The translations under genes were made by a program, and so were the position numbers. The notes beneath the pieces were generated by a model. It was not told where the DNA came from and ran no database searches. It was given only the letters and a program-made list of their open reading frames with translations. Shown here piece after piece: positions 1 through 64,000 of a stretch of 64,000 bases of DNA; the first letter of the stretch is position 1, and each line of letters opens with the position of its first letter. The DNA comes from an uncultured Candidatus Binatia bacterium (lineage in GTDB: Bacteria; Desulfobacterota; Binatia; UBA9968; JAJDTQ01): positions 352,001 to 416,000 of the forward strand of contig OZ251459.1 in assembly GCA_965242525.1 (NCBI GenBank), read 5' to 3'.

Positions 1-1275
1 ATGCTCAGGCGGACCACCGGCGTGGGCCAGGACCCGGACGCCTCCTTCCACTCCAGGGGGTGGCTGCGCTTCCTGCGACAGCAGTTCTACCGTGTCCGCG
101 TGGCGTCCGTTCCAGGTGTGCTGACCGAATGGGGCGCCGGTCTGCGGGGGCGGTTCCCCTCGGTTCCCTCTTCGGCGTCCGGCCTTTCGGGGCCGGAGTT
201 GTCGCTTTACCTGCTGTCGTTGCTGCTGGCGGCGGTCGCCTCCGCGGTGGCGGTTCGGCTTGCAAGGTCGCTGTTGTCCCGGCGGCAATGCATGCTGCCG
301 GCCGTCCTTGCCCTGTCGGGGTTCTGCTGGGCCCTGCCCATGCGCCACAACGTTGCCGACCACCTTCACGAGGCCCTGTACTACGTGGGCGTGCCGCTGG
401 TGTCGTACTCACTGTTCCTGCTGTACGTCCACCAGCGCTGGGGGCGTGGTCCGGTGGTCGGCCTTGCGGTTGCGGCGCTGCTCGCCTTCGTGCTCTCCGC
501 CTTCCAGATGGAACGACGATGGCGCCCCGACGCCCGGGCGGCAGAGGTCCAGCGAACCGCCATGGCCGAACTCGGGGTCATCCGCGAGACCACCCGGGGA
601 AAGGTGGTCCTGGTCCCCGGTTCCGTCGAGCCGGAATGGTCCGGGCAGTTCACACAGCGGAACTACGGATCGGACTACGAATGGAGGTACTACCTCGCCG
701 GAAGCGTCCTGACGCAATTCCCCGACCTCACGCGTTTACCTCACCTGTACCCCGCCGACCCCCGGGACCCCGCCGGAAACGTCCTGGCGCAATCCCTCGA
801 CGTGGAAGCGGCCGCCCGCGCCGCGGACTTCATCGTCACCCGCGACCGCGTGGAGAGCGACGCCCTGCTCACACCCGGGAACCAACGGGTGTTCCTGTAC
901 GGTTCCGCGGGCATCGACGACCTGGTGGAGTTGTACCGGGCCACGTACCAACGAGCGGTGTCCGGAGAACCTGCGGCGCGCTCCCGGTTCGACGTCTATC
1001 TCGGTGACCGCGCGCTGTTCCACGTCAAGGATCCCTGTGTCGTGGAGGACGCAGGTCACTGGATCGTCGTGGAGGTGTATCCGGAAGACCCGAAGGACCT
1101 GCCCGAAGAGTACGAACGGTACGGCGACAACCGCGACTTCCGGCTCTATGGGCACCCCGTGCTGTTCGAGGGGAAGTGTATTGCGGTGGTTTCACTCCCC
1201 GATCATCCCATCTCCCGCATCACGACGGGACAACTGCAACACGGCTGGGAAGTGGAGATACCGGCGAGCCGGTAG
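1..1275 (+). CDS. Multi-pass membrane protein (GT-C-like?) with C-terminal soluble domain; 5'-truncated by the window edge; paralog 1 of 3
   Basis: Near-identical at DNA level to the 3' parts of 15877-18051 and 19377-21596. Hydrophobic helices are followed by the ARSRFDVYL..VKDPC..FEGKC..LPD..TGQ..W domain. Confidence 0.75.
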   Translation: MLRRTTGVGQDPDASFHSRGWLRFLRQQFYRVRVASVPGVLTEWGAGLRGRFPSVPSSASGLSGPELSLYLLSLLLAAVASAVAVRLARSLLSRRQCMLPAVLALSGFCWALPMRHNVADHLHEALYYVGVPLVSYSLFLLYVHQRWGRGPVVGLAVAALLAFVLSAFQMERRWRPDARAAEVQRTAMAELGVIRETTRGKVVLVPGSVEPEWSGQFTQRNYGSDYEWRYYLAGSVLTQFPDLTRLPHLYPADPRDPAGNVLAQSLDVEAAARAADFIVTRDRVESDALLTPGNQRVFLYGSAGIDDLVELYRATYQRAVSGEPAARSRFDVYLGDRALFHVKDPCVVEDAGHWIVVEVYPEDPKDLPEEYERYGDNRDFRLYGHPVLFEGKCIAVVSLPDHPISRITTGQLQHGWEVEIPASR

Positions 1276-1441
1276 TCTCCGCCGGACGCGGCCGTGGACT
1301 CTCCACGGACCGGCTGCCGGGCTGGAAGGAAGCCGCCGGTCCCGGTCTTCCTCGCGCCGTTCCGCGGATGGACAACGCGCAGGGTATCCGTTACCATGAG
1401 CCTCGTCTCACCGTCCGGAAACCGTCTGGGAGAACCGCCTC

Positions 1442-2239
1442 GTGAAGACCATCGGCATCGTCGGCTGCGGCGCCATCGGCAGGGGCTTGTTGCAAGCCGT
1501 GGATGCGGGAGCGGTGGCGGCCAGGGCATGCGTCACCAGTCGCACGGAAGGCCCGTGCCGGGCGTTCCTGGAGACCTTGGGCGCGCCGGCGCCGTTCCTG
1601 GCCCGGGAGGAGCTCATCGCCCGGTCCGACGTGGTGGTGGAGGCCGCGGGGGGCGCCGTGGTTCCGGAGCTTGCCCGGGATGTGTTCGACGCCGGCAAGG
1701 ACCTCATGGTCATCAGCGTGGGCGCGCTGCTGGACCACCCGGAGGTCATGGACAGGGCCCGGGAGACCGGGCGCCGGCTGCTCCTGCCTTCCGGCGCCAT
1801 CGCGGGACTCGACGGCGTCAAGTCGGCGTGCGCCGGGCGCGTGGACCACGTGACCATCACCACCCGGAAGCCGCCCCACGGACTGGAGGGCGCGCCGTAC
1901 CTGGTGCGGCGCGGCGTCTCCCTGGCGGGGCTGACGGAGCCCCGCCAGGTCTTTGCGGGGACCGCCCGGGAGGCGTGCCGGGCCTTTCCGGCCAACGTCA
2001 ACGTGTCCGCGGCGGTGAGCCTGGCGGGCCTGGGGCCGGACGCCACGCGCATCCGCATCCTGGCGGTGCCCGGGCTGGAGCGGAACTGCCACGACGTGGA
2101 GGTGGAGGGCGAGTTCGGGCGCCTCGCCATGCACATCGAGAACGTCCCCACCGAGAACCCGCGCACCGGCCGCCTCACGGTCCTGTCCATGGTGCGTTCC
2201 CTCCAGGATGCGCTGGACCCCGTGCGGGTGGGGACCTGA
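1442..2239 (+). CDS. nadX: L-aspartate dehydrogenase
   Basis: GTG start; GIVGCGAIG Rossmann motif; SGAIAGLD, TTRKPP, FPANVNV and ENVPTENPRTG are NadX motifs. Confidence 0.85.
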   Translation: MKTIGIVGCGAIGRGLLQAVDAGAVAARACVTSRTEGPCRAFLETLGAPAPFLAREELIARSDVVVEAAGGAVVPELARDVFDAGKDLMVISVGALLDHPEVMDRARETGRRLLLPSGAIAGLDGVKSACAGRVDHVTITTRKPPHGLEGAPYLVRRGVSLAGLTEPRQVFAGTAREACRAFPANVNVSAAVSLAGLGPDATRIRILAVPGLERNCHDVEVEGEFGRLAMHIENVPTENPRTGRLTVLSMVRSLQDALDPVRVGT

Positions 2240-2269
2240 CGAGCGGGTGAGGGCTTCGCGGGTTTCCCC

Positions 2270-3865
2270 ATGACCAACGTCGAGGCCGTGGTCCGGGTGC
2301 TGCAGCAGGCCGGGGTGCGCTGGGTCTTCGGCATTCCCAGCGGTCCGGTGCTGCCGTTGATCGACGCGCTGCGCCGCAGCCCCGTGGAGTTCGTGTTGAC
2401 GGCGAGCGAGACCTCCGCGGGGTTCATGGCGGCCACGGTGGGCCAGCTCACCGGGGTTCCGGGCGCGTGCGCCGCCACCCTGGGCCCCGGCGCCACCAAC
2501 CTCACCACCGGCGTGGGCTGCGCTTGGCTGGACTGCGCGCCGGTGGTGGCCGTCACCTGCAACGTGCCGACTCCCTGGCTCCGGCGCAGGGTCCAGATGC
2601 GCATCGACCACTGCGCGTTGTTCCGGCCGCTGACCAAGGCCACGTTCGCCCTGGGCTTTGCCGGCGCGCCGAAGACGGTGGCCGAAGCCTTGGCCCTTGC
2701 GACGGCCGAACCCCCCGGACCTGTGCACCTGGACCTGCCCGAGGACGTGGGAGGCGCGCCGTCGGACGGGGAGACGCCGCTGCCCGCCGCCGGCGCGCCG
2801 TTGCCGGACGTGGCGGACGACGCCCGGACCGCCCTGGCGGCCGCGCTGTCCCGGAGCCGGCGGCCGCTGGTGGTCACCGGCATGACCTTCGCGAGGCGGA
2901 GCCTGGCGGCGCCGCTGCTGCGCTTCGTTGAGGAGCACCGGCTCCCGTTCGTCTCCACCCTGCACGCCAAGGGCTGCCTGCCGGAGAGCCATCCCAACTG
3001 GGTCGGGGTCCTCGGGCGGGCCCGGCGCACCGACGTGCAGCGCATGGCGGACCGGGCCGACCTGATCCTTGCGGTGGGTTACGACCCCATCGAGATCAAC
3101 TACGAGGAATGGGTGGGGGAGACCCCGGTGTTCCACTTGAGCACCGCCGCGGCCGAGCTGGACCCGCGGGTCCGGTTCGTCTTCAACGGAGCCGGTGACA
3201 TGGACCGGGCGCTGCGGCAGTGGCGCGGCGTGCCCCCGGCGGCGAACGACTGGACCGCGGACGAATGGAGCGCCCACCGGAGCCGGCTGGAGCGGGAGCT
3301 CCGTCCCGAAGGAAGCGGGTTCGCCGCGCACCACGTGCTCGACGCCCTGCGCGCGGCCCTGCCTCCGGACGGCATCCTGGCCTACGACGTGGGCGCGCAT
3401 ACCCACCAGATCGCCACGCAATGGCGCACGGACGAGCCCCGGACCCTGCTCGCCACCAACGGCTGGTCGTCCATGGGGTTCGGCATGCCCGCGGCCTACG
3501 CCGCCAGGATGGTCCACCCGGGTCGGGCGGTGGCGGGGGTCGTGGGCGACGGCTGCTTCCAGATGACCGCGGGCGAGCTGGCCATGGCCCGGCGGCGCGG
3601 CCTTCCGGTCCCCATCGTCGTCCTCAACGACGGATGGCTGGGGTTGATGAAGGTGAAGCAGGAGCGCAAGGGCCTGCCGTTTTCGGGAGTCGATCTGGGC
3701 GCCCGGGTGGACTCCCCCGCGCATTACTTCGGCGTTCCCTGCCGGAGCGCCCGGGACCCGCAAGAGTTCGAAACGGCCATTCGCTGGGGCCTGGACCTGG
3801 GGGGCCCCAGCGTCATCGAGGCGTTCATCGACGTGGCCCCCTACTCCCGGACGGTGTTCGACTGA
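2270..3865 (+). CDS. Thiamine diphosphate-dependent enzyme (acetolactate synthase large-subunit-like)
   Basis: FGIPSG, ATLGPGATN, SSMGFGMP and the GDG-X-N ThDP-binding motif (GDGCFQM...VLND). Confidence 0.85.
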   Translation: MTNVEAVVRVLQQAGVRWVFGIPSGPVLPLIDALRRSPVEFVLTASETSAGFMAATVGQLTGVPGACAATLGPGATNLTTGVGCAWLDCAPVVAVTCNVPTPWLRRRVQMRIDHCALFRPLTKATFALGFAGAPKTVAEALALATAEPPGPVHLDLPEDVGGAPSDGETPLPAAGAPLPDVADDARTALAAALSRSRRPLVVTGMTFARRSLAAPLLRFVEEHRLPFVSTLHAKGCLPESHPNWVGVLGRARRTDVQRMADRADLILAVGYDPIEINYEEWVGETPVFHLSTAAAELDPRVRFVFNGAGDMDRALRQWRGVPPAANDWTADEWSAHRSRLERELRPEGSGFAAHHVLDALRAALPPDGILAYDVGAHTHQIATQWRTDEPRTLLATNGWSSMGFGMPAAYAARMVHPGRAVAGVVGDGCFQMTAGELAMARRRGLPVPIVVLNDGWLGLMKVKQERKGLPFSGVDLGARVDSPAHYFGVPCRSARDPQEFETAIRWGLDLGGPSVIEAFIDVAPYSRTVFD

Positions 3866-3961
3866 GACCGGCCCGCCCTGCCGCGGCCCGCCCCCCGGCA
3901 AGCGCCGCGGCCGGGGCCGCGGATGGCGCGCCGTCACGAATTGCGGTAGGGTGGGGCGGGT

Positions 3962-5149
3962 ATGCTGAGCCGCATCAAGAACGTCCTGATCCTCGCCACC
4001 TGCCAGATGCTGTTCGGGTCCACCCGCACTCTGGTCATCATGACCGCTCCGGTCATCGCCTACGGCATGGCCGAGAACAAGGCGCTGGCCACGCTGCCCG
4101 CGGCGCTGGTGATCGTCGGTACGGCCCTCGCCACCATGCCGGCTTCCATGCTCATGCGCGCCACCGGCCGCCGTCTCGGCTTCATCATCGGGGCGTGCAT
4201 CGGCGCAGGCTCCGGCGCACTGGCCGGCGCCGCCATCATCCGGGCGGACTTCGAACTCCTGTGCCTCGCCACGTTCGTCTACGGCTTCTTCGCCGCCTTC
4301 GGGCAGTACTACCGTTTCGCCGCGGCCGACACCGCCCCGCAGGAGTTCAAGAGCAAGGCCATCTCGCTGGTCCTGGCCGGGGGCGTCCTGGCGGCCTTCG
4401 TCGGCAAGAACTTGGCCATCGCCGGCCAGAACCTGATTCCCTCGGACGAGTTCTTCGGCTCCTACCTGTTCCTCATCGCCCTCGCCGGGTTGACGGTGGG
4501 CGTGCTCGTCTTCCTCGACATCCCCAACCTGACCCCCGGCGAGCGTTCCGCAGAGCAGCGTTCCCTGGCGAAGATCATGGCCCAACCGGTGTTCGTGGCG
4601 GCGACGCTGGCGGCCACCATGGGGCAGGGGACCATGAACCTGTTGATGACCGCGACCCCCATCGCCATGACCCAGGCGGGCCACCCGTTCGTCTCCACCG
4701 CTTCGGTGATCCAGTGGCACAGCGTGGGCATGTTCGCCCCGGGTTTCGTCACCGGTTCCCTCATCAAGCGCTTCGGCGAGGTGCGCATCATCCTGACGGG
4801 CGTCGGACTCCAGATCGCCTGTGTGGTGACCGCGCTCGTCGGGACCAGCGTGCTCGAATTCTGGCTCTCCATGCTGTTCCTGGGGGTCGGCTGGAACTTC
4901 GCTTTCACCGGGGGCACCTCGCTCCTGACGCTGGCATACAGTCCGGCCGAGCGCGCGAAGACCCAGGGCGCCATGAGCTTCCTCAACTACGGCTTCGTGG
5001 CGGTGGTGTCGCTGTCGTCGGGCGTGCTCCTGCACTACGTGGGCTGGAACGGGGTGAACCTCGGCAGCATCCCGTTGCTCGCGGTGGCCGGCGGCGCCAC
5101 CCTCTGGTTCGCGGCCTCCCGGAGCAAGGCCGCAGGGGCGCTGGCCTGA
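3962..5149 (+). CDS. MFS transporter
   Basis: About 12 hydrophobic helices; YRFAAAD, IQWH..GMFAP.F.TG and GVGWNF motifs. Confidence 0.85.
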   Translation: MLSRIKNVLILATCQMLFGSTRTLVIMTAPVIAYGMAENKALATLPAALVIVGTALATMPASMLMRATGRRLGFIIGACIGAGSGALAGAAIIRADFELLCLATFVYGFFAAFGQYYRFAAADTAPQEFKSKAISLVLAGGVLAAFVGKNLAIAGQNLIPSDEFFGSYLFLIALAGLTVGVLVFLDIPNLTPGERSAEQRSLAKIMAQPVFVAATLAATMGQGTMNLLMTATPIAMTQAGHPFVSTASVIQWHSVGMFAPGFVTGSLIKRFGEVRIILTGVGLQIACVVTALVGTSVLEFWLSMLFLGVGWNFAFTGGTSLLTLAYSPAERAKTQGAMSFLNYGFVAVVSLSSGVLLHYVGWNGVNLGSIPLLAVAGGATLWFAASRSKAAGALA

Positions 5150-5177
5150 CCGGCCCGGCGCCCCAGGGCCGCGCTCG

Positions 5178-5558
5178 TCACAACACCGCCACCACCTCCA
5201 CCTGGAACAGCACCTCGCCCCGGACCGGCGACTTGATGGCGTGGCGGGCCGGCCGGTCGTGCTCGTGGGGGAACATCCTGAGCCACGCCTTGTTGATGGA
5301 CCCCCGGTACTCTTCCTCTTTCATATAGACCGTCATCCGCACGATGTCGTCCGGGCTGCCGCCCGCGAGCTCCATGAACTTGCGGATGTTCTCGAACAGC
5401 ACCTCGGCCTGTGCGTCGGGGTCGCCGGGAAGCTCGCCGGTGGCGGCGTCCCGGCCCGAGATGGCGGAGGAATAGACCAGGTTGCCGACCTTCGCGCCCA
5501 TGGGAATGGGCGCGCCGTGGGCCAGACCCGGGACCTCGATGCTTTCGCGCTTTGCCAT
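5178..5558 (-). CDS. RidA/YjgF/UK114 family protein
   Basis: HGAPIP, SAISG, IN.AW..F and RPAR motifs; AAGGAG RBS before the ATG at 5558. Confidence 0.85.
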   Translation of the reverse strand: MAKRESIEVPGLAHGAPIPMGAKVGNLVYSSAISGRDAATGELPGDPDAQAEVLFENIRKFMELAGGSPDDIVRMTVYMKEEEYRGSINKAWLRMFPHEHDRPARHAIKSPVRGEVLFQVEVVAVL

Positions 5559-5586
5559 GTGGTTCTCCTTCCGTGCCTTGTTCACT

Positions 5587-6843
5587 TCAAGCGGGATCCG
5601 GAGCTGGCGGCCTGGCCGTCCGGACCGTGACGAGGAACAGGACCACCGCGATGAGGAGCACCGCCAGCGTGCTGAGTCCCAGCGACCGGTGGATGCCGAT
5701 GAAGGCTCCGAGCACCCCCACGGTGACCCCGCTGAAGCTCCTCAGTCCCTGGGCGGACATGTTGTACAACCCTATCAGGCGGCCCCGCAGGTCCACGGGC
5801 GCCTCCAACTGCACCAGCGTTTGCGCCATGGAGAGGAACGCGAGGTTGAGGACCCCGGCCGCGAACAGGGAGGCCAGGGCCAGCGGGTAGGAGGAAGCGG
5901 CGGCGAACGCGGCCATGGCGACGCACCACAGCACGGCGAGGACGATGGCCGAGGACGCGCGCGCCCGGAGCCAGCCGCCGAACTCCAGCAGGAGGCCTCC
6001 GGCCACCGCGCCGGCGCCGTTGGCCGTCAACAGCGCGGTGTAGCCGTAGCCCGTCTCGTCGGCGCCGAGAGCTAGGGCGAACCCGGGCATCTGGGCCTGG
6101 AAGGCGTTGCCCACGAAGAAGGCGTAGAAACCCGGAAGCAGGATCATGGACAGGAGCACCCGGTTGTGTGACGCGCCCCGGAGCGCCGACAGGGCGTCGG
6201 CCCAGCCTCCCCTCTTGCGCTCGCGTCCCGAGCCGTGTCCCGTGTAGCGGACCCGCTGGCACCAGACCGCCAGCGGCAGGTAGATGAGGGTGTTGAGGCA
6301 CAGGGCGAGGGTGGGCCTCAGCCACACCATGATGGCGCCTCCCACCGCGGGGCCGAGCAGGATCCCCAACTGCCGTCCCGTGGCCAGCAGCCGGATGCCG
6401 CTCTGGAGCGTGTCGGCGCCCACCACGTCGTAGATCATCAGTTGGCGGGCGGGGTTCCACAAGGCTCCGGCGAGTCCGTGCAGCACCAGCAGGACGGCCG
6501 AGTGCCACATCTCCAGGCGGCCGGTGTAGAACAGGACGGCCCAGGCGAGGCTCACCGCCATGAACAGCGCCTGCGACCACTGCATGACCCGCCGGCAATC
6601 GAAGCGGTCGGCCAGCGCGCCGAAATACCACGAGAACGCCAGGAAGGGCAGCCAGTGGCTGATGACCGCGAAGCCGTTGAGGACCTCGGACCGGAAGAGT
6701 TGGTAGATGACCCAGTAGCTGATGACGTGCTCGATGTTGTCGGCCATCATCGACAGCATGTTGCCGACGAAGAACCAACGGAAGTCCCGGTTGTGGAGCG
6801 CGGCGAACGCCGTGGGCGGCGGGGCGGTCGGGTGTGCGGGCAT
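5587..6843 (-). CDS. MFS transporter (MFS_3/H+ antiporter-like)
   Basis: FAALHNRDFR start, GALADRFD, PARQ and RGR motifs. The ORF-track N-terminal extension is repeat sequence. Confidence 0.85.
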   Translation of the reverse strand: MPAHPTAPPPTAFAALHNRDFRWFFVGNMLSMMADNIEHVISYWVIYQLFRSEVLNGFAVISHWLPFLAFSWYFGALADRFDCRRVMQWSQALFMAVSLAWAVLFYTGRLEMWHSAVLLVLHGLAGALWNPARQLMIYDVVGADTLQSGIRLLATGRQLGILLGPAVGGAIMVWLRPTLALCLNTLIYLPLAVWCQRVRYTGHGSGRERKRGGWADALSALRGASHNRVLLSMILLPGFYAFFVGNAFQAQMPGFALALGADETGYGYTALLTANGAGAVAGGLLLEFGGWLRARASSAIVLAVLWCVAMAAFAAASSYPLALASLFAAGVLNLAFLSMAQTLVQLEAPVDLRGRLIGLYNMSAQGLRSFSGVTVGVLGAFIGIHRSLGLSTLAVLLIAVVLFLVTVRTARPPAPDPA

Positions 6844-6854
6844 GGCGAAAACCC

Positions 6855-6940
6855 CCGTTCGTCCTGAGCGTAGCGAAGCGGAGTCGAAGGACGCGCTTTC
6901 CACGGGGAGAGGGAAATCGAGCCGGAACGGACATTCCCTA
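6855..6940. repeat. MITE/REP-like family copy (core CCGTTCGTCCTGAGCGTAGCGAAGCGGAGTCGAAGGACG)
   Basis: The core recurs at about 30997, 31119, 32479, 36410 (x3), 55926, 62705 and 63314; the extension resembles 55965-56030 and 63261-63312. Confidence 0.85.
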
Positions 6941-7031
6941 CTCGGCTCTTCCGGCTTTTGTGTGGATAAGGTAGGAGGGAAAGGGGAGCGAAAGGGAACA
7001 CGCCGTCATTGCTCCGCAGACGCCCACCCCT

Positions 7032-7140
7032 CGTCATTCCCGCGAAAGCGGGAATCCATACCCTGCGAGCAAACCCCATGGGTTCCCTGTATGGATTCCC
7101 GCCCCCGCTTTCGCGAGGACATGCTTTTGCGGGAATGACG
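7032..7140. repeat. Palindromic intergenic repeat (CGTCATTCCCGCGAAAGCGGGAATCCA ... GCGGGAATGACG)
   Basis: Inverted ends form a long hairpin; a half copy sits at about 30869-30893. Confidence 0.75.
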
Positions 7141-7341
7141 GGATGGGGAGTGTCGCAACCCACACGAATTCCGGAAGCGCCCCTTACTCTAATCAGGCAG
7201 GCCGCGGTTTGGCAACCGGCGGATGGACCGAGGGATAGCGCAGCCGATGGCGGCGGGAAGCCGCCTGGAGGAGTCGGAGGAGCCGAAAGAGCGAGGGCAG
7301 CCCTCGCAGGCTGCCCTCGCTCCCGGTCAACGGAACTCCGC

Positions 7342-7878
7342 CTACCTGTGTCCCCGGCGCATCTTCCCGCCGCCCAGGAGCCGGTTCAGCAGGCCGTCCG
7401 CCTTGGCCACCTGCTCGGGGGTCAGGACCGCTCGCACCGCAAGCGCCGTGCGGGTCCGTTCCTGCAGCCGGTCGCCCCGGATCTTCGAGAGCTCTTCGAC
7501 CTTGGCATCCACCTTCGCCCGGTCCACGGTGGGTTCCGATACGAGCTCCGCCAACTCGATGCGCGCTACCCGCGCCTTGGCGCGCAGACCGATGGCCTTC
7601 TTCCGCGCCTGCCGGAGGACTTCCTCAATGGCCGTCACCTGCTCGTCGGTCAACTCCAGCCTCCTGGCCATGCGCCGGATGCCTTCGCCGTGGCCGTGGC
7701 GTCCGCGCCTGCCGTGACGCCCGCGCCAACCCTCCCGCTCCTCGCCCCGCTCGGCGCGGGTCATGCGGGGGCCGTCCCCCCGACGCCCCTCTCCCTGCTG
7801 GCTCCAGGCGACGCCGCCGGCAAGGCCCGCCAGCAGCACGGGGGCCAGGATCAGCGCCGTTCGTTTACGATGGTTCAT
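7342..7878 (-). CDS. Spy/CpxP-like periplasmic protein
   Basis: Signal peptide, LELTDEQ and VLTPEQ (LTxxQ) motifs, Arg/Gly/His-rich linker. Confidence 0.75.
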   Translation of the reverse strand: MNHRKRTALILAPVLLAGLAGGVAWSQQGEGRRGDGPRMTRAERGEEREGWRGRHGRRGRHGHGEGIRRMARRLELTDEQVTAIEEVLRQARKKAIGLRAKARVARIELAELVSEPTVDRAKVDAKVEELSKIRGDRLQERTRTALAVRAVLTPEQVAKADGLLNRLLGGGKMRRGHR

Positions 7879-7995
7879 GGGTGGTTCTCCTTTCGGGTTC
7901 GTGGATGGCATCGCGCGATGTCGATGATTAGACGTTCCGGGGTTCCGTTGCGCCGTCCCGGGGGCCGGGTCCCGGGGACGCCCCCTCCGGCTCTT

Positions 7996-8451
7996 TCAGT
8001 TCCCGGCGTCCTGCGGAAGGGCCTCCAGTCGATCGACCATGCGCCCGCGCGCTTTCTTCCGCCGTTCGCGGAAGTGGTCGGTGAGTTCCTCCAGCTTCTG
8101 CGCCTGCTCCGGGTCGAGCTCCGGCTCGATCTTCCGGTGGAACTCCAGGATGATCCGGTCGGCTTCCTCCAGGGACCGGATGCGCGCCCGGTAGAGGTCC
8201 CGGCGGGCCTGGTTCAACAACGGCCCGACCCGGCCCATCTGCTGCTCGGAGAGGTCGAGCTTCCGTTGCAGCATTCGGACGTACCGCCCGCCGGAGCCGT
8301 GCTTCCCGTGGCCGCGGTGCTTCCCGTCGTGCCAGCCGCGCCAGGGCCGGCTCCACGAGTGCCCCATGGGGTGGAGGCTTCCGAGGAAGGCGCCGCCCAG
8401 GAGTCCCAGCAGGAACACGCCCACCACTGCGAGGAGAGCTTTTCGTTTCAT
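7996..8451 (-). CDS. Membrane-anchored Spy/CpxP-like protein
   Basis: Begins MKRKALL with one TM helix; His-rich linker; LDLSEQQ and LDPEQ motifs; ATGA overlap with the upstream gene. Confidence 0.65.
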   Translation of the reverse strand: MKRKALLAVVGVFLLGLLGGAFLGSLHPMGHSWSRPWRGWHDGKHRGHGKHGSGGRYVRMLQRKLDLSEQQMGRVGPLLNQARRDLYRARIRSLEEADRIILEFHRKIEPELDPEQAQKLEELTDHFRERRKKARGRMVDRLEALPQDAGN

Positions 8452-8900
8452 GGGTTCCGGTCTCCTACCCACGCCACCAGGACCGCATCCGGCTCGTCCG
8501 CCAGCGATGCTTCCCGTCCCGACGGGTTCTCCAGCAGGGCGACGGCGAGGAGGGCCGGGGTCCGGGTCTCCGTCGCCATGCCCTGCCACAAGCCGACGCC
8601 GCCCAGCAACGCCGCCACCAGCGCGAAGGCGGGAGCGAGCCGGCGGCTGAACAGCAGCAGGGCGTCGCTGAGGGATGCGCGCCGGTCCTCTTCTTCGCGG
8701 ATCCGGGCGGCGACCCCGGGCCACGCGGGCCGTCCGGGGGTCGGCTCCGGCGCCGCGGAAAAGAACCGCCGCCAGAGCCGTTCGTCTTCGAGCAGCCCGG
8801 AACAGTCCGCGCACGACCGGGAGTGTTCCCGGTGCGCGTCGGGGAGCGGCTCCGTCAGCCTTGCCGTCTCCAGCCGGCGTCTGAAATCGTCACAGGTCAC
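8448..8900 (-). CDS. Zinc-binding anti-sigma factor (ZAS-type)
   Basis: N-terminal MTC...HxxxCxxC (HSRSCADC) and a single TM helix; directly downstream of the ECF sigma. Confidence 0.75.
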   Translation of the reverse strand: MTCDDFRRRLETARLTEPLPDAHREHSRSCADCSGLLEDERLWRRFFSAAPEPTPGRPAWPGVAARIREEEDRRASLSDALLLFSRRLAPAFALVAALLGGVGLWQGMATETRTPALLAVALLENPSGREASLADEPDAVLVAWVGDRNP

Positions 8901-8903
8901 GAG

Positions 8904-9527
8904 TCACCTCCGAGTCCGCTCGGAAACGTAAGGGGCGAGCATCCGGCGCAGCCGCTCTCGTCCCCGGGCGTGCCGCGACTTGACCGTGCCCGGGGAGCAG
9001 TTCAGGATGCGGCCGACTTCCTCGTAGGAGCAGCCCTCCATGTCCTTCAGGGTGACGACCACGCGGAAGCGTTCGGGCAGACGGGCCACGGTCCGGGCCA
9101 CCACGCGGCTGACGGACTCCCGGCCGTCCGTGTGGTCCTCCCGCTCCGGAGGCTCCTCTCCCGACAGCATGCTCCGCAGGCCCAGGACCGCTTCTTCCCC
9201 GGGCTCGGCGTCCAGGGGGACTTGGCGCGACTGCTTCCTGAACTCGTCCCGGGCGCAGTTGATGGCGATGCGGGTGACCCAGGTCCCGAAGGCCGAGTCT
9301 TCCCGGAACTTGCCCAACGAGAAGAACGCCTTGACGAACGCCTCCTGGACCACGTCGTCCACGTCGCCGTGGTCCGGGCCCAGGAGCCTGCCCACGAGGC
9401 GATGCAACCGGGCCTGGTGCCGCTCCACCAGCAGGCGGTAGGCGTCCGAATCGCCGTCTCGCACCCGTCGCACCACATCCTTCTCCGTATCCCCCAGCGC
9501 CAGGGGATACGGCAGGGTTTCCGTCAT
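8904..9527 (-). CDS. ECF RNA polymerase sigma factor
   Basis: DVVQEAF, FGTWVTRIAIN (region 2); SYEEVGRILNCSPGTVKSR (region 4). Confidence 0.9.
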   Translation of the reverse strand: MTETLPYPLALGDTEKDVVRRVRDGDSDAYRLLVERHQARLHRLVGRLLGPDHGDVDDVVQEAFVKAFFSLGKFREDSAFGTWVTRIAINCARDEFRKQSRQVPLDAEPGEEAVLGLRSMLSGEEPPEREDHTDGRESVSRVVARTVARLPERFRVVVTLKDMEGCSYEEVGRILNCSPGTVKSRHARGRERLRRMLAPYVSERTRR

Positions 9528-9699
9528 CCTCAATGGGTCACCTCGATGGCGTGAACCGGCCTGCCCATTTGACGGTGCGGGGTTCCCGCGCCGTCCGCGG
9601 AAGGCGGGCGGAAAGTCCCGGGCGAGGCGCCGGGTCCGCCAGCCCGGCGCCTCGGAGCCGGCGCGGACCATGCCGCTTGGCGCGCGGAAGGGGATCCGG

Positions 9700-11604
9700 T
9701 CAAGCCGCGGCCGCGGCCCTGCGCCGCATCAGGGGCCGGGCCAGACCGGCCGCGGCCAGGGCCACGCCGAGTACGTCGCTGTAGAGACCCGGTGCGATGA
9801 GCATGATGGCGGCCGCGAACACCACCACGCGCTCCGCCGCCTCCACGCGGTCCTTGAGGCTGCCCACCAGCGCGTACGCGGTCAGGATCACCCCCGCGGC
9901 TGCGGTGGCGGTGGTGACCACGACGGCTACGGGACTGCCCCGCATGAGCAGCGGCGTGCCGAAGACGAAGGCGTAGGGCAGGATGTACACCGGCAGCGAG
10001 ATGATGCCGGCGAACAGGCTGGTGCGCCAGAAGTCGCTGCCCGCCACGGTGGCGCCGGCGTAAGCGGCCAGGGCCACGGGCGGAGTGACCATGGACAACA
10101 TGCCGGAGAAGAAGATGAACAGGTGGGCAGCGATGGGGAGCACGCCGACCTTGACCAGCACCGGCGCCACCATCAGCGCCAGTATGATGTAGGCGATGCT
10201 GGTGGGCAGCCCCATGCCGAGGATCATGGATGCGAACATGGTCAGCAGCAGGATGGTGGTGAGGTCGTTGCCGGCGATGCCGATGACGAGGCCCGAGAAA
10301 CGGGTGGCGAGTCCGGTCATGAGGATGGCGCCCATGATGATGCCGACGCAGGCCACCGCGGTGCCCAGGGTGACGAAGTCCCTGCCGGTCCCCTCCAGCA
10401 CCCGGAAACCCGTCCTGACGACCGACACCGCCCCGGCCGGCGCGGACGCGGCGAAGCCGCGCCGGTCCCGGAGCAGCATGGTGACCGCGGTGATGCCCAC
10501 TCCCAACAGCGCGATGAGGGCCATGGCCCGCAGGACCGCCTGGACCGGCGACATCCGCAGCAGCAGCAACACGATGAGCAGGCCGATGCCCGCGACGAAG
10601 GTCAGTCCCTGGGGCTCGCGCACCACCTCCCGGAGGCTCGGCAGCTCGGAGGGGGGCAGCCCGGTGAGCCCGGAGCGGAGCGCGTAGAAATAGACCCCGG
10701 CGAGGACGCCGATGAAGTACAGCACCGCGGGGATGAAGGCGGCCTTGACGATCTGGAGGTAGTCCACGGCGAGGAACTGCATCATGAGGAAGGCCGCGGC
10801 GCCCATCACCGGCGGCATGAACTGTCCTCCGGTGGACGCCGCGGCCTCCACCGCGCCCGCCACGTGGGGCTGGAAGCCCACGCGCTTCATGAGCGGGATG
10901 GTGATGGAGCCGGTGACCATGACGTTGGCCACGGCGCTGCCGCTGACCGACCCCATCATGCCGCTGGACACCACGGACATCATCGCCGGGCCGCCGCGGT
11001 ACCGTCCCACCACCGAGCGGGTGAACTCCATGATGAACGCCAGCGCTCCGGTGGCTTCCAGCAGCTTGCCGAACATGACGAAGAGGAACACGAACTTGAA
11101 GGTGATGTAGGTGGCCACGCCGAAGACGCCGTTGCCCGACAGGTAGATGGTGGTCACGATGCGGTCCAGGTCGAAGCCGCCGTGCCCCCCCACCCAGCGC
11201 GGCAGGTGCTGGCCGTAGAAGACGTAGACCAGGAAGAACAGCGCGGTGACCACCAGCGCCCAACCCACGATGCGGCGGGTGGCCTCCAGCACCACGAGGA
11301 CGCACAGCACTCCCAGCACCAGGTCCGTGCGGGTGACCAGTCCGGACTTGAAGGTGATCTCCTCGTGGTTGACCACCACGTAGCCGAAGACCGCCAGGCT
11401 GAGGGCCAGCCAGAAGAGGTCCAGCGCCGCCTGGCCGGGCCGCGTCCGCTCCGTCGCCTGGGTGAGGAACACCAGCGCGAACAGCACCAGCAGGAACAGG
11501 CTCCGTTCCTGGAGGGGGGGCAACGGACTGAAGGCGTTCCAGACGGCGTACGCCGACAGTCCGATTGCCAGGAACCGGGTGACGATCCGGCCTACCGCTT
11601 CCAG
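9700..11604 (-). CDS. TRAP transporter 4TM/12TM fused permease (probable CTG start)
   Basis: SGSAVANV, EAAASTGGQFMPPVMGAAAF, GMGLPT and VTPPVALAA motifs. A further TM helix lies upstream of the TTG at 11523; the CTG at 11604 follows AAGGAGG. Confidence 0.85.
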   Translation of the reverse strand: MEAVGRIVTRFLAIGLSAYAVWNAFSPLPPLQERSLFLLVLFALVFLTQATERTRPGQAALDLFWLALSLAVFGYVVVNHEEITFKSGLVTRTDLVLGVLCVLVVLEATRRIVGWALVVTALFFLVYVFYGQHLPRWVGGHGGFDLDRIVTTIYLSGNGVFGVATYITFKFVFLFVMFGKLLEATGALAFIMEFTRSVVGRYRGGPAMMSVVSSGMMGSVSGSAVANVMVTGSITIPLMKRVGFQPHVAGAVEAAASTGGQFMPPVMGAAAFLMMQFLAVDYLQIVKAAFIPAVLYFIGVLAGVYFYALRSGLTGLPPSELPSLREVVREPQGLTFVAGIGLLIVLLLLRMSPVQAVLRAMALIALLGVGITAVTMLLRDRRGFAASAPAGAVSVVRTGFRVLEGTGRDFVTLGTAVACVGIIMGAILMTGLATRFSGLVIGIAGNDLTTILLLTMFASMILGMGLPTSIAYIILALMVAPVLVKVGVLPIAAHLFIFFSGMLSMVTPPVALAAYAGATVAGSDFWRTSLFAGIISLPVYILPYAFVFGTPLLMRGSPVAVVVTTATAAAGVILTAYALVGSLKDRVEAAERVVVFAAAIMLIAPGLYSDVLGVALAAAGLARPLMRRRAAAAA

Positions 11605-12572
11605 AGGCCCGCCTCCTTCCAGTAGCGCACGGCTCCCGGATGGAAGGGTACGTTGATGTCCTTGGTCAGCACCGCGGGGTTGGCCTGGGCGTACTTGAAG
11701 TAGCGCACTTCGGCCGCCATGCCGTCCAGGTTCTCGTGCAGGAGTCTGGTGATCTTATAGACCACCTCCTCGTCCGCGTCGTTCCGCACGTAGAGGTGCG
11801 GACCGCCGATGTCCACCGTGTCCACGTCCCGGCTGAAGGTGGGGGTGCTCTTGGGGATGGTGAGCCGGGTCATGTACGGCAGTTCCTTCAGGACCTTGTC
11901 GATGGCGGCCGGCTCCGGCGCAAAGTAGGCGGCGCCCTTCTCGGCGTGGAGACGCAAGGCGCCGGGGATGGGACTCAGGCCCGCCACGATCCCCGGGGTG
12001 GCCGCGATGATGCCGTCGCCGAGCTGCGTGTACAGGTCGCTCATCCCCGCGTACACGGGCTTGATGTCCTCGTAGGTCATGCCGTGGGCCTTGAACAGGG
12101 GCTTCAGGAAAGCGTCCCAGGTCCGGCCCGTGCCCACGCCCACGCGTTTGCCCTTGAGGTCCCGGAACGACTTCGCCGGGCTGTCGGGCAGGGTCATGTA
12201 GGCGAAGCCGTGGGGGTACAGGCCCATGATGGGCGCGATGGGGTGCTTCTTCTCGAAGCCGAGGATTCCGTGGTAGCCGGGGTAGCCGTTGTTGGACGAT
12301 ATGACGGCGATATAGACCTGCTTGCGGTCGATCAGCCGGATGTTCTCGCGCGAGCCTTCGGTGACGGCCGCGGTGACCGGGATCTGGAGCTTGTCCTCCA
12401 GCAGCTTGGCGACGCCTCCCGCCATGACGTAGAAGCCTCCTCCCACGCTGGCCCCGCCCACCTCCATGCTGGTCGGCATCTCCGCGGTGGCCGCTTGCGG
12501 GCCGGACGCCCATGCCATGGCGGCGACCGCGGCCGCCGCCAGCAGCCCCTTGAATCTCGGACTCCTCCTCAT
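11592..12572 (-). CDS. TAXI-family TRAP solute-binding protein
   Basis: Signal peptide; GASVGGGFY, TEGSRENI, DLKGKRV and PFHPGAVRYWKE motifs. Confidence 0.9.
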   Translation of the reverse strand: MRRSPRFKGLLAAAAVAAMAWASGPQAATAEMPTSMEVGGASVGGGFYVMAGGVAKLLEDKLQIPVTAAVTEGSRENIRLIDRKQVYIAVISSNNGYPGYHGILGFEKKHPIAPIMGLYPHGFAYMTLPDSPAKSFRDLKGKRVGVGTGRTWDAFLKPLFKAHGMTYEDIKPVYAGMSDLYTQLGDGIIAATPGIVAGLSPIPGALRLHAEKGAAYFAPEPAAIDKVLKELPYMTRLTIPKSTPTFSRDVDTVDIGGPHLYVRNDADEEVVYKITRLLHENLDGMAAEVRYFKYAQANPAVLTKDINVPFHPGAVRYWKEAGLWKR

Positions 12573-12640
12573 GCAGCACCTCCTTGCTGGTTTGGTTCCA
12601 TGCGCCGCGCGGCCGGGGCCGCGGTCCGGCGAACCCGCGT

Positions 12641-12669
12641 AAAATAGGATGGATCGCCGCGCCAGTCAA
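12641..12669 (-). promoter_or_regulatory. Putative sigma70 promoter for the TAXI operon
   Basis: TTGACT-N17-TATTTT on the minus strand. Confidence 0.55.
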
Positions 12670-12717
12670 CCTGAAAGAGAAGTCGCCGCAAACCAAGGCC
12701 GCGTCCGAACTTTCCGT

Positions 12718-12746
12718 TTGACAACCGCTCCCGCCTGCCATAGAAG
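12718..12746 (+). promoter_or_regulatory. Putative sigma70 promoter for the ABC operon
   Basis: TTGACA-N17-TAGAAG. Confidence 0.55.
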
Positions 12747-12832
12747 GGGGCGTCGCCTGCGAGGACGGGCGGTGCGTTTCCGTGTCCATGCGGCGCTCCG
12801 GCGGGGCGCCAAACCGAGAGGAGGACATCCGT

Positions 12833-13870
12833 ATGAAGGCATTGAGCTTGACCGCTGCGCTTCTCCTGCTGGCGGCGTCCGCGGCCTGGAGCCAGAGCAA
12901 GACCGTCAGGGATCTGGCCATGTACGAGGGAGCGGACTACGAGAAGATGCTCCTGGAGGGCGCGAAGAAGGAAGGCAAGGTGGTCTGGTACACGTCGCTG
13001 AGCGGCAAGTCCTACAAGACCATCCAGTCGGAGTTCGCCAGGAAGTACCCGGACGTGAAGATCGAGGTCTATCGGGCGGGAAGCAAGGACATATCGGCGA
13101 AGGTCCTTGCCGAGCACAGGGCCGGGAAACACCTGGCCGACGCCACGGAGACCACCCCGGGGATCCTGCAGCTCTTCCGCGAGCGCAAGATCATCACGCC
13201 CTACGCCAGCCCGGAGCACGCAAGATGGCCGGACGAGCACCGCATCAAGGCCGAGGGCCGGGGGGTGTGGTGGGTCACGGACCGGGAGTCCTTCATCGGG
13301 CTCGGGTACAACACCAACAAGCTGCCCAAGGAGCAGGTCCCCAAGAGCTTCGACGACCTCCTGAACCCGGCCCTCAAGGGCAAGCTGGTCATGAGCATCA
13401 CCAGCACCGGCGACCGGGTCATGGGCACCATGCTCAAGGTCAAGGGGATGGAGTACATCGAGAAGCTCAAGAAGCAGGAGGTCAAGCTCCTCAAGATCTC
13501 GGGCACGGCCACCCGGGACCTCATCATCTCGGGCGAGTTCGTGGCGTCGCCCACGGTCTTCCGGAACCACGCACTGGTGAAGATCCACGAGGGCGCCCCC
13601 CTGGGTTGGGAGGCCATGGACGAGGTCCCCACCAACGCCGGCGGCTCCGCGCTGTTCGCCCACGCGCCGCATCCCCACGCAGCGCTGCTGCTCATCAACT
13701 TCGTCCTGACCGAAGGGCAGACGATCCTGCAGAAGTTCCACTACGGCATGGCGTGGAGGGACTACCCCTTCGAGCGCGTCTATCCGGAGAGGGGCATGAG
13801 CTCGTCCGAGTACAACAAGTCCCTCAAGAAGTGGAACAAGTTGCTGCGCTCCGTCGGCCGCAAGGGCTGA
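12833..13870 (+). CDS. ABC transporter substrate-binding protein (Fe3+/thiamine/polyamine class)
   Basis: GGAGGA RBS, signal peptide; AKKEGKVVWYTS, YNT..P.SFDDLL and APHPHAA motifs. Confidence 0.85.
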   Translation: MKALSLTAALLLLAASAAWSQSKTVRDLAMYEGADYEKMLLEGAKKEGKVVWYTSLSGKSYKTIQSEFARKYPDVKIEVYRAGSKDISAKVLAEHRAGKHLADATETTPGILQLFRERKIITPYASPEHARWPDEHRIKAEGRGVWWVTDRESFIGLGYNTNKLPKEQVPKSFDDLLNPALKGKLVMSITSTGDRVMGTMLKVKGMEYIEKLKKQEVKLLKISGTATRDLIISGEFVASPTVFRNHALVKIHEGAPLGWEAMDEVPTNAGGSALFAHAPHPHAALLLINFVLTEGQTILQKFHYGMAWRDYPFERVYPERGMSSSEYNKSLKKWNKLLRSVGRKG

Positions 13871-14014
13871 GCGCCTCCCGGGCTCCGTTCGTCCACGCGA
13901 GACCTTCCGTTGCCCTTCCGTTCCGATGGCCGCGGCAACCCGCGGGCAGGCCGTGGACCTGCCCGCGGGCGCCGCGGATGCGCATGACCGCCGCCCGGTG
14001 GAGGACTACCGCGC

Positions 14015-15790
14015 TTGAGTAGAGACCAGGCAACCGCCGCGGCGCCCGTACCGGACAGGGGCGGTTCCGCGGCGTTCCTCGATTTCCTGCGTCCGAGCCG
14101 GCAGGGGCGCGACTACCCCTTCTGGCTGTTCATCCCCTGCGCGCTGGTGCTGCTCTACCTGGTGGTGCCGCCGTTGGTCTTCATCGTCTATACGAGCTTC
14201 GTTCCTCCCGAGGACTCGGGGATCGTCGGGCTGACGCTCCAGAACTTCTTCCACATATTCGAGTCCCTGGCGGAGTTCGAGATCCTGGTCTGGAACTCCC
14301 TGGTGTTCTCCGTGGGGAGCGCGGCCTGGGCCCTGGTGTTCGGCACGGTGATGGCCTGGTTGGCGGAGCGCAGCAACGCGCCGTTCCGCATGGTGGCGTA
14401 CCTGGCGGCCTTCGTGTCGTTTGCCGTGCCCGGGCTCATCAAGGTCATCGGCTGGATCCTGCTGCTGGGGCCGGAGGCCGGTTTCATCAACCTGGCGGTG
14501 GGCTCGGTCACCGGCGTCGCCCCGATCTTCGACATCTTCTCCATGAGCGGCATGGTGCTGGTGGAGGGCTTCCTGTGGACCCCCATCGTCTTCCTGCTCA
14601 TGGCCACGCCGTTCCGTTCCATGGACCCGTCCCTGGAGGAAGCCGCGGTGGTGGCCGGCAGCAGCGACTGGCAGGTCTTCTGGAAGGTCACCCTGCCCAT
14701 GGCCATGCCCAGCGTGCTGTCGGTGCTGATCCTCACGTTCATCCGCAGCCTGGAGGCCTTCGAGATCCCCGCGCTGGTGGGTCTCCCCGCGGGCATCGAG
14801 GTGATGACCACCCAGATCTACCTCCAGTTGAGCGAGGGCTACATCCCCGAGTACGGCAACGCCAGCGCCTACTCCGTGATCCTCATCGGCATCGTGGCCC
14901 TGTGCCTGCTGCCCTACTACCGGGTGACCCAGCACGCGCACCGGTTCACCACCATCACCGGCAAGGGGTTCCAGCCCCGGCGGAAGGACCTGGGACGCTG
15001 GCGCTGGCTGGGAGGGCTGGCCCTGCTGGGCCTGCCGGCGTTGCAGCTCCTCCCGCTCACCGCCCTGGTGTGGGCGAGCTTCATGCCCTACCTGCAGGTG
15101 CCTTCGTGGGAGGCCCTCTCCCTGCTCACCCTCGACAACTACGCGGTGGCGTTCAGCGACGACAAGATCCTGAGCTCCATCATGAACAACCTCATCATCA
15201 GCATCGTTTCCGCCACCGCCTGCGTGGGCGTGGCGTTCGTCACGGCCTGGCTGGTGACGCGGACGAACATCCGGATGCGCTGGTCCCTGGACCGGCTCAC
15301 GATGGTGCCCCTGGTCTTCCCCGGCATCGTCATGGGAGTGGCGGTCCTCCAGACCTACCTCACGGTGCCCATCCCCGTCTATGGCACCATCTGGATCATG
15401 GTCATCGCCTTCTCCGCCCGTTACCTGCCGTACGCCATGCGGTTCAGCCACGCCGGGCTCATCGGCATCCACCGGGAGCTGGAGGAGAGCGCCACCACCA
15501 GCGGATCGAGCTGGGGACAGGTGGCCCGGAAGATCATGGTCCCGTTGATGATGCCGGCGCTGTTCGCCGGCTGGATCTACATCTTCCTCATCACCATCCG
15601 GGAGCTGTCGGTGGCGCTGCTGCTCTACAGCCCGGGGTCCGAGGTGATCTCCGTAGTCATCTGGGAGCTCTGGGACAACGGCGCGGTGGGCACCCTGTCC
15701 GCCTTCGCCCTGGGCATCAGTGCGGGGACCGTGCTGCTGGCCTGCGTCTTCTACCGGCTGAGCCGCCGCCACGGCCTGGACGTGCGCTGA
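14015..15790 (+). CDS. ABC transporter permease (FbpB-like, two TM modules)
   Basis: Two EAA loops (LEEAAVVAG and LEESATTSG); start uncertain (TTG). Confidence 0.85.
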   Translation: MSRDQATAAAPVPDRGGSAAFLDFLRPSRQGRDYPFWLFIPCALVLLYLVVPPLVFIVYTSFVPPEDSGIVGLTLQNFFHIFESLAEFEILVWNSLVFSVGSAAWALVFGTVMAWLAERSNAPFRMVAYLAAFVSFAVPGLIKVIGWILLLGPEAGFINLAVGSVTGVAPIFDIFSMSGMVLVEGFLWTPIVFLLMATPFRSMDPSLEEAAVVAGSSDWQVFWKVTLPMAMPSVLSVLILTFIRSLEAFEIPALVGLPAGIEVMTTQIYLQLSEGYIPEYGNASAYSVILIGIVALCLLPYYRVTQHAHRFTTITGKGFQPRRKDLGRWRWLGGLALLGLPALQLLPLTALVWASFMPYLQVPSWEALSLLTLDNYAVAFSDDKILSSIMNNLIISIVSATACVGVAFVTAWLVTRTNIRMRWSLDRLTMVPLVFPGIVMGVAVLQTYLTVPIPVYGTIWIMVIAFSARYLPYAMRFSHAGLIGIHRELEESATTSGSSWGQVARKIMVPLMMPALFAGWIYIFLITIRELSVALLLYSPGSEVISVVIWELWDNGAVGTLSAFALGISAGTVLLACVFYRLSRRHGLDVR

Positions 15791-15876
15791 GCCTTCGGGA
15801 CCGGCGCTGCCGCGAGCGGTTGGCGCAGACGTCCCGGGCGCGCGGAGACGGAGCCACGTGGACGGAATCGTGGACC

Positions 15877-18051
15877 ATGCCGCAAACGTCGATTCCTGGA
15901 AGACGGAGACATACCACCGTGCCCCCGCTCCCCCCCGGGACCGGGTGCAGGCCTGAACGCCTCCCCCTGTCGTTGCTGCTTCTCGCACTGTCCACGTTGT
16001 TCCTGTGCAGCATGGACAAGGGGTACTTCTACCGTTTCGGCGAGCATAACTGGGATACGGGGAAGAACTTGGCCATCGCCGAGAACCTGTCGCCCGACCA
16101 CCACTTCCGGTTGTTCCTGGCGCGGCGCCAAGGGTCGGGCGACGCTCCGATCCACCAGATGTACAGCCGCTTTCCCGTGGGCGGATACGCGCTCATCAAA
16201 CTCGCCATCCTCCCATTCGGAAACGACCTGTCCGCCAGGATCCTCGCCGCCCGAATGCTCATGTTGGCGTTGTTCAGCGCCGCTGCGCTCCTGGCCTTCC
16301 ACTCCCTCGCCCGCATCACCTCCCGCCGCTGGATCGCGCTGGCCGCCACCCTCATGGCGTTCTCCTCCTCCTACATGCTGTTCTACAACGACTCGGTTTC
16401 CGGGGAGTACAGCATGGACCTGTTCGCGGTCATGCTGGTGTTCCACGGCATGGTGGTGTTCGTGCAGGAGGGACGGTTCCGGCAGTTGCTGGCCAGGACC
16501 TGCGTTGCGCTGCTGCTGGGCTGGCACGTGTATGCGTTCCTGCTGCCGTTCCTCCTCCTGGGCCTGGGTAGCGAGGCGGTTCGGGCGTGGAAGGACGAGA
16601 CGGCGCTGTGGCCGCGTGCGCGCTCTGCCGGGGCGGCGGCGCTGCGCAGCCGCTACATGGCCCTTGGCCTGGCCGCGCTGCTGTTCGGCGCGGCCGTCCT
16701 GGGATTCAACTTCGCCAACGAGTACGCCGCGTTCGGAGGCGAGACCCCGGTGACGGAACTGCCGTCGTTCCGGTCCATGCTCAGGCGGACCACCGGCGTG
16801 GGCCAGGACCTGGACGCCCCTTTCCACTCCGGTGGGTGGCCGGGCTTCCTGCGAGAGCAGTTCCACCGTGTCTGCGTGGCGTCCGTTCCATGGGTGCTGA
16901 CCGACTGGGGCGCCGGTTTGCGGGGGCGGTTCCCTCCGGTTCCCTTTTCGGCGTCCGGCCTTTCGGGGCCGGAGTTGTCGGTTTACCTGCTGTCGTTGCT
17001 GCTGGCGGTGGCCGCATCCGCGGCAGCGGTTCGGCTTGCGAAGCCGCCGTTGGCAGGCCGGTCCCGCCTGCTGCTGGCCGCCCTTGCCCTGTCCGGGTTC
17101 TTCTGGGCGCTGCCCATGCGCCACAACGTTGCCGCCCACCCTCACGAGGCCCTGTACTACGTGGGCGTGCCGCTGGTGTCGTACTCACTGCTCCTGCTGT
17201 ACGTCCACCAGCGCTGGGGGCGTGGTCCGGTGGTCGGCCTTGCGGTTGCGGCCCTGCTCGCCTTCGTGGTCTCCGCCTTCGGGACGGAACGACGGTGGCG
17301 CCCCGACGCCCGGGCGGCAGAGGTCCAGCGAACCGCCATGGCCGAGCTCGGGGCCATCCGCGAGACCACCCGGGGAAAGGCGGTCCTGGTCATCGGGTCC
17401 GTCGAGCCGGAATGGTCCTGGCAGGTCGCGCACCTGTACTACGAATGGAGGTACTATCTCGCAGGTAGCGTCCTGGCGCACTCCCTCCACACGGAACACC
17501 CCTGGAGCTACTATCCCGCCGGAAGCGCGTTGACACACTTCCCGGACATGGAAGACGCCGCCCGCGCCGCGGACTTCATCGTCACCCGAGACCATGTGGA
17601 GAGCGGCGCCCTGCTCACACCCGGGAACCAACGGGTGTTCCTGTATGATTCCGCGGGTATCGACGACCTGGTGGAGTTGTACCGGGCCACGTACCAACGG
17701 GTGGTGTCCGGAGAACCTGCGGCGCGCTCCCAATTCGACGTCTATCTCGATGAGGACGCGCTGTTCCACGTCAAGGAGCCCTGCGTCCGGGAGGACGTGG
17801 GATCGAAGGTCTTCGTGAAGGTCGTCCCGGAAGACCCGAAGGACCTTCCCGAAAGGATCCCGCGGCATGGTTCCAGGGGTCTTCGTGTTTTCTTCCAGCG
17901 AAGCGGCGTGCTGTTCGAGGGGAAGTGCATGGCGATTCTTCCGCTTCCCGATTATCCCGTCTCCGTCCTCAGGACGGGACAGCAGCCGTCCCGACACCCC
18001 GGCTGGAAAGGACCCCCCGGCTGGGAAGTAGAGATACCGGCGAGCCGGTAG
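15877..18051 (+). CDS. Multi-pass membrane protein (GT-C-like?) with C-terminal soluble domain; paralog 2 of 3
   Basis: The ORF-track frame 14575-18051 becomes protein-like from the ATG at 15877; AIAENLSP, YSRFPVGGY and LLLGWHVY motifs. Confidence 0.75.
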   Translation: MPQTSIPGRRRHTTVPPLPPGTGCRPERLPLSLLLLALSTLFLCSMDKGYFYRFGEHNWDTGKNLAIAENLSPDHHFRLFLARRQGSGDAPIHQMYSRFPVGGYALIKLAILPFGNDLSARILAARMLMLALFSAAALLAFHSLARITSRRWIALAATLMAFSSSYMLFYNDSVSGEYSMDLFAVMLVFHGMVVFVQEGRFRQLLARTCVALLLGWHVYAFLLPFLLLGLGSEAVRAWKDETALWPRARSAGAAALRSRYMALGLAALLFGAAVLGFNFANEYAAFGGETPVTELPSFRSMLRRTTGVGQDLDAPFHSGGWPGFLREQFHRVCVASVPWVLTDWGAGLRGRFPPVPFSASGLSGPELSVYLLSLLLAVAASAAAVRLAKPPLAGRSRLLLAALALSGFFWALPMRHNVAAHPHEALYYVGVPLVSYSLLLLYVHQRWGRGPVVGLAVAALLAFVVSAFGTERRWRPDARAAEVQRTAMAELGAIRETTRGKAVLVIGSVEPEWSWQVAHLYYEWRYYLAGSVLAHSLHTEHPWSYYPAGSALTHFPDMEDAARAADFIVTRDHVESGALLTPGNQRVFLYDSAGIDDLVELYRATYQRVVSGEPAARSQFDVYLDEDALFHVKEPCVREDVGSKVFVKVVPEDPKDLPERIPRHGSRGLRVFFQRSGVLFEGKCMAILPLPDYPVSVLRTGQQPSRHPGWKGPPGWEVEIPASR

Positions 18052-18103
18052 TCTCCATCGGCCGCCCTTGCCGTTCGGGTTCGCCTCGAGGACCGCGTCC
18101 AGG

Positions 18104-19345
18104 CTATGGAGCGGCGGAGGCGTCCGTACGCAGGAGCTCCAGGAGTTCCGGACTCGGCAACCCGTCCGCCCGCCGCCGTTTCTCCTTCTGGTAGTCCCGT
18201 ATGGCGGCCCGGGTCCGGGGACCGAGAATCCCGTCCACCTTGCCGATGTCGTATCCCTTGGCGGCCAGGAGGCGTTGCAGCTCCTTGCGGTGGGTCTCGG
18301 CCAGGGGGCGGGCCCCGTCCGGCCAAGCCAGGAGCGCTCCCTCGTCCCGCAGCCGGTCGGCGAGGTGCCCGACGGCCAGCGCGTACTTGCGCGCGGGGTT
18401 GTAGCGCATGATCGAGCGAAAGTTCCGGCGCAGCAGGAAGGCAGGCCCGTCCGTTCCCGCCGGAAGGTAGAGGTAGGCGTTGTCTCCGGGGTGTGGAAAC
18501 GCGAGGCCGTCGGCGCGCCGCAGACCCATGCGCCGCCATTCGCGGACCGCCCTCTCGCCCTCGGGCCCGGCCGCATCGGCCCCGAGGCCTTGCGGAAGGG
18601 TGACGTGGTGGCCCCAGGGTCTTCCGGGCGCCCAGCCGTTCCGGCGCAGGTAGTTGGCGGTGGAGGCCAGCGCGTCCTCCGGCGTGTTCCAGATGTCCCG
18701 GCGGCCGTCGCCGGTGAAGTCCACCGCGTAGGCCGCGTAGCTGGTGGGGATGAACTGCGTGTGGCCCATGGCCCCGGCCCAGGAGCCGGTCATGCGCGGG
18801 AGCGCCACGTCCCCGGCCTCGAGGATCGCGAGCGCGGCCAGCAGTTGCTTGCGGCCGAACCTGGCGCGGCGTCCCTTGTAGGCCAGGGTGGAGAGGGACC
18901 GGATCACGTTCCGGTGGCCGCGCAGCGCGCCGTAGAGCGTTTCCATGCCCCAGACCGCCACCAGCACGCGGCGATCGACTCCGTAGCGCCGTTCCATCCG
19001 CTCCAGGTCGGCTGCGTGCTCGGACAGCTTGGCGCGCCCTTCCCGCACGCGCGTGTCCGTGACCGTCAGGGCCACGTAGTGCGACGGCGGCAGCACGAAC
19101 TCGGGTTGGCGGTCGTTCCTCTCGATGACTTCCGGGTCGGGGGTGAGGCCGCGGAACGCGCGGTCGTACAGGGGCCCCGGGATGCCGTGCCTGAGCGCCT
19201 CCCCCCGGAACTCCTCCACGAACTTCCGATAGGCCGCGTGGTCGGACGCGCTCGGCGGAGCCGCGGAAGCGGGCGCCGGGTTCCCGACGGCCGCCAGGAC
19301 CAGGGCGGCCGCCAAGCCTGCGCCGGTCCTCATCCTGCCGCTCAT
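18104..19345 (-). CDS. Lytic murein transglycosylase (MltB family) with C-terminal peptidoglycan-binding domain
   Basis: QPEF, WGMETLYG, GSWAGAMGHTQFIPTSY and RYN motifs; C-terminal LQRLL..GYD.G.VDGILGPRTRAAI. Confidence 0.9.
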   Translation of the reverse strand: MSGRMRTGAGLAAALVLAAVGNPAPASAAPPSASDHAAYRKFVEEFRGEALRHGIPGPLYDRAFRGLTPDPEVIERNDRQPEFVLPPSHYVALTVTDTRVREGRAKLSEHAADLERMERRYGVDRRVLVAVWGMETLYGALRGHRNVIRSLSTLAYKGRRARFGRKQLLAALAILEAGDVALPRMTGSWAGAMGHTQFIPTSYAAYAVDFTGDGRRDIWNTPEDALASTANYLRRNGWAPGRPWGHHVTLPQGLGADAAGPEGERAVREWRRMGLRRADGLAFPHPGDNAYLYLPAGTDGPAFLLRRNFRSIMRYNPARKYALAVGHLADRLRDEGALLAWPDGARPLAETHRKELQRLLAAKGYDIGKVDGILGPRTRAAIRDYQKEKRRRADGLPSPELLELLRTDASAAP

Positions 19346-19376
19346 GGGGAGACTATCCGGCTTCCGGTGCGGGGTG

Positions 19377-21596
19377 TCAAGGGAGCCGCCCGGGCCGGCC
19401 CACCGGCAATTCTACTTCCCAGCCGCGGCGTCCTTTCCAGTCGGGGAGCCGGTATGGCTGCTGTCCCGTCCTGACGCTGGAGACGGGATAATCGGGAAGT
19501 GGAAGGACGGCCATGCACTTCCCCTCGAACAGCACGCCGCTTTGTTGGAAGAGGATGTAAAGCTCTTCGGATCCGTGCCGCCGGCGCTCTTCGGGAAGGT
19601 CCTTCGGGTCTTCCGGGACCACCTCCACGAAGGCCGTCAATCCCACGTCTTCCCGGACGCAGGGATCCTTGACGTGGAAGATGGCGTCCTCACCGAGATG
19701 GACGTCGAAGTGGGAGCGCGCCGCAGGTTCTCCGGACGCCACCCGTTGGTGCGTGGCCCGGTAGAACGCCACCAAGTCGTCGATACCGGCCGAACCATAC
19801 AGGAATACCCGTTGGTTGCCGGGCGTGAGCAGGGCGCTGCTCTCCACGCGGTCGCGGGTGACGAGGAAGTCCGCGGCGCGGGCGGCGGCTTCCATGTCCG
19901 GGAAGTGCGTCAACGCGCTTCCGGCGGGGTGGTATCTCATGGCGCCTTGCGTGTGGAGGGAGTACGCCAGGACGCTTCCTGCGAGGTAGTACCTCCATTT
20001 GTACTGCTGCTGTGTGACCTGCCAGGACCATTCCGGCTCGACGGACCCGAGGACCAGGACCGCCTTTCCCCGGGTGGTTTCGCGGATGGCCCCGAGTTCG
20101 GCCATGGCGGTTCGCTGGATCTCTGCCACCCGGGCGTCGGGGCGCCACCGTCGTTCCGTCCCGAAGGCGGAGACCACGAAGGCGAGCAGGGCCGCAACCG
20201 CAAGGCCGACCACCGGACCGCGCCCCCAGCGCCGGTGGACGTACAGCAGGAGCAGTGAGTACAGCACCAGCGGCGCGCCCACGTAGTACATGGCCTCGTG
20301 AGGGTGGTAGGCAACGTTGTGGCGCATGAGCAGGGCCCAGCAGAACCCGGACAGGGCAAGGGTGCCCAGCAGCATGCGGCGCCGCCCTGCCAACAGCGGC
20401 TTCGCAAGCCGAACCGCGGCCGCGGATGCGGCCACCGCCGCCAGCAACGACAGGAGGTAAACCGACAACTCCGGCCCCGAAAGGCCGGACGCCGAAAAGG
20501 GAACCGGCGGGAGCCACCCCCGCAAACCGGCGCCCCAGTCGGTCAGCACCCATGGAACGGACGCCACGCGGACACGATGGAACTGCTGTCGCAGGAAGCG
20601 CAGCCACCACCTGGAGTGGAAGGGGGCGTCCAGGTCCTGGCCCACGCCGGTGGTCCGCCTGAGCATGGCCCCGAAGGACGGCAGTTCCGTCACCGGGGTC
20701 TCGCCTCCGAACGCGGCGTACTCGTTGGCGAAGTTGAATCCCAGGACGGCCGCGCCGAACAGCAGCGCGGCCAGGCCAAGGGCCATGTAGCGGCTGCGCA
20801 GCACCGCCGCCCCGGCAGAGCGCGCACGCGGCCACAGCGCCGTCTCGTCCTTCCACGCCCGAACCGCCTCGCTACCCAGGCCCAGGAGGAGGAACGGCAG
20901 CAGGAACGCATACACGTGCCAGCCCAGCAGCAGCGCAACGCAGGTCCTGGCCAGCAACTGCCGGAACCGTCCCTCCTGCACGAACACCACCATGCCGTGG
21001 AAGGCCAGCATGACCGCGAACAGGTCCACGCTGTACTCCACGCAAACCCTGTTGCCGAACGACAGCATGTAGTAGGAGGAGAACGCCATGAGGGTGGCGG
21101 CCAGCGCGACCCAGCGGCGGGAGGTGATGCGGGCGAGGGAGTGGAAGGCCAGGAGCGCAGCACCGCTGAACAGGAGCAACATGAGCATTCGGGCGGCGAG
21201 GATCCTGGCGGACAGGTCGTTTCCGAATGGGAGGATGGCGAGTTTGATGAGCGCGTAACCGCCCACGGGAAAGCGGCCGTACAGTTCGTAGGCGGGGGCG
21301 CCGCCCGGTCCCGGGCGCAGTCCCGGCGACAACCGGAAACGGTGGTGGGGCGACAGGTTCTCGGCGATGGCCAGGGTCTTCCCCGTGTTCCAGGTAGGGT
21401 GCTCCGAACGGTAGAAGTACCCCTTGTCCACGTTGCACAGGAACAACGTGGACAGTGCGAGCAGCAGCAACCACAGGGTGAGGCGTTCCGGCCGGCCCCC
21501 CGGGGAGGATGAGGCGGGCTTCACGAATGGTCCGTCTCCGTCTTCCAGATCGACGGCTTCCTTGTCGGGCGGTGGATCCGGGATGGCGCGCGTCAT
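19377..21596 (-). CDS. Multi-pass membrane protein (GT-C-like?) with C-terminal soluble domain; paralog 3 of 3
   Basis: Inverted near-identical copy of 15877-18051; ATGA overlap with the upstream sulfotransferase-like gene. Confidence 0.75.
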   Translation of the reverse strand: MTRAIPDPPPDKEAVDLEDGDGPFVKPASSSPGGRPERLTLWLLLLALSTLFLCNVDKGYFYRSEHPTWNTGKTLAIAENLSPHHRFRLSPGLRPGPGGAPAYELYGRFPVGGYALIKLAILPFGNDLSARILAARMLMLLLFSGAALLAFHSLARITSRRWVALAATLMAFSSYYMLSFGNRVCVEYSVDLFAVMLAFHGMVVFVQEGRFRQLLARTCVALLLGWHVYAFLLPFLLLGLGSEAVRAWKDETALWPRARSAGAAVLRSRYMALGLAALLFGAAVLGFNFANEYAAFGGETPVTELPSFGAMLRRTTGVGQDLDAPFHSRWWLRFLRQQFHRVRVASVPWVLTDWGAGLRGWLPPVPFSASGLSGPELSVYLLSLLAAVAASAAAVRLAKPLLAGRRRMLLGTLALSGFCWALLMRHNVAYHPHEAMYYVGAPLVLYSLLLLYVHRRWGRGPVVGLAVAALLAFVVSAFGTERRWRPDARVAEIQRTAMAELGAIRETTRGKAVLVLGSVEPEWSWQVTQQQYKWRYYLAGSVLAYSLHTQGAMRYHPAGSALTHFPDMEAAARAADFLVTRDRVESSALLTPGNQRVFLYGSAGIDDLVAFYRATHQRVASGEPAARSHFDVHLGEDAIFHVKDPCVREDVGLTAFVEVVPEDPKDLPEERRRHGSEELYILFQQSGVLFEGKCMAVLPLPDYPVSSVRTGQQPYRLPDWKGRRGWEVELPVGRPGRLP

Positions 21597-23026
21597 CGTT
21601 CGGCGGCGTAGCGGATTTCGTGGAGATAGCCCTTTGCCGCCCGGGTGGCCCGTTCCTCCGGAAACCGCTCCATGTGCGACATGTCGTGGAGAGAGCGGAA
21701 CACTGCCAGCACCGCGCCGTCGGCGATCCGAACCTCCGCGGCCTTGCTCTCCCGGGTAAACGTCACCAACGCCCTGCTGCGGTCCGGGGAAATGGCGACT
21801 CCGCCGCGATGGGTCGTGTACGGTTCCCGCAAATGGTCGGGAGTCCGGCGGTTCGGGAAGATCGTGGTCTCCTCGCCGCTCGCCGCGTCCACCATCAGCA
21901 GCCGTGACACGCCCAAGGCGCCGTCCGCGTTTCTGCCGCCCTGGTTGTCCAACAGGAGGAACCTGGACCCTTCCAGATGCAGGACGGAGTGCTGCATCAT
22001 GAACCCGCCGCGCACCATGCGCTTCAAGCGTTGGGTTTCGGGGTCCAGTATGGCGAACGCGCTCAGATGCTTGATGGACACCGCGAGGTCTCCGGGTTCG
22101 AGGCCCGGGCCCGCTGCGTCTTCTCCCAGCAGGTGGACGGAATTGACATGCGTCGGGTCACAACGATCCATGTGGAGCAAAAGCGAGCCATAGGGGGACT
22201 CCAGCAAGGCGTCGAAGACGGAAACCTCCCTCAGCAGCCTCCCCGCAGGGTCGATTGCGTTCACGATGTCGTGATACCAGTGCGGACAAGACATCACGAG
22301 TCGGAGGTTGTCCCGTCCCGATACGAGCGGGAGATCCCTGGGCCTGCCGCGCCGCATGCCCGGAACCAGGACTACTCCGCCATCGGTCAGGTGCGGTCGA
22401 TGGTGGCCGTAGTCCGGACGGTACCACACCGGCTTGCCGCTCCGGTCGATGCGCGCCGTCCCGCCGCCGTAAGGGTGGGTATGATCGAAAGCGAAGACCG
22501 CCAGAAGGTCCCCGTTGGCGTATTTCGATACTCCCGTTATGCGCGTATGGTCGAGGAAGGAGAACCCGAGTGCGTGCTCGTAAGGGAAATCCCCGGTGAA
22601 CTCCTCCTTCTCCAGCCATTCCGCCAATTCCCCGGGGCGGTACGGCCAGGCATGACGGACTTCGCCCCGGCCGGCGTACTCCACCGCAATACAGCCCGCG
22701 TGCTCCGGACAGTGCTCCCGGAAGAGACCCCACCCTCCCGGAACCAGTATCGGGTCGGCCAGGCTGTCGCTGCCGATGAACTCGAAACGCCGGGCCGCCG
22801 CCTGCTCGGGCGGGACGTCCACGAACATCCTTCGTCTGTAGGAAGGTTCCCGCAGCTTGATCTCCACCAGCTCGACGAAGGTTTTCTCCGCGGAAGACAG
22901 GATGGCGTCGGGGAAGACCTCGTACAGCGCGACGTACCGCCCGCCTGCGAAGGCCGCCAGCATGAGCGCCGCCACGAACAGGAGCGCCGGCGCCCTTCTC
23001 CGCAACGCTGGAGCCGCTCCATGCAT
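21593..23026 (-). CDS. Arylsulfotransferase (ASST)-family beta-propeller protein
   Basis: N-terminal TM helix; HH, DPTHVNSV, QHS..and LDN motifs. Start uncertain. Confidence 0.7.
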   Translation of the reverse strand: MHGAAPALRRRAPALLFVAALMLAAFAGGRYVALYEVFPDAILSSAEKTFVELVEIKLREPSYRRRMFVDVPPEQAAARRFEFIGSDSLADPILVPGGWGLFREHCPEHAGCIAVEYAGRGEVRHAWPYRPGELAEWLEKEEFTGDFPYEHALGFSFLDHTRITGVSKYANGDLLAVFAFDHTHPYGGGTARIDRSGKPVWYRPDYGHHRPHLTDGGVVLVPGMRRGRPRDLPLVSGRDNLRLVMSCPHWYHDIVNAIDPAGRLLREVSVFDALLESPYGSLLLHMDRCDPTHVNSVHLLGEDAAGPGLEPGDLAVSIKHLSAFAILDPETQRLKRMVRGGFMMQHSVLHLEGSRFLLLDNQGGRNADGALGVSRLLMVDAASGEETTIFPNRRTPDHLREPYTTHRGGVAISPDRSRALVTFTRESKAAEVRIADGAVLAVFRSLHDMSHMERFPEERATRAAKGYLHEIRYAAER

Positions 23027-23262
23027 GCGGCTCAAAATAACACGGCGAAAGTCCGTGTGGAACTGCCTGGCCCCCCGTTGGCGACGGTTCTTCCCCCTTG
23101 CGCCACCGTCCCGGCCCGCCTCCCCGCGGACCGAAGCGAGACCCCCTCTCGATCGGGCGCCGGCTCCGGGAAGGGCCGGTTTGCCCAACCGTCCTGCACT
23201 GTCTATGATAGGGGCCTGCGCGGCCGCGCAGGACCGCAGGACACACGAGAGGAGACCTCCCC

Positions 23263-24123
23263 ATGCCCAGACCGCGACCCATCCAGTGGCCGGACGGCGC
23301 AAAGATATGCGTCACCTTCATCATTCCCTGGGAGGTGTGGCCGGACAACTACGCCACCCGGGGCTCGCTCCAGCGGGTCAGCCACCCCCTGCCGCCGGAG
23401 AACGCCGTGTTCAAGCAGAACATGGCCGCGGTCACCGAGCGCGAGTACGGCGACCGGGTGGGCATCTGGCGCATCATGGACATGTTCCAGCGGCACGGCC
23501 TCAAGGCCACGTTCCTGATGAACGGCAAGAAGGTGGAGCAGTTCCCGGACGAGGTCAGGGAGTTCCAGGCCCAGGGCCACGAGTTCTCCTCCGAGTGCTA
23601 CGAGCACGAGTACGCTTTCATGTACACCCGGGAGGAAGAACGGAAGTCGATCCGGGACACGGTGGCCGCCTTCGAGAAGGTCCTGGGCGCGCCGCCCACG
23701 GGCTACCTGTCGCCCGGCCACGCCTCCACCGACAACACCCTGGACCTGGTGGCCGAGGCGGGGTTCGTGTGGTGGGCCGACCCGCTCAACTCGGACGTCC
23801 CCTACACGCTGGAGGCCCGGGGCCGCAAGGTCGCGGTGGTGCCCTACAACGTGCCCGGCTGCAACGACTACTCCACCTACGGCGGCGGACGCACGCCGAG
23901 GGACCTGCTCCAGATCATGAAGGACCAGTTCGACTACCTCTACTGGGAAGGGGAGCAGGGGGCGCCCAAGTTCTTCGCGTTCAACCTCCATCCGTTCGTT
24001 TCCGGCGTGCCCTACCGGACGAAGGTCATCGACGAGTTCATCAAGTACGCCAAGGGCTTCCCCGATGTCTGGTTCGCCAGGCGGATCGAGATCGCCAACT
24101 GGGTCCTGGAGCAGGGATACTGA
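23263..24123 (+). CDS. Polysaccharide deacetylase family protein (PuuE/allantoinase-like)
   Basis: WPDGAK, EYGDRVGIWR, GHE, GYLSP, D.PY, ND and LHPF.SG.P.R motifs; GAGGAG RBS. Confidence 0.85.
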   Translation: MPRPRPIQWPDGAKICVTFIIPWEVWPDNYATRGSLQRVSHPLPPENAVFKQNMAAVTEREYGDRVGIWRIMDMFQRHGLKATFLMNGKKVEQFPDEVREFQAQGHEFSSECYEHEYAFMYTREEERKSIRDTVAAFEKVLGAPPTGYLSPGHASTDNTLDLVAEAGFVWWADPLNSDVPYTLEARGRKVAVVPYNVPGCNDYSTYGGGRTPRDLLQIMKDQFDYLYWEGEQGAPKFFAFNLHPFVSGVPYRTKVIDEFIKYAKGFPDVWFARRIEIANWVLEQGY

Positions 24124-24139
24124 GGCGGCCGCCGGAACC

Positions 24140-24913
24140 CTACGGCGCGGCCCGCGGTCTCGCCCGGGGCGGGCCCGCGCTGCGGAGGTCGATGGTCTGC
24201 CCGCACAGGCCCCCGGCGAGGTCGCTGAGCAGGAAGGCGGCCACCGCGGCCACCCGGGGCGTTGCGGAAGGGGTCTCGCCCGCGGGGGCGGGGACGGTGT
24301 CCGGCCGGGTCTCGCCGCGGCTCCGGGGCGCGCCGGCCGCCGCGGCTCCGGCCGCCTGGGCCGGCAGCAGCACGTTCAGGGTAACGTTGTCCCCGGCCAC
24401 GCCCGCGGCCGCGGACTTGAGCCAGGCGGACAGGGCGGCGCCGGCCACGGAGTGGACCTGTCTTTCGGCGTCGGTCCCCGGGTCCGGCCACGGGATCATC
24501 CAGAGCACCCGGCCCCATCCCCGGCGCTGCATTCCGCGCACGAGGGTCTCGGTGGCCGCCCGGAAGCCGAGGAAGCCGGCGCCGAGCCGGGTTTCCCAGG
24601 ACGGCGTGCTCCCTTCCGGCGGGGCGGGAAGCCGGGCCACCCCGAACAGCAGGTCGATGTCGCCCAAGTCCTCGGTGATGCGGCTCACGAGGGCGACGGT
24701 GGAAGGCTCGTCCCAGCCTTCGATGCGGTAGCCCGCGGCGTTGACGCCGCTCCGCTCCACGTTCTCCGAAGCGACCCTTTGCGCCGCCCATCCCTTGCGG
24801 GCGCACACCGCCAGGTCGGCCCCCTCGGCCGCCAGGGCCCCGGCCACGGCCCGGCCGACGCCCCGGGAGCCGCCGAACACCAGCGCCCGCCTGCCTCGGA
24901 TGCCCAGGTCCAT
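24140..24913 (-). CDS. Atypical SDR-family oxidoreductase (no YxxxK)
   Basis: MDLGIRGRRALVFGGSRGVG, VTLNVLLP and AFLLSD motifs; no catalytic Tyr visible. Confidence 0.7.
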   Translation of the reverse strand: MDLGIRGRRALVFGGSRGVGRAVAGALAAEGADLAVCARKGWAAQRVASENVERSGVNAAGYRIEGWDEPSTVALVSRITEDLGDIDLLFGVARLPAPPEGSTPSWETRLGAGFLGFRAATETLVRGMQRRGWGRVLWMIPWPDPGTDAERQVHSVAGAALSAWLKSAAAGVAGDNVTLNVLLPAQAAGAAAAGAPRSRGETRPDTVPAPAGETPSATPRVAAVAAFLLSDLAGGLCGQTIDLRSAGPPRARPRAAP

Positions 24914-24919
24914 GGCGGT

Positions 24920-25894
24920 TCAGGAGCGCGCCTTCCGGTCCTCTCCGCCGCGCCGCGCCCGGAGCCGGATGGGGTGCTCCGGGTGCAGTGGCCGGAAGTC
25001 GGTCATGGAAAGCCAGACCCTCAGGAGATGCCGGCCGGGTCCCCGGTCGTCGGTGAACCCGGTGCGGGTGTGGAGGACCACGTGGTTGTTGAAGTACTCC
25101 ACGTCCCCGGGCTCCAGCTCCATGGACACCGACACCCGATCGGCCACGGCGTTGAAAGCCGCCAGCGCTTCGTTCTGCTCCGGGGTCAGTTCGGGGACCC
25201 CGGGCAGCGACTGTGCGCGCTTGATGTGGACCCGGTAGGCGCAGGCGTTGAAGACCCCGTCCCGGAAGTTCAGGAACGGCAGCCGGGTCCAGGGGTGTCC
25301 GTGGTCCGGGTGGGGATGTTGCAGGGCCATGTGGAAGGGTTGGGTCAGGGTCCGCAGCAGTCGGGGATGCTCCTCCCGCATGACGTTGTACACGGTGGCG
25401 GAGCTGGCGAACTTGCGCGTCCCGCCCGCGGACGCGGACCGTACGCACAGGAACCCGATGACGTCTTCCAAGTCGGCATGGAACGGAAGCTCGCCGGTGT
25501 TGCGAAAGCCGAACCTGCCCTGGGTCTCGGGCTGTGCGCGCACGTGGGCCAGGGTCACGCCGCCGGGCTGCTCCATGGGACGGCCGAGTTGGCGGCTCAA
25601 GGCCAGGAAGGCGTTGGCCGTGCCGTCCTTGCCCAACTCCTTGACCGGCAGGCCCCGGAGTATGCGGAAGCCGACTCCCGACTTGAGCTCGTGGAACGTC
25701 TTCCGTACCTGTGGGGCCAGGAGGGGGAGCGGCGGCGGCTCGTCCGCGCCCGGGGGTCTTCGGGCCGCGGCCAGCAGCTCCGCGGCCTCGCGGCCCGTGA
25801 GGTCGTGGCGCCACGTTTCCGAGCGGGCGAGGTCTTCCGGCGTCCATGCCGCCGGGTCCGTGGTCCTGGGATGGTCTTCCGCGAGTTGGCCCAT
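24920..25894 (-). CDS. TauD/TfdA-family Fe(II)/2-oxoglutarate dioxygenase
   Basis: HxD (FHADLED), distal His (NNHVVLHTRT) and RHLLRVWL; AAGGAGGG RBS before the ATG at 25894. Confidence 0.85.
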   Translation of the reverse strand: MGQLAEDHPRTTDPAAWTPEDLARSETWRHDLTGREAAELLAAARRPPGADEPPPLPLLAPQVRKTFHELKSGVGFRILRGLPVKELGKDGTANAFLALSRQLGRPMEQPGGVTLAHVRAQPETQGRFGFRNTGELPFHADLEDVIGFLCVRSASAGGTRKFASSATVYNVMREEHPRLLRTLTQPFHMALQHPHPDHGHPWTRLPFLNFRDGVFNACAYRVHIKRAQSLPGVPELTPEQNEALAAFNAVADRVSVSMELEPGDVEYFNNHVVLHTRTGFTDDRGPGRHLLRVWLSMTDFRPLHPEHPIRLRARRGGEDRKARS

Positions 25895-25920
25895 GAGCGT
25901 TCCCTCCTTGCGTGGCGGCG

Positions 25921-27267
25921 TCACCTTTCCCGGAAGGCGTCCTGGCGGTAGCCGCGCAGCGGTTGCAGGACGTACTCGATGACGCGTTGCTTCCCCAGTA
26001 TGACCGAGGCTTCCGCGGACATGCCGGGCAACAGATCGATCTTCCGGCCTTCGATCTCCATCCAGGTCTGGTCCAGGTCGATGAGCGCCCGGAACAGGGG
26101 GCCGGCCGTTTCCGCGCCGGACCCGGAAGAAGAGGACGGGTCCGATGCGGAGGCGCCCTGCGGGGACGTCCGGACGCCGTCCTGGAACCCGGCGTTCACC
26201 GCGTCCTTGCCCACGTGGCTGACCGCGCCTTCGATGGCCCCGTAACGGCGGAAGTCGAAGGTGGCGACCTTCAGGGCCACCCTCTGGCCGGGCTCCACGA
26301 AGCCGATGTCCGCGTTGGAGACGAATGCCTCCATTCGAATGCCCGCGTTCCGGGGCACGATCACCATGAGCCGGGCGCCGGGCTCCACCACGCCGTTCTC
26401 CGTGTGCACGGCCAGGTCCTGGACCACTCCGTCCACCGGCGACGCCAGGGTGTGCCGGCTCCGGTGCTCCCGGGCCTGGCGGATCTCCTGGCGCAGCACG
26501 ATCATCCTCTCCCGGACCGCGGCGAGGGCGGTGCGGCGTTCCCGGTAGAAGTCCGAGACCACTCCTTCCTTCTGCGCTTGCAGCGCGGCCAGGGAGGCCC
26601 TGGCCTGGGCCAGCTCCTCCTCCCGGAGCGCAAGGTCGCCCTGGACCTCCACCAGCCGCTCCTGCTCTTCGAGGAGGTCGAGCCGGGAGCCGTGGTCCTT
26701 GCGGAAGAGGACCTCGCGCATGCGCGTCCTCTCGCGCAGCAGGGGCAGCAGTCTCCGGTGCTTGGCAATGCCCGCCTCCAGGGTGCGGATGCGGGCGCGC
26801 CGTTCCCGGACCATGCCGTCCAGTTCGTGGAGGCGGGCGCGGTGGGCGGCGATCTGGTCCGCCAGCAGCCTCTCGTTGATGGCTGCGATCTCCGGCGGCG
26901 CGTCCGGGGGAGGCCGGAACGGCGCGCCCTTGCGCCAGTCCAGCAGCGCTTCCAGACGGGCCGCCTCCGCGGACTTGACGCCGAGTTCCGAGGTATGCTT
27001 CACGATGTCGGCGTCCACCAGTGTAGTGTCGAGCTCCACCAGCACTTGGCCCCGTTCCACCGCGCTCCCTTCCTCCACCGCGATCCGCCGGACCTTTCCG
27101 CGCTCGAAGGAGCGGATGGTCTTCACCTGCCCCCGCAGGACGATCCGTCCCGGGGCCACCGCGGCCAGCTCCACCTCGGCGATGGAGGCCCAGGCGAGGG
27201 TCGCCACCAGGAAGGCGCACAGGGCCGCCAGCAGGATGACGTGGGTGCGGAGGGGCGGCCTATCCAC
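25921..27267 (-). CDS. HlyD-family type I secretion membrane fusion protein
   Basis: N-terminal TM helix, lipoyl halves (V.EG..V..GQVL..LD and SPVDGVV), coiled coil, DIGFV..GQ, YGAIEG, PGM and R.VIEY.L.P. Confidence 0.9.
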   Translation of the reverse strand: MDRPPLRTHVILLAALCAFLVATLAWASIAEVELAAVAPGRIVLRGQVKTIRSFERGKVRRIAVEEGSAVERGQVLVELDTTLVDADIVKHTSELGVKSAEAARLEALLDWRKGAPFRPPPDAPPEIAAINERLLADQIAAHRARLHELDGMVRERRARIRTLEAGIAKHRRLLPLLRERTRMREVLFRKDHGSRLDLLEEQERLVEVQGDLALREEELAQARASLAALQAQKEGVVSDFYRERRTALAAVRERMIVLRQEIRQAREHRSRHTLASPVDGVVQDLAVHTENGVVEPGARLMVIVPRNAGIRMEAFVSNADIGFVEPGQRVALKVATFDFRRYGAIEGAVSHVGKDAVNAGFQDGVRTSPQGASASDPSSSSGSGAETAGPLFRALIDLDQTWMEIEGRKIDLLPGMSAEASVILGKQRVIEYVLQPLRGYRQDAFRER

Positions 27268-29074
27268 CTTGCGCCTCCCGCGGACTCCGGCGGGCCAGGG
27301 GGCTCACCCCGTCCCCGGGCCTTGCGCCCATCTCCCTGACCAGCGCCGACTCCTCGCGCACCATGGCGGCGAAATACCCGTTCCCCCGGGCCAGTTGCGC
27401 GGGGGTCCCCTGCTCCGCCACCTTGCCCTGCTCCAGGCAGACGATACGGTCCGCATGGCGCAGCGCGGACAACCTGTGTGCGATGACGACCACGGTCCGC
27501 CCTTGCGCGAACCGCCGCACGTTCTGCTGGATCCGGCCCTCGTCCTCTCCGTCCACCGAGCTCGTGGCTTCGTCCAGGATCAGCACGCTGCCGGAATGGT
27601 AGAGCGCCCGGGCCAACGCGATGCGCTGGCGCTCGCCGCCCGAGAGGACCGCGCCCCGGGCGCCGACCCGGGTGGCGTAGCCCCGGGGGGTCCGGGTGAC
27701 GAACTCGTGGGCGCACGCGGCCCGGGCCGCGGCGATGACCCGGGGCATGCGGCGCTCGCCCGGCCCCAGGGCGATGTTGTCGGCGATGCTGCGCCGGAAG
27801 ATGGGGTAGTCCTGCTCCACCGCGCCCATGTGGCTGCGCAGCCAGTCCGGGTCCAGGACCGCGGCGTCCGCGCCATCCAGGAGCACGCGCCCTCCGGTGG
27901 CCAGGTAGAGCCGCTGGATCAGGCGCGCCACCGTGCTCTTGCCCGATCCCGACGGACCCACGATGCCCAGGGTCTCGCCGGGCCCGACCTCGAAGGTCAC
28001 GCCCTCCAGGGCCTCCCGGTCCGCGTCCGGATAGCGGAAACGCACGTCCTCGAAACCGATGGCCCCCTTGAGGGACGGCAGTTTCACGAGGTGGCCGTCC
28101 TGCCGTTCGGTGGGCTCGTTCAGCACCGTCCCCACTTCCCGCACCAGCGCCCGGAGCCGGGTGAAGTCATAGACGAACGTGCACAGCCGCATCATGGGCT
28201 GGGAGAACCGCATGTTCACCAGGTTCACGGCCACGAGCTGCCCCAGGGTGAGCTGCCCGTCCAGCACCATGGAGGCGCCGAACCACAGCAGGCCCGCGGT
28301 GGCGAAGCGGTTCACGAACTGGTTGTACTGGTTCATGGAGTCGCGCAGGTCCTGGGTGTCCTCGTCCGACGACGCGGCCTCGCCCACCCGCCGGGTGAGG
28401 AAGGCTTCCTGGGCGGGTTCCTCGTGCATGCCCTTGACGGTCTCGATGCCGTTGAAGGTGTCGAGCACCGCCTCGTTGCCCTCCCGGCGGCTGTTCCTGG
28501 TCTTCCGGCTCCGCTGCTGGAGCGTGGGCATGACCAGGAAGGCGGGGGCCGCGTACAGGGGCAGGCAGGCCAGGACCACCAGGGCCAGGGTGAGGCTGAA
28601 GTGGAGCATCAGGACCAGGAAGACCAGCATGAAGAAGATATCGACGAACACGAACACCACCGCGTTGGTGAGGAAGCGGCGCAGGTGGCGGATCTCTTCG
28701 ATGCGGGAGAGGGTCTCCACCGGGGTGTTGCGCAGGTAGAAGGAGACGGGCAGCTCCAGCGAGTGGCGGATGAGGCGCGAGAGGAGCGAGCGGTCCATGT
28801 CGCGGACGGAGCGGCGCAGGACCCTGTGGCGGGCGGCGCGAAGGACCGCCTCGAAGGCCAGGAAGAAGAGCAGGCTCACGATGATGACGTCGAGGGTGGC
28901 GGCGCCCCGGTTGGACAGGACCTTGTCGATGATGATGAGGAAGGTGAAGGGGTAGATGTAGCCCAGCAGGTTGATGAAGAAGGACGCCGCCACCAACGGA
29001 CCGAAGACGGCCTTGTGGGTGAGCAGGTGCTCGGCGATGGAGCGGAGGGTGAACTCCTGGCGGTCCTCAGCCAT
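27260..29074 (-). CDS. Type I secretion ABC transporter (HlyB-like) lacking a C39/C39-like domain
   Basis: IIDKVL TM domain starts at about residue 25; Walker A GPSGSGKST, LSGGERQR, ILDEATS and IAHRLS motifs. Confidence 0.9.
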   Translation of the reverse strand: MAEDRQEFTLRSIAEHLLTHKAVFGPLVAASFFINLLGYIYPFTFLIIIDKVLSNRGAATLDVIIVSLLFFLAFEAVLRAARHRVLRRSVRDMDRSLLSRLIRHSLELPVSFYLRNTPVETLSRIEEIRHLRRFLTNAVVFVFVDIFFMLVFLVLMLHFSLTLALVVLACLPLYAAPAFLVMPTLQQRSRKTRNSRREGNEAVLDTFNGIETVKGMHEEPAQEAFLTRRVGEAASSDEDTQDLRDSMNQYNQFVNRFATAGLLWFGASMVLDGQLTLGQLVAVNLVNMRFSQPMMRLCTFVYDFTRLRALVREVGTVLNEPTERQDGHLVKLPSLKGAIGFEDVRFRYPDADREALEGVTFEVGPGETLGIVGPSGSGKSTVARLIQRLYLATGGRVLLDGADAAVLDPDWLRSHMGAVEQDYPIFRRSIADNIALGPGERRMPRVIAAARAACAHEFVTRTPRGYATRVGARGAVLSGGERQRIALARALYHSGSVLILDEATSSVDGEDEGRIQQNVRRFAQGRTVVVIAHRLSALRHADRIVCLEQGKVAEQGTPAQLARGNGYFAAMVREESALVREMGARPGDGVSPLARRSPREAQGG

Positions 29075-29897
29075 GGCTCTCTTCGCCGGGGTCGTTGCCC
29101 CACGCCAGCATCAGGCCTTGCGCCGTCAGGCGCCGGACCAGGGCGTCGCGGGCGACGCCGTCGGGCGCCGCGGTCTCCCCCGGGGCCGCACCGCGCCCCG
29201 GGGTCTCGCCATCTCCCTCCGCGGCCGGCTCGGTCCGGGACCATTCCGCGGCCTCTTCCAGCAGTGCGAATGCCTCCGGCGGAAGCTCCATGACCGCGGG
29301 CCGGCGCCGCCCGCGGGAAGCCAGGACGGCCAGGCGGAGCGGCCGCGGACGGACCTCCTCCCGGGACCGGCCGGGCTCGAACAGGGGTCGGACGTCGTGG
29401 CCGCAGCGCACCAGCACGGCGCAGGGGTGGGTGCGGCGCCAGCCATGGGAGGAGGGGCTCGGGCGCTGCGCCATCGCTTCGCGCTCCATGGCCGCGGGAC
29501 GGAACGTCCGCGCCCGGGCCAGGGCCAGCTCCACGGCCGCCACGTCCGCGGCCCACGCCGGCGTGGGCGGCCGGCCGGCCCATCGTTCCAGGAAATGGTC
29601 GAAGAAGCGCTTGGCGTCCGGGTAGCGCTCGTAGGACCTCGGCGGGCACGCGGCCGCGAAGTCCCGCATGACCTCGGAGAAGCGGTGGCCCAGCAGGTTC
29701 GCGGTCCGCTCGAAGGTCTGGCGGAGCTTCTTGGTCCGCTTGCCGTAGGAGAACTCCGCCTCCAGCCGGAGGCGCCGGACGTCCATGCCGTCCAGGTCCG
29801 GGTCCAGGGCCGCGGACCCGAGGCCTTCCGTCCCGAAGATGAACGCTTGGCTCGTCAGGTGGCGCAGCAGGTTGGTCTGTCTGTCAATCAGCCGCAT
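29067..29897 (-). CDS. DUF2063-like MNIO partner protein (putative RiPP-recognition/chaperone)
   Basis: L...FERT..LLG..F......F motif and 'DVAAVELA'; overlaps the DUF692 stop. Confidence 0.65.
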   Translation of the reverse strand: MRLIDRQTNLLRHLTSQAFIFGTEGLGSAALDPDLDGMDVRRLRLEAEFSYGKRTKKLRQTFERTANLLGHRFSEVMRDFAAACPPRSYERYPDAKRFFDHFLERWAGRPPTPAWAADVAAVELALARARTFRPAAMEREAMAQRPSPSSHGWRRTHPCAVLVRCGHDVRPLFEPGRSREEVRPRPLRLAVLASRGRRRPAVMELPPEAFALLEEAAEWSRTEPAAEGDGETPGRGAAPGETAAPDGVARDALVRRLTAQGLMLAWGNDPGEESHG

Positions 29898-30759
29898 GGG
29901 TCCCGGTCCTTTCCCTCAGTGAGGCGGCCCGCGCCGCCTGTGCGCGCAGGCGCGCCACGTCCGCCAGGAGTTCGTCCCCCTGCTCGTAGCCGTTGTCCCG
30001 TTCGAGGACCACCGTCTGCGGGCGTTGCCGCAGGAGCGCGTGCTCCAGCAGGTCCAGGGCCTCTTCCGGCACCGGGTGGCTGTGGTCGTCCGCGTGGAAG
30101 GGCGCGTCGAGGTAGGGCCGGTGGACCAGGGGCCCGCCCGCGGCGTGGACGTCGGTCACCACGTCCTCGGGCAGCTCGTCCAGGAACGCGCGGGGGTCGA
30201 AGCCGTGGTTCCGGGAGTTGACGTGCAGGTTCTCCACGTCCAGCAACATGCCCACTCCGGTCTCCCGGAACAGCAGGTTGAAGAACTCGGCGTCGCTCAT
30301 CTCCCCGTCCGGGAAGTCGAACACGTAGGAGATGTTCTCGATGGAGAACGGCACCGGCAGTCGGGCCTGGACCTGCCGGATCTTGGGGACCAGCAGGTCC
30401 GCCGCGGCCCGGTTCCTGGGCACGGGCAGCAGGTTGGCGATGTCGATGCCCGGCACCTTGGTCCACGCCAGGTGCTCGCTGTAGGACGGTGTCCGGAGGT
30501 CCTCGACGGCCTGCGCCACCCCGTCCAGGTAATCCTCGTCCAGGGGCGCGTCGGTGCCGATGGAAAGGCCCACTCCGTGCAGCGCCAGCGGTATCCTGTC
30601 CACCAGGTTGCGGATGGCGCTGCGGGCGTATTCGCCGCCCTTGATGTAGTGGTCCACCGTCACCTCCAGCACGTCGAAGCGGTGCAGGTTGGCCAGGGTC
30701 CACCGGGCGATGGGAACCCGGAACCCGATGCCGATCAGGGGGGATGTGGATGTGTTCAT
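29884..30759 (-). CDS. DUF692 / multinuclear non-heme iron-dependent oxidative enzyme (MNIO)
   Basis: GIGFR, LHGVGLSIG, SEHLAW, NLLP.P, IENI, LLDVEN, NHGFDP, H.AG, DDHSHPV and LERD metal-ligand motifs. Confidence 0.92.
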   Translation of the reverse strand: MNTSTSPLIGIGFRVPIARWTLANLHRFDVLEVTVDHYIKGGEYARSAIRNLVDRIPLALHGVGLSIGTDAPLDEDYLDGVAQAVEDLRTPSYSEHLAWTKVPGIDIANLLPVPRNRAAADLLVPKIRQVQARLPVPFSIENISYVFDFPDGEMSDAEFFNLLFRETGVGMLLDVENLHVNSRNHGFDPRAFLDELPEDVVTDVHAAGGPLVHRPYLDAPFHADDHSHPVPEEALDLLEHALLRQRPQTVVLERDNGYEQGDELLADVARLRAQAARAASLRERTGTHAAD

Positions 30760-30944
30760 GCAGTCTCCCTGCGCCCCGCGCGGGCGGAAGCTCCCGGACC
30801 ATCCGGGCGCCCGCGCCGGGCTTGCGCGCTCGCCGCCCCGGCCTCTCCGGGGCGCGTTGGCCCGCCCCGTCGTTCCCGCGAAAGCGGGAATCCCGCGGCG
30901 TTGGCTTCTACAGGGATATGATCGGACGGTTGGCCCGGAACTTT

Positions 30945-31056
30945 AGGAACCTCTGGACAATTCCGAAGCGAGGCGCCTCTCCCTATGGGAAAGCGCGTCC
31001 TTCGACTCCGCTTCGCTACGCTCAGGACGAACGGAGGCAATCGTTCAGAGTTTCCT
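30945..31056. mobile_element. MITE-like element
   Basis: Imperfect TIRs AGGAACCTCTGGACAA / TCGTTCAGAGTTTCCT around the palindromic repeat core. Confidence 0.7.
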
Positions 31057-31058
31057 TC

Positions 31059-31193
31059 AGGAACCTCTGGACAATCGAGACATCCGGGATGGATTCCCTC
31101 GCCCTGACCGCCCTGTCCCCGTTCGTCCTGAGCGTAGCGAAGCGGAGTCGAAGGACGGGACCTTGCCTCTGTCCCGGTTGTTCGGATGTTCCT
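31059..31193. mobile_element. MITE-like element (tandem with the previous copy)
   Basis: AGGAACCTCTGGACAATCGAGACA ... TGTCCCGGTTGTTCGGATGTTCCT; core at about 31119-31157. Confidence 0.7.
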
Positions 31194-31308
31194 TTGGCGT
31201 TCCCCGGCGATCCGTGCGCGGGAGGCGCGCACGGGACCGGGAGGGAAGGGGCGTCGGGGAGTCAGCCGCACCCTCTCCGGAAGGGGAGGGCGGGGCGGGG
31301 GATGCGGC

Positions 31309-32318
31309 TCAGCCCAGGTCCATGCCCACGACCCGTGCGGGGTTCCGGGTGCAGACGGTGTAGAGTTCGTCCCCGGTCAGGCCGAAGGCTTCCATGTAGC
31401 CCCGGATGAGGCGCATGGCTTCCACGGAGTCCGGGAACAGCGGCTCGCCGGCGTCGCTCGAAAGCGTGAAGTGCTCGACCCCCACCTCGCGGATGGTGTC
31501 GTACATGATCCGAGGGTCCACGCCCAGGAGCGGCGACAGCTCGTCGAAGGTGAAGTTGAACAGGACGTGGGCCTTGGAGAGCTCCTTCATCTGCGCCGGG
31601 GAGACGTCGAGGAAGGGACTGTAGGGATGGTCCACCACCAGCCGGCGGAGGCCGATGCGGTCCGCTTCCTCGGCGACCTTGAAGATCTCGTCGTGGGTCG
31701 GATGGCCGAAGAACAGCGCCGCGCCGCGCTCGGCGCACAGGCGGATGATGTCCCGCACCTCGGGTTTCAGTTCGCCGGACTCGTCGAGGTTGTAGTGCCC
31801 GTGCCGCAGGGCCTCTTCCCAGGAGAGGGGCCCCGTCCAGCCCTTGGCGTCCATGTCGCGCTCGATGAGCGCCCGGTGGCTTCCCACCTTGTGCATCGTG
31901 TTGGCATGGTTGAAGACCGGAAGCCACACGGCCACCACGCCTTCGTCGATGGCCTGCTCGGCCAGCGCGGCCGATACCGGCTCCTGCTGCCGGCCGCAGA
32001 CGAAGCCGCCGAAGCACCGCACCGGGGCAACGCCTTCCTCCCCGGCCCAGGCGTCGAGCCGCCCTTGCAGTTCACGACCGCCTGTCCGGCGTTCCCGACG
32101 ATGGACTTGAACAGTATGCCTTTCATCTCCGCCCGGGACGCCTTCTTCACCAGGTCCAGGGCGTCCTGCTGGCCCGCGTGGGCGTGGCAGTGGATGTCGA
32201 TGGCGTCCCTGACCTTGACATGGCCGGGATGGACCACTCCGGGCTTGTACTGGGTGCGCGCCGCATAGGAGGTGACGCACCGTTCCCGGGTCGGCGTCGA
32301 GACCGCGTGATCGCTCAT
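31309..32318 (-). pseudogene. DUF6282-like amidohydrolase-fold protein with a frameshift near 32077 (pseudogene or sequencing error)
   Basis: AAGGAGG plus ATG at 32318; N-terminus DAIDIHCHA...GILFKS in one frame; VWLP, FGH, VDHP, LSSDAG and NPA in another frame. Confidence 0.7.
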
Positions 32319-32442
32319 GGTTCGCCTCCTTTTGCTCCATCCGGCGCGCGTCCGCTCCCGTCCGCTCCGCGCATGGGCGGGAAGGGCGCGCACTCCGGGA
32401 GCTACGCTTCATGTTAGACCCTCGGAACGCGAAACGAAAGAG

Positions 32443-32573
32443 GGAACTTCTGATCAATCAGGGCAGGGGGCATGAGCGCGTCCTTCGACTTCGCTTCGCT
32501 ACGCTCAGGACGAACGGAGATAGGGTCAGGGTGAGGGAATCCATCCTGGATGTCTCGATTGTTCAGAGGTTCC
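32443..32573. mobile_element. MITE-like element (inverted relative to 31059-31193)
   Basis: GGAACTTCTGATCAA ... TTGTTCAGAGGTTCC with the repeat core. Confidence 0.7.
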
Positions 32574-32638
32574 AGAGGAAGGATCGTCCAATGCAGGATG
32601 CCGGTTCGGACTCCCGGGCAGGGCCGCGGGCGCCGCGG

Positions 32639-33955
32639 CTACCGCATGAGTCCCGGCAGCCAGACGGCGATGGGCGGGAACAGCATCACCAGGGTGAGGG
32701 CGGCGATGTTGATGAGCACGAAGGGGATGACGCCCCGGTAGATGGCCCCCAGGGTCACGTCCGGGGGCGCGACCCCCTTGAGCACGAATAGGTTCATGCC
32801 GAAGGGCGGGGTGATGAGCGAGAGCTCGATGTTCACCATGGTGACGATGGCGAACCACAGGGGATCCAGGCCCAGGGAACGGATCACCGGAAAGAAGATC
32901 GGCACGGTGATGAGCATGATGGAGATGGGTTCCATGAAGGATCCCATGATGAGGATCACCACCTGCATGGCGGCGATGATGAACCAGGGGGACACGGGCA
33001 GTTCGGTGGCGAAGAGGGAGAGGCCCATGGCCGCGCCGGAGTGGGCCAGGATCTGGCTGAACGCGGTGGCGCTGGTGACGATCAGCAGGGCGAACCCGGA
33101 GACTTCCACCGTGCCCAGCAGGGACTTCCGAAGGATCTCCCAGGACAGGCGCCGGTAGGCCAGGCCCAGGCCGAAGGCTCCGGCCACGCCCATGGCGGCC
33201 GACTCGCTGGGGGTCGCCACGCCGAAGAAGATGGACCCCAGCACCACCAGCACCAGCACCACCAACGGAAGGAAGTACTTGAGCGCGGCCATGCGCTCGC
33301 CCCAGGAGGGCCGTTCCAGTTCGATGGCCGGGGCCAGTTGCGGCCGGAGGGTGCAGGCGACGACGATGTAGCCGAACAGCAGCGTGGCGAGCAGCAGGCC
33401 GGGCAGGATCCCCCCGATCAACAGGTCCCCCACCGAGAGTTGGCTGATGCCGCCGAAGATCACCATCAGGGCGCTCGGCGGGATGAGCACGGCGAGGGCG
33501 CCGGAGGTGGCAAGGGTGCCCACGGCGAGTCCGGTGTCGTAGCCCTGCTTGCGCATCTCCGGGATCAGTATGGTCCCCAGGGTCGCGGAACTGGCCATGC
33601 TGGAGCCGCTGCCCGCGCCGAAGGCGGTGCCCGCCAGCACCGCCAGCACCGCCAGCCTGCCGGGAACGGCGCCCAGCCACTTGCCGATGGAGGTGATGGC
33701 GAGGGCGGCGAGCCCCGAGTGGAGCACCAGTTCGCCCATGAGGATGAACAGGGGCAGGGCGATGAACGCGAAGGTGCCGATGCTGGTGAAGCTGCTGAGG
33801 GCCACCGCCTGGACCGCGCCCGGGCCCACCAGCACGTAGAGGAACCCCAGGTTCAGCACGCCGAACGCGAACGCGATCGGGATGCCCGACGCCATCAGGA
33901 GCATGAGGGCGCCGAACATGACGACCAGGACGATCCACCACTCGAGGAGAATCAG
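32639..33955 (-). CDS. dctM: TRAP transporter large permease (probable CTG start, CTGA overlap; first ATG at 33919)
   Basis: ALPLFILMGE, SGSSMA, LIPPS, ATPSES and ITPPFGMNLFV motifs. Confidence 0.9.
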   Translation of the reverse strand: MILLEWWIVLVVMFGALMLLMASGIPIAFAFGVLNLGFLYVLVGPGAVQAVALSSFTSIGTFAFIALPLFILMGELVLHSGLAALAITSIGKWLGAVPGRLAVLAVLAGTAFGAGSGSSMASSATLGTILIPEMRKQGYDTGLAVGTLATSGALAVLIPPSALMVIFGGISQLSVGDLLIGGILPGLLLATLLFGYIVVACTLRPQLAPAIELERPSWGERMAALKYFLPLVVLVLVVLGSIFFGVATPSESAAMGVAGAFGLGLAYRRLSWEILRKSLLGTVEVSGFALLIVTSATAFSQILAHSGAAMGLSLFATELPVSPWFIIAAMQVVILIMGSFMEPISIMLITVPIFFPVIRSLGLDPLWFAIVTMVNIELSLITPPFGMNLFVLKGVAPPDVTLGAIYRGVIPFVLINIAALTLVMLFPPIAVWLPGLMR

Positions 33956-34467
33956 CCGCCTCCCTTCCCGGGAGCCGCCTCGGTGTCCGCGCGCTGCGCC
34001 GCAAGGATTCGGAACACGAAGGCGAGGCCGAGCCACGCGGCCCCCAGGGGGATGATCACCAGCACCGGGAACTTGGGCAGGTTGAGCGCGGTGGAGAACC
34101 GGTAGCCGTTCTCGAACGCGTGCCACGCCACCACCCAGGACTGCCACGCGAGGACCACGCAGTAGAGGAGCCCCATGACGTCGGTGGCGACGCGCAGCCT
34201 GCGCTGCGGCGCTGGCTTGAGCCGCGAGGTCACGATCTCCACCTTCACGTGGTGGTCGTTCATGAGGATCCACGCGGCCGGGACGAAGGTCAGATAGACC
34301 AGCAGGTACTCGTTTATGTCGATGACCCAGATGGTGGGCGCGCGGAAGAGCAGGCGGGCGAACACGTCGTAGAGGACGGTCACCGCCATGACCACCACGA
34401 ACGCGGCGGAGAAGTAGCCGAGTACGCGGTTGGTCCGGTCGAAGGCCCGGTTCAGCGAATCCAGCAT
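33952..34467 (-). CDS. dctQ: TRAP transporter small permease
   Basis: Four TM helices; DVFAR..F.APTIW and HVKVEI motifs. Confidence 0.9.
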   Translation of the reverse strand: MLDSLNRAFDRTNRVLGYFSAAFVVVMAVTVLYDVFARLLFRAPTIWVIDINEYLLVYLTFVPAAWILMNDHHVKVEIVTSRLKPAPQRRLRVATDVMGLLYCVVLAWQSWVVAWHAFENGYRFSTALNLPKFPVLVIIPLGAAWLGLAFVFRILAAQRADTEAAPGKGGG

Positions 34468-34536
34468 GGGGCGGGCCGCGGGCGGCGGCCGCCGGGCTGG
34501 GGCGACCGCGGCCGCGTCGGGTCCGGTGGCCCCGGA

Positions 34537-35553
34537 TCAGTTGTAGGGCGCCAGGGCCTTCCGGATCTGCGGGCCGTACTCGGGGGATTGCCTGAGCAGC
34601 TCGGGCCAGTAGGCGTTGCGGGCCTCGGCCAGCCGCTTCCTGGCGGCGTCGTCCACCTCGACCACCTTCATGCCGTTCTTACGGAGCCTCTCGATGGCCG
34701 CCTGGTCGTTGGTACGGAAGTAGCCGAGTATCGTGGGCTCCAGTTCTTCGATGGTCCCCGCCAGCACCTTCCTTGCGGCCTCCGGCAGCTTGTCCCACAC
34801 CCGCGTGGGCATATAGACGCCGCCCGGGGCGAACTGGATGGGCGTGGCGATCATGGCCTTGTAAACCTTGTGCTCGCCGAAACTCCATGCGTCGTTGGGC
34901 GCTCGGTAGGCGCCGTCCACCACGCCGCGCTGCAACGCCGTGTAGAGTTCGTTGGCCGGGAGGGTCTGGGGCGAGCCTCCGAGAGACTGGATGGCGGCGG
35001 CGTCCTGGGCGCCCGAGGCCCGGATCCGCTTGCCCTTGAGACCGTCGAGGTCCTCGATGGGCGTGGCCATGAGGAAGCGGAAGCCGGTGCCGGCCACGGT
35101 GATGCCCAGGAAGCGCATGGCGGATTTCTCCGCGTACGCCTTGTTGATGATCTCCAGGGCGCCGCTCTTGCGCAGGGCCTCCAGGTATTTCTCCAGGCTG
35201 TCGGGCGGGATCAGGCTCATGGCCGCGGCTTCCACGGTCTCGCCCACGTAGTAGGCGGGCGCGGAGTTGGTCATGTCGGCGATGCCGGTGCGCAGGGCCT
35301 GGAACTGCTCGAACGCGGAGGCCACCTCGTTCCCGCCCAGGAGGCGGATCTGCACCACGCCCTTGCCCCGTTCGTTCACTTCCTCGATGTAGTTCTTGTA
35401 CCAGGTGTTGCCGTCGATGCTCAGCGGCCATGCGGCGATGGCGCGGATCACCACCGGCGCGGCGTCGGCCGGAGCGGGGGCGGTCAGGCTCCCTCCGGCT
35501 ACGGAAAGCAGCAGGGCGAGCAGGGCGGCCTTCAGGCAGGGCTTCCTACGCAT
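34537..35553 (-). CDS. dctP: TRAP transporter solute-binding protein
   Basis: Signal peptide; DGLKGKRIR, LGGSP and ELYTALQRGVVDG motifs. Confidence 0.9.
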   Translation of the reverse strand: MRRKPCLKAALLALLLSVAGGSLTAPAPADAAPVVIRAIAAWPLSIDGNTWYKNYIEEVNERGKGVVQIRLLGGNEVASAFEQFQALRTGIADMTNSAPAYYVGETVEAAAMSLIPPDSLEKYLEALRKSGALEIINKAYAEKSAMRFLGITVAGTGFRFLMATPIEDLDGLKGKRIRASGAQDAAAIQSLGGSPQTLPANELYTALQRGVVDGAYRAPNDAWSFGEHKVYKAMIATPIQFAPGGVYMPTRVWDKLPEAARKVLAGTIEELEPTILGYFRTNDQAAIERLRKNGMKVVEVDDAARKRLAEARNAYWPELLRQSPEYGPQIRKALAPYN

Positions 35554-35643
35554 GTCGTACCTCCGGTTGTCCTGTGGGGGAGAGCTTTCCCCGGAAACGG
35601 TTCGATCCTCTTGGGGAACCTCCGAAATGGGTCCCCGGGCCGG

Positions 35644-36144
35644 TCATACCGGCTTGTAGGGATAGCGTTTCACCTTCTCCATGTTCCTGCCCTCGATCCG
35701 GATGAGCTTGGTGGCGTCCGCGCGGTACGGGGAGTGCAGGTCGCCCTCGTTGTACAGGTGCGCCATGCCGGGCTTCAGCGTATAGGTGCGCAGCTTGCGC
35801 GCCTTGCCGGGGTTCCCCTCGGACGCGGGTTCGACTTTCTCCCAGTCGGTCATCTCGGTCTCGCCCGAAGCCTGGCCGTAGATGGCCCAGGCCGGACCGT
35901 GGTCGTGGGGCATGCTTCCCTTGGCCCCCTTGTGGTGGTGGGCCAGGATGCAGAACCCCAGGTCGGGGTCCTCGTAGATCACCTTGCGCTCGGGCTGGTC
36001 CTCCTCGATATGCCGGGCGAGGAACGCTTGGTCCCCGAGGACATCCTCCACCAGCGCGCATACCTTCCGGCGTCCTTCCGGGCCGGGATCGGCCTGGAGG
36101 ACGCGACGACAGTCCGCGGCGAACTGCTCCAGGGTGTGGCTCAT
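35644..36144 (-). CDS. Cupin / cysteine-dioxygenase-like metal-binding protein
   Basis: PHDHGPAWAIYGQ and GDLHS motifs; AAGGAG RBS before the ATG at 36144. Confidence 0.75.
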   Translation of the reverse strand: MSHTLEQFAADCRRVLQADPGPEGRRKVCALVEDVLGDQAFLARHIEEDQPERKVIYEDPDLGFCILAHHHKGAKGSMPHDHGPAWAIYGQASGETEMTDWEKVEPASEGNPGKARKLRTYTLKPGMAHLYNEGDLHSPYRADATKLIRIEGRNMEKVKRYPYKPV

Positions 36145-36207
36145 GGTGCGACTCCTTCGACAGGATTCCGGGGCCGTCAACGACCCGGCGGCCCGCGGGT
36201 TGGAACC

Positions 36208-36237
36208 CTTGTACGCCTTCCCCGGCGACGGTGTCAA
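36208..36237 (-). promoter_or_regulatory. Putative sigma70 promoter for the cupin-TRAP genes
   Basis: TTGACA-N18-TACAAG. Confidence 0.4.
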
Positions 36238-36349
36238 CCCGGTCGGGAAGACGCCGGAGGCGGGTGGAAGGGGAGGCGCGCGCCCGCGAGCGACGGGCTC
36301 GTATAGTGCTTCGCCGTGCGCTGTGCTATTCATCGGACCAGGGCCATGA

Positions 36350-36548
36350 AGGAACCTCTGGACGATCGAGACATCCGGGATGGATGCCCTCACTCCGACC
36401 TCCCATCCCCGTTCGTCCCGAGCGTAGCGAAGCGGTGACCTTCGTTCATCCCGAGCGTAGCGAAGCGGAGACCTTCGTTCATCCTGAGCGTAGCGAAGCG
36501 GAGTCGAAGGACGCGATCATGCCCCTGTCCCGGTTGTCCAGAGGTTCC
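36350..36548. mobile_element. MITE-like element with an internally triplicated core
   Basis: Perfect 13-bp TIR GGAACCTCTGGAC / GTCCAGAGGTTCC; three tandem CGTTC(G/A)TCC(C/T)GAGCGTAGCGAAGCGG units. Confidence 0.8.
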
Positions 36549-36561
36549 GGAAGATACTCCC

Positions 36562-37494
36562 ATGAAGATACTCATCACCGGCGGCGCGGGCTTCATCGGC
36601 TCCCATGTGGCGGACCACTGCCTCGCCGCGGGCCACGACGTGGTGGTGGCGGACAACCTGTCCAGCGGGAGCGCCGAACACGTTCCCGGCGACGCGAGGC
36701 TCCATCGGATGGACATATCCGCGCCCGAGTTCGCCCTGCTCGTGGAAAGGGAGCGCCCGGACGTGGTGAACCACCACGCGGCCCAGGTCAGCGTCGCGGT
36801 CTCGGCGCGGGACCCGGGGCTGGACGCCCGCACCAACTGCGTGGGACTCCTCAACGTGCTCGAGAGCTGTGTGAAGCACGGCGTCCGGCGCTTCGTCATG
36901 GTCTCCAGCGGCGGGGCGGTCTATGGCGACGTCCGCCAGCGCCCGACCTCCGAGGACGTGGTCCCGCAGCCGCTGTCGCCGTACGCCATCCACAAACTCA
37001 CCGGGGAGCGCTACCTGGAGTTCTACCGGCGGGAATACGGGCTCTCGTCCGTCACCCTGCGCTACGGCAATGTGTATGGACCGCGGCAGGACCCGCACGG
37101 GGAAGCCGGCGTGGTGGCCATATTCGTGGGGAAGCTGCTGCGCGGGGAGCAGCCGACGGTGTTCGCCTACCCCGACCAGCCCGCGGGCATGAGCCGCGAC
37201 TACGTGTACGTGGAGGACGTGGCCCGGGCCAACGTGCGCGCCGTCGAGACCGGCGCGGCGGGGGCCTTCAACATCGCCGGGGGCGCGCCCGTGCGCACCG
37301 GAGAGCTGCTGCGCGCGGTGCAGGCCGCGTGCGGCACGAACCTGGCCGCGGCCACGGGCCCGGCCCGGCCCGGCGACCTCCGGGAGAGCTGGCTGGACGT
37401 GTCGCGTGCGGAGCGCGTCCTCGGCTGGCGCCCCGAGGTCTCGTTGACCGACGGGCTCGCGCGCACGGTGGCGTACTTCCGCGGACGCGCGTGA
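36562..37494 (+). CDS. NAD-dependent epimerase/dehydratase (UDP-glucose 4-epimerase-like)
   Basis: TGGAGFIGSH, HHAAQ, YxxxK (YAIHK), RYGNVYGPRQDPHGEAGVV and RDYVYV motifs. Confidence 0.9.
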   Translation: MKILITGGAGFIGSHVADHCLAAGHDVVVADNLSSGSAEHVPGDARLHRMDISAPEFALLVERERPDVVNHHAAQVSVAVSARDPGLDARTNCVGLLNVLESCVKHGVRRFVMVSSGGAVYGDVRQRPTSEDVVPQPLSPYAIHKLTGERYLEFYRREYGLSSVTLRYGNVYGPRQDPHGEAGVVAIFVGKLLRGEQPTVFAYPDQPAGMSRDYVYVEDVARANVRAVETGAAGAFNIAGGAPVRTGELLRAVQAACGTNLAAATGPARPGDLRESWLDVSRAERVLGWRPEVSLTDGLARTVAYFRGRA

Positions 37495-37582
37495 AGGACG
37501 CGCCGGCAGGATATTTCGATCGTTTTTCGATCGTTCGATTGCAAGGCGCTTCGATCGGAAGCGCCGCCACGGGACCCATGCC

Positions 37583-39220
37583 ATGCCTACGCACTATCGC
37601 GACCTCCTGAAAGAGCTCCGGCTCGCGTTTCCCCAGCCCGTGTCCGACCCGGTCCACGACTCGTATTTCGTGCACTCCATCATGCGCGCCCTGGACCAGG
37701 TGGACGCCATGAAGACCCAGTTGCCCATCCTCGGCTCCGGCGTGGCGGGGGACTTCGAGGAAGCCAGGAACGCGGCGTTGCCCGCGCACGCGTCGTCGGT
37801 GGAGTCGGTCACGTCCGACCTGGTGGGCTACCTGCGCGGCATCCCCGTATTCGGCCATCCCCGCACCCAGCAGAACGTCATCCCGCCGCCGACCATACCG
37901 AGCCTCATCGGCGTCCTGCTCTCTTCGCTGCACAACGCCAACGTGGTGTGGGACGAGTTCAGCCGCCTGGTGGCCCTCGCCGAGGTGGAGGCCGTGGGCG
38001 TCACCGCCCGGTTGGTGGGTTACGACCCGGAACGGGCCGCCGGAGTGTTCACCTTCGGCGGTACCGGCACGTCGCTCTACGGAGTGAAGATCGGACTGGA
38101 GAAGGCGTGTCCCCAAGCCATGCAGAAAGGCGTCGCCGAAGACGCGGTGGTCCTGGTTTCGGAGGCCGGGCACTACTGCGCCGCCAACGTCGCAGGGTGG
38201 CTCGGCATCGGCGCCGACAACCTGGTCATGGTCCCCACCACGGACGACAACGAGATGGACCTGGCCCGACTCGAAGAGGCCGCCCGGTCGGCGCTGGCCG
38301 GCGGAAAGAAGATCGCCGCCATCATCGCGACCCTGGGGACCACCGATGCGTTCGGGTTGGACGACCTGCAGGGGACCGTGGCGTTGCGGGACGCCCTGGT
38401 GGAGGAGTTCCAGCTCGCGTATCGTCCGCACGTGCACGTCGATGCGGTCATCGGCTGGGCCTGGTCCGTGTTCAACGGCTACGATTTCGAGCGCAACCCC
38501 CTGGGGTTCCGGCCGCGCACGGTCCGGGCCCTGGCGGGCGCGTGCCGTCGGATACGCCACCTGTCGCTGGCCGATTCCATCGGCGTGGACTTCCACAAGA
38601 CCGGCTTCGCCCCGTACATCTCCAGCCTGGTGGTGGTCAAGGACCGCGGGGACCTGCAACTGCTGGCGCGGCGCCCGGAACAGATGCCGTACCTCTACCA
38701 GGACGGCGAATACCGGCCCGGCATGTACACCCTCGAAACCTCCAGGGCGGGCGCCGGGCCCTTGGCGGCCCTGGCCAATTTCCGATTGTTCGGCGAGCAG
38801 GGGCTGCAGGTGGTGATCGGGCACGCGGTCGAGATGGTGCAGCTCCTGCGCGAGCACCTGGAAGGGCGCGAGGGAACCACCGTGCTCAACCGGGACAACT
38901 TCGGCACGGTGACGCTCTTCCGGGCCTATCCGCCGGGCGTCGATACCTTTTCCATCAAGCGCCAGGAGTTCGAAGACCCCGCGTACCGGGACACCCTGCT
39001 CGCCCACAACGACTACAACCGGAAGATCTTCCGGCACGTGCACGCGGAGGCCATGGCGGGCCGCGGCGTGGTCATTTCCTCCACCGACTGCTACCGGCGG
39101 ACGCGCTACGGCGAGCCCATATTCGCCCTGAAGTCGTACATCCTCTCGCCCTTCGTCGATGAACGCGACGTCGAAGCGGTAGCGGAAAAGATCCAGGAGG
39201 CCCGGGAAACGGTCTCGTAG
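37583..39220 (+). CDS. Group II PLP-dependent decarboxylase
   Basis: TFGGT, GHY, GTTDAFGLD, HVDA and PLP lysine in DFHK. Confidence 0.85.
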   Translation: MPTHYRDLLKELRLAFPQPVSDPVHDSYFVHSIMRALDQVDAMKTQLPILGSGVAGDFEEARNAALPAHASSVESVTSDLVGYLRGIPVFGHPRTQQNVIPPPTIPSLIGVLLSSLHNANVVWDEFSRLVALAEVEAVGVTARLVGYDPERAAGVFTFGGTGTSLYGVKIGLEKACPQAMQKGVAEDAVVLVSEAGHYCAANVAGWLGIGADNLVMVPTTDDNEMDLARLEEAARSALAGGKKIAAIIATLGTTDAFGLDDLQGTVALRDALVEEFQLAYRPHVHVDAVIGWAWSVFNGYDFERNPLGFRPRTVRALAGACRRIRHLSLADSIGVDFHKTGFAPYISSLVVVKDRGDLQLLARRPEQMPYLYQDGEYRPGMYTLETSRAGAGPLAALANFRLFGEQGLQVVIGHAVEMVQLLREHLEGREGTTVLNRDNFGTVTLFRAYPPGVDTFSIKRQEFEDPAYRDTLLAHNDYNRKIFRHVHAEAMAGRGVVISSTDCYRRTRYGEPIFALKSYILSPFVDERDVEAVAEKIQEARETVS

Positions 39221-39385
39221 AGGCGGGGCCGCCCTACGTCTCCGTCGTCGCCTCGTGTCGGATGCGCGCCCGCACCTTGGCGCACGGCTCCGGCGGGCGT
39301 CCGCGGCTCGAGAAGGGCGCATCGCCGCGGGCATGGGGTCCGGGCGGCCTTGCATGGGGTCCCTGCCGCCGGTATGCTGGAGGGC

Positions 39386-40279
39386 ATGATGAACGCGGGA
39401 GAACTCACCGGGCGGCGGTTGGCCACCGGCGCGGTCGTGCTGCTGGTCCTGGCGGTGCTCTGGGGCAGTTGGGTGGTGGTGGAGAGCGGCCACGTGGGGG
39501 TCGTGCGCACCCTGGGGGCCGTGCAGCCGGATCCCCTGGCCGCGGGCTTCCACCTGAAGAAGCCCGTCCTGGACCGGGTGGAGCAGCTCGACGTGCGCCT
39601 GCGCAAGGCCGAGGCCGACGCCAGCGCGGCCTCGAAGGACTTGCAGGTGGTCAGCACCAAGGTCGCCGTGCAGTACTCGCTCATCGGCTCGGTGATGCCG
39701 TTGACCTACCGGAAGATCGGGGCCCGGGCCGAGGTCGTCGAGCAGAACGTCATCTACCCGGCCATCCTGGAGTCGGTCAAGTCCATTACCGCCAAGTACA
39801 CCGCGGAAGAGCTGGTCACCCGGCGCGCCGAGGTGAAGGTCCAGATCCAGCAGGCCATCGAATCCAACGTCAACACCACCCTGGAGCAAAAGGAAGTCCT
39901 CGGCGCCGTGGCGCTGGCCAACGTGGCCATCACCGACTTCGAGTTCTCGGCCGAATTCAACCGCGCCATCGAGGAGAAGGTCCGCGCCGAGCAGGAAGCG
40001 CTGAAGGCGCAGAACGAGAAGCTGCGCCGGGTGACGCAGGCCGAGGCCGCGGCCGCGGAGCGCACCCTGGCCGCGGACGCCGAAGCCTACCAGATCGAAG
40101 TGGAGTCGAAGGCGCGCGCCGCGGCCATCCGCCGGGAAGCCGAAGCGCTGAAGGACAACCCCGACCTGATCCAGCTTCGGATCGCCGAGAAGTGGGACGG
40201 CAAGCTGCCGCAGTTCTCCGGCGGCAACGCCGTCCCGTTCCTGAACATCGACGCACTCAAGGACCGGCGGGACGAGTAA
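39386..40279 (+). CDS. SPFH/prohibitin family protein
   Basis: TM helix; GHVGVV, SKDLQ.V, FS.EF..AIEEK and IAEKWDGKLP motifs. Confidence 0.9.
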   Translation: MMNAGELTGRRLATGAVVLLVLAVLWGSWVVVESGHVGVVRTLGAVQPDPLAAGFHLKKPVLDRVEQLDVRLRKAEADASAASKDLQVVSTKVAVQYSLIGSVMPLTYRKIGARAEVVEQNVIYPAILESVKSITAKYTAEELVTRRAEVKVQIQQAIESNVNTTLEQKEVLGAVALANVAITDFEFSAEFNRAIEEKVRAEQEALKAQNEKLRRVTQAEAAAAERTLAADAEAYQIEVESKARAAAIRREAEALKDNPDLIQLRIAEKWDGKLPQFSGGNAVPFLNIDALKDRRDE

Positions 40280-40330
40280 CCCGCGGCCCTCCCTGGAACG
40301 CTGCCCAGCCGGGTCCCCGGGCCTCTGCCG
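40265..40330. repeat. Direct repeat A, copy 1 (SPFH 3' end plus downstream); pairs with 42865-42930
   Basis: 66 bp, 6 mismatches by manual alignment. Confidence 0.9.
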
Positions 40331-40470
40331 ATCGGACCACTCTACCCCCGGCCCGTCAGGAGGCGTCGAGCCTTCGGTGGAGCCACCGGAGGATGGTGGG
40401 GAAGACGTCCGGGGACTCGCCCATGTGGCCGCCGGGAAAGAGGCGCATGGCCTTGGGGTCGCCGTGCTCC
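40331..40470. repeat. Direct repeat B, copy 1 (duplicated 3' end of the alpha/beta hydrolase); pairs with 46988-47127
   Basis: 140 bp, 4 mismatches; encodes EHGDPKAMRLFPGGHMGESPDVFPTILRWLHRRLDAS on the minus strand. Confidence 0.92.
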
Positions 40471-40686
40471 GCGGCTGACGGTTGCTCGCACTGTGCCTGG
40501 GAGTCTGGTACACAAGGGTCTGCCCTCGACGGACGAACCGGCCCCGGCCGAGGAGGTCCCGTGGATTTCGAGTTGGCCCATTGCCCTGTCCGGTCCCTGT
40601 CCCGGGGCGCTGCCACGGAATATCGGGAAGGCGCGCCGGTTGTCAACCGCGAAGCACTGCGCTCCTGAACCCTCATCGGGGTTGCC

Positions 40687-41763
40687 ATGAACGAAGTCTC
40701 GGACAAATACGACGTTTTTCTCCGCACGACTTGCGGGACGATCCTCCACGGCGACTGCATGGACGTTCTTTCCGATCTCGAATCGGATACCGTCGATCTG
40801 ATCATGACCAGCCCCCCTTTCGGGCTCGTCCGAAAGAAGGACTACGGCAACGTAGCGTCCGAGGATTACAACGACTGGTTCAGGGCTTTCGGCATGGAGT
40901 TCCACCGGGTGCTGAAGGACAGCGGGAGCCTGGTGATCGACATCGGCGGGGCATGGAGCAAGGGCCAGCCGACCCGAAGCCTCTACCACTTCAAGCTGCT
41001 CATCATGCTCTGCGAGGAAGCGGGATTCCATCTTGCCCAGGACTTCTACTGGTGGAACCCGTCACGTCTGCCTACGCCCGCCGAGTGGGTCACGGTTCGA
41101 CGCGTGCGCGTCAAGGACGCCGTCAACACGGTGTGGTGGCTTTCCAAGACCCCCTGGCCGAAGGCCAGCAACAAGAGGATCCTGCAACCGTACAGCGCGT
41201 CCATGAAGACCTTGCTCAAGACCGGCTACCGGGCAAAGAAACGCCCCTCGGGTCACGACATCAGCGACAAGTTCGGGACCGACAACGGCGCGGCGATTCC
41301 GCCGAACCTGATCGCCATTCCCAACACCGAAAGCAATTCATTCTATCTTCGCTACTGTGAAGACCACCGCCTGAAGCCGCACCCGGCGCGGTTTCCGACC
41401 GAGCTTCCCGAATACTTCATTCGAATGCTGACGGACCCGGGGGATGTCGTCGTCGATCCGTTCGGAGGTAGCTGCGTCACAGGGGAAGTCTGTGAGCGCC
41501 TGGAACGCAAATGGACCTGCATCGAGTTGATCGAGGACTATTGCAAGGCGGCGAAAGGACGCTTCGTTCGGGCGCCGCTGCAAAATACGACGACGGGCGC
41601 TGTGGATGACGGCAAGACCTATTATCAATTGCCCCACCCCAGGATGTTGTGGAAACGAGACGAGGACGAACCGCTGGCGGACGACGGCGGCAAGTCGCGC
41701 CCGAAGAAGGCGGCAAGCACACGAAAGGCGACTCGTCCCGGCACGCAGATGGAATTGATGTAA
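40687..41763 (+). CDS. Site-specific DNA methyltransferase, beta class, probably m4C (M.PvuII-like)
   Basis: TSPPF (motif IV) precedes DPFGGS (motif I); RKKDYGN, NPSRLPTPAEWV..RVKDAVNTVWW.SK and HPARFP resemble M.PvuII as I recall it. Confidence 0.85.
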   Translation: MNEVSDKYDVFLRTTCGTILHGDCMDVLSDLESDTVDLIMTSPPFGLVRKKDYGNVASEDYNDWFRAFGMEFHRVLKDSGSLVIDIGGAWSKGQPTRSLYHFKLLIMLCEEAGFHLAQDFYWWNPSRLPTPAEWVTVRRVRVKDAVNTVWWLSKTPWPKASNKRILQPYSASMKTLLKTGYRAKKRPSGHDISDKFGTDNGAAIPPNLIAIPNTESNSFYLRYCEDHRLKPHPARFPTELPEYFIRMLTDPGDVVVDPFGGSCVTGEVCERLERKWTCIELIEDYCKAAKGRFVRAPLQNTTTGAVDDGKTYYQLPHPRMLWKRDEDEPLADDGGKSRPKKAASTRKATRPGTQMELM

Positions 41764-41792
41764 GCGGGCATTTGCTCGACGGGTGCACGACG

Positions 41793-42833
41793 GTGGCGCG
41801 ACTCTCGAAACCGGACCTGCTGCGACTCGTCGAACGAGCGATCCGGGACAGCGGCTGGGGCTTTCTGAAACTCGGCGCACAGGACGAACACCCCGGCCGG
41901 TACCATGTCTATGGCGGTCGTGCGTCGCGTCGGATACGGGTTTACATCTGGAACGTGACCCACGGCGGCGGCGCTGCCCGATCCGCCACCGAATACCGCA
42001 TCCAGATCACGGGGATCATCGGCCCGGCGGGAGCCAGCGAGTTCGTTGCCGAACCCGAAGGCAGGACGCTCATCCTTGGCTGGTGGGACGAAATCGGCGT
42101 GTTCGTCGGGTTCGACTACACCCGACACAGCGGACCCTTGGGCGCGTCACCGTCCATACAGGTCAGCGAAGAAACCCTGCGAGCCGCGCACGTAGGCGGC
42201 TTTGCCGCGCACAACAAGGGCAACGGCGAAATCGCCGTTGCCTTCCGGCCCGATTTCATTGGCCATTACATCGAGAACCCGGGAAACCTGCATGACTGCG
42301 GGGTTTCTCCGCAAGTGACCCACCTGCTCAACAGGATTGGGGAGGATCCGGACAACGTCAGCGACGACGAAATTGCTCGCGAAGTTCCTGCGGAACGTCA
42401 GTACGCCGTTGTGTCCACGAGGCGGGCCTTGCGCGACATCGACTTCCGGCAACGGGTTCTGACCGCCTATGGCCATCGTTGCGCCATGTGCGGCATCCAG
42501 TTGAAGCTGCTCGACGCCGCGCACATCCTTCCGGCCGCCCATCCCGACAGCACGGACGAAACCAGCAACGGGGTTTCCCTTTGCACGCTGCATCATCGCG
42601 CCTTCGATCGAGGCCTGGTCACTTTCGATGGGAGATACTCCACTCATCTCAACGACAGGATGATCGCCGAGTTCGGCACCGCGGGTCTCGATGGAGGCCT
42701 CGATCAGTTCCGGTACAACCTGCGGCCTTTCCTTCTGCTGCCGCCCGACCGCCGTGACCTTCCGAACCCGGATTTCATAGAGAAGACGAACCGGATGCGA
42801 GGTTGGACGATGGAGTCCCCGCGTCGCGCATGA
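41793..42833 (+). CDS. HNH endonuclease with an uncharacterised N-terminal domain (putative restriction partner)
   Basis: FRQRVLTAY, CAMC, LDAAHI, NG..LC.LHHRAFDRG (HNH_2 type); GTG start inferred. Confidence 0.8.
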   Translation: MARLSKPDLLRLVERAIRDSGWGFLKLGAQDEHPGRYHVYGGRASRRIRVYIWNVTHGGGAARSATEYRIQITGIIGPAGASEFVAEPEGRTLILGWWDEIGVFVGFDYTRHSGPLGASPSIQVSEETLRAAHVGGFAAHNKGNGEIAVAFRPDFIGHYIENPGNLHDCGVSPQVTHLLNRIGEDPDNVSDDEIAREVPAERQYAVVSTRRALRDIDFRQRVLTAYGHRCAMCGIQLKLLDAAHILPAAHPDSTDETSNGVSLCTLHHRAFDRGLVTFDGRYSTHLNDRMIAEFGTAGLDGGLDQFRYNLRPFLLLPPDRRDLPNPDFIEKTNRMRGWTMESPRRA

Positions 42834-42864
42834 AGTCGGCCGGTTGCACGGATTGCCCACTCAT

Positions 42865-42930
42865 CGGCGGGACGAGTAACCCGCCGCCCTCGCCGGAACG
42901 CTGCTCAGCCGGGTCCCCGGACTTCTGCCG
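42865..42930. repeat. Direct repeat A, copy 2
   Basis: Matches 40265-40330; contains the TGA stop (42905-42907) of the AlbA_2 gene. Confidence 0.9.
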
Positions 42931-44155
42931 CATGGAGGGTCAGCAGGAGTTCGGCGTCGTCGATGAGCTGGTAAACGGGCTTCTTTCCCGAGAGGGCTTC
43001 GCTCTCCCCCAGGATGATCGGGACGCCTTCGCCGCGTTTCTCCATGTAGAAGCGGCGTCCCACGTCGCCCACGGTTTGCGCCACGGGTATATCCGCCAGG
43101 AGACTCGTGATCAGTTCGTTGCGCGTCGCTTGGCGCAGGGCGATGTTGTCCGTGGTAACCGTGTTCGGAAGGCTTCCGGGCGAGTAGATTTCCAGCCGAT
43201 CGTCGAACATGAAGAAGCGGACCTTCGAGCCGAAGACGGAGTAGTCGCGGTGCGCCACGGCGTTGACCACCGCCTCGAAGACCGCTCTTTCGCTGAACTG
43301 CGGCCTTTCGACCCGGTGGGGCGTCTTCATGGCCGAGACGGTCTGGTTCTTCAGGAGGAAGGCCATCGCCCCGTCGATCTGTTCGTTCAGCGGGCCGCGG
43401 ATCCTCCGGGCGTCTATCTGGTAATTGGAGTCCCGCCTCGTTCCGCGATAGCGCACCGCTTCGATATAGGCGTTGGGCAGGAACCGCTCGGGAGCCGTGC
43501 AACAGAACAGGACCCCGGCCGCCGAGGCCCGTAAGGCCCCGCCTTCCTCCTGCGACAGAAGGCCGCGTTTCAGAAGCACGACGTCGGCCGGTTCGCTCGA
43601 CCGGCTCGTATGGTTGGCCCACAGCCCTTCCGACAGGTCGTCGATGCTCGATTGCGGCACCGGTTGTTCCTCGAACCGGATCAAGCGGGCCTGGCTTCGC
43701 TGCTGGAACAGCCGCGCCAGGTACTCGGACGGCATCTCACGACGCGAGCTTCCCTGCCGAAAGAAATACCTCCCGGAACTGCTGTGAACGAAGAGACTGC
43801 GCGGGATCTCCACCTTGAGCACCGCCCGGAGGGCGCCGCTCTGATCGGGAAGTTGCAGCCGGAACGCATGGAAGGGAAGGGGAGGCCGGATGATGTCGTT
43901 GCAGATCTCATGGACGCAGCGCTCGACGGCTTCGAGTCGGTCCACCGGAATGCCGAGAACGTCCCGCGTCTTGTCGTCCACGCCCAGGACGAGCACGCCA
44001 TCGCGGGTGTTGGCAATGGCCGCCATCTCGTCGGCCAAGTCGTTTCGCTTCGGTTCCTCCACCCGGCCGCCCCTGAAACGCACTCTCTTGCATTCGAGCG
44101 ACGTGTCCTCTCCGAGGCGTATCCGTTGCAGCAGTTCTTCAGGGCTGTCGAACAT
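42905..44155 (-). CDS. Schlafen/AlbA_2 domain plus HATPase_c_4 (RecG C-terminal-like) protein
   Basis: GED..LECK, AIANTRDGVLVLGVDD, EAVVNAVAHRDY, DRLEIYSPG, RN..I and EKRGEG motifs. Confidence 0.85.
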   Translation of the reverse strand: MFDSPEELLQRIRLGEDTSLECKRVRFRGGRVEEPKRNDLADEMAAIANTRDGVLVLGVDDKTRDVLGIPVDRLEAVERCVHEICNDIIRPPLPFHAFRLQLPDQSGALRAVLKVEIPRSLFVHSSSGRYFFRQGSSRREMPSEYLARLFQQRSQARLIRFEEQPVPQSSIDDLSEGLWANHTSRSSEPADVVLLKRGLLSQEEGGALRASAAGVLFCCTAPERFLPNAYIEAVRYRGTRRDSNYQIDARRIRGPLNEQIDGAMAFLLKNQTVSAMKTPHRVERPQFSERAVFEAVVNAVAHRDYSVFGSKVRFFMFDDRLEIYSPGSLPNTVTTDNIALRQATRNELITSLLADIPVAQTVGDVGRRFYMEKRGEGVPIILGESEALSGKKPVYQLIDDAELLLTLHAAEVRGPG

Positions 44156-44163
44156 CCACGTTC

Positions 44164-46926
44164 CTAAAGCGCAATGCGGCGGTAACGGTCGTCCAATGCC
44201 TTGCGGCCGCCCTCCATGACGGCGCAAATGGTTTCTCGAACCTGTCGTTCCTGCAGGCTGCCTTCGCACTCCTTTCGTGTTTCCCCGAGCGACTCGAGGG
44301 CCGTCACCAATTCGGCGTCGCCGTTGACGACGATGTTCGCGTTGTGCGTGACCACGATGACCTGTCGATGGCGTTTGACCTCCCGCAATTGGTTGACGAT
44401 GAGGCCATAGATCAGGTGGTTGTCCAAGTCGTCCTCCGGCTGGTCCAGGATCAACGGCTCCTTGCCGTAGGAAAGCAGGAAGGCCAGGAGCGCTGCGGTC
44501 TTCTGGCCGGGAGAACCTTCCTGTATGGACCGGAAACTTCGTCCGTCGCCCGTCGCGCTGTACCGGACCTCCAGGGAATCCTCCGGAAACCACAGGTCGA
44601 GACGGTCCAGGGCTTCTGGTGGAAGTTTGCCGACGTGGGTCGTGAAGCGTTTGTCCGCTATGCCTGCTGCAAGGGCCGCATGGTCCGGCGTCGAGGCGAT
44701 CCGCCGGATCTTCTCCTTGACCTCCGCAAGATTCCGTTCCATGTCCTCAGCGCCGTCACCGTCGACATAGAGTCTGCCGAGCAACCCCTCGCCATCCGGT
44801 GTCCCGATGTCCTTGTCGAAACCTCCGTCCTCTCTCCTGAGCAACCCGCGGATCTCGCCTTCGACGGTCTCACGCGCGCCGTAGGGGAGAACCCGTATCC
44901 GGACATACGGGTTCTCCCACAGCACTTCGTCGAGAAATCCGCTTCGACTCCGGGTCAGTTCCTGTCGGATTTCGAGGAGTCGCTGCAACTGGGTTTTTGC
45001 CTGATCTTCAAGCGTAACGATCTGTTTCCTCCGCTCGTCCAATTCCATCAGCCGTTGCTCGATGGTCTGTCGGCGCTGTACGAGCTCGCCATAGGCCGCA
45101 GGGTCGCCGGCTCCTTCCCGGGACAGCTTTTCCTGGAGGGCGTGATAGTTTTGCGCTGCGGCATCGACGCTCCGTTTCCAGGAAGATCCATCCTTGCCTT
45201 TCCGCCATTCGGTGACGATTTCGTCCGCTTGCGAGGCAAGCGCCTCGACTTTCTTGCGAATTTCATCCAGGCGGCCACGCGTCTTGGCGGCATGGTCCAT
45301 CAATTCATTGTCCGCTACGGAATCCGCATCGAAGGAGGTTCCGTCCGGAAGATCCGGGACGATTTCAGCTACGGCGCGACGCAGCTTTTCGCCCGCGTCG
45401 ATCCAGCCTTCTTCCCATGACTCGACATCCCGTTGCTGACGACGCCCTTTCTGGAAGGATTTGAGGGTTTCGGCATGTCCTGCCTGCTCGAAGATGGCCA
45501 GTTTCCGTTTCACGTCGTCGAGCTCGCCGCGAAGACGCGGCTCCTCGGCAAGACCGACCTTTATCTCCCGGGTCTTGGCGCGCAGGGATAGAAATCGGTT
45601 TTCCTCCGTCTGCCATTTCTCGGACCAGGAATGCCGATCGACAGCCGGGGTTTCATCGACGACCTTCAACAACGCAAGCGGTGTCCTTGCGAGTTGGAAT
45701 ATCTGCTTCTGGCTGTAGATTCGCACGGGGAACCGTTGCCGCACGTCGCCTTCCGTCCGTTGCCATCTTCCGTCGCCGTCCTCGTGTTCGATGGGAACAA
45801 GGTCGCCTCGGCCGTTCCACTGGATGCGGAACCGGGAGCCGTCCTTCCGATAGACCACCCTGATGGCAGCATCCTTTGTAAGCAGTCCCTCGTCTTCCCT
45901 GTTCGCATAAATCCCATGGTATTTTTCAAGCTCGGGTCGCAGGTCTTCCGGCCATTCATCGTCTCGTCGCAGGGCAAGGCGGAGGAACTCGACAAGGGTC
46001 GATTTGCCCGTGCCCCTGCCGCCGATGACGGCGTTGAGCCAAGGGTTGAACGTTTGCTCGAAGGGATGCTCCCGTCCGAAATAGCGCGCATCCGTAACCT
46101 CGATGCCTTCGATGACGGAATCCGCATGTTCGTTGGGATCGGCGCCCCCCTGGTCGGATCGTTGAACGGAAAGCCGGCCGTCGAGCAGGGCGAGGCGCAG
46201 TCCCTCGATGTTGGGTGATCCCATCTTGACCCAGGTGAAATGGCTGCCGGGATGTCGTTGTCCGGCTTCCCCGCGAGGATGGTGGCTGTCCGAGCCGAGG
46301 ACCTCTGTCCAGTTTACTTTCCCGTCGGTGTATGACGCTGGTTTTGGGGAGTCCAGGTCCACCAGTTCCATGGCGAAGATGTCCTTGCACTTCAACACTT
46401 GCGTTAACGTCGTCCCCAATGAAACCTTAAAAAGCCCTTTATAGTCGTCCACGTGGGCGGGAATCGGGATGCCCCCGGCGGAAGCGACTTCGCTGGCCAC
46501 CTCGATGAACGACTTGCTCGTGACGTCGTCGCTCCGCCCCCTCGTTCCCGAATAGCCTACCGCGCCGCGAAGGGCTTCGAGGTCTGCGGTCGTCTTCGAG
46601 GGATCGAAGATCGCAAGCAAGTGGATTCCGTTGTTGACGGAAATCTCCATGCCCGGGAAGACGTGAAGCGGCCTGAACCCCTCCGGTTTCTCCGATTGAA
46701 GTTGGCCGAGGGCCTCCTTGACGAGATCGACCCACTCCCCGGTGTTGTGGTCCGTGACGGCGACGCAGTCGATGCCCGCGCGCATGAAGTCGAGCAGCCA
46801 TTCCCCGGGCGACCGTCTCCGAAGGGCTGCGTGCTTTGACCCTTTGCCGTAATCGTCGGACGCCGGCGTATGCGTGTGGAAATCGAATTTCCACCAGCGC
46901 GCGCCGTTCCATTTTCGTTCGGTCAT
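44164..46926 (-). CDS. PHP-domain plus SMC-like ABC ATPase fusion (TrlF/Ppl-like putative defence protein)
   Basis: DFHTHTPAS, VTDHN, PAH and GSDSH (PHP); IGGRGTGKST, coiled coil, SPGQK, ILDQPEDDLDN, VTHN and MEGG (ATPase). Confidence 0.85.
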   Translation of the reverse strand: MTERKWNGARWWKFDFHTHTPASDDYGKGSKHAALRRRSPGEWLLDFMRAGIDCVAVTDHNTGEWVDLVKEALGQLQSEKPEGFRPLHVFPGMEISVNNGIHLLAIFDPSKTTADLEALRGAVGYSGTRGRSDDVTSKSFIEVASEVASAGGIPIPAHVDDYKGLFKVSLGTTLTQVLKCKDIFAMELVDLDSPKPASYTDGKVNWTEVLGSDSHHPRGEAGQRHPGSHFTWVKMGSPNIEGLRLALLDGRLSVQRSDQGGADPNEHADSVIEGIEVTDARYFGREHPFEQTFNPWLNAVIGGRGTGKSTLVEFLRLALRRDDEWPEDLRPELEKYHGIYANREDEGLLTKDAAIRVVYRKDGSRFRIQWNGRGDLVPIEHEDGDGRWQRTEGDVRQRFPVRIYSQKQIFQLARTPLALLKVVDETPAVDRHSWSEKWQTEENRFLSLRAKTREIKVGLAEEPRLRGELDDVKRKLAIFEQAGHAETLKSFQKGRRQQRDVESWEEGWIDAGEKLRRAVAEIVPDLPDGTSFDADSVADNELMDHAAKTRGRLDEIRKKVEALASQADEIVTEWRKGKDGSSWKRSVDAAAQNYHALQEKLSREGAGDPAAYGELVQRRQTIEQRLMELDERRKQIVTLEDQAKTQLQRLLEIRQELTRSRSGFLDEVLWENPYVRIRVLPYGARETVEGEIRGLLRREDGGFDKDIGTPDGEGLLGRLYVDGDGAEDMERNLAEVKEKIRRIASTPDHAALAAGIADKRFTTHVGKLPPEALDRLDLWFPEDSLEVRYSATGDGRSFRSIQEGSPGQKTAALLAFLLSYGKEPLILDQPEDDLDNHLIYGLIVNQLREVKRHRQVIVVTHNANIVVNGDAELVTALESLGETRKECEGSLQERQVRETICAVMEGGRKALDDRYRRIAL

Positions 46927-46987
46927 GGTTCCGTCAGTCCAGTGTCGTTTCCCATTGGAATCACGCTCCCCTTCCGCGGCATCCTGC

Positions 46988-47127
46988 ATCGGACCACTCT
47001 ACCCCCGGTCCGTCAGGAGGCGTCGAGCCTTCGGTGGAGCCACCGGAGGATGGTGGGGAATACGTCCGGGGATTCGCCCATGTGGCCGCCGGGGAAGAGG
47101 CGCATGGCCTTGGGGTCGCCGTGCTCC
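46988..47127. repeat. Direct repeat B, copy 2 (within the intact hydrolase 3' end)
   Basis: Matches 40331-40470. Confidence 0.92.
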
Positions 47128-48110
47128 AGCAGCAGGAAGAAGTCCTCGATGGGGACCTGGAGGTCGTCCTTGCCGTTGACCAGCAGCATGGGGGCGCAGG
47201 GCTTGTCCAGCCAGCCCTGGTCCTTGAGGGAAAGCACGGGCATGACCTCGACGAGTTCCTCGAAGGTCTTTCTGCCGAACAGCCGGGCCCGGGCTTCGAT
47301 GAGGTCGAAGAGGTAGGACGAGGCGTTGCGGGACCGCTGCTGCCACTCCGGCTGGAAGAACCCGTGTATGCCGCCGCCCCAGTTGACCGCGGCGCAGAGA
47401 CGTTCCGGCTCCACGTGGGCCATCTTGGTGGACCAGTAGCCGCCGAAGCTGGCCCCCAGCACGGCGATGCGGGCTGCGTCCACTTCCGGTCGGGCCGCCA
47501 GGTAGTCCAGGGCCGCGCAATAGACCTCGTGGGCGGTCTCGGAGGCGGGCACAGGGGACTCGCCGGTGCCGGGGCCGTCCATGATGAAGCAGCCCCAGCC
47601 CTCGGCCAGCAGCGACTCCACGAAGCCGTGGCGTTCTTCCTTCCAGTTGTCGATGCCGCCCCAGTGGAGGACGAGCGGCGCGGGCCGCCCCGCGGGAAGG
47701 CGCAGGTAGCCGACTACCTCCCGGTCGCGCAGGGGGACGGCGACGCGCTCCAGCGGGGGGTCGAAGTAGCGCGAGGCGGCGAGGTAGCTCTCGATGGTCT
47801 TGCGATAGGCCTCCTGCTTGCCGGGAGAGCCGGGGAACGGGTGGCGTCCGGCGCCGTAATACGCCGCGGCCCGGAGGTACGCCCGTTTCGCCTCCTCGTC
47901 CAACCCCCGGGACTCGGCCTCCCGGGCGGCCTCCTCCCAGCGGGCGCCGGGCCGGCTCCACGCCTCGGCCCAGTGGTCCGGGTCCAGGCTCTCCAGCGCG
48001 GACAGCGCCTCCTCGGCTTCGCCCGGGTCCATCAGGTGGAACGGGCTGCGTTTGCCCACGCGCTTGCGAATGCGGTCCTTGACCTCGTCGAGGGTTGCGG
48101 CCTCGGCCAT
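47013..48110 (-). CDS. Alpha/beta hydrolase (FrsA/2,6-dihydroxypseudooxynicotine hydrolase-like)
   Basis: GGID.WKEE, DGPGTGES, nucleophile GASFGG, NGKDD and GGH motifs; GGAGGA RBS. Confidence 0.85.
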   Translation of the reverse strand: MAEAATLDEVKDRIRKRVGKRSPFHLMDPGEAEEALSALESLDPDHWAEAWSRPGARWEEAAREAESRGLDEEAKRAYLRAAAYYGAGRHPFPGSPGKQEAYRKTIESYLAASRYFDPPLERVAVPLRDREVVGYLRLPAGRPAPLVLHWGGIDNWKEERHGFVESLLAEGWGCFIMDGPGTGESPVPASETAHEVYCAALDYLAARPEVDAARIAVLGASFGGYWSTKMAHVEPERLCAAVNWGGGIHGFFQPEWQQRSRNASSYLFDLIEARARLFGRKTFEELVEVMPVLSLKDQGWLDKPCAPMLLVNGKDDLQVPIEDFFLLLEHGDPKAMRLFPGGHMGESPDVFPTILRWLHRRLDAS

Positions 48111-48184
48111 GGGATCGTCCTCCGATCGTTCCGGGCGGAGTTGCCGGTTCGGGCTCCCCGCCGGCGTCCGGTCGAGAATATCAC
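47889..48184. repeat. Direct repeat C, copy 1 (hydrolase 5' end plus upstream region); pairs with 50078-50372
   Basis: About 296 bp, a few substitutions plus a 1-bp indel. Confidence 0.92.
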
Positions 48185-48400
48185 GGGGTTTTCCAAGATA
48201 ACTCCAACCCCTTGAAATCCTTGAGGTTTCTCTTACATCGGACCGCCCGCCCCTGTCAAGCGGAAAGTGTGGGAAAATCCGTCCACGGGGAAGGTTCCGG
48301 GGACCTCGCGGGCGCCGTCTCCGCGGTCCGTCCAGGGTCCGCGGTCCGTCTTCGATGGCAAGGTCCGGGGCGCGGTGGGGTCATGCCGGACCAGGGTTCG

Positions 48401-50011
48401 TCACTCTTCCCTGGAGCCTCCGAAAGCACCTGCGAGGTTGTAGCGGTCCACTGTCCCGCCCATGGCCTGATACTCGCTTCCGAGAAAGCGTCCGCTAACC
48501 TCACTGTTGGCGTCCGCAAACGCCCCTCCGTCGTCAATCGAAACCCTGTAGTCCAGTTCCCCGTCGCCCTCCCACAAGGCCATGTCATCCTGGTAACGAA
48601 CGTCATCGAACGACAGGTTGTGGGAACCCCGGTAAACACGCGACAGATCAACGGTCAACCTTGCGTTGCCGTTCACCCCCCTTGCGGCGTGGAACCCCAC
48701 CATTTCACCCGTCCATGCGGCAGTCCCCGAAGCGCCATGATAATCGGCCAACCGCCCAAGACTTCCGACACCTTCCCATCCCGCGGTGATTACTCCATCG
48801 TCATAAGTCGCCCGGAAGTCCACAACCCCATCCCTTGAGCTCCCCGTCAAGGAATACCGGCCCGTATCTCTCCACGGCCTCAAGCCGTCTTGGCCGTCCA
48901 GGTACAGGAAATGAACCGCGGCAGCGTCAACCTGGGGCAGCTTTCCGCCGAAAGCGGCATACTCATAATTCATGAGAGAGAGGGTTTCCCAGGGCTCGGT
49001 GTTCAGGTGGCCGTGGAACCCGAGCGCGTGCACCAGTTCATGCAATACGACTCGTGCATGAAGGCCCCTCGAGCCCCTGTATTCCGGGTCTATCGTGTCT
49101 GGAAGGACAATGATGCCTCTTTCGTTCCCTCGATAGCCATGATGAAAGAAAGAGTAACTTCGGTCGGAAACGGGAGCCAGAAATTCCCGAATCCTCCCCG
49201 GCGATGCGAAGTAAACCAGTATGCTTCCCCTTCTCAGCACGAGCCCGTCGTAAAAGATGTTGTTTTGCAATTCGTACGGTTCGTAGTAAAGGAAAACGTT
49301 GGCCTTGCGAATCCAATCGTCGTCGATCGAAGGCGTCCCCGACAGATCCCCGGCCACCCGGACGGACCTGCCGGACGGAAGCACCCGGTTCAATTCCCTT
49401 ACGCCCTGCCTGAGCGCATTCCTTCCCGCAGTATTGCCCCTGTCACTTGCGGCAAAGAAAACATTGACGGTCGATTGTGACATGGCCTCCACTGAACCAT
49501 CATCTTCGTCATCTCGCGTCCTGATACCGTCATAATACCGTTTCAACAGTCCCCTCGACACTTGCGAACGAATGCTGCCTTCCCATTCGATCGCGAGCGC
49601 GCCGCCCGTAGTTTCAGCAACATCCCCCATGACGGCAACGACGTTACAGTCCGCGCCGCCGGCTGGACAGGCAAGCGTGGAACTCATGGTGTCGGTGTCG
49701 AGAACCATCCGGCTCCCGCCCGCGGGGACAACGCCTTCCGTCAGGCTGTGACCCGTGGGCAGGTTGATGCATGACGGGGGGAAGCAGACATGACCCGAAG
49801 GCAAGATGACTACAGGCGCCGGCGGAGTTGGCGCAGGTTCAGGTTCAGGCTCCGGTCCAGGCGCCGGCGGCGGTGTCGGCGCCGGCGTTGGCGTCATGGA
49901 GACGCCCTTGCCGCCGCCGCACCCTGCCAGCATCAACGCGCCTGCTACCGCCAACGCCAGGATATTTCTCCGCCCCCTGCGGCGCGTCACCCGGATGTAC
50001 GGCTCCCACAT
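48401..50011 (-). CDS. Lipoprotein: Pro-rich linker, metzincin-like protease domain, TbpB-like C-terminal beta-barrel
   Basis: Lipobox LAG-C; PTPAPTPPPAPGPEPEPEP linker; HELVHALGFHGH plus SLMNY Met-turn; C-terminal GTAAWTGEMVG...VSGRFLG...AGAFGG; visibly lower GC. Confidence 0.7.
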   Translation of the reverse strand: MWEPYIRVTRRRGRRNILALAVAGALMLAGCGGGKGVSMTPTPAPTPPPAPGPEPEPEPAPTPPAPVVILPSGHVCFPPSCINLPTGHSLTEGVVPAGGSRMVLDTDTMSSTLACPAGGADCNVVAVMGDVAETTGGALAIEWEGSIRSQVSRGLLKRYYDGIRTRDDEDDGSVEAMSQSTVNVFFAASDRGNTAGRNALRQGVRELNRVLPSGRSVRVAGDLSGTPSIDDDWIRKANVFLYYEPYELQNNIFYDGLVLRRGSILVYFASPGRIREFLAPVSDRSYSFFHHGYRGNERGIIVLPDTIDPEYRGSRGLHARVVLHELVHALGFHGHLNTEPWETLSLMNYEYAAFGGKLPQVDAAAVHFLYLDGQDGLRPWRDTGRYSLTGSSRDGVVDFRATYDDGVITAGWEGVGSLGRLADYHGASGTAAWTGEMVGFHAARGVNGNARLTVDLSRVYRGSHNLSFDDVRYQDDMALWEGDGELDYRVSIDDGGAFADANSEVSGRFLGSEYQAMGGTVDRYNLAGAFGGSREE

Positions 50012-50077
50012 GTCCGTGGCCACCGTCTTCACCCCCTCCCGCTCTTCCCGCTCGAACTGCTCGTGGAACTCCCGCAG
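49985..50077 (-). mobile_element. Short ISL3-family transposase remnant
   Basis: Translates LREFHEQFEREEREGVKTVATDMWEPYIRVTRR, matching the ISL3 'VAMDMWxPY' DDE segment. Confidence 0.55.
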
Positions 50078-50372
50078 CGCCTCCTCGTCCAACCCCCGGA
50101 CTCGGCCTCCCGGGCGGCCTCCTCCCGGCGGGCGCCGGGCCGGCTCCACGCCTCGGCCCAGTGGTCCGGGTCCGGGCGCTCCAGCGCGGACAGCGCCTCT
50201 TCGGCTTCGCCCGGGTCCATCAGGTGGAACGGGCTGCGTTTGCCCACGCGCTTGCGAATGCGGTCCTCGACCTCTTCGAGGGTTGCGGCCTCGGCCATGG
50301 GATCGTCCTCCGATCGTTCCGGGCGAAGTTGCCGGTCCGGGCTCCCCGCCGGCGTCCGGTTGAGAATATCAC
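50078..50372. repeat. Direct repeat C, copy 2, carrying a truncated and frameshifted hydrolase 5' fragment (ATG at 50298)
   Basis: MAEAATLEEVEDRIRKRVGKRSPFHLMDP... duplicates the start of 47013-48110; one G is missing near 50099. Confidence 0.9.
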
Positions 50373-50414
50373 CGTTTCGTAATACAGAGTATCGGGCGAG
50401 GGGAGGCGGAACCC

Positions 50415-50747
50415 ATGACGAAAGAGGAGCATTACCATCGAGGCATGGAGTCCTACGCCGACGACCGGGTGGAGGAGGCCATCGACGCCTACCGGAAGGC
50501 CCTCGCCGAAGACCCGGACTATGCCGACGCCCTGCACGCCCTGGGGATGGCCTGCGCGAACCTGGGCCGCCTGGACGAGGCCATCGACGCGGGCAAGCGT
50601 CTGGTGGAGGTCAGCCCCGACGACGAGCTGGCTTACACGAGCCTTTCCATCTTCTACCAGCGCAAGGGGATGATCGAGGAGGCCGAAGCGGTGGGCGCCC
50701 GGGCCAGGACCCTGGGGTGGAAACGGCAGCTCGCCGAGAAGGAGTAG
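50415..50747 (+). CDS. TPR-repeat protein
   Basis: EAIDAYRKALAEDP and EAIDAGKRLVEVSP repeats; GGAGG RBS. Confidence 0.85.
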   Translation: MTKEEHYHRGMESYADDRVEEAIDAYRKALAEDPDYADALHALGMACANLGRLDEAIDAGKRLVEVSPDDELAYTSLSIFYQRKGMIEEAEAVGARARTLGWKRQLAEKE

Positions 50748-50820
50748 CCGCGGCGGACGCTCCATGGCCGGGCCGGGGACCGGCGCCCCGGGACGGGCGG
50801 TCCGCGAAGAAGGGACACGC

Positions 50821-51756
50821 ATGAACCTGGACAGCATTTCCGTGGAGTCCATCCGCGATTCCCTGAGGGAGCGCAAGTACATCTGCGACCGGAGCCTGGC
50901 CACGGTGGTCTATCTGTCGGTGAAGCTGGGCAAGCCGGTGCTGCTCGAAGGCGAAGCGGGCGTGGGCAAGACCGAGATCGCCAAGGTGCTCTCGGACGTC
51001 CTCGACACCCGGCTGATCCGGCTCCAGTGCTATGAAGGACTGGACGCCAACACCGCGCTGTACGAGTGGAACTACCCGAAGCAGATGCTGCGGATCAAGC
51101 TGGAGGAGGTGGGTTCCCGGGACCGGGAGGCGCTGGAGACGCAGATCTTCTCGGAGGAGTACCTCATCAGCCGCCCGCTGCTCGACGCCATCCGCACCGA
51201 CGGCGCCGCTCCCCCGGTGCTGCTCATCGACGAGATCGACCGGGCGGACATGGAGTTCGAGGCGTTCCTGCTGGAGGTGCTCTCGGACTTCCAGATCAGC
51301 ATCCCGGAGGTCGGCACCATCCGCGCCCGCCGGCGTCCCTACGTCTTCCTGACCTCCAACCGCACCCGGGAGATCCACGACGCCCTCAAGCGCCGCTGCC
51401 TCTACCACTGGATCGAGTACCCCGCGTTCGACAAGGAGTACGAGATCGTCATGACCAAGTACCCGGAGATCCGGACCCTGCTGGCGGAGCAGATCTGCGC
51501 GTTCATGCAACAGGTGAGGCAGATGAACTTCTACAAGCGTCCGGGGGTGGCCGAGACCCTGGATTGGGCGTCCGCCCTGTTGCTGCTGAACCGCGCCGAG
51601 CTGGACCCCGAGATCGTGAAGGAGACCGTGGGCTGCGTGTTCAAGTACCGGGAGGACCTGCACCACCTGGAGGAAGAGCTGTCCGGCGACAAGCTCGACA
51701 TGGACCGGATAATCGAGGAACCCGCCTCGGTGGCGGGCGAGGCGGGACGCCGGTGA
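50821..51756 (+). CDS. MoxR/CoxD-type AAA+ ATPase
   Basis: GEAGVGKT, RLQCYEGLD...ALYEWNY, LLIDEIDRAD and TSNRTREIHDALKRRC motifs. Confidence 0.9.
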   Translation: MNLDSISVESIRDSLRERKYICDRSLATVVYLSVKLGKPVLLEGEAGVGKTEIAKVLSDVLDTRLIRLQCYEGLDANTALYEWNYPKQMLRIKLEEVGSRDREALETQIFSEEYLISRPLLDAIRTDGAAPPVLLIDEIDRADMEFEAFLLEVLSDFQISIPEVGTIRARRRPYVFLTSNRTREIHDALKRRCLYHWIEYPAFDKEYEIVMTKYPEIRTLLAEQICAFMQQVRQMNFYKRPGVAETLDWASALLLLNRAELDPEIVKETVGCVFKYREDLHHLEEELSGDKLDMDRIIEEPASVAGEAGRR

Positions 51757-51781
51757 CGCGGAAGGACCTTCGGGATCGGCC

Positions 51782-53002
51782 ATGGCGAGAGAACTGACGG
51801 ACGAAGAGGTCCTCCGCGCGGTGGAACGCTACCAGCCCCTGCGGGGCCGGGGCACCCTCGCCAACATCCTGATGTTCGGACGGGTGCTCAAGGACCTGGA
51901 TTTCCGGGTCGGCCTGAGCCAGGTCATCGACGCCAACCGGTGCCTGCCGCTCATCGACATCCGGCGCCGGCCCGACTTCCACCGGGCGCTTTCCGCCAAC
52001 CTCCTCCACGACCGGGAGGAGATGGCGCTGTTCGACCGGGTGTTCGAGGCTTTCTGGCAGGGGGACATGGAGATGGATCCTGCCATGGAGACCATGGAGG
52101 TCCCGGCCGGGAACCTGGACGACGCCCCGGACCCGTCGGACGACGGCGGCGGCGACATGGAAGAGACCGCGGCGGAGCAGGAGAGCGCGGGCGACCCCGG
52201 CGCCGACGACCCCGAGCCCGTGCAGGTCCCCGCCTATAGCCCCAACGAGCAGTTGCACGAGAAGGACTTCAGCGAGATGGGCATCGAGGAGAGCCGCGCG
52301 GTGAGCCAGGCGATCCTGCTCATCGCCTCGAAGATCGCCACCCAGGTGAGCCGTCGCAAGAAGCGCGCGCGCCGGGGCGTGGAGATCGACCCCCGCGGCA
52401 CCATGCGGCGCAACGTCAAGTACGGCGGCGAGCTGGTGGAGCTGGTGGCGCGGAAGCGGCGCATCAAGAAGACCCGGGTGGTGCTGCTGTGCGACGTGAG
52501 CGGCTCCATGGACTGTTACAGCCGTTTCCTCATCCAGTTCATGTACGGCCTGCAGAACGAGCTGTGGGGGGTGGAGACGTTCGTGTTCAGCACCACGCTC
52601 AGCCGCATCACCCACCTGATCCGGACCAAGAACATCGGCAACGCCCTGGAGAAGATCTCCCGGAGCGTCCTGGGCTGGTCCGGCGGCACCAACATCGGGC
52701 GCTCGCTGGAGGTCTTCAACCGGGACCACGCGGTCAGCATGGTGACGCACCGGACCGTGGTGGTCATCATCAGCGACGGCTGGGACCGGGGGGACGTGGG
52801 CGTCCTCGAACGGCAGATGCAGGCCCTCAAGCGGCGCTGCGGCAAGATGATCTGGTTGAACCCGCTGCTGGCCAGCGAGAACTACGAGCCCCTGTGCAAG
52901 GGCATGCAGGCGGCGCTGCCGTACCTGGACCTGTTCCTGTCCGCCCACAACGTGAGCAGCCTGGTCCATCTCGGCCACACCATGCGCCGGCTGGTGGCGT
53001 AG
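51782..53002 (+). CDS. CoxE-like VWA domain protein
   Basis: MIDAS CDVSGSM, WSGGTNIG, ISDGWD and IWLNPL motifs. Confidence 0.9.
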   Translation: MARELTDEEVLRAVERYQPLRGRGTLANILMFGRVLKDLDFRVGLSQVIDANRCLPLIDIRRRPDFHRALSANLLHDREEMALFDRVFEAFWQGDMEMDPAMETMEVPAGNLDDAPDPSDDGGGDMEETAAEQESAGDPGADDPEPVQVPAYSPNEQLHEKDFSEMGIEESRAVSQAILLIASKIATQVSRRKKRARRGVEIDPRGTMRRNVKYGGELVELVARKRRIKKTRVVLLCDVSGSMDCYSRFLIQFMYGLQNELWGVETFVFSTTLSRITHLIRTKNIGNALEKISRSVLGWSGGTNIGRSLEVFNRDHAVSMVTHRTVVVIISDGWDRGDVGVLERQMQALKRRCGKMIWLNPLLASENYEPLCKGMQAALPYLDLFLSAHNVSSLVHLGHTMRRLVA

Positions 53003-53081
53003 GGACGCGCCGGGCGCGCAGGCAGGAGACGCGCCGGGCCGGCGCCGGGCGCGGTCTTGCGGCTCCACCAAGGAGGCACAC

Positions 53082-53411
53082 ATGGATTCCGTGTACGAAG
53101 ACGTGAAGGAGTTCCTCGACAAGGGCGAGACGGTGGCGGTGGCCACCATCGTCTCCACCCGGGGCTCCACGCCTCGGGAGGTGGGCGCCAAGATGGTGGT
53201 GACGGCCTGGGGCGAGATCCTGGGCACCATCGGCGGCGGCTGCGGCGAGGCCGACGTCCGGCGCGAGGCCATCGAGGTGGTGCGGACCCGGAAGCCCCGC
53301 ACCGTGCGCGTGGACCTGCTGGACGACATCTCCTCGGACAGTCCGGCGGTGTGCGGCGGTATCATGAACGTCTTCATCGACCCCTGGTGGAAGGACGAGG
53401 ATGGCGACTGA
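53082..53411 (+). CDS. XdhC/CoxI N-terminal domain protein
   Basis: GSTPREVGAKM, GTIGGGCGE and CGG motifs. Confidence 0.85.
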   Translation: MDSVYEDVKEFLDKGETVAVATIVSTRGSTPREVGAKMVVTAWGEILGTIGGGCGEADVRREAIEVVRTRKPRTVRVDLLDDISSDSPAVCGGIMNVFIDPWWKDEDGD

Positions 53412-53482
53412 CGGGCGGGCGACCCGCGGGCGCCTCGCCGGGGGCGGGTTCCGGGCGCGGCGCGCCACAAGGTGAAGGACGC

Positions 53483-54253
53483 ATGGACGCACTGGTTCGG
53501 GAGCTGATCGAGGTCAGGCGCGGCGGCGCGGCCGCGGTGCTGGCCACCGTGGTGGAGTCCCGGGGCCTGGACGGGTTCGGCAGCGGCGCCAAGTGCCTGG
53601 TCCGGGATGGCAGGATCGTCCTGGGGGCGCCGCCGGACCCGGAACTGGAGCGGACGCTGCTCCGGGAAGCGGCCGCGCGGCTCTCGGAGGAGCGCTCCGG
53701 GCTCGTGTCCGTGGAGACCGGGTCCGGCGGGCAGGCGGACGTCTTCCTGGAGGTGATGCCGTCGCCGCCGAAGCTGGTGGTGGTGGGGGCGGGGCACATC
53801 GCCGTGCCCCTGGTGAAGATGGCCAAGCTCATGGACTACCACGTGGTGGTCATCGACGACCGCATCCTGTTCGCCAACCGCGAACGGTTCCCGGAAGCCG
53901 ACGAGGTGGTGGTGGGCGACATGGCCCGGACCGTGAAGGAGCTCGACGTCACGCCTTCCACCTACGTGGTCCTCATCACCCGGGGCCACAAGTACGACGA
54001 GCCCTGCCTGCGGGAGCTGCTCCACCGCCCGGCCAGGTACATCGGCATGATCGGCAGCAAGAGGCGGATCAAGGCCTGCTTCGAGAGGTTCAAGGCGGAG
54101 GAAGACGTCTCCGAAGACCTCATTTCCCGGGTGTACGCGCCCATCGGGCTGGACATCGGCACGGAGACGCCGGAGGAGATCGGGTTGTGCATCCTGGGCG
54201 AGATCATCAAGGTCCGGCGCGGCGGAAAGGCGCAGTCCCTCTCCGGGAAGTAG
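53483..54253 (+). CDS. XdhC/CoxF family protein (Rossmann C-terminal domain)
   Basis: VGAGHIA, DDR, TRGHKYD, YIGMIGSKRR and PIGLDIGTETPEEI motifs. Confidence 0.9.
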   Translation: MDALVRELIEVRRGGAAAVLATVVESRGLDGFGSGAKCLVRDGRIVLGAPPDPELERTLLREAAARLSEERSGLVSVETGSGGQADVFLEVMPSPPKLVVVGAGHIAVPLVKMAKLMDYHVVVIDDRILFANRERFPEADEVVVGDMARTVKELDVTPSTYVVLITRGHKYDEPCLRELLHRPARYIGMIGSKRRIKACFERFKAEEDVSEDLISRVYAPIGLDIGTETPEEIGLCILGEIIKVRRGGKAQSLSGK

Positions 54254-54262
54254 CGGCCGCGG

Positions 54263-54685
54263 GTGGAGGGTTCCCGCCACATCCTGGTGAAGGGGGTGGT
54301 GTTCTCGGACCTGGGCCGGGCAGGGGAGTTCCTGAGGCTCGACTGGGTGCGGGACGCCATCCGGGAGAGTGTCGGCTTCGACCCCTTTCCCGGCACGCTG
54401 AACATGCGGGTCCGGGGGGAGGACCTGGGGCGGTGGGAGCAGGTCCGGCGCAGCGGCGAAAAGATCGTCCTGCCGTCGCCCGACCCCGCCTTCTGCAACG
54501 CGTTCCTGCTCACGGGCTCCCTGTGGGGATGGGGCGCGTCGGAGTCGCGCGAACGGGTGGCGGTGGTGGCGCCGGAGGTGGAGGACTACCCCGGCGACAA
54601 GCTGGAGGTGGTCGCCGCGGTCTCGTTGAAGCAGACCCGCTCGGTGCGGGACGGCGACGAGTTGACCGTGGCGTTCGGGGCGTGA
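54263..54685 (+). CDS. Archaeal-type CTP-dependent riboflavin kinase (DUF120)
   Basis: G.VFS.LG.AG.F, GFDPFPGTLN, LEVVA..SL and DGD motifs; GTG start. Confidence 0.75.
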   Translation: MEGSRHILVKGVVFSDLGRAGEFLRLDWVRDAIRESVGFDPFPGTLNMRVRGEDLGRWEQVRRSGEKIVLPSPDPAFCNAFLLTGSLWGWGASESRERVAVVAPEVEDYPGDKLEVVAAVSLKQTRSVRDGDELTVAFGA

Positions 54686-54758
54686 CCCGGACCGGCGCCG
54701 GGAACGGCGCGAGGCGGGGCGCGCGCCGCCCCGGGACAGTTACAGGAGGTAAGTCCAC

Positions 54759-55352
54759 ATGCGCCGTCTCATCGTAGGCATGTCGGGCGCCACGGGCTCG
54801 ATCTTCGGCATCCGCATCCTCCAGGTGCTGGCGCCGATCCCGGACATCGAGACCCATCTGGTCATGAGCAAGGCCGCCAAGATGACCCTCCAGGTGGAGA
54901 CGCCGCATTCGGTGAAGGAAGTGGAGGAGATGGCGGACGTGGCGCACGACATCAACAACGTGGGGGCCAGCATCGCCAGCGGCTCCTTCCGCACCGCGGG
55001 CATGGTCATCGCGCCGTGCTCCATGAAGTCCATGGGCGGCATCGTGCTCTCGGTGGGGGGGGACCTGCTGGTGCGGGCCGCGGACGTGATCCTCAAGGAG
55101 CGCAGGAAGCTCGTGCTGGTGGCGCGCGAGACCCCCCTGCACCTGGGCCACCTGGAGAGCATGGCCACGCTCACGCGCATGGGCGCGGTGGTCTTTCCGC
55201 CCGTGCCCGCCTTCTACCACCGCCCCAAGACCCTGGACGACGTGATCGACCAGACGGTGGCGCGGATCCTGGACCAGTTCGAGGTGGAGACGGACATGTT
55301 CAAGAGGTGGAACGAAGAGTCCCTGAGCCGCTACCCCGGGGCCGGGGAATGA
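54759..55352 (+). CDS. ubiX: Flavin prenyltransferase
   Basis: GMSGATG, ASIASGSF, APCSMK, RAADV.LKERR.LVL..RETPL and PPVPAFY motifs. Confidence 0.95.
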   Translation: MRRLIVGMSGATGSIFGIRILQVLAPIPDIETHLVMSKAAKMTLQVETPHSVKEVEEMADVAHDINNVGASIASGSFRTAGMVIAPCSMKSMGGIVLSVGGDLLVRAADVILKERRKLVLVARETPLHLGHLESMATLTRMGAVVFPPVPAFYHRPKTLDDVIDQTVARILDQFEVETDMFKRWNEESLSRYPGAGE

Positions 55353-55402
55353 AATGATGCGGAGGCGGCCCTTCGAGGCGCGCCTTCCCATGCGGTCTTC
55401 AC

Positions 55403-55888
55403 ATGGCCGATCTCGAAGAACAGGTCCTCGAATACCTGCAGACCCATAACACCGTGACCCTCGGCACGTGCCGGGAGGGGCTGCCGTGGAACGCCACGGT
55501 GTTCTACGCCAGCGACGGGCTCCACCTCTATTTCTTCTCGGCGCCGGACTCGCGCCACTGCTCCAACCTGGCGGAGAACCCCCGGGTGGCGGCGACCGTA
55601 CAGGAAGACTACCGGGACTGGCGCGAGATCAAGGGCATCCAGCTCGAAGGGACGGTGGAACTCGTGGATTCGGTGGCGGCCAAGGCCAAGGCCCTGGCGG
55701 TCTATGCGCGCAAGTACCCGGGGGTCGTCAAGCTGTTCACGGACCCCGGCAGCGGCGTCTATCACCGGGCGTTCCTCAAGGTGAAGTTCTACCGCGTGGT
55801 TCCCGAGAGGTTGTACTACATCGACAACCGGCAAGGGTTCGGCAAGAGGCAGGAGCTGGCTCTGGGCGGGCGCGCGGACGCGGGTTGA
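55403..55888 (+). CDS. Pyridoxamine 5'-phosphate oxidase-like FMN-binding split-barrel protein
   Basis: PWNATVFYA, SRH..NL..NPRVA, IKGIQLEG and IDN..GFG motifs. Confidence 0.8.
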   Translation: MADLEEQVLEYLQTHNTVTLGTCREGLPWNATVFYASDGLHLYFFSAPDSRHCSNLAENPRVAATVQEDYRDWREIKGIQLEGTVELVDSVAAKAKALAVYARKYPGVVKLFTDPGSGVYHRAFLKVKFYRVVPERLYYIDNRQGFGKRQELALGGRADAG

Positions 55889-55906
55889 CGTGCCCCTGAA
55901 CGATCG

Positions 55907-56032
55907 TCCCCGTTCGTCCGTGTCCCCGTTCGTCCTGAGCGTAGCGTAGCGGAGTCGAAGGACGCGCTTTCCCGAAGGACGGGCTTTCCCACGGGGAGAT
56001 GGAGTTCGAGCCGGGATCCATCGGACGTTCCT
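55907..56032. repeat. MITE/REP-like family copy
   Basis: Core at about 55926-55963 plus the CTTTCCCACGGGGAGA extension. Confidence 0.75.
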
Positions 56033-56097
56033 CGACATCTTCGGACCGCGGCCGACGGCGCGCCCACAGGGAAACGCGCGCAAGGGAGGAGGATCTC

Positions 56098-56580
56098 GTG
56101 TCACGACTCGTAGGCAAGGAACTCCCGGACGAGCTGTTCGCGCTCATGGCCGGCGGAGAGGCCCAGGCGGGCAAGGTGGTGGTCATGGCCACGGTGGACG
56201 AGAAGGGGTGGGCCCACCCGGCCATGGCCTCCTACTACGAGCTTGCGGCAAAGGGGCCGAGCCGCGTCCACTTGGCCGTGGGCAGGAACAGCACCACGGA
56301 GAGGAACCTCGTGCGCACCGGCGCCCTGACCCTGGTGGTCACCGACCGCGGGGTGAACTTCTACCTGAAGGGGGACGCCCGGCGGACCCGGGAACAGTTG
56401 GCGGACACCCCCTTCGCGCTGTTCCAGGTGGAGCTCCATACGGTGCTGGAGGACCAGGACCCCGGCGCCGCCATCGTCACCGGGGTGCGCTACGAGTGGA
56501 ACCGGAGCCCCGAAGCGGAGTTCATGCAGCAGGTGCTCGACAGGACCCGCGACGCGCTGCGGGCGGCGCCCTGGGAATGA
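56098..56580 (+). CDS. PNPOx-like split-barrel flavoprotein (candidate prFMN maturase)
   Basis: GGAGGAG RBS plus GTG; ATVDEKGWAH.AM.S and S.T..NL.R.G..TL motifs. Confidence 0.65.
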   Translation: MSRLVGKELPDELFALMAGGEAQAGKVVVMATVDEKGWAHPAMASYYELAAKGPSRVHLAVGRNSTTERNLVRTGALTLVVTDRGVNFYLKGDARRTREQLADTPFALFQVELHTVLEDQDPGAAIVTGVRYEWNRSPEAEFMQQVLDRTRDALRAAPWE

Positions 56581-56708
56581 GCGCCAACGAGCGCCGGAGG
56601 GCGCGTCCGGGCCTGCGCTGGCCAGCCGCGGCGGATCGTGCTAGGGGTTGTCCCTGACGCGGGCCGCGGCGTGTCCGCCCACTACAGAAACCCCAAGGAG
56701 GTCCAGGT

Positions 56709-57557
56709 ATGGAACCGGTTGCCATTGACGTGCACGTACACCTTTGCGACGAGTTGACACTCAGTTCCAAGGGCGACCGCCCGAAGCAGATGGCCCAGTA
56801 CTTCAAGAGGGAGCGCAAGCCCGTCTCCATCGACGAGATGGCCGACCAATACCGTGCGCGCAAGATGATGGCGGTGATCCAGAACACCACCGACGAGACC
56901 ATCACGGGGTTGAAGCCGGTGCCCAACGACCACGTGGCCGACGGGGTGAAGCGGAATTCCGACGTCTTCATGGGGTTCGGCGTCATCGATCCGTGGCAGC
57001 AGAAGGTGGCGCTGCAGGAGATCCGGCGCATCAAGGACCTGGGGTTGCACGGCGTGGGCGAGATCAACCCCGCACGGCAGCAGTTCTTCCCCAACGACAC
57101 CCGCTTCTACCCCTTGTGGGAAGAGTGCCAGAAGCTCGACCTGCCGATCCTGTTCCACAGCGGCATGGCCGGGGCCGGGGCCGGCACCCCCGGAGGCATG
57201 GGCAACAAGCTCAAGTTCACCCAGCCCATCCACCTGGACGACGTGGCCGCGGACTTCCCCCAGTTGAAGATCATCTGCGCCCACCCGTCGTGGCCCTGGA
57301 CCGCGGAGAGCCTCGCCATCGCCCGGCACAAGAGCAACTTCTTCATCGACCTGTCCGGGTGGTCGCCCAAGTACTTCGCCGCGGAGCTGGTCCAGCAGGT
57401 CAACTCCATACTCCAGGACAAGGCCATGTTCGGCTCGGACTGGCCGGCCATCGGCGTGGAGCGCTGGCTCGAGGACTTCGCCAAGCTCAGCATCAAGCCG
57501 GAAGTGAAGCAGAAGCTCATGCTGGACAACGCCAGGAAGTTCTTCGGCCTGAACTGA
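56709..57557 (+). CDS. Amidohydrolase family protein (Amidohydro_2)
   Basis: IDVHVH, LFHSG, AHP.WPW, DLSGWSPKY and FGSDWP motifs. Confidence 0.9.
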   Translation: MEPVAIDVHVHLCDELTLSSKGDRPKQMAQYFKRERKPVSIDEMADQYRARKMMAVIQNTTDETITGLKPVPNDHVADGVKRNSDVFMGFGVIDPWQQKVALQEIRRIKDLGLHGVGEINPARQQFFPNDTRFYPLWEECQKLDLPILFHSGMAGAGAGTPGGMGNKLKFTQPIHLDDVAADFPQLKIICAHPSWPWTAESLAIARHKSNFFIDLSGWSPKYFAAELVQQVNSILQDKAMFGSDWPAIGVERWLEDFAKLSIKPEVKQKLMLDNARKFFGLN

Positions 57558-57637
57558 GGCGCCGTCTCCGCATCCGGGCGCTGGAGGAAAGCGGGGCGGT
57601 CCCGGAGGCCCCCTTTCCTCCGCCCCGAGCGCTCCCC

Positions 57638-58987
<1,350 letters not shown>

Positions 58988-58991
58988 CGTG

Positions 58992-60596
58992 ATGAAGGAC
59001 GGGACGGAGCCGGCGGCGTTCGCCGCCATCGACGTGGGCTCCAACGCCATGCGGCTCAAGATCGTCGGGTTGGAGGCCGACGGCTCCGTCCGGAGCCTGT
59101 GCCAGCAGCGGGCGCCGGTGCGCCTGGGGCACGAGGTCTTCCTCACCGGCTTCCTCAACGAGGGCCTGATCGAGAAGGCGGTGGAGGCCTTCGGCGAGTT
59201 CCGCGGCGCCATCGACGAGTGGAAGGTGCGGTCCACCCGGGCCATCGCCACCAGCGCCGCGCGGGAAGCCGTCAACGGCGACGTGCTGGTCCAGAGGGTG
59301 TTCAGCCGCACGGGGATCCGCCTGGAGCGGATCTCCGGCGTGGAGGAGGCGCGGCTGGTCCAGCTCGCCGTATCCCGAAGGCTGGACCTGCGGAACAAGA
59401 CCGTGCTGGTCATCGACATCGGCGGCGGCAGCGTGGAGTTCGACATCGTCCGCCGCGGCTCCATCGTCTATTCCAACAGCCTGCGCCTGGGCGCGGTGAG
59501 GATGCACGAGACCTTCCTCCGGAGCGAGCGCGTCTCCGACATCCAGGTGCTGCTGCTCCGGGCCTACATGGACCAGTTGGTGGAAGCGACCCTGAACGCG
59601 GTGAACGAGCACGAGATCGACCTGATCGTCGGCACCGGCGGCAACGTGGAAGACCTGGCCGCCCTCATCGGCGTCGAGTCCGACCGGGAGGCCGAGGGCA
59701 TCCCGAAAGACGTGCGCTTCATTCCCCTGCGCAGACTGCAAACCCTGCTCAAGGAGCTTTCGCGGTTGAGCGTCGCGGAGCGCATGGAGGAATACGGCAT
59801 GAAGCCCGACCGCGCGGACGTGGTGCTGCCGGCCGCGGTGGTGCTCAGCGAGGTGGTGGGCAAGGTCCCGGGCTCGCACGGGCTCTATTCGCCGGACGTG
59901 GGTCTCAAGGACGGCGTGCTGGTGGAGGTCATCGACCGTTTCAAGCGCTCCTGGGACTCGACGTCGGAGGAGACGGAGATCATCAAGGCGGCCACGACCC
60001 TCGGGCAGAAGTACCGCTTCCACCTGGGCCACGCCCGGCAGGTGCGGTACCTGGCGGAGTTGCTGTTCGACCGGCTGGCGCCGTTGCACGGCCTGCCCGG
60101 GGAGGCGCGGACGCTCCTCCGGGTGGCGGCCACCCTGCACGACATCGGCGATTTCGTCCACCTCTCCGGCCACCACAAGCATTCGTTCTACCTCATACGC
60201 AACTCGGAGATCGTGGGGCTGGGGCCGGGCCAACTGGAGCTCGTGGCCAACGTGGCGCGCTACCACCGCAAGGCCTTCCCCAACGCCCAGAAGCACGAGC
60301 CCTTTCGCGCCCTGTCGGAATCCGGGCGGGAATGGGTGGTGAAGCTGGCCGCGGTCCTGCGGGTGGCCGACGCCCTGGACCACGAGCACCGGTCGGTGGT
60401 GGACGACCTGGAGGTCCGCATCCGGCGGCGTTCGGTGACCATCGACCTCCAGTCCATGGGACCGTGCCTGCTGGAGCGCTGGCGCCTGCAGGAGAAGGGC
60501 CGCCTCTTTGAGGCGACCTTCGGCCGGAGCATCGAGTTGCTGGTCAACGCCGCGCGGGTCTCGACCCCGGCCCAATCCGGACCCGCGGCTAATTGA
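58992..60596 (+). CDS. ppx: Ppx/GppA exopolyphosphatase with HD domain
   Basis: AAIDVGSN, ATSAAREA.N, ISG.EEA, DIGGGSVE, LHDIG, HHKHS and ARYHRK motifs. Confidence 0.85.
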   Translation: MKDGTEPAAFAAIDVGSNAMRLKIVGLEADGSVRSLCQQRAPVRLGHEVFLTGFLNEGLIEKAVEAFGEFRGAIDEWKVRSTRAIATSAAREAVNGDVLVQRVFSRTGIRLERISGVEEARLVQLAVSRRLDLRNKTVLVIDIGGGSVEFDIVRRGSIVYSNSLRLGAVRMHETFLRSERVSDIQVLLLRAYMDQLVEATLNAVNEHEIDLIVGTGGNVEDLAALIGVESDREAEGIPKDVRFIPLRRLQTLLKELSRLSVAERMEEYGMKPDRADVVLPAAVVLSEVVGKVPGSHGLYSPDVGLKDGVLVEVIDRFKRSWDSTSEETEIIKAATTLGQKYRFHLGHARQVRYLAELLFDRLAPLHGLPGEARTLLRVAATLHDIGDFVHLSGHHKHSFYLIRNSEIVGLGPGQLELVANVARYHRKAFPNAQKHEPFRALSESGREWVVKLAAVLRVADALDHEHRSVVDDLEVRIRRRSVTIDLQSMGPCLLERWRLQEKGRLFEATFGRSIELLVNAARVSTPAQSGPAAN

Positions 60597-61275
60597 GGGT
60601 GCGCGGGCCGGAGGTCGGGGTCGCCGGCGGGGCTTCGCCGCCCAACTCCAGCAGGCTGAGGAGGACCTTCTCCCGTTCCCCCGGGGACCCGGCTTCCAGC
60701 AGCGCCTGCTTCTCCGATGGGTGGAAGGGCACGGCGACCCCCAGGGTGTTCACGAGGTCGGCGTCGGGTATGGGGTCGAGCCGGTCCATGTCGATGGCGA
60801 GGCCCCGGGCCTGGGCGTAGCGGCCCAGGGCCCGGGTCAGACGCGGACGATCCACGGCCTCGGCCCCGGCGTCCCGAAGGTCCCCGAAGCACTCGTAGTC
60901 CGGCCGCACGCGCCGGTAGCCGCGTTCGAGGGACAGCTCTTCCCTGACCCGGAAGCGGCTGATCCCCCGGAGCTGCACCATGTAGCGCCCGTCGGCAGAC
61001 TTCTCCCACCGCTCGATGTGTCCGGCGCAACCCACGTCGTAGAGTTCGGGCGCGGCGCCCTCGGCCCCGGGCCGGGGCAGGTTGTCGTCCTGGGGAACGA
61101 AGGGCTGGATCATGCCGAAGACGCCCTCGGCCTCCAGCGCGTCGTGCACCATGTTCCGGTAGCGGGTCTCGAATATGTGCAGCGGCAGCCGCGTGCCCGG
61201 CAGCAGCAGCACCCCGGTAAGCGGAAAGACCGACAGGACCTCGGGCAACGAGACCGAAGCGGCTTTGTCTTCCAT
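60589..61275 (-). CDS. LON peptidase substrate-binding (N-terminal) domain protein
   Basis: VFPL.GVLLLPG..LPLHIFE.RY, DGRY, G.SRF and EKQALLE motifs. Confidence 0.9.
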   Translation of the reverse strand: MEDKAASVSLPEVLSVFPLTGVLLLPGTRLPLHIFETRYRNMVHDALEAEGVFGMIQPFVPQDDNLPRPGAEGAAPELYDVGCAGHIERWEKSADGRYMVQLRGISRFRVREELSLERGYRRVRPDYECFGDLRDAGAEAVDRPRLTRALGRYAQARGLAIDMDRLDPIPDADLVNTLGVAVPFHPSEKQALLEAGSPGEREKVLLSLLELGGEAPPATPTSGPRTLN

Positions 61276-61294
61276 GCGCACCTCCCTCCACCCG

Positions 61295-61322
61295 ATTATA
61301 GAGCCTGTCCCCGGACGGTCAA
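61295..61322 (-). promoter_or_regulatory. Putative sigma70 promoter for the LON-domain gene
   Basis: TTGACC-N16-TATAAT. Confidence 0.55.
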
Positions 61323-61500
61323 CCGCGGACGGGGCAGGGGTCGCTTTCGGGCCGGCCCGTCGCGCGGAACGCCGTCGCGTCCGCAGGGGCGGGCCGAGGC
61401 GGAGCCGCGGGCGGACGCGCGCCCGCGCGGGTTGAAGCGGGCGGCGAAACAGGGAATAGTGGGGCTTCGAGTCTGTTTCATGGCTGAAAGGAGCGCCGTC

Positions 61501-62670
61501 ATGTGGAAGGGATTCAAGGTCATCGACGCGGACGCGCACATGCACGAGCCCAAGTACCTGTGGGAGAGGTACGTGGAGCCGGCCTACCGGGACCAGGCGC
61601 CCAAGGTGGCGTTCATGGACGGGGCCTTCATGGTTTACGAGCCGGACGGGCGGATCATCCCCAAGAGCGAGAAGCAGCCGAAGCTTCCGGCCACCGCGTG
61701 GGCCGACATGGAAGCCAAGTACGGGGAAGGGTACCGCACCTGGTGGTCCGCGGAAACGCGCCTCAAGGACATGGACGCCTACGGCTGGGACGTCCAGGTG
61801 CTGCTGCCCACGGGCAACAACGGCAACTTCGCCTACCGGGTGGCCCTCAAGGACGGCAAGCTGGGCGCCGCCATGTGCCGCGCCTACAACAACTGGTGCC
61901 GGGACTACTGCGACGCCGACCCGGGGCGGCTGAAGTTCGTCGCGGTCCTTCCCGGGGGAGACGTGGACGCCATGGTGGTCGAGGCTCGGCGGGCGGTGGG
62001 GGAGCTCGGGGCCGTCTCCGTCCGCAACCCCTTCCTGCCGGAAGGGAAGTGGCTGCACGACTCCGAGAACGACGCGCTGTGGGAGCTGGCCTGCGAGCTG
62101 GACTTTCCCATAACGGTCCACGGCGAGTACCGCCAGCGCCGCTTCCACCCCTTTGCCGGCGGCAACCGCGGCAACGTGGACGACCGGGACCTCCAGCAGC
62201 TCGCCCTGCGGGGCCTGGACCACGCGCTGGGGTTCCCGTGCGACAACATGGCGACCATGGGCCACTTCATCTTCACCGGCATCCTGGAGCGTTTCCCGGC
62301 GCTGCGGCTGGGCATCCTGGAGTCCAACGTGGGCTGGGTCCCGTTCTGGCTCGGGCGCATGGACGAGCACACCCACGGCCGCAACAGCGTCATGGGAAAC
62401 GCGGTGGAGCGGCTGCCGCTGCTGCCCAGCGAGTACTTCGCCCGGCAGGTCACGGTCACGTGCGACAGCGACGAACGCGCCCTGTCGTACGCGGTGGAGC
62501 ACCTGGACGGCGACAACATCGCCTGGAACACGGACTACCCGCATCCGGACGCGCCCCGGCCGGAGAAGGCGCTGCCGGACCTGGATGCGCAGCCCATATC
62601 CGACGAAGCCAAGGGCAAGATCCTGTGGGACAACGCGGTGAAACTCTACGGCCCCCGGATACTTGCGTGA
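61501..62670 (+). CDS. Amidohydrolase family protein (Amidohydro_2)
   Basis: IDADAH, RAYNNW, VH, G.LERFP.LR...LE..GWVP and TDYPH.D motifs; AGGAG RBS. Confidence 0.9.
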   Translation: MWKGFKVIDADAHMHEPKYLWERYVEPAYRDQAPKVAFMDGAFMVYEPDGRIIPKSEKQPKLPATAWADMEAKYGEGYRTWWSAETRLKDMDAYGWDVQVLLPTGNNGNFAYRVALKDGKLGAAMCRAYNNWCRDYCDADPGRLKFVAVLPGGDVDAMVVEARRAVGELGAVSVRNPFLPEGKWLHDSENDALWELACELDFPITVHGEYRQRRFHPFAGGNRGNVDDRDLQQLALRGLDHALGFPCDNMATMGHFIFTGILERFPALRLGILESNVGWVPFWLGRMDEHTHGRNSVMGNAVERLPLLPSEYFARQVTVTCDSDERALSYAVEHLDGDNIAWNTDYPHPDAPRPEKALPDLDAQPISDEAKGKILWDNAVKLYGPRILA

Positions 62671-62704
62671 CGCCGCGGACCTGTACGCAGGGGATCCCAC
62701 CATC

Positions 62705-62743
62705 CCGTTCGTCCTGAGCGTAGCGAAGCGAAGTCGAAGGACG
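62705..62743. repeat. MITE/REP-like core copy
   Basis: CCGTTCGTCCTGAGCGTAGCGAAGCGAAGTCGAAGGACG. Confidence 0.8.
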
Positions 62744-62780
62744 CGCTCTTCGTAACCCCTGACTCCCGAAAGGACCCCTC

Positions 62781-63263
62781 ATGCCCGACCTCATTACCCT
62801 CGGACGACCCCTTGGCGAGCTGCTCAAGGAGAAGGGACAGACCGTCGCGGTGGCCGAATCCTCCACCGGCGGGTTGGTCTCCGCGGCGCTGCTGGCGCTG
62901 CCCGGCGCCTCGGCGTACTTCGTGGGCGGCGGCGTGATCTACACCCGGCACGCCCGGTCAGGGCTGTTGCTGATGCCCGAAAGCGAGGCGACGGCGCGAG
63001 GCAGCACGGAACCCTATGCGCTGCGCACGGCCCGGCTGGTCCGGGAGCGGTTGCACGCCACCTGGGGGCTGGCGGAAAGCGGCGCCGCGGGTCCTTCCGG
63101 GAACCGTTACGGAGACGCCCCGGGGCACAGTTGCATGGCGGTCGCGGGACCGGTGGAGAAGGCCGTCACCGTGGAGACCGGCCAAGCGGACCGGGAAGCC
63201 AACATGTGGGCCTTCGCCAGGGCCGCCCTGGACCTTCTGGAGGACGCGGTCCGGTCGGGTTAG
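62781..63263 (+). CDS. CinA C-terminal / PncC-like protein
   Basis: VAESSTGG, PGASAYF.GG and ESGAAGP motifs. Confidence 0.85.
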   Translation: MPDLITLGRPLGELLKEKGQTVAVAESSTGGLVSAALLALPGASAYFVGGGVIYTRHARSGLLLMPESEATARGSTEPYALRTARLVRERLHATWGLAESGAAGPSGNRYGDAPGHSCMAVAGPVEKAVTVETGQADREANMWAFARAALDLLEDAVRSG

Positions 63264-63466
63264 GGAACGTCGGAGCCATTCCGGTTCGAGTGCCATCTCC
63301 CATGGGAAAGGGCGTCCTTCGACTTCGCTTCGCTACGCTCAGGACGAACGGAGTTTTTCGCGATGCTACGCTCAGGACGAAGAGGGGCCTTCGCTTCACA
63401 GTCCGATTCCCTCCGCTTCGCGATCCGATTCCCTCCCCCCTCGAGGGGGAGGGTCAGGGTGGGGGG
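63261..63466. repeat. Repeat cluster: inverted MITE/REP core plus a partial core, then a CCCTCCCCCCTCGAGGGGGAGGG hairpin repeat
   Basis: Core at about 63313-63351 and partial at about 63366-63381; the hairpin at about 63431-63453 resembles 31271-31290. Confidence 0.7.
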
Positions 63467-63567
63467 CGCCCGCACCGACGGACCTGGGACGAACGAGGAC
63501 CGTCGTCCAGGGTTTCCTCGGGCGAACTCGTCCCGTTCCGGCCGAACCCTGTTCCGACAACGCGCCC

Positions 63568-64000
63568 CTATTCCGACAACGCGCGGAGCACCGTGCGGCT
63601 GACCTCGAACAGCCGGTGGTCACGGCAGCGCCGCCCGATTACTTGCAGCCCCACGGGCAGACCGGTGGGCCCCTCGAACACCGGGAGGGTGACGCACGGC
63701 GCGTGGGTCCAGGTGGCGAGTATGTTGAAGGAGGTGTCCCCGGTGTCGTCCAGTCCTTCGGGGGCTTCCCCGGTGGCGCCCGGAGTCAGGAGCGCGTCGA
63801 AGTCCTTGGCCGCCTCTTCCAGGTAGGCCCTGCACGCGGCCACCACCCGCTCCCCCTCCCGGTACTCCTCGTAGGAGACCTTCGGCCAGTCGGCCAGCTT
63901 GCCTTGCTGGAACTCGCTCAGCCGGTGGAAACAGTGGTTCCGTTCCCACGACAGCGCGCGTGCGAGCTCGTACTCGCTGACCCGGCGGCCCATGGTCTCG
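63568..64000 (-). CDS. Amidase-signature family protein, C-terminal part (truncated by the window edge)
   Basis: FDALLTP...GEAP..L..TGD..FN...T....PCVTLP...GP.GLPVGLQ. Confidence 0.85.
   Translation of the reverse strand, partial: ETMGRRVSEYELARALSWERNHCFHRLSEFQQGKLADWPKVSYEEYREGERVVAACRAYLEEAAKDFDALLTPGATGEAPEGLDDTGDTSFNILATWTHAPCVTLPVFEGPTGLPVGLQVIGRRCRDHRLFEVSRTVLRALSE

Follow-up and report, generated by a model that had tools for sequence, protein, structure and literature searches.

Multinuclear non-haem iron oxidative enzymes (MNIOs) form a young, rapidly expanding family of peptide-modifying iron enzymes. The described systems closest to the locus reported here are the captophorins, a grouping used in PMC13097082 for the bufferins (BufA-BufB-BufC) and for oxazolin, fontiphorin and gonophorin (HvfABC, FonABC, NgoABC). 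Its members combine an MNIO, a PME1 partner with a DUF2063 domain and a Cys-rich precursor, and their 5-thiooxazole products bind copper. According to that paper, a Cys-Gly dyad is the favoured site of FonB, and 5-thiooxazoles are the modification introduced by MNIO-PME1 clusters. Formation of this heterocycle is known only from MNIO-PME1 pairs. A 2025 landscape survey gives Sec signal peptides and Sec export for nearly all studied MNIO substrates, and PMC12452194 states that precursors without a signal peptide pair with PME-type 2 partners. In the literature searched, we found no description of a (CG)n substrate or of a type I export route for the MNIO family.

The stretch of DNA analysed here (the window) comprises 64,000 nucleotides from the genome of an uncultured Candidatus Binatia bacterium (assembly GCA_965242525.1, contig OZ251459.1), referred to below as G000. 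DNA of the bacteria hosting this system occurs in sponge metagenomes. The features of the locus, in window coordinates, are as follows:

30920..30946, minus strand: promoter-like motif CTAAAGTYC-N13-CGATY, 185 nt upstream of the MNIO start
29884..30759, minus strand: MNIO, 291 aa (PF05114)
29067..29897, minus strand: MNIO partner protein (PME, type 2), 276 aa, by predicted fold (Foldseek on an AlphaFold2 model)
27260..29074, minus strand: ABC permease/ATPase of HlyB-type type I secretion, 604 aa, lacking a C39-like domain at the N-terminus (ABC_membrane and ABC_tran)
25921..27267, minus strand: HlyD-family type I secretion adaptor, 448 aa (TIGR01843, PF13437/HlyD_3)
24920..25894, minus strand: TauD/TfdA-family Fe(II)/2-oxoglutarate dioxygenase, 324 aa (PF02668)
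24140..24913, minus strand: SDR-fold protein without catalytic Ser/Tyr/Lys (pseudo-SDR), 257 aa (adh_short)

The six ORFs on the minus strand (window 24140-30759) are intact and co-oriented in the order MNIO, partner, ABC, HlyD, TauD, SDR, with a third-codon-position GC of 0.86-0.98 in matching phase. Their junctions, in order, are -14, -8, -8, +26 and +6 nt, which confirms the tight arrangement, with overlaps or gaps of less than 30 bp, given in a preliminary description of this DNA. The operon ends at a convergent polysaccharide deacetylase gene (23263-24123, plus strand), and the 549-nt spacer upstream of the operon holds no precursor gene. DoxX is absent among the six genes by Pfam, and no sigma or anti-sigma genes are present in the operon system.

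The MNIO, the sole one in G000, matches PF05114 with an E-value of 5e-74 and 249.3 bits against a cut-off of 25, over profile positions 2-260 of 263. Its best-scoring NCBIfam models are BufB (NF050167) and then HvfB (NF003818), at 204.2 and 178.2 bits against equivalog cut-offs of 310 and 360, followed by ApyH (100 bits), ChrH (50 bits) and MbnB (TIGR04159; 41.6 bits against 325), so that it reaches none of the five equivalog cut-offs that NCBIfam has for MNIOs. Identity as the bufferin maturase BufB or the methanobactin enzyme MbnB was rejected on these scores, and identity as an HvfB/oxazolin-type maturase was rejected on its score and on the precursor core, which is G-C-G without Lys or Glu. 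The view that this gene combination is unlike characterised MNIO clusters is borne out to the extent that the enzyme falls below every equivalog cut-off. The closest solved relative is 3bww (E 1e-35), followed by TglH (8hci_D, E 4e-18) and MbnB (E 5e-6). Residues H61, E95, H96, E141, D174, E176, N177, H205, D224, H226 and E253 are invariant across 13 sequences of the MNIO subfamily, and we take the invariant His, Asp and Glu columns to be iron ligands, from the MbnB and TglH structures.

The partner had been assigned to DUF2063. Whereas the profile assignments of the MNIO and of TauD hold, this one does not: the partner scores 17.5 bits against the Pfam gathering score of 27.2, and the partner proteins of relatives have no DUF2063 match at all. 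An AlphaFold2 model of the protein (pLDDT 83.6) was compared with solved structures using Foldseek, which returned TglI (8hi7_A, E 1e-4), NGO1945 (3dee, E 1e-3) and MbnC (7dz9_C), with TglI as the top structural match (TM 0.57). Because the model matches these three proteins, the window protein counts as an MNIO partner by predicted fold; the type 2 label follows the definition in PMC12452194.

A short or Cys-rich ORF had also been envisaged beside the MNIO. A conserved gene of this kind does exist, although outside the window; its (CG)n products are 66-282 aa long and have no signal peptide. Two such precursor genes are present in G000, both more than 1 Mb away from the operon:

C1:3803940-3804230: precursor 1, 97 aa, 14 Cys-Gly dyads
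C1:~1578933-1579505: precursor 2, 190 aa, (CG)n core

Runs of (CG)>=3 occur at just three places in G000 (six frames, 4.2 Mb), and one of these is a chance frame. In the precursors, an acidic leader precedes a core of alternating Cys and Gly, which often continues as Cys-Ser; an Asp-rich tract and a C-terminal part that varies follow. In the two G000 proteins, 11-14 dyads follow a conserved leader, ..W.LD...DLDLE[IV]HG, of which W17, L28, E29 and G32 are invariant in 19 precursor sequences; uninterrupted dyads number up to 14 in G000 and up to 17 in relatives. By inspection of the sequences, a hydrophobic N-terminus or Sec signal is absent, no family in Pfam or NCBIfam matches, and the EGKCG repeat and DUF2282 are missing, the core being G-C-G without Lys. 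A bufferin-type precursor was thus rejected, with neither a Sec signal nor a DUF2282 or Buf_6/12Cys domain (Pfam/NCBIfam). The combination of precursors lacking a signal peptide with a type 2 partner agrees with the rule given in PMC12452194.

The system shares with the captophorins the pairing of an MNIO with a partner behind it, a ribosomal substrate rich in Cys that may be protein-sized, and a Cys-Gly dyad context. Unlike them, it has an MNIO under the BufB and HvfB cut-offs, a partner without the Pfam DUF2063 signature, and precursors without Sec signal, DUF2282 or EGKCG that carry up to 14-17 uninterrupted Cys-Gly dyads; DoxX and sigma/anti-sigma genes are missing, ABC/HlyD, TauD and an SDR-like protein come in addition, and its precursor genes lie scattered over the genome. 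TglHI (3-thiaglutamate/pearlin) and MbnBC (methanobactin) resemble it in an MNIO with a same-fold partner, precursors without a signal peptide and a partner without the DUF2063 signature. The similarity to their MNIOs is, however, far lower (8hci_D and MbnB, as above), their substrates are a Cys that a PEARL enzyme attaches at the C-terminus, or the short MbnA, and their export differs.

The order MNIO-PME-ABC(-HlyD-TauD)-SDR is kept across the genus (17 MNIO copies in 17 loci), with HlyD-TauD missing in cis from seven of the 17 clusters, and MNIO-PME-ABC-HlyD-TauD is also found in an alphaproteobacterial MAG (L063); the original proposal is therefore not refuted by a lack of conserved synteny. 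In most genus genomes, as in G000, the precursor genes do not adjoin the MNIO. Three genus genomes have paralogous clusters with a (CG)n ORF directly upstream of the MNIO (L021/L022, L026, L027). Outside the genus, a (CG)>=3 ORF lies within 10 kb in all four loci whose MNIO is at least 50% identical (L063, L087, L089, L091) and in neither of the two distant MNIO loci; no other conserved Cys-containing ORF was found beside the MNIO. HlyD-TauD is a separable module, which stands behind a precursor gene in ten genomes of the same genus as a precursor-HlyD-TauD unit headed by the (CG)n gene. Of 33 TauD copies, 13 are within MNIO clusters and ten sit 1.5-2.4 kb downstream of a precursor gene; HlyD lies between precursor and TauD in 7/7 loci examined, and TauD adjoins HlyD in every locus checked for HlyD. 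G013 (98% complete) has no MNIO, precursor, TauD or motif, each of which is present in 25-27 of the 27 other genus genomes.

Genomic association thus shows that MNIO, partner, HlyD, TauD and ABC belong with the (CG)n proteins, and together with the synteny it lends support to the pathway of peptide modification and export suggested in the preliminary description. All links being genomic, the operon enzymes most likely modify and export the (CG)n proteins, and we consider it reasonably probable that operon and remote precursors form a dispersed RiPP-like system of which the operon is the enzyme-and-export half.

In this pathway the partner would bind the leader and present the core to the MNIO, which would oxidise each core Cys, as BufB, HvfB and FonB do at Cys-Gly dyads. 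By analogy, the Cys product may be a 5-thiooxazole, with a chance that we place slightly under even, and the product would bind a metal, copper being the candidate by analogy. The chemistry may differ because the MNIO lies below the BufB and HvfB cut-offs, the partner lacks DUF2063 and 5-thiooxazoles are tied to MNIO-PME1 pairs. The alternative that survives best keeps the same substrates and export and assumes another Cys chemistry (oxazolone/thioamide formation, beta-carbon excision, cross-links or a new reaction) without copper binding; a secreted polymer with a redox or structural function would be one possible product. The sub-threshold scores for all five MNIO equivalogs fit such a reading, as do the TauD and SDR-like proteins, which are foreign to bufferin clusters, and the G-C-G core without the Lys of EGKCG. 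TglI, the partner's best fold match, serves an enzyme of quite different chemistry, and small MNIO groups probably install diverse modifications according to PMC12452194. We nevertheless regard it as unlikely, since ApyH, ChrH and MbnB (100, 50 and 42 bits) score far lower than BufB and HvfB (204 and 178 bits), 3bww is far ahead of TglH among solved structures, and an MNIO that forms 5-thiooxazoles acts preferentially at a Cys-Gly dyad (PMC13097082).

The TauD protein matches PF02668 with an E-value of 3.5e-36 (125.9 bits against 27); its best PDB match is 7n7v, a 'Predicted hydroxylase' (E 6e-39), and the next is FrbJ (5eqn, E 2e-20). Its facial triad consists of H139-A-D141 plus a distal His within NNHVVLH (residues 271/275), and with the invariant columns of the MNIO this upholds the claim that the metal ligands of both enzymes are intact. 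TauD would hydroxylate a residue of the same (CG)n substrate, and the Asp-rich tract as its site is a guess of low confidence. The SDR-like protein matches adh_short (E 8.7e-15, 55.2 bits) and has a Gly-rich dinucleotide motif, GGSRGVG, at residues 14-20; in an alignment, the catalytic Ser, Tyr and Lys of FabG (2p68) correspond to P/W, H and G. Its 11 orthologs have a mean column identity of 71%, with Lys in none and Tyr in three of them. The protein is conserved, yet to judge from its residues it is probably not a classical dehydrogenase. It had rightly been called atypical; of the further term 'reductase-like', the SDR fold and the Gly-rich motif stand, but 'reductase' is doubtful because the catalytic residues are missing.

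The ABC protein aligns to positions 122-692 of TIGR01846; as it has no counterpart to the N-terminal 121 positions of the model, its score of 534 bits stays under the cut-off of 725.55. Its ABC_membrane and ABC_tran domains are recognised by Pfam, and Walker A, signature, Walker B and H-loop are all found. The ABC proteins of 11 relatives have an extra N-terminal domain of ~150 aa with sub-threshold Peptidase_C39 matches, which the ABC protein of the window lacks. HlyD scores 335.4 bits with TIGR01843, above the cut-off of 208.65. G000 has one TolC-like OEP gene (C1:2906863-2908017; two PF02321 repeats, 111.7 and 101.7 bits), unlinked to the operon and a candidate partner only. With a TolC-like protein encoded elsewhere, ABC-HlyD would carry the product out in a single step by way of the precursor's C-terminal part, type I export standing in for the Sec signal peptide that bufferins and oxazolins have. 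As in HlyB/HlyD systems and NHLP/double-glycine exporters, there is a membrane and ATPase ABC protein, a HlyD adaptor and an outer-membrane factor encoded elsewhere, and as in HlyB the ABC proteins of relatives bear a degenerate C39-like domain, lost from that of the window. Unlike in those exporters, the cargo is a Cys-Gly repeat protein, predicted to be MNIO-modified and without RTX repeats, and its leader ends in His-Gly, not in the Gly-Gly of double-glycine exporters.

It is quite improbable that ABC/HlyD instead serve self-protection, efflux or other cargo while the modified protein stays intracellular. The ABC protein of the window does lack the substrate-binding C39-like domain, ABC stands without HlyD in cis in 7/17 clusters, and the precursors showed neither RTX repeats nor any other type I secretion signal of a recognised kind. 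Against this, the HlyD gene is immediately downstream of the precursor in all seven loci examined, ABC is retained in 16 of 17 genus clusters, the single exception being a degenerate copy, and the precursors have no Sec signal, yet all studied relatives act outside the cytoplasm as described in PMC12452194.

The units of the system would all be co-transcribed from the common promoter-like motif. This 27-nt motif has one match in the window against none in 100 shuffles; with its CT prefix, it has four copies in G000, at the MNIO operon, both precursor genes and uvrB. Genus-wide there are 68 matches in 27 of 28 genomes, against one for the reversed control: 26 upstream of an MNIO and 25 upstream of a precursor (51/68 together), with 17 ahead of unrelated genes (uvrB, RadC, small membrane proteins). 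The motif is also found at three HlyD-TauD pairs elsewhere. A model built from 12 MNIO-upstream copies alone ranks the G000 precursor upstreams third and sixth genome-wide. Because the strict motif is found on just 25 of 53 precursor hits and a quarter of its copies (17/68) stand at unrelated genes, it may represent a general promoter class instead of a dedicated regulon.

Least probable of all, by a little, is that the (CG)n proteins bind metal unmodified, in the manner of metallothioneins, and share regulation and neighbourhood with an MNIO-PME pair that acts on another substrate: Cys-rich repeats can hold metals without modification, the precursor genes lie apart from the MNIO in G000 and most genus genomes and the motif also precedes unrelated genes, but adjacency recurs in independent lineages with differing leaders and C-termini and the same H-x-CGCGCG core, no other conserved Cys-containing ORF goes with the MNIO, and the leader is conserved (W17, L28, E29, G32; 19 sequences), as partner recognition would need.

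A sister clade (L087, L089, L098-L173), monophyletic with an SH-aLRT of 100 in a quick tree, has MNIO-PME with '...FVLGWRLYPN.DHP.W....H.CGCGCGC' precursors; on metagenome contigs, '...FVLGWRLYPN..H.CGCGCGC' is upstream of MNIO-PME in 15 of 20 loci of at least 8 kb. Its MNIO is 50-63% and its PME 34-45% identical to those of the operon, and it shares the His-x-(Cys-Gly)n core and the lack of a signal peptide. It differs in its unrelated leader and in having 3-5 dyads only, placed at the C-terminus or close to it; its 76 loci gave no ABC, HlyD, TauD or SDR hits, and no Pfam or NCBIfam model matched.

The best reading is a bufferin/oxazolin-like system with (CG)n cores, TauD and type I export, for which we infer the chemistry and metal role. 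More tentatively, and with the balance leaning against it, the product can be pictured as a secreted ribbon of a dozen or more heterocycle-Gly units, with every Cys converted by one MNIO, hydroxylated by TauD and exported by a dedicated type I system: a high-capacity extracellular metal-binding/redox polymer made from dispersed, co-regulated genes, with the sister clade as a second RiPP family. If true, this would be a poly-thiooxazole or other thiolate/heterocycle polymer without a described counterpart, and the sister clade with its short H-x-CGCGCGC cores would represent a wider, equally undescribed RiPP family. An almost pure Cys-Gly repeat substrate would be a natural test of MNIO processivity, and the MNIO family would gain one-step type I secretion instead of Sec and a second iron oxygenase on the same substrate. 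Genome mining that relies on neighbourhood (RODEO-type, 'ORF preceding the MNIO') is blind to such scattered, motif-linked genes. Should the product prove to bind metal at multiple thiolate-heterocycle sites, it would be relevant to how host-associated uncultured bacteria handle metals and would be a compact, genetically encoded metal-binding polymer.

The window has a G+C content of 68%, so raw lists of open reading frames (ORFs) were crowded. Six minus-strand genes between positions 24140 and 30759 were picked out by third-position G+C per phase, with junctions of -14, -8, -8, +26 and +6 nt. The operon proposed in a preliminary description of this DNA was thereby found, with all six products recognized by profile or by predicted fold:

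24140-30759, minus strand, gene 1: MNIO (Pfam PF05114, E 5e-74)
24140-30759, minus strand, gene 2: PME, the partner (DUF2063, 17.5 bits; gathering score 27.2)
24140-30759, minus strand, gene 3: ABC (Pfam ABC_membrane and ABC_tran)
24140-30759, minus strand, gene 4: HlyD (Pfam HlyD_3; NCBIfam type I HlyD, 335 bits; cut-off 209)
24140-30759, minus strand, gene 5: TauD (Pfam TauD, E 3.5e-36)
24140-30759, minus strand, gene 6: SDR-like (Pfam adh_short; Gly-rich motif kept)

The profile searches bore out the MNIO and TauD assignments, whereas DUF2063 stayed below its gathering score. The AlphaFold2 model of the second gene product (pLDDT 83.6) has TglI, NGO1945 and MbnC as its top solved structure matches, and the protein is therefore, by predicted fold, an MNIO partner; it is a 'PME-type 2' under the definition in the available part of the survey PMC12452194. 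TauD retains both the HxD motif and the distal His, the intact metal ligands that had been reported for it. The SDR-like protein is as atypical as described, since the catalytic Ser/Tyr/Lys are not kept and the Lys is missing in all 11 orthologs (71% identity per column). Because the window ABC aligns to positions 122-692 of the NCBIfam HlyB model, it has no N-terminal C39-like domain. A degenerate form of this domain is present in the ABCs of 11 relatives (Peptidase_C39 at 19.2 and 17.9 bits in the two tested, cut-off 22), and it was cleanly lost in the lineage of the window.

The operon ends at a convergent deacetylase gene, downstream of which (19377-23302, minus strand) lie a 739-aa ORF with strong coding signal, positive AT skew and no Pfam match, and a 569-aa protein that matches the arylsulfotransferase (ASST) beta-propeller weakly, at 30.5 bits. 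Directly upstream of the operon, a DUF6282 gene (31309-32393, minus strand) is split across two reading frames by a frameshift or assembly error: the profile is covered at positions 48-194 by frame A (31309-32100) and at positions 1-44 by frame B (31767-32393), which contains the HxH-like 'DIHCHAHAG'. Frame A aligns over its residues 6-263 with orthologs from other genomes. Inverted, REP-like repeats such as CCGTTCGTCCTGAGCGTAGCGAAGCGGAGTCGAAGGA (translation 'FVLSVAKRSRRT') fill the intervals around the operon (approximately 30975-31165, and 32458-32544).

The 549-nt spacer upstream of MNIO was searched for a precursor and held only these repeats and non-coding frames. An all-against-all ORF comparison of 18 loci gave no small ORF conserved ahead of MNIO among the syntenic loci. 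A scan of the 5' spacer (30650-31400) at E<=1 matched no Rfam family, hence detected no known riboswitch or leader RNA. The Cys-rich ORF anticipated near MNIO homologues was found at other loci. In two paralogous, lower-G+C copies (L026, L027) the ORF directly upstream of MNIO encodes a leader, ..W.L...DDLDLEVHG, followed by CGCGCGCG..., and a third locus (L021) has a comparable leader-plus-Cys-Gly ORF with an S9 peptidase gene between it and MNIO. At L019, the upstream ORF (224 aa read) is similar to the acidic C-terminal region of the precursor from L021; it has no Cys core and was excluded as a probable remnant.

By tblastn and a six-frame motif scan, the genome that carries the window (G000) has two precursor genes, both far from the window: C1:3803940-3804230, encoding 97 aa with 14 Cys-Gly dyads and 15 Cys, and C1:~1578933-1579505, encoding 190 aa. 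Neither protein matched a Pfam or NCBIfam family. A third (CG)3 match in this genome, at C1:511888, arises by chance in the frame of an Arg/Pro-rich non-coding translation. Leader residues W17, L28, E29 and G32 are invariant among 19 sequences. The family is rare in sequence space, with 35 proteins at E<=1e-3 among 5.8 billion, six of them with an NCBI source and all unnamed or 'hypothetical'.

The operon and the precursor genes have a cis element in common, CTAAAGTYC-N12-14-CGATY. It matches the window once, 185 nt before the MNIO start (0 in 100 shuffles). The form with the CT prefix has four copies in the genome: one at the operon, one at uvrB, and one 70-80 nt ahead of the ATG of each precursor gene. 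An nhmmer model built from 12 MNIO-upstream copies only placed the regions upstream of the precursor genes 3rd and 6th in the whole genome. Of 68 matches across the genus (1 for the reversed control), 26 precede an MNIO gene and 25 a precursor gene; the other 17, among them those at three HlyD-TauD pairs, lie elsewhere. The strict regular expression is absent from 13 of 24 precursor upstreams in the fetched loci. The motif may mark promoters read by an alternative sigma factor. The uvrB copy lies at C1:1019153-1019179 (plus strand), and 16 further sites occur elsewhere in the genus (L174-L189), followed by genes for small single-pass membrane proteins, a GIY-YIG protein, RadC, a prepilin peptidase and secreted proteins with a lamin-tail-like 'FINEVHYDN' start, and by transposase-like genes. 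REP-like repeats also stand beside one precursor gene, that for the 190-aa protein (L032, ~8600-8800, upstream), where they directly abut the motif.

MNIO is present in a single copy in this genome. Orthologs were found in 22 of 24 sampled genomes of the genus, some with 2-3 copies, and order-wide in 26 of 123 genomes and 1 of 27 genera. Seventeen fetched loci, with 17 MNIO copies among them, share a conserved chromosomal site, with the DUF6282 gene on one side and deacetylase/SLT genes on the other. Nine copies have the order MNIO-PME-ABC-HlyD-TauD, followed by the SDR-like gene in eight; seven have MNIO-PME-ABC without HlyD-TauD and retain the SDR-like gene in six; one is degenerate. In an alphaproteobacterial metagenome-assembled genome (MAG; L063) the order is precursor, S9 peptidase, MNIO, PME, ABC (with C39-like domain), HlyD, TauD, with an adjoining integrase. 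Gene order is thus conserved across the genus and recurs outside it. In a quick tree the syntenic clusters with HlyD-TauD in cis form one group (support 88). One genome has a long tandem array upstream of its third MNIO copy (L022, G006:C1:3776000-3794000). Translated, the array repeats 'PPNRVGRLRKRRGL' in one of its frames and 'AESSREAKEAAGAA' in a second, and it adjoins transposase-like sequence and a degenerate remnant of MNIO-PME-HlyD.

An S9 (prolyl oligopeptidase family) peptidase gene, a candidate leader protease, occurs in the paralogous and alphaproteobacterial clusters (L019, L021, L026, L027, L063), either in the precursor/MNIO interval or after the SDR gene. It is absent from the window cluster; a homolog 27% identical lies elsewhere in the genome (C1:1199448-1200632).

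HlyD and TauD form a module of their own. TauD orthologs occur in 27 of 28 genus genomes (33 copies): 13 inside MNIO clusters, 10 at 1.5-2.4 kb downstream of a precursor gene, with HlyD between the two in 7/7 loci examined, and 10 elsewhere, where all three examined are HlyD-TauD pairs. In one same-genus genome (G013, 98% complete) MNIO, precursor, TauD and motif are all absent; as a single case among related genomes, this is only supportive of a tie between the components.

Outside the genus, all four loci with an MNIO of at least 50% identity have an ORF with (CG)>=3 within 10 kb, and neither of two distant MNIO loci does. For comparison, six frames of 4.2 Mb contain 3 such places, one being a chance frame. 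Scanning metagenome contigs with the partner alignment gave 136 relatives, of which 80 were kept; 76 of these belong to a sister clade (monophyletic in the quick tree, support 100) with MNIO-PME alone and no ABC, HlyD, TauD or SDR. Among the 20 loci of at least 8 kb drawn from these 76 plus L087 and L089, 15 have an upstream protein ending ...FVLGWRLYPN..H.CGCGCGC. A His-x-(Cys-Gly)n core is thus what all parts of this MNIO clade have in common. This larger sister family, on metagenome and MAG contigs (L087, L089, L098-L173), has precursors of ~100-180 aa ending FVLGWRLYPN.DHP.W....H.CGCGCGC, often with a Lys/Arg-rich tail, has no transporter genes and matched no Pfam or NCBIfam model; it looks like a separate undescribed RiPP family.

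Adjacency across lineages, the HlyD-TauD module, the shared motif and co-absence show, as genomic association, that the precursors, MNIO, PME, ABC, HlyD, TauD and SDR-like protein, with the S9 peptidase in some copies, constitute one genetic system. The modification-and-export pathway put forward earlier is supported. In such a pathway PME would bind the conserved leader; in a predicted complex of MNIO, PME and precursor residues 1-64, a control scored close to the test, so that the prediction speaks neither for nor against binding. MNIO would then oxidize the Cys of Cys-Gly dyads. The favoured product is 5-thiooxazole, because BufB and HvfB outscored every other model by far, the best solved relative is 3bww, and a 5-thiooxazole-forming MNIO prefers Cys-Gly according to the available part of PMC13097082. 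The same paper reports a mass change of ~30 Da for seven sites and a lambda-max near 305 nm. With MNIO scores below all equivalog cut-offs and a type 2 partner, another chemistry is a live rival. TauD might hydroxylate a side chain, at a guess in the Asp-rich tract after the core; the solved structures closest to it are a 'Predicted hydroxylase' (7n7v, for which a literature search found no paper), FrbJ, clavaminate synthase and AsnO. Export by ABC-HlyD together with an unlinked TolC-like protein would fit the lack of a signal peptide in the precursors and the precursor-HlyD gene linkage.

Public sequencing runs with at least half of the sampled words of window positions 24140-31000 numbered ten, five of them (two studies) labelled 'sponge metagenome' and none an RNA run; as word matches, they are only a hint of a sponge habitat.

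In the available part of PMC12452194, most MNIO precursors bear Sec signal peptides and signal-less ones pair with type 2 partners, a rule that the window system obeys. The same part describes 'adjamnio-I' (100 sequences, 122-293 aa, 8-21 Cys, no signal peptide, PME-type 2), which, compared by description only, could overlap the present precursors, although these have only 35 relatives, six with an NCBI source. The terms TauD, HlyD, 'ABC transporter' and dioxygenase never occur in the main text of PMC12452194, nor TauD, 'secretion', dehydrogenase, CGCG and GCGC in that of PMC13097082, and our literature search found no paper that links MNIO/DUF692/MbnB to Cys-Gly repeats, type I secretion or TauD. 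Judged by model cut-offs, the system lies outside the bufferin, oxazolin, methanobactin, pearlin, chryseobasin and aminopyruvatide families, in agreement with the earlier impression that it matches no characterized MNIO cluster. By analogy it would work most like the bufferin and oxazolin systems, differing from them in a new type of substrate and a new export route.
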